Below are positions 1 through 15,307 of a stretch of DNA of 15,307 bases, piece after piece. The stretch lies in the NCBI GenBank assembly GCA_048939245.1, contig JBHLPR010000054.1, positions 1 through 15,307 on the forward strand. Direction: 5' to 3'. The position numbers and the translations under genes were made by a program. The first letter of the stretch is position 1. The number at the start of each line of letters is the position of its first letter. This DNA comes from Promethearchaeota archaeon. GTDB lineage: Archaea > Asgardarchaeota > Hermodarchaeia > Hermodarchaeales > Hermodarchaeaceae. Below the pieces are notes generated by a model. That model was not told the DNA's origin. It saw only the letters and a program-made list of their open reading frames with translations, and did no database searches.

Positions 1-354
1 TGTCCCCTTGAGTAGCTCACGAGGATCACCTTCCCGTGACATGGTGTTGACAAATTCCTCGTTTTTCACCATTCCTGATCCAATTGCGAGGAAGAGGAGT
101 ACAAAGAGCAGAGGAACAACTGCGGCAAAGTAACGGCTGAAATAGTCCCCTGAAAAGACTAGCCAACTGAGTAAAAATATTGGCGCAGCAAAGATGTGGA
201 TCACTTTTCTTGATACGTAGATGGGAATGAGTTCACGTTTGCGTAAAATGTCATTAATTCGTATCAAGATGAGCAAGACAACAAAGGATATTATTAAAGC
301 CAAGATGTCCCAGGCCCAGTTTGGAATACCGAATCCGAGAAGCAAGTTTACCAT
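1..354 (-). CDS. Phytol/farnesol (isoprenoid alcohol) kinase-like membrane protein, dolichol kinase/CTP-transferase superfamily; runs off the window edge
   Basis: Translated by hand; not in the ORF track. ATG at 354 is open to base 1: MVNLLLGFGIPNWAWDILALIISFVVLLILIRINDILRKRELIPIYVSRKVIHIFAAPIFLLSWLVFSGDYFSRYFAAVVPLLFVLLFLAIGSGMVKNEEFVNTMSREGDPRELLKGT. SRKxIHI and MSRxGDPRELLxG match the VTE5/FOLK-type kinases. Several hydrophobic helices; AGGTGA just upstream. Confidence 0.85.
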   Translation of the reverse strand, partial: MVNLLLGFGIPNWAWDILALIISFVVLLILIRINDILRKRELIPIYVSRKVIHIFAAPIFLLSWLVFSGDYFSRYFAAVVPLLFVLLFLAIGSGMVKNEEFVNTMSREGDPRELLKGT

Positions 355-360
355 GTTTTT

Positions 361-416
361 TCACCTAGTGATATGGTGGGTGAAGTGCTCTCTGTTTATG
401 TTTATGCTATATAAAA
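361..416 (-). promoter_or_regulatory. Putative TATA box (TTTTATATA, 408-416) and Shine-Dalgarno (AGGTGA, 361-366) for the isoprenoid kinase gene
   Basis: The minus strand reads ...TTTTATATAG...CTAGGTGAAAAAAC-ATG, matching archaeal consensus elements at plausible spacing. Confidence 0.5.
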
Positions 417-429
417 CTAGTAAGGACTC

Positions 430-963
430 TTACTTTCCAGACTTCAATAATTGCTGGGTAATATCATTGAATAATTGAATGATATTTTCACCTGATTTTG
501 CTGAAGTCTCTACATAAAAGAGCATATTGTGTTCTTTCATTTTTTCTTCAGCTAATTCTTTGGATATTTGTCGTTCGTTAACTAGGTCCGCTTTATTGCC
601 AACCAATACAAGTGGGAGTTTTGGAACCATTGCATGTATTTCATTGATCCAGCGTGAAACGTTTTGAAGACTACTTGGTCGTGTAAGGTCAAATACAATA
701 ATCCCCATATCAGTTCCGCTCATGAACTGGCTACGAACTAGTTTAAAATCAGTTTGCCCCGACATATCCCAAATTTGGAGTTGTACATCATCCTTGTCAA
801 AACTCAATTCCTGTGAGGTAATATCCACACCAATACTCGCCTTGTAATCTTCGATGAAAGTGTCTGACACATAACGCCGAATAATGCATGTTTTTCCTAC
901 CGCGTAATCACCCATGAGGATAACTTTGAATATCCACCGATGTGATGAGGATTTTTCCGTCAC
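430..963 (-). CDS. Rab-like small GTPase (Ras superfamily)
   Basis: G1 GDYAVGKT, G2 region KASIGVD, G3 WDMSGQ, G4 NKAD, G5 ETSAK, plus RabF-like IGVDI, QLQIW and IVFDLT. The ORF track starts at TTG 1014. I prefer GTG 963 (MTEKSS...) because GGGGTC lies just before it, an AT-rich TATA-like stretch lies about 25-35 nt upstream, and the G domain starts shortly after. Confidence 0.93.
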   Translation of the reverse strand: MTEKSSSHRWIFKVILMGDYAVGKTCIIRRYVSDTFIEDYKASIGVDITSQELSFDKDDVQLQIWDMSGQTDFKLVRSQFMSGTDMGIIVFDLTRPSSLQNVSRWINEIHAMVPKLPLVLVGNKADLVNERQISKELAEEKMKEHNMLFYVETSAKSGENIIQLFNDITQQLLKSGK

Positions 964-1173
964 GAATTGTGACCCCAAGCATGTGTCTTTATTTATGCCA
1001 TTCTGGATGTTCAATCCTGAAATAGGCTGATCCCTACTCCTTTATGGCATATTATGAACCTCATTGAGACTGTTAAGAATCTTTTTGTTTTTAGTATAGG
1101 TTTTGTCAAGACTCAAGGAAATCAAAACCCCGTTTATCAAACTGCCAGTATAACTAAATAACATAGCCAATGA

Positions 1174-2394
1174 ATGAGACTCATGACTCGAATCACTGTG
1201 CTTGGAGGATGTGGAGCTGTTGGCAGCGTGGCGGTTCGGACATTAAAAGACCTGCCAGATTTTGACGAAATCATCATTGCGGATATTAATGCTGAAGGGG
1301 CCCAAGCGCTAGCAGATGAATTGGGCGGTGAATGCTCAGCCTTAGAAGTGAATGCATTGAAGACAGAAAATGTTCAATCCGCGATTAAAGCTTCAGATGT
1401 AGTTCTTAACTGTGTAGGTCCCTTCTATCTGTATGGACCACCGATTCTCAAGAGTGTTATCAAATCCGGAATCAATTATGTTGATGTCTGTGATGACGTG
1501 GAGCCTACCCAGGCATTATTGGCAATGGATGCTGTAGCTAAGAGGACAAATATTTCGGCGTTAATCGGGATGGGAATCTCACCAGGAGTTTCGAATATCC
1601 TTGTTCGATTCGCAGCCAATCAGCTTCTAGAGCAAGTTGATGCAATTGACATCTATCATACCCATGGGGGAGAACCAGTTGAAGGGGCAGCAGTTGTAGC
1701 TCATCGGATTCACGCGATGACCTCAGATATTCCCATGTTCTTAGATGGAAAACAGCAAACAGTTCACTTCTTCGATAAAAGTGGAGTAGACCTTCGAGAA
1801 GAAGTCGAATTTCACCAAATAGGAAAGCATCTCTGCTATCCGTACCCACATCCTGAGACGATAACCCTTCCCTCCTACATCAAATGCAAACGAGTTACAA
1901 ATAAGGGTACTGTACTCCCTGACCGCTACTTCGATTTTATAATTAAGCTAGTTGAAATGGAACTGGTAAATGAAGACCCGCTTATGGTTAAAGGCACTTC
2001 TGTGGTACCACGTGACTTCGCTATTGCTTATATTATCAAAGAAAGAAAACGAATCCTTAAAGACACAAACTTTGGTGACCAACGAGGCTGCGCTAAGATT
2101 GTTGTTTCGGGCAAAAAGAAAGGAAAGCCTCACCAATACATCTTCTCATTGTGGTCAATTGGACAAGCCATGGGTGAAGGAACTGGTATTCCAGCCGCTA
2201 TTGGAGCCACACTGATGCAACGGGGACAAGTCCCGCTTAAAGGCGTTTTTCCGCCTGAAGCCTGTGTTGATCCCATGGAGTTTCTTGGTGTGATGCAAGA
2301 ATACCTCAAACTCGAATCCGTCACGAGCGCCACTAGTCCCCTATTAATACAATCGATAGATGCCGAGGGAAATATCAAGGAATTGTCGCTTTAG
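1174..2394 (+). CDS. Saccharopine dehydrogenase-family NAD(P)-dependent oxidoreductase (lysine 6-dehydrogenase / carboxynorspermidine synthase-like)
   Basis: Rossmann motif VLGGCGAVG, then NCVGPF, YVDVCDD, GMGISPGVSN, HPETITLP, TGIPAAIG and GVFPPE. The true start may be ATG 1183. Confidence 0.88.
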   Translation: MRLMTRITVLGGCGAVGSVAVRTLKDLPDFDEIIIADINAEGAQALADELGGECSALEVNALKTENVQSAIKASDVVLNCVGPFYLYGPPILKSVIKSGINYVDVCDDVEPTQALLAMDAVAKRTNISALIGMGISPGVSNILVRFAANQLLEQVDAIDIYHTHGGEPVEGAAVVAHRIHAMTSDIPMFLDGKQQTVHFFDKSGVDLREEVEFHQIGKHLCYPYPHPETITLPSYIKCKRVTNKGTVLPDRYFDFIIKLVEMELVNEDPLMVKGTSVVPRDFAIAYIIKERKRILKDTNFGDQRGCAKIVVSGKKKGKPHQYIFSLWSIGQAMGEGTGIPAAIGATLMQRGQVPLKGVFPPEACVDPMEFLGVMQEYLKLESVTSATSPLLIQSIDAEGNIKELSL

Positions 2395-2474
2395 CTGTAA
2401 ATTTCATTACCCGAAGTGTATATCAGACCTCGCATCACAATAGTAGTGTTTCACATCACTGTGGGTTTAAAACA

Positions 2475-4064
2475 ATGACGCCTGCTTCTAATAAAGACAA
2501 GTATATTTTGGCCATCGATCACGGGACCTCAGCAATGAAGCCTGCGATTGTATCAACACGTGGTGATGTGGTTGGGTGGACTTGCGAAACCACTTCTTTG
2601 AATCTACTTCCTGGTGGAGGCGCTGAACAAGACCCAGAGGAATGGTGGCAAGCTTTCCTAACCGCAGCAAAAGAGCTCATTGAACAAGACCTTGTATCTC
2701 CTGAGGATATCATCGCTGTAAGTAATACTAGCCAATGGTCAGGAACTGTTGCGGTCGATGTCAATGGAGAACATCTCATGAATGCCGTTATATGGATGGA
2801 CTCTCGAGGGGCTCCATATGTGCTGAAGAAACTGCGAGGGCTCGTAAATATCCAAGGTTATTCGGTTCTCAATCTCCTACGTTGGCTCCGAAAGACCGGA
2901 GGGATTCCCACGTCAAGTGGAAAAGATCCCATTGCGCATATTCTTTACATCCAGCAGGAACTTCCCGATATCTACGAACAAACCAGCTTTTTTCTCGAAC
3001 CCACCGATTACATTAACCTCCGCTTATCCGGAGTAGTTGCATCTTCTCCATCAACGATGATGTTGCACTGGGTTACTGACATCCGGGACATCAATCGTCC
3101 CAACTATGATGATGGTCTTATCAAACGAATTGGGATTCATCGAGAAAAACTACCGGATTTGAAACATTCAACTGATGAACTCGGACCCCTTCAAAAAGAA
3201 GTGGCTGATACTCTTGGACTTCGTGATGATGTTAAAGTGTTTGTTGGTGCCCCAGATATTCCCTCCGCTGTAATTGGATCTGGGGCGGTTCGCGACTTTC
3301 AAGGCCACATTTACATCGGCACCAGCAGTTGGCTCACCTGCCATGTTCCCTTTAAAAAAACCGACATTGGAAGCAATATGGCAGCACTTCCTTCAGCAAT
3401 TCCCGGACGCTACTTCATCGCCAACGAACAAGAAACCGCCGGAGCCTGTCTAACATTTCTCCGAGACAAAATCTTCTACCCAGATGACCAAACAAAATGT
3501 GGCAACCAAGAAGTCTATCATGAATTTGACCGCATCGTCGAAGAGATTCCTGCTGGCTGCAACAATATCATTTTCACCCCATGGCTTTATGGTGAGCGGA
3601 CACCCGTCGAAGACCATACTGTCAGAGGTGCTTTCTTCAATTTATCGCTAAATAGCGATAAAGGACAGCTCATCCGGGCTGTATTTGAAGGAGTAGCCTT
3701 CAACAGTCGATGGGTGCTCTCCGCAGTTGAAAAATTCACCAAACAACCTTTTGACACACTTAATATGATTGGAGGCGGAGCCCAATCCAGCATTTGGTGC
3801 CAAATCTACGCCGATATCCTCAATCGTACAATCCACCAAGTTCACGATCCCATCCAGGCTAATGCACGGGGTGCCGCTTTCATTGCTAGTGTAGGTCTTG
3901 GTTATATCACTTTCAACGATATACCAAACCTAATTAAAATCGCTAACATCTATACGCCAAATCCTGCACACCGTACGATATATGACAAACTTTTCGAAGA
4001 ATTTGTTGGCATCTACGAAACCAATAAAACACTCTACCGGCGGCTGAATACACCAGAAGATTAG
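2475..4064 (+). CDS. FGGY-family carbohydrate kinase (xylulokinase-like; substrate uncertain)
   Basis: LAIDHGTS, AEQDPEEWW, IWMDSR, GTSSW, PWLYGERTP, RAVFEGVA and GGGAQS motifs; 529 aa. Confidence 0.92.
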   Translation: MTPASNKDKYILAIDHGTSAMKPAIVSTRGDVVGWTCETTSLNLLPGGGAEQDPEEWWQAFLTAAKELIEQDLVSPEDIIAVSNTSQWSGTVAVDVNGEHLMNAVIWMDSRGAPYVLKKLRGLVNIQGYSVLNLLRWLRKTGGIPTSSGKDPIAHILYIQQELPDIYEQTSFFLEPTDYINLRLSGVVASSPSTMMLHWVTDIRDINRPNYDDGLIKRIGIHREKLPDLKHSTDELGPLQKEVADTLGLRDDVKVFVGAPDIPSAVIGSGAVRDFQGHIYIGTSSWLTCHVPFKKTDIGSNMAALPSAIPGRYFIANEQETAGACLTFLRDKIFYPDDQTKCGNQEVYHEFDRIVEEIPAGCNNIIFTPWLYGERTPVEDHTVRGAFFNLSLNSDKGQLIRAVFEGVAFNSRWVLSAVEKFTKQPFDTLNMIGGGAQSSIWCQIYADILNRTIHQVHDPIQANARGAAFIASVGLGYITFNDIPNLIKIANIYTPNPAHRTIYDKLFEEFVGIYETNKTLYRRLNTPED

Positions 4065-4085
4065 CAGTTTAGTAAATTTTGCCCA

Positions 4086-4499
4086 CTATGTTTTCTTCTT
4101 CTTTTTCTTAGTCGTTTTCTTAGGTAGAAACTCAAGCCAGCGTGAACGGTCAAAATAGACTTCATTTCGACTAATCTTTCCATCCTCAAGCTCCACAATA
4201 TCCATGCCATATTCAACTAATTTCTTCTTAGCGATCGGAATTACCGCCCGCCATTTCAACGTAAAACCACGGAGCGTTGGAAACACTTCCACTGGTTCCC
4301 AAATCCAATTTGGATTTGCTTCTAGTAGTTTGGTGAAATACACTCGTAATTGTTCCCTACCTTTCAATCCTTCGGGATGGGCCGGATCGCTATAATAGGC
4401 GTTTTCAGTGTAGAATTGTAATAACACCTCGGGTTCATTCCCAGTCCAAGATGGTAACCATTGACGGCAAAACTCAAGGATGTACGCTTCTTCACTCAT
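4086..4499 (-). CDS. SnoaL-like / NTF2-fold protein
   Basis: WxxxW..LLQFYTENAYYSDP...GLKGREQLRVYF...GMDIVELEDGKISRNEVYFDR is the typical SnoaL_2 pattern; 137 aa; AGTGA upstream of the ATG. Confidence 0.88.
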   Translation of the reverse strand: MSEEAYILEFCRQWLPSWTGNEPEVLLQFYTENAYYSDPAHPEGLKGREQLRVYFTKLLEANPNWIWEPVEVFPTLRGFTLKWRAVIPIAKKKLVEYGMDIVELEDGKISRNEVYFDRSRWLEFLPKKTTKKKKKKT

Positions 4500-4636
4500 A
4501 GCGCTTCACTTTATGGGTAAACAAAGGACTGATTGTATTTAATCATTCATCTGAATTAGTGAACCCTATGGTAATGATGTTCATTCTTGATAATTCTAAA
4601 ATAAGTATTAGAAATTGCAGTGTTGATGGATGATTA

Positions 4637-6352
4637 CTAATCTTTCCGCAGATACCACACAGCAAAAAGCACTACAGTTACAATGATAATTACGCCGATG
4701 ATAATGGTAATAATTAGCGTAGGGGACATACTCCCGATCTGTACGATAAAGACTCCTTCTGATTCCGAAGGTAGACGAGTGTATCGTCCAGCTGTATCAT
4801 TTGTTCCAAAGTAGTACGATAAAATAGTTCCTGTGATTATTGAGCCAGGAATAGTAGCTTGATACATATTCTCCGTTACTTCACTCATAGGCAAATACCG
4901 AAAGACACCCTGATCAATTTGATAAAATAAGCTAACTGCAGATAGATGATCATCATCAGTAGCTTTAACGATAATTGTCACAGGCTCAAAAAAGGTAGGT
5001 GGGTCAATAGAAATTAGAGAAAGTTCTGGAGTAGCCATATCCTGTTTTGCCAAATAGATATCTTGATCTGTTACTGAGCGCCCATCTGTCCAGACAATAA
5101 AGAGCCTTCCTGAAGGACCTGAGCGAAGGGTGAAATAGTCTCCAGGTCGTGTAAAACTCAGAGGGAATCCTTCGGTAGTAATCCTCACATCCTGGGAGAA
5201 GGTTGTACCACCATCATCGGAGTAGCTGTAATAGATATCCCACTCATTATTCCGAGCATCTAACCAGGCGACATGAATATCATCATCTTCATCGATGTGC
5301 ATCTCGACCATCCGTTGCATATTCGTGGCATCATCGTTGACTTGAACTGGGTCCGACCAACTTATACCAGCATCAATTGACTTGATAACATATACATCCT
5401 TATCGGCGGGTGACCCAGCAGCATAACAAATGTATATGTGATGCTGACTATCCGTTGCGCACACTGTGATGATGGCAATCTCCCCCGACCCAGGAGGGTT
5501 AACTTGTTGAGGAGAGGTCCAAGTAGTCCCATAATTGGTTGATTTCATGAAGAAAATTGTATCAATAGGACCGTCAGGATTTGAATCCCAAACCGTTGAA
5601 GCAAACAACGTCCCATTTGGTGTACAGGTCAGATAAGGAATTCCACCATGTGTGTCCCATGATCCCAGAATTTGAGTAGGCTGGAATGACGCACCACCAT
5701 TTGATGAACGTGTAAACACAAGATTGGCATAATTTTGAGTAACGAAGTGATCCCACATCATGTAGATGTTTCCATCTGCATCAACGCAGGCCGTCTCTTT
5801 ATCATCAAGATATCCGCTAGTATCACTGGCTTGAGTCGGTGCATTCCAGGATAGACCTCCATCAACAGTCTTAGCAACACCCATTCCTTCCTCAGGTCCA
5901 TTGTATTCTAAAAACGCAAAATAAGCATTATCATTAGTATCGGAAATTAACCATGGATCCGACTGATATTCATTGATGCCGAGAGTTTCTATAAGGATAT
6001 TAGGACTAAAGGTTTGGCCTTCATCATCTGAATAGCAGAAACCTACGCGACGACCAGGGCCGTTATAAGTGTCTGCTTCTTTCCACCCGATTAATAATCG
6101 ATTTGTATTTAGGATAGTGAGTGTTGGTTCAACTTGTTCAGGGTATGGTGAGGATCCATCCGTTACGCGGTAGTTATAACCAAAACGTATATCTGATGCC
6201 TGAATTGGGGCATGAGAAACAGCAATGTCTTTATTTTGAACCTCTAGTCTAAGTCGTTGTGCATGGGTTGGTAAAATCGTCATCGGAGCAAATATCATTT
6301 GGGTACTAAGGAGCAGAATGAATATACACAGAAGTAACCGATTGTTTTTCAT
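4637..6352 (-). CDS. Membrane-anchored BNR/Asp-box beta-propeller protein (sialidase-like fold) with an Ig-like stalk
   Basis: N-terminal signal peptide MKNNRLLLCIFILLLS; six Asp-boxes (SDDEGQTF, TVDGGLSW, SSNGGASF, STNYGTTW, SIDAGISW, SDDGGTTF); beta-rich domain VTIIVKATDD...YQATIP...YYF; C-terminal TM helix followed by RKD. Start moved from GTG 6364 to ATG 6352 because GGTGA sits 9 nt upstream of it. Confidence 0.85.
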   Translation of the reverse strand: MKNNRLLLCIFILLLSTQMIFAPMTILPTHAQRLRLEVQNKDIAVSHAPIQASDIRFGYNYRVTDGSSPYPEQVEPTLTILNTNRLLIGWKEADTYNGPGRRVGFCYSDDEGQTFSPNILIETLGINEYQSDPWLISDTNDNAYFAFLEYNGPEEGMGVAKTVDGGLSWNAPTQASDTSGYLDDKETACVDADGNIYMMWDHFVTQNYANLVFTRSSNGGASFQPTQILGSWDTHGGIPYLTCTPNGTLFASTVWDSNPDGPIDTIFFMKSTNYGTTWTSPQQVNPPGSGEIAIITVCATDSQHHIYICYAAGSPADKDVYVIKSIDAGISWSDPVQVNDDATNMQRMVEMHIDEDDDIHVAWLDARNNEWDIYYSYSDDGGTTFSQDVRITTEGFPLSFTRPGDYFTLRSGPSGRLFIVWTDGRSVTDQDIYLAKQDMATPELSLISIDPPTFFEPVTIIVKATDDDHLSAVSLFYQIDQGVFRYLPMSEVTENMYQATIPGSIITGTILSYYFGTNDTAGRYTRLPSESEGVFIVQIGSMSPTLIITIIIGVIIIVTVVLFAVWYLRKD

Positions 6353-6364
6353 ACTAGTGTTCAC

Positions 6365-6728
6365 CGATTCGGAAATGCTTCTTCAATCTTCTTAAAAAGC
6401 GATGCTCTTACGGCATGAGATTTCGTATTATCGAATTATAGGTAAATGGAAACCACGCAAAAACAAATCCTAGAATAATTAAATTCTAAATTAATTCTTT
6501 TTACTAATTATTTCTACTCAACGGATTGCATCGTTATATTCACACTGAGAGGAATAGCATAACGAAATAGTATGTCGAAATTTCTTAGCTAGGCGTAAAA
6601 AGAAAAAAAAGAAAAAACCTCTGTTAAATTCTATGAAAACAAACCCTTATTCAGGAAAATGCCAAATAAATTTAAATTAAAGGACAATTCATCCTAACGC
6701 GGGATATCTGCTATTTGAAGGGCGAGCA
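6365..6728. promoter_or_regulatory. AT-rich divergent promoter region between the two surface-protein genes
   Basis: Minus-strand TTTTTAAG at about 6391-6398; plus-strand AAATAAA-TTTAAA at about 6664-6676; an A-tract at 6597-6617; an imperfect palindrome TAGAAT-AATTAA-ATTCTA at 6471-6488. Confidence 0.5.
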
Positions 6729-9521
6729 TTGAAAAAAAGAATCCTTATTCCAATCATTATAATCTTCCTAATTACCATCTCCAGTCTTCAAACTAATTTT
6801 CCAACCGATGCCTACGGGATTCCCTTGGAACTATTGCCAGCGATTAATACTGGTAATGGAACACCCCTTGATGTCTATGAATTTATTACAAATCAAAGTC
6901 AAACCTTCTATAATGTTCAAAACAATACAATTTTCCCATACCTTACTGACTGGTATCCCGAAGCATATCGCGGATACCATTTACATGCAAATCTTCTGAA
7001 TATTCGAAAAACGGTAAATCCTGTTCCAAACTGGAATTTCGAACAATACCCTGAACCAGGAAATAATTGGACTCTTACAACAGACGGTGGTGGACTCGTA
7101 AGTTCAATTGGTAATACTTCAGGAGGAAATCCAGGTTCCTGTCTAGATGTGGAATTAGCTTATGACAGACTACTAGGGTCACGAACAGCGGAAATAGAAA
7201 ATAGCTTTAATTATACCTCATCGATTTCTCCAGATTCGCTCACCCTCTATTTTGATGTTCGATATTCTTCTGATATCACGAACACCAGTTGGCTAATTAT
7301 TGAAGTAAGTATTGAAACCGGCTTTGGCTCCACAGTGGCTAGTTGGGTAACTACAACAGATGCTTTTGCACCAGAGGTCTGGGTGACACAAACTCTAGCT
7401 TCAGTCCCAGTGAATGGTTCTTTAACACTCAAAATTGTGATAACTAAGCAAACAGGTTCAAATCTCGAGGTTAATGGACACATCTATTTTGATAATTTTA
7501 ATTACCAAATTGGATCTTATTCAGCTCCAAGCGAAGTTGGGCTTTCATTAAACGATACAACTGTCGTAGATACTTTTGCTAATTATGGCGAAGTGGATAT
7601 CTACGCTGACGTTTCTTTAAGGGAAAAAATCAACTTTGCTAACGCATGGAATACAACCCAGTGGTTTGTTTTCACCTCAACGGAAACCATCTCTTTTGAT
7701 TTTGAATATGCCATGGCGATGAAAGCTGTAAATTCTGGGGCTGCTCAAACTAGCTATTCAATCGAAGAAAATACAGATTCAGAATGGACTGTGAATTACA
7801 CAGTTCCAAGTGAACGCCCCGCTCCTGGGTTCTCGAATTATCAATATGGTATTTTTTTACCTCAAGGATGGCAGCTAATTTATGTTCGAGATTCTCAAGG
7901 ATTTATGTTACTTGGAGATATTGATTTCACATGGAATTCGTCTGACCGCTTTTTCCTCCTAAGAGGAGGCATAGCTGAAGAAGGGGATATGTTCGCAATT
8001 TATTCACAAAGTACTAATTATGTCACAGGGGTTGTCATACAAAAAAGCGTTTCACCAAACGGACCTTGGGTAACTGTAACCTCGGATGATTTCCTTGTAT
8101 CTGGAGATTATGTCCAAGTGATTGGGACTTTGGAGCCTATTAATTCAACAGGAAATAGTGGAACCATATTGATCATTCTTCCCAATGGTACTGTTTGGAA
8201 CACTGATTCTGCTCCGACTTTTGATTCGAATACCAATACCTTAACGAGTACGATTTGGCAGATTACTTCAATCGACGAGGAATTAGCGGGAAGAAAGCTT
8301 ATTGCGAAAATTAGTTACTCCTCAGGAACTCAAAGTGGCCTTAGAACTCAGACTTTTAAGATGCTAAAAGAGGCCGAGATTACTATATACGCACCTCTTC
8401 CCAGTAGTGAGATGGGCTGGTTTGATTTCCCCATTATTGTGTATATCCAAGATTCCGTAACTGAGGATTATATTAGTGGTGCTGAAGTTCTTTTACGGTA
8501 TAATAACCCCCAAAATCAAAACCAATCAGTAGTCATGACACTTAATGATGAAGGCGCATATACTACCGTCTTTTCATCTGAAGGATTCGAACCTGAATCG
8601 CTTCTCACTTTTGAGGTGGAATTCATTAAATTCGGATATGTGAATGCCACAATTGCGGAAGGAACAGCTGCACAATTTAATGTCCGTGTAAGAACAGGAT
8701 TATCTCCAGAAATTGGAATCATAAATCAAATAATCATATATGGTGTTGTATTCGCAATAGTTATTGTTTCTGCGTGGCTATTGTATAGTCAGGGGTATCG
8801 TAAGCGTTATCTAATTCCTAAACGAAGAACTCATGAGAAAACACTTCAAGAAGTTATAGCAATTTATAACGATGTAACCAATTTATCTCGTGTTCTAGTT
8901 CTTCACAGGGGTTCGGGTATAGCGATTTTCGACTTCATGGGAGAAAAGGGCCTGGATGGTTCACTCATCGGAGGTTTTCTTCAAGCCTTACAAGCCTTTT
9001 CCTTTGATGTAAATGGAGAAAACCGTAGAGGAGAATCAGCTCGACTCTCTGAAATAACATATGAAGGATTTAGAGTAATAATAAATGATGGAGAACTTGT
9101 AAGGACTGCCCTGGTGTATCGAGGGACCCCTAGTGGGACCCTTCTTGAAAAACTAAGAGTATTTACAGAAAAATTCGAAGAGCGATATCAACATCAATTA
9201 ATATCTCATAAAAGTGAGGCAAGTCTGTTCAAGCAATCAGATGATCTCTTAGAAGAGATATTTCATATTTCTTTACTCTTTCCTCATAAAGTCGAACCAA
9301 AAACCGTTGATATTCGATTATCGAACCTGGAAAGTCGATTACATTTTGTCGCTCTAGAAATAGCCAAAAAGCAAGAATCCATCCAGCTTTCTGAAATTAT
9401 TACAAAGTACTTAGAAACTGTTCAGGGTAAGCCGGTTGAATTACTGAATGGAATTTTCCAACTCCGAGAGAAGAATTTGCTCATACCCATTGAACCCATT
9501 AGTTCCGCTAAATCCAAATAA
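6729..9521 (+). CDS. Large single-pass membrane protein: CBM/jelly-roll and Ig-like ectodomain, TM helix, cytoplasmic longin-like domain and putative winged helix
   Basis: Signal peptide MKKRILIPIIIIFLITIS; about 16 N-x-S/T sequons before the TM; PNWNFE...IYFDNF motif; TM IIIYGVVFAIVIVSAWLLY (8730-8786) followed by a basic stretch. The tail VLVLHRGSGIAIF...LIGGFLQALQAFS...LSEITYEGFRVIINDGELVRTALV...LRVFTEKFEERY...LLEEIF fits the longin beta-beta-alpha-beta-beta-beta-alpha-alpha order. Confidence 0.78.
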   Translation: MKKRILIPIIIIFLITISSLQTNFPTDAYGIPLELLPAINTGNGTPLDVYEFITNQSQTFYNVQNNTIFPYLTDWYPEAYRGYHLHANLLNIRKTVNPVPNWNFEQYPEPGNNWTLTTDGGGLVSSIGNTSGGNPGSCLDVELAYDRLLGSRTAEIENSFNYTSSISPDSLTLYFDVRYSSDITNTSWLIIEVSIETGFGSTVASWVTTTDAFAPEVWVTQTLASVPVNGSLTLKIVITKQTGSNLEVNGHIYFDNFNYQIGSYSAPSEVGLSLNDTTVVDTFANYGEVDIYADVSLREKINFANAWNTTQWFVFTSTETISFDFEYAMAMKAVNSGAAQTSYSIEENTDSEWTVNYTVPSERPAPGFSNYQYGIFLPQGWQLIYVRDSQGFMLLGDIDFTWNSSDRFFLLRGGIAEEGDMFAIYSQSTNYVTGVVIQKSVSPNGPWVTVTSDDFLVSGDYVQVIGTLEPINSTGNSGTILIILPNGTVWNTDSAPTFDSNTNTLTSTIWQITSIDEELAGRKLIAKISYSSGTQSGLRTQTFKMLKEAEITIYAPLPSSEMGWFDFPIIVYIQDSVTEDYISGAEVLLRYNNPQNQNQSVVMTLNDEGAYTTVFSSEGFEPESLLTFEVEFIKFGYVNATIAEGTAAQFNVRVRTGLSPEIGIINQIIIYGVVFAIVIVSAWLLYSQGYRKRYLIPKRRTHEKTLQEVIAIYNDVTNLSRVLVLHRGSGIAIFDFMGEKGLDGSLIGGFLQALQAFSFDVNGENRRGESARLSEITYEGFRVIINDGELVRTALVYRGTPSGTLLEKLRVFTEKFEERYQHQLISHKSEASLFKQSDDLLEEIFHISLLFPHKVEPKTVDIRLSNLESRLHFVALEIAKKQESIQLSEIITKYLETVQGKPVELLNGIFQLREKNLLIPIEPISSAKSK

Positions 9522-9653
9522 TAACGATTGACATTTTTTCGATATAATTTTCTTTTTCTGGATGGTGCCGAAAATTTATTTGCTGATTTTTACCTTGCCA
9601 AATTCACTTCTAAGACACTAATTTCAGAACAACTCTACTCAACGTGAATAATA

Positions 9654-10952
9654 ATGTCTGAAGGTAAAGAAATCAAAAGCTCGCAGCGATATCTTGTCGT
9701 TGTGGGCGCACTCATTATTCAAGTTTGTCTTGGGTCAATTTATGCCTGGTCTATTTTCCAGACTGCGCTTCGCGAAGGCGTTTATCTCTGGCCCTCACTT
9801 TGGACACAATTACCTTTTGCTGCAGGACTTGCCTCCTTTGCGGTCTTCATGATTCTTGCAGGTCGCTGGCAAGACCGCATTGGCCCAAGAAAGGTCGCAA
9901 CGTTAGGTGGAATTCTCCTCGGAGCAGGTTACCTACTTGCCGGACTTGTTGATATGATTAGTCTCGGCAGTTCTTTACTAGGTACTCTTTGGTTAGTCAT
10001 CACTTATGGAGTGATTGCAGGGGCAGGAATTGGGTTTGCTTATGTCTGTCCAATTGCCGCACTTGTCAAATGGTTCCCTGATAAGAAAGGGCTCATAACT
10101 GGTGTGGCAGTTGCTGGATTTGGTGCAGGCGCACTTGTTATGGGCTATGTGGAAACTTTCCTTTTAGCGCTCCCCTCAATATTCCCGTTAGTTGGAGGCG
10201 CTTTCCTAGTTCTGGGGGTCCTCTATCTGGTTCTAGTCGTATTAGGCTCTCAGTTACTTACCAATCCTCCCCTTGGCTGGGTACCGGCAGGCTATTCACC
10301 ATCAACGGGAACCGCAGAAGCTAAAGGACGTAATTTTGTCCCTCGAGAAATGATTGGCACAGTTGTTTTCTGGTTACTTTGGTTTATGTTTCTATTTGCA
10401 GCCACAGCCGGACTAATGACCTTAGGGAACGTCAAATCTGCTGCTGCTGCGATTGATCCCGTTACCGCTAGTTTACCAACCTGGGGCCTGATAGCCTCAA
10501 TCATTGTCGGCGTGATGTCTATCTTTAATGCCCTTGGTCGTATTGTTTGGGGTGCGGTGTCCGATAGAATAGGACGCGTTATAACACTGGTGCTCATGTT
10601 CACCTTACTCACGATCGGAATGTTTGCGTTTGCCTTTCTTAGTGTAATTAACACAGACTGGATTATTGTGATGGTCATCGCATCATTGGTCGGATTCTGT
10701 TTTGGCGGAAACTTTGCTCTTTTCCCCTCCTCCACCGCTGATTACTTTGGAACAGAAAATGTAGGCTCTAACTATGGTGTCCTGTTCACTGCCTATGGTG
10801 TAGCCGGAATCATTGGAGCACTTGCCGCTGGACTCATCGTTGACATTACAGCAAGCTATGCTTTAGCTTTCGTAATAACCGGAGTACTAGCAATCGTGGC
10901 TGTCATACTGACCTTACTTCTTTACCGAATACGTAAACCCTCAGAAGAATAA
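9654..10952 (+). CDS. MFS transporter, oxalate/formate antiporter (OFA) / monocarboxylate type
   Basis: About 12 TM helices; LGSIYAWS, GRWQDRIGPR, KWFPDKKGL, NALGRIVWGAVSDRIGR and DYFGTENVGSNYG motifs. Confidence 0.9.
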   Translation: MSEGKEIKSSQRYLVVVGALIIQVCLGSIYAWSIFQTALREGVYLWPSLWTQLPFAAGLASFAVFMILAGRWQDRIGPRKVATLGGILLGAGYLLAGLVDMISLGSSLLGTLWLVITYGVIAGAGIGFAYVCPIAALVKWFPDKKGLITGVAVAGFGAGALVMGYVETFLLALPSIFPLVGGAFLVLGVLYLVLVVLGSQLLTNPPLGWVPAGYSPSTGTAEAKGRNFVPREMIGTVVFWLLWFMFLFAATAGLMTLGNVKSAAAAIDPVTASLPTWGLIASIIVGVMSIFNALGRIVWGAVSDRIGRVITLVLMFTLLTIGMFAFAFLSVINTDWIIVMVIASLVGFCFGGNFALFPSSTADYFGTENVGSNYGVLFTAYGVAGIIGALAAGLIVDITASYALAFVITGVLAIVAVILTLLLYRIRKPSEE

Positions 10953-10964
10953 CATAATCCTCAA

Positions 10965-11012
10965 ACATGAGGTGTTCGATCACCTCATGTCCATTTTTCT
11001 ATTTTTTCTTTC
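10965..11012. terminator. Stem-loop plus T-tract between convergent genes; probable terminator
   Basis: Perfect 10-bp inverted repeat ACATGAGGTG-TTCGAT-CACCTCATGT (10965-10990), followed on the + strand by CCATTTTTCTATTTTTTCTTT. Confidence 0.65.
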
Positions 11013-11733
11013 CAACTACACTCAGGTAGATTGCACTCTCAGTATTCCCATCAAGGTGTAACAATTGGTTTACTTCTTCAGCATAAAATGCTGCCACTTG
11101 ACAGGTTCCCATACCCGAACCTTCGGCAGCTAACGCTAGATTTTGGGCAATATGTCCTGCATCTAAAAACACATACCGAAAAGCCCGTTGATGATATTTC
11201 CATTTAGAGCGATCGAATACTGCAGACCAGATGAATACCACATTCCCTGCGACAAGCATTCTTTGATCCAAAGACGCATTCGCTAATGCTATATCTAACT
11301 CGCCCTCCCGGATCAACTCCAGGTCCCCAGATTCCACTGAGTAATGATAAATACCGGGCTCAATTCCTTTTACGTTGTTAACACATACATATGTCTCAAT
11401 TGGATAAAGTGCACCTGCTGAAGGTGCCGTTCTTAATCCTAATCGTCCTCCATAAGCAGGAACATAGGCCTTCGTGATACCTTGAGTTGCCCAGAGAAGC
11501 TGTGAGAGCTCTTTTTTGGATATGGACTTGCTTGAGAAAACCCGAACACTGCACCTACTGCTGAGGGCATCCCATAAACCGGGACCTTTCGATGTTTCTG
11601 GTGAGGGAAGTGTCACCTTCATAGCTTCATTATATTCTTTATAGATAGGTGGACGCTTTGACAAATCCAAGGAGCCTTTGGAAAGTTTACCCCTTTCGTA
11701 TTTGGTGTTACGGTGAAACTGCTCCCCAATTTT
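10999..11733 (-). CDS. SagB/ThcOx-family nitroreductase-like FMN oxidoreductase (start codon uncertain)
   Basis: RCSVRVF, LSQLLWATQG, RTAPSAGALYPIETY, GIYHY and LDAGHIAQNLALAA motifs. The track starts at TTG 11670, but the frame is open to 11733 and encodes a family-like N-terminus (KIGEQFHRNTKYERGKL...DLSKRPPIYKEY). Confidence 0.88.
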   Translation of the reverse strand, partial: KIGEQFHRNTKYERGKLSKGSLDLSKRPPIYKEYNEAMKVTLPSPETSKGPGLWDALSSRCSVRVFSSKSISKKELSQLLWATQGITKAYVPAYGGRLGLRTAPSAGALYPIETYVCVNNVKGIEPGIYHYSVESGDLELIREGELDIALANASLDQRMLVAGNVVFIWSAVFDRSKWKYHQRAFRYVFLDAGHIAQNLALAAEGSGMGTCQVAAFYAEEVNQLLHLDGNTESAIYLSVVGKKK

Positions 11734-12726
11734 TCAGAGATTTGAAATCCCACTTTTTGCTTTGAGATACTTAATTGCCTTAAGTGCCCAATCCGCATCT
11801 TTTCGTAAGGCGCGACCCACCGCAATGAAATCTACTCTTTCCTCACGAATTACTTGGTTCGCAAATTCTGGCGTTTTTATGCCCCCAACTCCGATAACCG
11901 GAACATCGACATGCGCCTTGATGGCTTCAGCTTGAGGAACAAAAAAGCCTTCTTGGGCCGCTAATTCAGTTGGAGCCGCACCACAGATGCCACCTGAAAC
12001 ATTCAAGATATCAACGCCAAAATTGACTAGGGCTTTTGCAAAATATTGAGAATCCTCGATTTGGTTGCCCATCAATTCAAGATCAACCGAACCCAGACGA
12101 TAAAGAAGAAGGCGAGTTCCCACCTTCTTTTTCACTTCCCGTACCACTTCTAAAGGAAATCGTATACGATTGTCTAAACTGCCTCCATACTCATCTGTTC
12201 TATGGTTAGTTAATGGTGAGTAAAACTGATTTAAGAGAAAGCCATGAGCTCCATGAAGTTCCACACCGTCAAACCCAGCGTCCATTGCACGTTCAGCAGC
12301 ACGACCAAACGTATAAGACAGCATTTGAACTTCCTCCGAACTCAGTTCACGGGCACTCTCTATGGCAGAAGCAGATACCGATCCAATACCAAGCCGAGAA
12401 GGGGCTTTTGCCCCGGCATGACTTAACTGTAAGATAATTCGAGTGTTGAACGGCTGAATACGTTTAACCAGCTGTTTCAACCCAGAAACCAGATGATCAT
12501 CATAAATGCCCAGCTGACGTTTACTGAGCTGTCCATGCAGGTTCACATAACTATGTTCTACAATGATTAAGCCCAACCCCTCGGCCCGCTGTTCATAAAA
12601 ATTAATGAGCTTCTCCGTGACCCCTCCTTCAACCGTGGCAAGATCGCTTTGCATGGGAGGTAACACCAGTCGGTTCTTGAAGAACATGCCTTTCACTTTG
12701 ATAGAATCTAACACACTTGGCATCAT
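11734..12726 (-). CDS. NADH:flavin oxidoreductase, old yellow enzyme family
   Basis: KNRLVLPPM, QLSHAG, AGFDGVELHGAHGFLLNQFYSPLTNHRTDEYGGSLDNRIRF, PVIGVGGI and DFIAVGR motifs; AGGAG RBS at 12732-12736. Confidence 0.93.
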   Translation of the reverse strand: MMPSVLDSIKVKGMFFKNRLVLPPMQSDLATVEGGVTEKLINFYEQRAEGLGLIIVEHSYVNLHGQLSKRQLGIYDDHLVSGLKQLVKRIQPFNTRIILQLSHAGAKAPSRLGIGSVSASAIESARELSSEEVQMLSYTFGRAAERAMDAGFDGVELHGAHGFLLNQFYSPLTNHRTDEYGGSLDNRIRFPLEVVREVKKKVGTRLLLYRLGSVDLELMGNQIEDSQYFAKALVNFGVDILNVSGGICGAAPTELAAQEGFFVPQAEAIKAHVDVPVIGVGGIKTPEFANQVIREERVDFIAVGRALRKDADWALKAIKYLKAKSGISNL

Positions 12727-12870
12727 ATTGGCTCCTAGGATAATATTGGCTGTTCAATGGATTCTATAATAAAAAACAACCGGACTTGCTGGTTACCTGG
12801 CAACACCTATACATTTTAGTAACGGAAACCTACGCCTACACGGATATATCACCAATTGATAGTGATTTCC

Positions 12871-13092
12871 ATGGCAGAATGCGAAACCCAAAAGAAACTC
12901 ATTGTTGTTGAGAATTGCATCGAATGTCCATATGTCCGAAACCAGGGCGAATCCAGCTCTGGCAAAATTTCACTCTACTGCACTCATCCCAGCCTAGTTA
13001 CAGGGGCAAAATGCATTATCAGTTTCGACGATCTAATTAAAGAAGGTTTCACGATTCCCGACTGGTGCCCACTTGAAGACTACAAAGAGTGA
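12871..13092 (+). CDS. Small Cys-rich hypothetical protein, probably metal-binding
   Basis: CIECPY...YCTHP...C...IPDWCPL; fills the gap between genes with no overlap. ATG 12871 with upstream AGTGA is preferred over TTG 12856. Confidence 0.7.
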   Translation: MAECETQKKLIVVENCIECPYVRNQGESSSGKISLYCTHPSLVTGAKCIISFDDLIKEGFTIPDWCPLEDYKE

Positions 13093-13201
13093 TTCAAAGC
13101 TTGTGAACTCTTAGAACGAATTCCTAATTCAACACCGCAAGTAATTCGCTTCGTATGAATGCAAGATTACTGATGAGGTTACACCCAAAGGAGTTTATTA
13201 T

Positions 13202-14119
13202 ATGGAGTCAGCCAAGAATGGCAACCGGTTTTCTATTATCAAATCTCCATCAGAAGATGAGATCAAGATTGTTAAGCAAGCGTTTCAAGAACACAATAAG
13301 GCTCATCCACATGGTAAACTAGACATTCCGATTCCTGATATCAGTTTAGTCATAAAAGATGAATCTGGGAAAATCGTAGGGGGAGTCATTACAAGTATGC
13401 TGGCTAGGGTAATGCATCTTGAAGTCCTTTGGGTAGACGAAAAATACCGACGGAGAGGACTTGGAAAGGCCCTTGTATTAGAAGCTGAAAGACTCGGAAA
13501 AGAAAAAGGGTATACCTCTGCTCAGACATGGACCTTTTCATTTCAAGCTCCTGAATTCTATCAAAGTATCGGATACAAGGTTTTAGGAATCTTCGATGGT
13601 TACCCTGAAGGCATTACAGAATATGTCCTCACGAAAAGACTAGATACGAAGCATCTTCAAAATCTAGTTGATTTCCTTCAGGATAATGTGGGTTTTACAA
13701 TTTCTGAAGATTCTTCTGAAGAATCTATGAAAATATTGCATAAGGGTCTCTACGAATATGTCAACCAGCATATCGGAAAATTACAAAAAGAAAATCCAGA
13801 AATACAAATCAATTTGGTTCTCAAAAATGAAAAGGATCAAATTATTGGAGGGATAATTACCAGTACGATTCTCAAGGTATTATACATACTCCAACTCTGG
13901 ATACAGCAGAGCTATCGACGCCAAGGTCTGGGTAAGAAACTTATTCACAAAGCAGAGCAAATAGCCAAGGAAAATAGCTGTATCTCTGGGTTGGCTATGG
14001 TATACTCGTTTCAAACTCCTGAATTCTTTGAAAAAGTTGGATACCAAGTCTTTGGAATGTCTGATGGTTATCCACACCCAACCAGAGAATACTATTTCAA
14101 AAAGAAATTTGAATCCTAA
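13202..14119 (+). CDS. Tandem (two-domain) GNAT N-acetyltransferase
   Basis: Two copies of motif A (LWVDEKYRRRGLGKAL and LWIQQSYRRQGLGKKL) and of SFQxPEF(Y/F)xxxGY; AAGGAG RBS upstream. Confidence 0.92.
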   Translation: MESAKNGNRFSIIKSPSEDEIKIVKQAFQEHNKAHPHGKLDIPIPDISLVIKDESGKIVGGVITSMLARVMHLEVLWVDEKYRRRGLGKALVLEAERLGKEKGYTSAQTWTFSFQAPEFYQSIGYKVLGIFDGYPEGITEYVLTKRLDTKHLQNLVDFLQDNVGFTISEDSSEESMKILHKGLYEYVNQHIGKLQKENPEIQINLVLKNEKDQIIGGIITSTILKVLYILQLWIQQSYRRQGLGKKLIHKAEQIAKENSCISGLAMVYSFQTPEFFEKVGYQVFGMSDGYPHPTREYYFKKKFES

Positions 14120-14221
14120 TTTGAAAGATATGCATAGTTTTCACCCTTGCGCTACACTATTATCGGCTTCAGAAAGAAACCTTAAGGTAAGAAATAGCAA
14201 TGGGTTCTTTGTGATCTCACT

Positions 14222-15307
14222 ATGTCCCCATTTGTTAATGATTTCGGACCTTTTCACGATAAATCCTGGATTAATGCCTCGAGTATAGGCGCAATGCCTA
14301 AAGTCGCCTACAAGGCTGCACAAGAGGTCATAAAATGGAATACCAAGCCCTACAAACTCAGTGAAACCGTATTCACTGAAATCCCAGAAAATCTCAAAAC
14401 AGTTTTAGCCCAACTCATCGGTTCCCCAGCAGAAGAAATCATCCTTGGCAATAGTGCCTCCTATGGCCTACATCTTTGGGCTAACGGCATACCTCTTACC
14501 CAAGGTGATGAAGTACTCCTCGTGAAGGGAGACTTTCCAGCAAGTATCTTACCCTGGATCTATCTAAGAAAAAGGGGGATTACGGTACGAGAGATCCAGC
14601 CCAAACAAGGTTTTCTTCAAGCCAGCGATCTCCACGAGAATATTACTGATTCGACGCGAATTCTTTGCGCCACTTGGGTTGATTCATTTACCGGTTACAG
14701 ACTCGATGCCAATGCCATCGGGGAAATTTGCAAAGAAAATGCTGTGATGTTTCTTCTTAACGTGACCCAAGGATTAGGGGCCCTCCCATTTGATGTTTCG
14801 AAGGTCCCTGTTGATGGCATCACCTGTACTGGGTACAAATGGTTATGTGGACCCTATGCCACTGGATTCGCCTGGATGAAACTTGAACACATCAACAGTC
14901 TAGACTACAATCAAGCCTACTGGATTCCTATGCAAGGGGACCGAGAAATGGATCAGATCAGAGACTACCAAATTCTTACAAACATCGGGGCAGCAAAATA
15001 TGATGTCTTCGGGACAGCAAACCTCTTTAATTTCGTGCCTTGGACAGAATCTGTAAAGCTATTACTCTATCATCGAATACCGGCCATAGCTGAGCATAAT
15101 GATAAATTAGTTAGGCAATTTCATGATGGACTCGATTCCACAAAATATGAAATTCGAAGCCCAACTAAAGACAATGAACGAACAGCAATCATCTTGGTGA
15201 GCCATAAACAGCCTGAACGTAACCGAGCCATCTTTGAACTGCTCCAAGAAGAAAAAATCTACATCTCCCTGCGTGAAAATCTTCTTCGGTTTTCACCACA
15301 TCTCTAC
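14222..15307 (+). CDS. Class V PLP-dependent enzyme (aminotransferase V fold, C-S lyase/epimerase-like); runs off the window edge
   Basis: Translated by hand; not in the ORF track. MSPFVNDFGPFHDKSWINASSIGAMP...LGNSASYGL...GDEVLLVKGDFPASILPW...LLNVTQGLGA...CTGYKWLCGPYATGF...LRENLLRFSPHLY. The PLP lysine codon is at 14837-14839; the frame is open for 362 codons to the window end. Confidence 0.9.
   Translation, partial: MSPFVNDFGPFHDKSWINASSIGAMPKVAYKAAQEVIKWNTKPYKLSETVFTEIPENLKTVLAQLIGSPAEEIILGNSASYGLHLWANGIPLTQGDEVLLVKGDFPASILPWIYLRKRGITVREIQPKQGFLQASDLHENITDSTRILCATWVDSFTGYRLDANAIGEICKENAVMFLLNVTQGLGALPFDVSKVPVDGITCTGYKWLCGPYATGFAWMKLEHINSLDYNQAYWIPMQGDREMDQIRDYQILTNIGAAKYDVFGTANLFNFVPWTESVKLLLYHRIPAIAEHNDKLVRQFHDGLDSTKYEIRSPTKDNERTAIILVSHKQPERNRAIFELLQEEKIYISLRENLLRFSPHLY

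Follow-up and report, generated by a model that had tools for sequence, protein, structure and literature searches.

The target gene of the window, the whole 15,307-nucleotide stretch of DNA that was analysed, encodes a protein predicted to be an Asgard surface glycoprotein of type-I topology. Judged by how its closest relatives are labelled, the organism belongs to the Promethearchaeota and is Hermodarchaeia-like. The cytoplasmic tail of the protein combines a longin domain with a winged helix, and this cassette appears to be attached directly after the transmembrane (TM) segment in hundreds of unannotated, otherwise unrelated Asgard surface proteins. We propose tentatively, as a reading that falls somewhat short of an even chance, that the cassette serves as a membrane-proximal docking platform which holds a small GTPase or the regulator of one.

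The target is a single open reading frame of 930 codons (positions 6729-9521, plus strand) that starts with TTG, a choice of start codon supported by the orthologue P0004, which can be aligned from residue 1. Hydropathy analysis of the 930-residue protein revealed one hydrophobic segment at aa 1-25 (behind MKKR) and another at aa 659-686. The second is directly followed by YRKRYLIPKRRTHEK, which constitutes a positive-inside flank; according to the positive-inside rule the 244-residue tail is therefore placed in the cytoplasm. Signal sequence, one TM segment and a positive flank on its C-terminal side are the marks of a type-I single-pass protein, and the same layout was repeated in most of the 150 listed relatives when these were scanned for hydropathy. 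The original prediction, which depended on the tail not lying outside the cell, had described a signal peptide, one TM helix and a cytoplasmic part of roughly 245 residues; hydropathy and charge distribution agree with all three, and the flank puts the tail inside. The features are collected in Table 1.

Table 1. Features of the target gene and of two other genes in the window
Feature	Positions	Strand	Basis and remarks
Ras-family small GTPase, 194 aa, without C-terminal cysteine	430..1014	-	Pfam Ras 4.4e-48
BNR/Asp-box beta-propeller surface protein	4637..6364	-	Pfam BNR_2 1.6e-10; divergent from target
Predicted N-terminal signal sequence	6729..6812	+	MKKR, 13-residue hydrophobic core, then SSLQTNFPTDAYG; hydropathy peak aa 1-25
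Ectodomain, about 630 aa, acidic, sequon-rich	6813..8708	+	Sequence composition; no known family matched
Predicted single transmembrane helix, aa ~661-686	8709..8786	+	Hydropathy maximum 2.56; K/R-rich stretch after
Basic juxtamembrane helix, aa 688-718	8790..8882	+	AF2 helix, tail residues 2-32, pLDDT 86-95
Longin domain (fold level), aa 719-850	8883..9278	+	AF2 pLDDT 87.9, pTM 0.82; Foldseek; VIA-align
Winged-helix domain (fold class), aa 853-920	9285..9488	+	AF2 of domain alone pLDDT 90.1; VIA-align

The tail was modelled confidently by AlphaFold2 (AF2) in the order juxtamembrane helix, longin domain, winged helix. The first helix continues directly from the TM helix, and the region aa 687-718 has a net charge of +4. 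The alpha/beta part has the topology beta-beta-alpha-beta-beta-beta-alpha with short C-terminal helices (strands at tail residues 33-40, 46-49, 87-92, 95-101 and 105-111, helices at 58-76 and 117-133, short helices to 164), so that a five-stranded antiparallel sheet is followed by C-terminal helices packed on the sheet, as in the longin fold; D..LI(S/G)GFL.A...F is the family motif of this domain. All 41 matches listed by Foldseek for the alpha/beta part were of the longin/roadblock type, including AP2 sigma (9e-4), LAMTOR, TRAPP (3cue), MglB and Mon1-Ccz1, and longin or roadblock domains made up 49 of the 50 best PDB matches in VIA-align, with Z up to 11.5. Longin matches cover tail residues 27-164, whereas those of roadblock domains end near 136 (about 140 at most), and the tail helices past residue 136 are matched by longins alone; roadblock matches are good (Z up to 11.5, for 9jue_D) but start at about 27 and end at about 136. 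On these models the alpha/beta part is best described as a longin domain at the fold level. The tail had no Pfam match even at E<=10, which includes the longin families and Robl_LC7, and among the curated longin families considered (Pfam Longin, Clat_adaptor_s, Sybindin, Sedlin_N, Fuz_longin_1 and others) sub-threshold matches appeared in paralogues only (Clat_adaptor_s 0.053 and 5.5e-4; Fuz_longin_1 0.002 and 3.5e-5). The longin-type pattern which the original prediction had placed at 8880-9263, and for which it had suggested structure prediction and Foldseek on the tail, was thereby recovered as a longin-type fold with slightly different boundaries.

The second domain had been expected at about 9321-9490, and AF2 together with VIA-align located it there with an earlier start. 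The model of the domain alone comprises a strand at 5-7, helix 18-31, a single-residue strand at 37, helices 39-49 and 54-66 and a strand at 70-72; the three-helix core, with a short strand separating H1 from H2 and a wing strand behind H3, thus shows the order of a winged helix (H1, strand, H2, H3, wing). Nearly all of the top 50 VIA-align matches to the last 78 residues were winged-helix domains (Z 5.9-7.8, 55-78 of the 78 residues aligned). Foldseek with the winged helix alone returned nothing at E<=0.001, and with Z below 8 and a Foldseek E of about 1 the winged helix is a fold-class assignment only.

The cassette is widespread. It was matched in 732 protein clusters at E<=1e-3, and where a crude hydropathy scan of the clusters detected a TM helix, this helix lies about 20 residues upstream of the match. 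The survey of Asgard genomes for the same architecture, as suggested in the original prediction, covered 201 genomes of the phylum and detected the tail in 156 of them, a single genome having as many as 11 matches. Named tail-bearing members are all Asgard; one relative carries the label 'bacterium SM23_57' from its source, which we suspect to be a mislabelled bin. The same tail is carried by dissimilar ectodomains of 250-2800 residues, some with Ig-like Pfam domains; when 30 tail relatives and 32 family members were searched against Pfam, the other ectodomains gave only Ig-like matches and scattered noise. The architecture of the 'one-component receptor' proposed originally was retained; the protein is not a singular case, since the tail is a cassette used on hundreds of ectodomains. 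No published description of a TM-tethered longin cassette was found in the searched literature, and the word 'transmembrane' is absent from the main text of two key papers, PMC10933270 being one of them.

Full-length orthologues exist across the genus and beyond (45-81% identity). The tail is more strongly conserved than the ectodomain: the mean identity to orthologues is 64% for the longin domain and 63% for the winged helix against 45-59% for the ectodomain, and at the genus loci the flanking genes are 70-85% identical as compared with 46-61% for the whole protein. PDB sequence searches with the tail and with tail, full-length and winged-helix profiles yielded chance-level matches (PDZ domains, fumarase, integrin alpha-V at E 0.2, JukB) apart from one below E 0.01, in which the tail profile matched alpha-2-macroglobulin (E 0.004) to the Ig-like/MG region of relatives' ectodomains. 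C-terminal extensions of relatives were considered as GTPase domains and rejected; they contain repeated TPR/MIT matches, all of them sub-threshold.

The ectodomain is the fast-evolving, outward-facing part of the protein. Its net charge is -43 (pI 4.1), and its composition (S+T+N+G 35%, F+Y+W 13%) would be compatible with a beta-rich structure. The 16 NxS/T sequons, compared with 9.2 +/- 2.7 in 2000 shuffles (at least 16 in 23 of them) and with a single one in the tail, suggest that it is glycosylated. It is also modular, as the segment aa ~448-547 is absent from relatives or extra segments are present. Pfam, searched to E<=10 with the ectodomain and with the whole protein, and PDB sequence searches gave no match to the ectodomain, and the ESM Atlas offered weak Ig-like leads (Big_1, MG2, CarboxypepD_reg; score 0.83, TM about 0.3); for the segment NWNFEQ...IYFDNF a CBM4/9-like reading was considered, which no tool confirmed.

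Among the systems of known structure the tail most resembles soluble proteins of the same phylum. The best match is the longin domain of a Lokiarchaeota Roadblock-Longin protein (8yqg_B, Z 11.5, rmsd 3.5, with 129 aligned residues between tail residues 27 and 164), and the soluble roadblocks of MK-D1 and Thor (9jue, 7yh1, 7f8m) were compared as well; the sequence identity of the tail to the soluble Asgard longin/roadblock proteins is 8-13%. These are soluble or fused to GTPase/roadblock domains, whereas the tail described here stands behind the TM of a large extracellular protein and continues into a winged helix. The soluble proteins form dimers that resemble the TRAPP and Ragulator platforms. 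The eukaryotic longin GEF platforms share the longin topology and the C-terminal helices with the tail (Z 10.8-10.9 over 119-128 residues): the TRAPP core (3cue chain A, 7b6d chain C; Z 10.8-10.9), Mon1-Ccz1 (9lol, 5ldd), CPLANE Fuzzy-Inturned (7q3d) and BLOC-3 (8zwc; each of the last three Z 10.8). They differ in being soluble multi-subunit complexes recruited peripherally to membranes, while the tail matches no Pfam longin family. Longin SNAREs (VAMP7 4afi, 2vx8; Sec22b 3egd, 1ifq; Ykt6 6j74) also present a cytoplasmic longin domain on a single-pass protein and match the tail at Z 10.8-11.2 (VAMP7, Sec22), but they are tail-anchored, begin with the longin domain, contain a SNARE motif and have hardly any part outside the cell, whereas the order here is ectodomain, TM, longin, winged helix, without a SNARE heptad region. 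MglB/Roadblock-LC7 proteins (3t1r, 6hjm, 3kye) and LAMTOR, dimeric GTPase-binding platforms in prokaryotes, have the alpha/beta core in common with the tail (Z 9.5-10.6); however, they match only tail residues ~27-140, the N-terminal helix of the tail is not used in the roadblock manner, and the extra C-terminal helices are longin-like. Metazoan adhesion receptors (integrin alpha, cadherins) follow the same logic of a large glycosylated modular ectodomain, one TM and a short conserved adaptor-binding cytoplasmic part, but there is no homology: the sole sequence match, to the calf-2/TM region of integrin alpha-V at the E value given above, is at chance level, and the tail fold is unrelated.

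The best-populated known role of the longin fold is that of a GTPase platform, with which eukaryotes dock small GTPases to membranes, and Asgard genomes encode dozens of small GTPases and more than 100 longin/roadblock families; longin domains also act without GTPases, in SNAREs and in adaptor sigma/mu subunits. The only GTPase gene in the window, of the Ras family, was the candidate partner for complex prediction. It is 5.7 kb from the target, on the opposite strand, with four unrelated metabolic or surface genes between them (saccharopine-dehydrogenase, FGGY-kinase, SnoaL and BNR). Its synteny with the target is kept within the genus only, and the arrangement belongs to a genus-wide synteny that reflects merely shared ancestry. 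Two tails predicted together with this GTPase gave an ipSAE of 0.36 against 0.00 for the best control, 'weak support' in the verdict of the tool. By the tool's own calibration most passes in this band are false ones, except for pairings that were probable from the start, and this pass may come from the predictor's memory because like complexes are already solved. The mark was passed by 58 of 80 solved complexes and by 2 of 110 mismatched pairs; the passes at 0.60 or under came from only 7 of the 80 and from both passing mismatches. The runs agreed in at least 75% of the contacts with a partner pLDDT of at least 76, and the score refers to the GTPase chain only, not to tail-tail pairing.

On another contig of the target's genome (C53) the gene of a 273-residue longin protein overlaps a same-strand Ras-family gene (4.5e-50) by 4 bp. 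This protein matches Fuz_longin_1 at 3.5e-5 (24.5 bits, below the cut-off of 26.1) and, distantly, the tail-longin HMM at 2.8e-4; this soluble longin paralogue is translationally coupled to the GTPase, an operonic arrangement that adds to the likeness with the GEF platforms. In a relative (G194, locus L062) the gene of a 747-residue tail-bearing protein is preceded on the same strand, at a distance of 190 bp, by a GTPase gene, and two proteins of that locus combine a tail-type longin domain (1.7e-17 and 8.8e-12) with a degenerate P-loop GTPase-like domain; no open reading frame joining a tail-type longin to a GTPase domain was found in the genome of the target itself. A Ras-like gene was present in 19 of 39 windows around tail genes versus 7 of 40 controls drawn from these contigs. 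This modest enrichment is confounded by ancestry, since 13 of the 19 positive windows fall into two groups of orthologous, syntenic loci within a single family, and unrelated neighbours (P-type ATPase, ATP-grasp, RsmB, DUF2070) are retained in these groups as well. After collapsing to groups, a GTPase gene was located within 3 kb in 7/20 cases versus 3/40 controls, and by a rough count about 5 of 17 independent units have one nearby, which is marginal. In the target's own genome two of the seven longin-type genes found first are within 6 kb of a Ras-family gene (33 in total), where about 1.3 would be expected by chance. Close to one orthologous group, genes for 185-residue proteins overlap those of Arf-like GTPases; these were also considered, and discarded as not being detectable relatives of the tail (E 2-9). 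For MK-D1, PMC10933270 states that GTPase genes are generally outside operons with roadblock or longin genes, and that the rarity of operons makes it difficult to predict which regulator belongs to which GTPase. Taken together, the GTPase link of the tail is suggestive. The original prediction had the receptor passing an extracellular signal to a small GTPase; its architecture was found, while the passing of the signal is still putative and its GTPase link suggestive at most.

In the docking-platform reading the fast-evolving acidic ectodomain would be exposed outside, one TM would cross the membrane, and juxtamembrane helix, longin domain and winged helix would follow inside. Two tails would pair, by analogy with the solved longin/roadblock dimers, and beneath the surface protein they would jointly retain a small GTPase of the Ras superfamily, or else a soluble longin/roadblock protein that regulates such a GTPase, with the winged helix as a second protein-binding module. 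Binding of the ectodomain to a partner cell, a polymer or a surface might thereby be coupled to intracellular machinery; dimerisation, GTPase docking and the flow of a signal are all inferred here. Going further, and in our estimate unlikely, the cassette could be the Asgard wiring of the cell surface to small-GTPase switches, each surface protein having its own tethered platform and pairing induced by ligand or contact recruiting or activating a Rab/Arf/Rag-like GTPase under the contact site. If true, both receptor-coupled GTPase signalling and membrane identity based on longins would have had a forerunner in prokaryotes, acting at the plasma membrane and before endomembranes.

A quite possible alternative, to which we give roughly a third of our confidence, is a structural envelope or adhesion protein whose tail is a GTPase-free anchoring, clustering or sorting module. 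The tails would then bind each other, an actin-type cytoskeleton, ESCRT, or soluble longin/winged-helix proteins, and would organise from inside a surface which lacks an S-layer; the nearest analogies are an integrin or cadherin tail and the longin domain that longin SNAREs carry in the cytoplasm. The fast evolution, modularity and sequon richness of the ectodomain are like those of surface adhesins, one tail serves very different ectodomains, and 20 of the 39 tail-gene windows have no GTPase near the tail gene. The cultured Lokiarchaeum, according to PMC9834061, has numerous complex surface proteins and no ordered S-layer. Soluble proteins of the same genome that combine longin domain and winged helix are possible partners, and the TPR/MIT matches in relatives' extensions would fit, but these are all below threshold. 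The longin fold is mostly known as a GTPase platform, and the paralogue operon and the longin-GTPase fusions point to GTPases.

Much less probable is a membrane-tethered transcription regulator, with the ectodomain as sensor and the winged helix binding DNA at the membrane (in the manner of ToxR/CadC) or after proteolytic release of the tail. Many structural matches of the winged-helix fold are DNA-binding (MecI Z 7.6, Zur 7.4, Fur, SarX), and HTH_47 (sub-threshold) and TrmB gave weak matches in paralogues. All these Z-scores are, however, below 8, and protein-binding winged helices match equally (ORC/Cdc6, RPA32C, cullin WHB, Stn1, kleisin). The net charge of the domain is 0 (pI 6.95), its third helix is hydrophobic/neutral (PVELLNGIFQLRE; median net charge in the family 0), and across the family the charge spreads from -6 to +7, so that no conserved basic surface is evident; moreover, each of the many paralogues per genome would need a target. 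An annotation artefact or decaying gene without a functional product, for which the TTG start could be quoted, has a negligible probability given the intact 930-codon frame, full-length orthologues conserved domain by domain, confidently modelled folds and kept synteny.

By tethering a longin domain to the cytoplasmic side of the plasma membrane, as in the docking-platform reading, a surface protein would provide a concrete and testable site for GTPase platforms in cells without known endomembranes. The soluble 244-residue tail is of modest size, has a confident model and is simple to express, which allows a direct search for its partners. Even as a GTPase-independent anchor the tail would mark out a large group of surface proteins in Asgard archaea, of which the searched literature gave no description. 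Tail-bearing proteins may include part of the 'complex surface proteins' mentioned in PMC9834061 for the cultured Lokiarchaeum.

At 6 of the 10 loci from the genus the BNR gene remains a neighbour of the target, though the side changes; its product has a signal peptide and a C-terminal TM anchor with a tail of 6 residues.

The target was found by ORF search as a single long frame, and hydropathy placed two hydrophobic segments in it (aa 1-25 and aa 659-686). Because YRKRYLIPKRRTHEK stands directly C-terminal to the second segment, the last 244 aa (the tail, numbered separately from 1) should be cytoplasmic by the positive-inside rule, and all these parts lie where the original prediction had put them. 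The ectodomain was likewise present; that it is beta-rich and glycosylated, as had also been proposed, we still infer. It carries 16 NxS/T sequons (9.2 +/- 2.7 in shuffles, with at least 16 in 23 of 2000) and the tail one; it is strongly acidic (net charge -43, pI 4.1), with 35% S/T/N/G and 13% aromatic residues. Pfam searches with the whole protein, the tail and the ectodomain gave no family match, even at E<=10. About 35-50 bp before the TTG start, the spacer to the divergent gene (364 bp, AT-rich, window 6365-6728) has a TATA-like run, AAATTTAAATTAAAGG, which would fit an archaeal promoter giving a short leader.

In the predicted structure the alpha/beta part of the tail is a longin-type domain at the fold level. 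Sequence searches of the PDB with the tail returned chance-level matches only, and the domain is a member of no curated sequence family. The AlphaFold2 model, for which 30 diverse relatives were aligned, reached a pLDDT of 87.9 and a pTM of 0.82, and all 41 Foldseek matches listed were of longin/roadblock type, including AP2 sigma (9e-4), COPZ1, LAMTOR, TRAPP 3cue, MglB, Asgard roadblocks, Mon1-Ccz1 and Sec22b. Exhaustive VIA-align comparison with 48,161 chains gave Z>=8 for 52, and the best 50 of these were 49 longins or roadblocks and one Odin profilin. Two chains tied for the best match at Z 11.5, the longin domain from a Roadblock-Longin protein of Lokiarchaeota (8yqg_B; rmsd 3.5, 129 aligned) and the MK-D1 roadblock 9jue_D (105 aligned), followed by VAMP7, TRAPP, CPLANE, Mon1-Ccz1 and BLOC-3 (Z 10.8-11.2). 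Longins have an extra C-terminal helix, which replaces the N-terminal helix of roadblocks (PMC10933270); in keeping with this distinction, longin matches reach residue 164 and roadblock matches stop near 136, and on these fold matches the domain is called longin-type. The second predicted domain was also recovered: folded alone, on a domain-only alignment from the DNA of 28 relatives, it gave a pLDDT of 90.1, and almost all of its best 50 VIA-align matches were winged helices (55-78 of 78 residues aligned), among them MecI (Z 7.6), Zur (7.4) and ORC/Cdc6 (6.6-7.4), as well as RPA32C, Rio2, MCM-C, cullin WHB, Stn1 and kleisin. With all Z-scores <8 and Foldseek E ~1, the model supports a winged-helix fold class and no specific family.

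Features of the target, its tail, its neighbours and its relatives
Feature	Location	Strand	Remarks
Target, single long ORF, 930 aa	window 6729-9521	+	TTG start
Long helix continuing from TM helix	tail residues 2-32		AlphaFold2 model
Beta-beta-alpha-beta-beta-beta-alpha unit and further short helices	tail residues 33-164		AlphaFold2 model
Strand, three helices, final strand	tail residues 167-234		AlphaFold2 model
Ras-family small GTPase	window 430-1014	-	4.4e-48
BNR/Asp-box beta-propeller protein	window 4637-6364	-	signal peptide, three Asp-boxes, C-terminal TM anchor, 6-residue tail
Two-gene operon, 273-aa longin protein and 184-aa Ras-family GTPase	own genome, contig C53, L106:50-1419	-
Soluble longin-like + winged-helix protein, 197 aa	own genome, contig C115, L003:1495-2085	+
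Soluble longin-like protein with winged helix(es), 227 aa	own genome, contig C86, L014:6080-6760	+
Soluble longin-like protein with winged helix(es), 422 aa	own genome, contig C79, L107:1692-2957	-
Small GTPase, 747-aa tail-bearing surface protein, two tandem fusions	genome G194, L062:11205-15565
Arf-like GTPase gene overlapping 185-aa gene	L049:4903-6064	+
C-terminal extension, TPR/MIT-like	L045:7074-7664	-
C-terminal extension, TPR/MIT-like	L044:12659-13255	+
C-terminal extension, TPR/MIT-like	L058:12626-13864	+

Judged by sequence matches, the tail is a cassette that recurs on many different ectodomains. When 1.84 billion cluster representatives were scanned in full, 732 clusters matched it at E<=1e-3, and 304 did so at E<=1e-10. 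Among the 150 listed of the 732, the match usually covered tail residues ~4-236, a TM helix, where a crude hydropathy scan detected one, lay ~20 residues upstream, and the proteins ranged from 250 to 2833 aa. The relatives' ectodomains are unrelated to that of the target, some having Ig-like Pfam domains (Big_1, MG4, Big_3_5). Of the 201 genomes sampled from the phylum, 156 had a tail match in a single-sequence search (up to 11 per genome), and the source-named relatives are Asgard (Promethearchaeota, Hermodarchaeia, Hodarchaeota, Odinarchaeota), with the sole exception of one labelled 'bacterium SM23_57'. The target's own genome (2.52 Mb, 88% complete) encodes a second TM-tethered copy (contig C64, 29% identical), the soluble C115 protein and ten more ORFs with the tail's longin type, 13 longin-type ORFs in total. 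Since soluble longin + winged-helix proteins are repeated there, the pairing seems to be recurrent in Asgard archaea beyond the membrane-tethered form. The C79 protein also has weak Robl_LC7, HTH_47 and TrmB matches, and on contig C28 a giant 4498-aa open frame (30789-44285, minus strand) lies ~2 kb from a protein of 696 aa that begins with a longin domain of the tail type.

Asgard longin and roadblock proteins and their GTPase fusions are well documented, with 130 Roadblock/LC7-superfamily asCOGs and many lineage-specific architectures (PMC10933270; bioRxiv 10.1101/2020.10.19.343400), whereas the longin and winged helix of the target are TM-tethered on a large surface protein. Full-text literature searches found no description of such a cassette behind the TM helix of a surface protein, and 'transmembrane' is absent from the main texts of these two papers.

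Gene neighbours and fusions in the family suggest a link to small GTPases. In the C53 operon the longin gene and the start of the same-strand Ras-family gene (4.5e-50) share 4 bp, and the N-terminal longin falls just short of the Fuz_longin_1 cut-off (3.5e-5; 24.5 against 26.1 bits) and matches the tail-longin HMM (2.8e-4), making the operon a candidate archaeal longin-Rab pair; this first longin is of Mon1/Fuzzy/HPS1 type. In G194 the GTPase gene lies 190 bp upstream of the tail-bearing gene on the same strand, and in each of the tandem 298/299-aa proteins a tail-type longin (1.7e-17, 8.8e-12) is fused with a GTPase-like P-loop domain that is degenerate (GEEGVGKS, NFQD instead of NKxD, no DxxG; Roc 1.3e-3). 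Another genome (G182, L038) has two tail-bearing genes with Ras-family genes 290 bp and 54 bp off. The Arf-like GTPase/185-aa pair is conserved across several genera (also at L034, L036, L039, L050, L052, L063); 1.5-3.7 kb from it, in convergent orientation, lies a tail-bearing gene of ~1110 aa. The 185-aa product shows a weak match to a winged helix at its C-terminus (HTH_27 0.007) and no detectable relation to the tail.

Neighbourhoods were surveyed in 20-kb windows around 39 tail-bearing genes of other genomes and in 40 control windows on the same contigs, Ras-like genes being called with our own HMM (E<1e-8). Such genes were present in 19 of 39 against 7 of 40, as raw counts ignoring kinship; 13 of the 19 come from a single family and fall into two orthologous synteny groups, where unrelated neighbours are conserved too. 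A GTPase within 3 kb was found in 7 of 20 similarity groups and 3 of 40 controls, or in roughly 5 of 17, a marginal figure, with shared loci counted once. The GTPase of the window itself (GDYAVGKT, WDMSGQ, NKAD, SAK; N-terminal extension of 29 residues) ends in LLKSGK and, having no C-terminal cysteine, lacks a prenylation motif. It lies 5.7 kb from the target on the opposite strand, with four unrelated genes between, and as the genome has 33 Ras-family genes, one within +/-6 kb is expected by chance at an estimated ~18% of positions.

Complex prediction with two tails (residues 26-240) and this GTPase weakly supports their binding. The ipSAE was 0.36 (best control 0.00), in a setup that differs from the tool's calibration; the runs agreed in at least 75% of contacts, with partner pLDDT of at least 76. 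In that calibration 58 of 80 solved complexes scored at or above the mark, as did 2 of 110 mismatched pairs, and passing values <=0.60 came from only 7 of the 80 and from both mismatches; since structures of longin/roadblock-GTPase complexes exist, the model may be reproducing these. Overall, relatives of the longin domain that are operonic or fused with GTPases speak for a small GTPase, but the target is tied to no particular one. We tentatively consider that the tail docks a small GTPase, and true transmembrane signalling by the target appears unlikely.

The tail could instead be a GTPase-independent anchor, clustering or sorting module, a possibility that we hold with some doubt: the ectodomain diversity is adhesin-like, many tail loci have no GTPases, and the Asgard envelope has no S-layer and numerous surface proteins (PMC9834061). 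Furthermore, some relatives, in one Asgard family (L037, L042, L044, L045, L058), continue for 200-400 aa after the winged helix with helical extensions giving repeated sub-threshold matches (TPR_2 0.001-0.39, MIT 0.03-0.24), which may hint at ESCRT-III-type contacts. A membrane-tethered transcription factor would be compatible with the winged-helix fold but is very improbable, since the net charge of 0 and the hydrophobic or neutral third helix argue mildly against DNA binding, and many of the structural matches are protein-binding winged helices.

That the target is an artefact is hardly conceivable; the order GTPase, saccharopine dehydrogenase, FGGY kinase, SnoaL, BNR, target, MFS, nitroreductase, OYE is syntenic in the genus. 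Flanking proteins are 70-85% identical there and the target 46-61%, with mean identities to orthologues of 64% in the longin, 63% in the winged helix, 45-59% in ectodomain segments and 37% in the TM helix; in relatives aa ~448-547 are missing or extra segments are present. Rapid evolution and modularity outside, with constraint inside, would be expected for a surface protein with conserved cytoplasmic contacts. The BNR neighbour, from its signal peptide, C-terminal TM anchor and short tail, is another type-I surface protein, and its gene adjoins the target in 6 of 10 genus loci despite changing side from upstream-divergent to downstream-convergent. At the window edge (1-354, minus strand) a partial ORF with a weak MASE5 membrane-sensor match (8.8e-4, below cut-off) is kept beside the GTPase gene across the genus.
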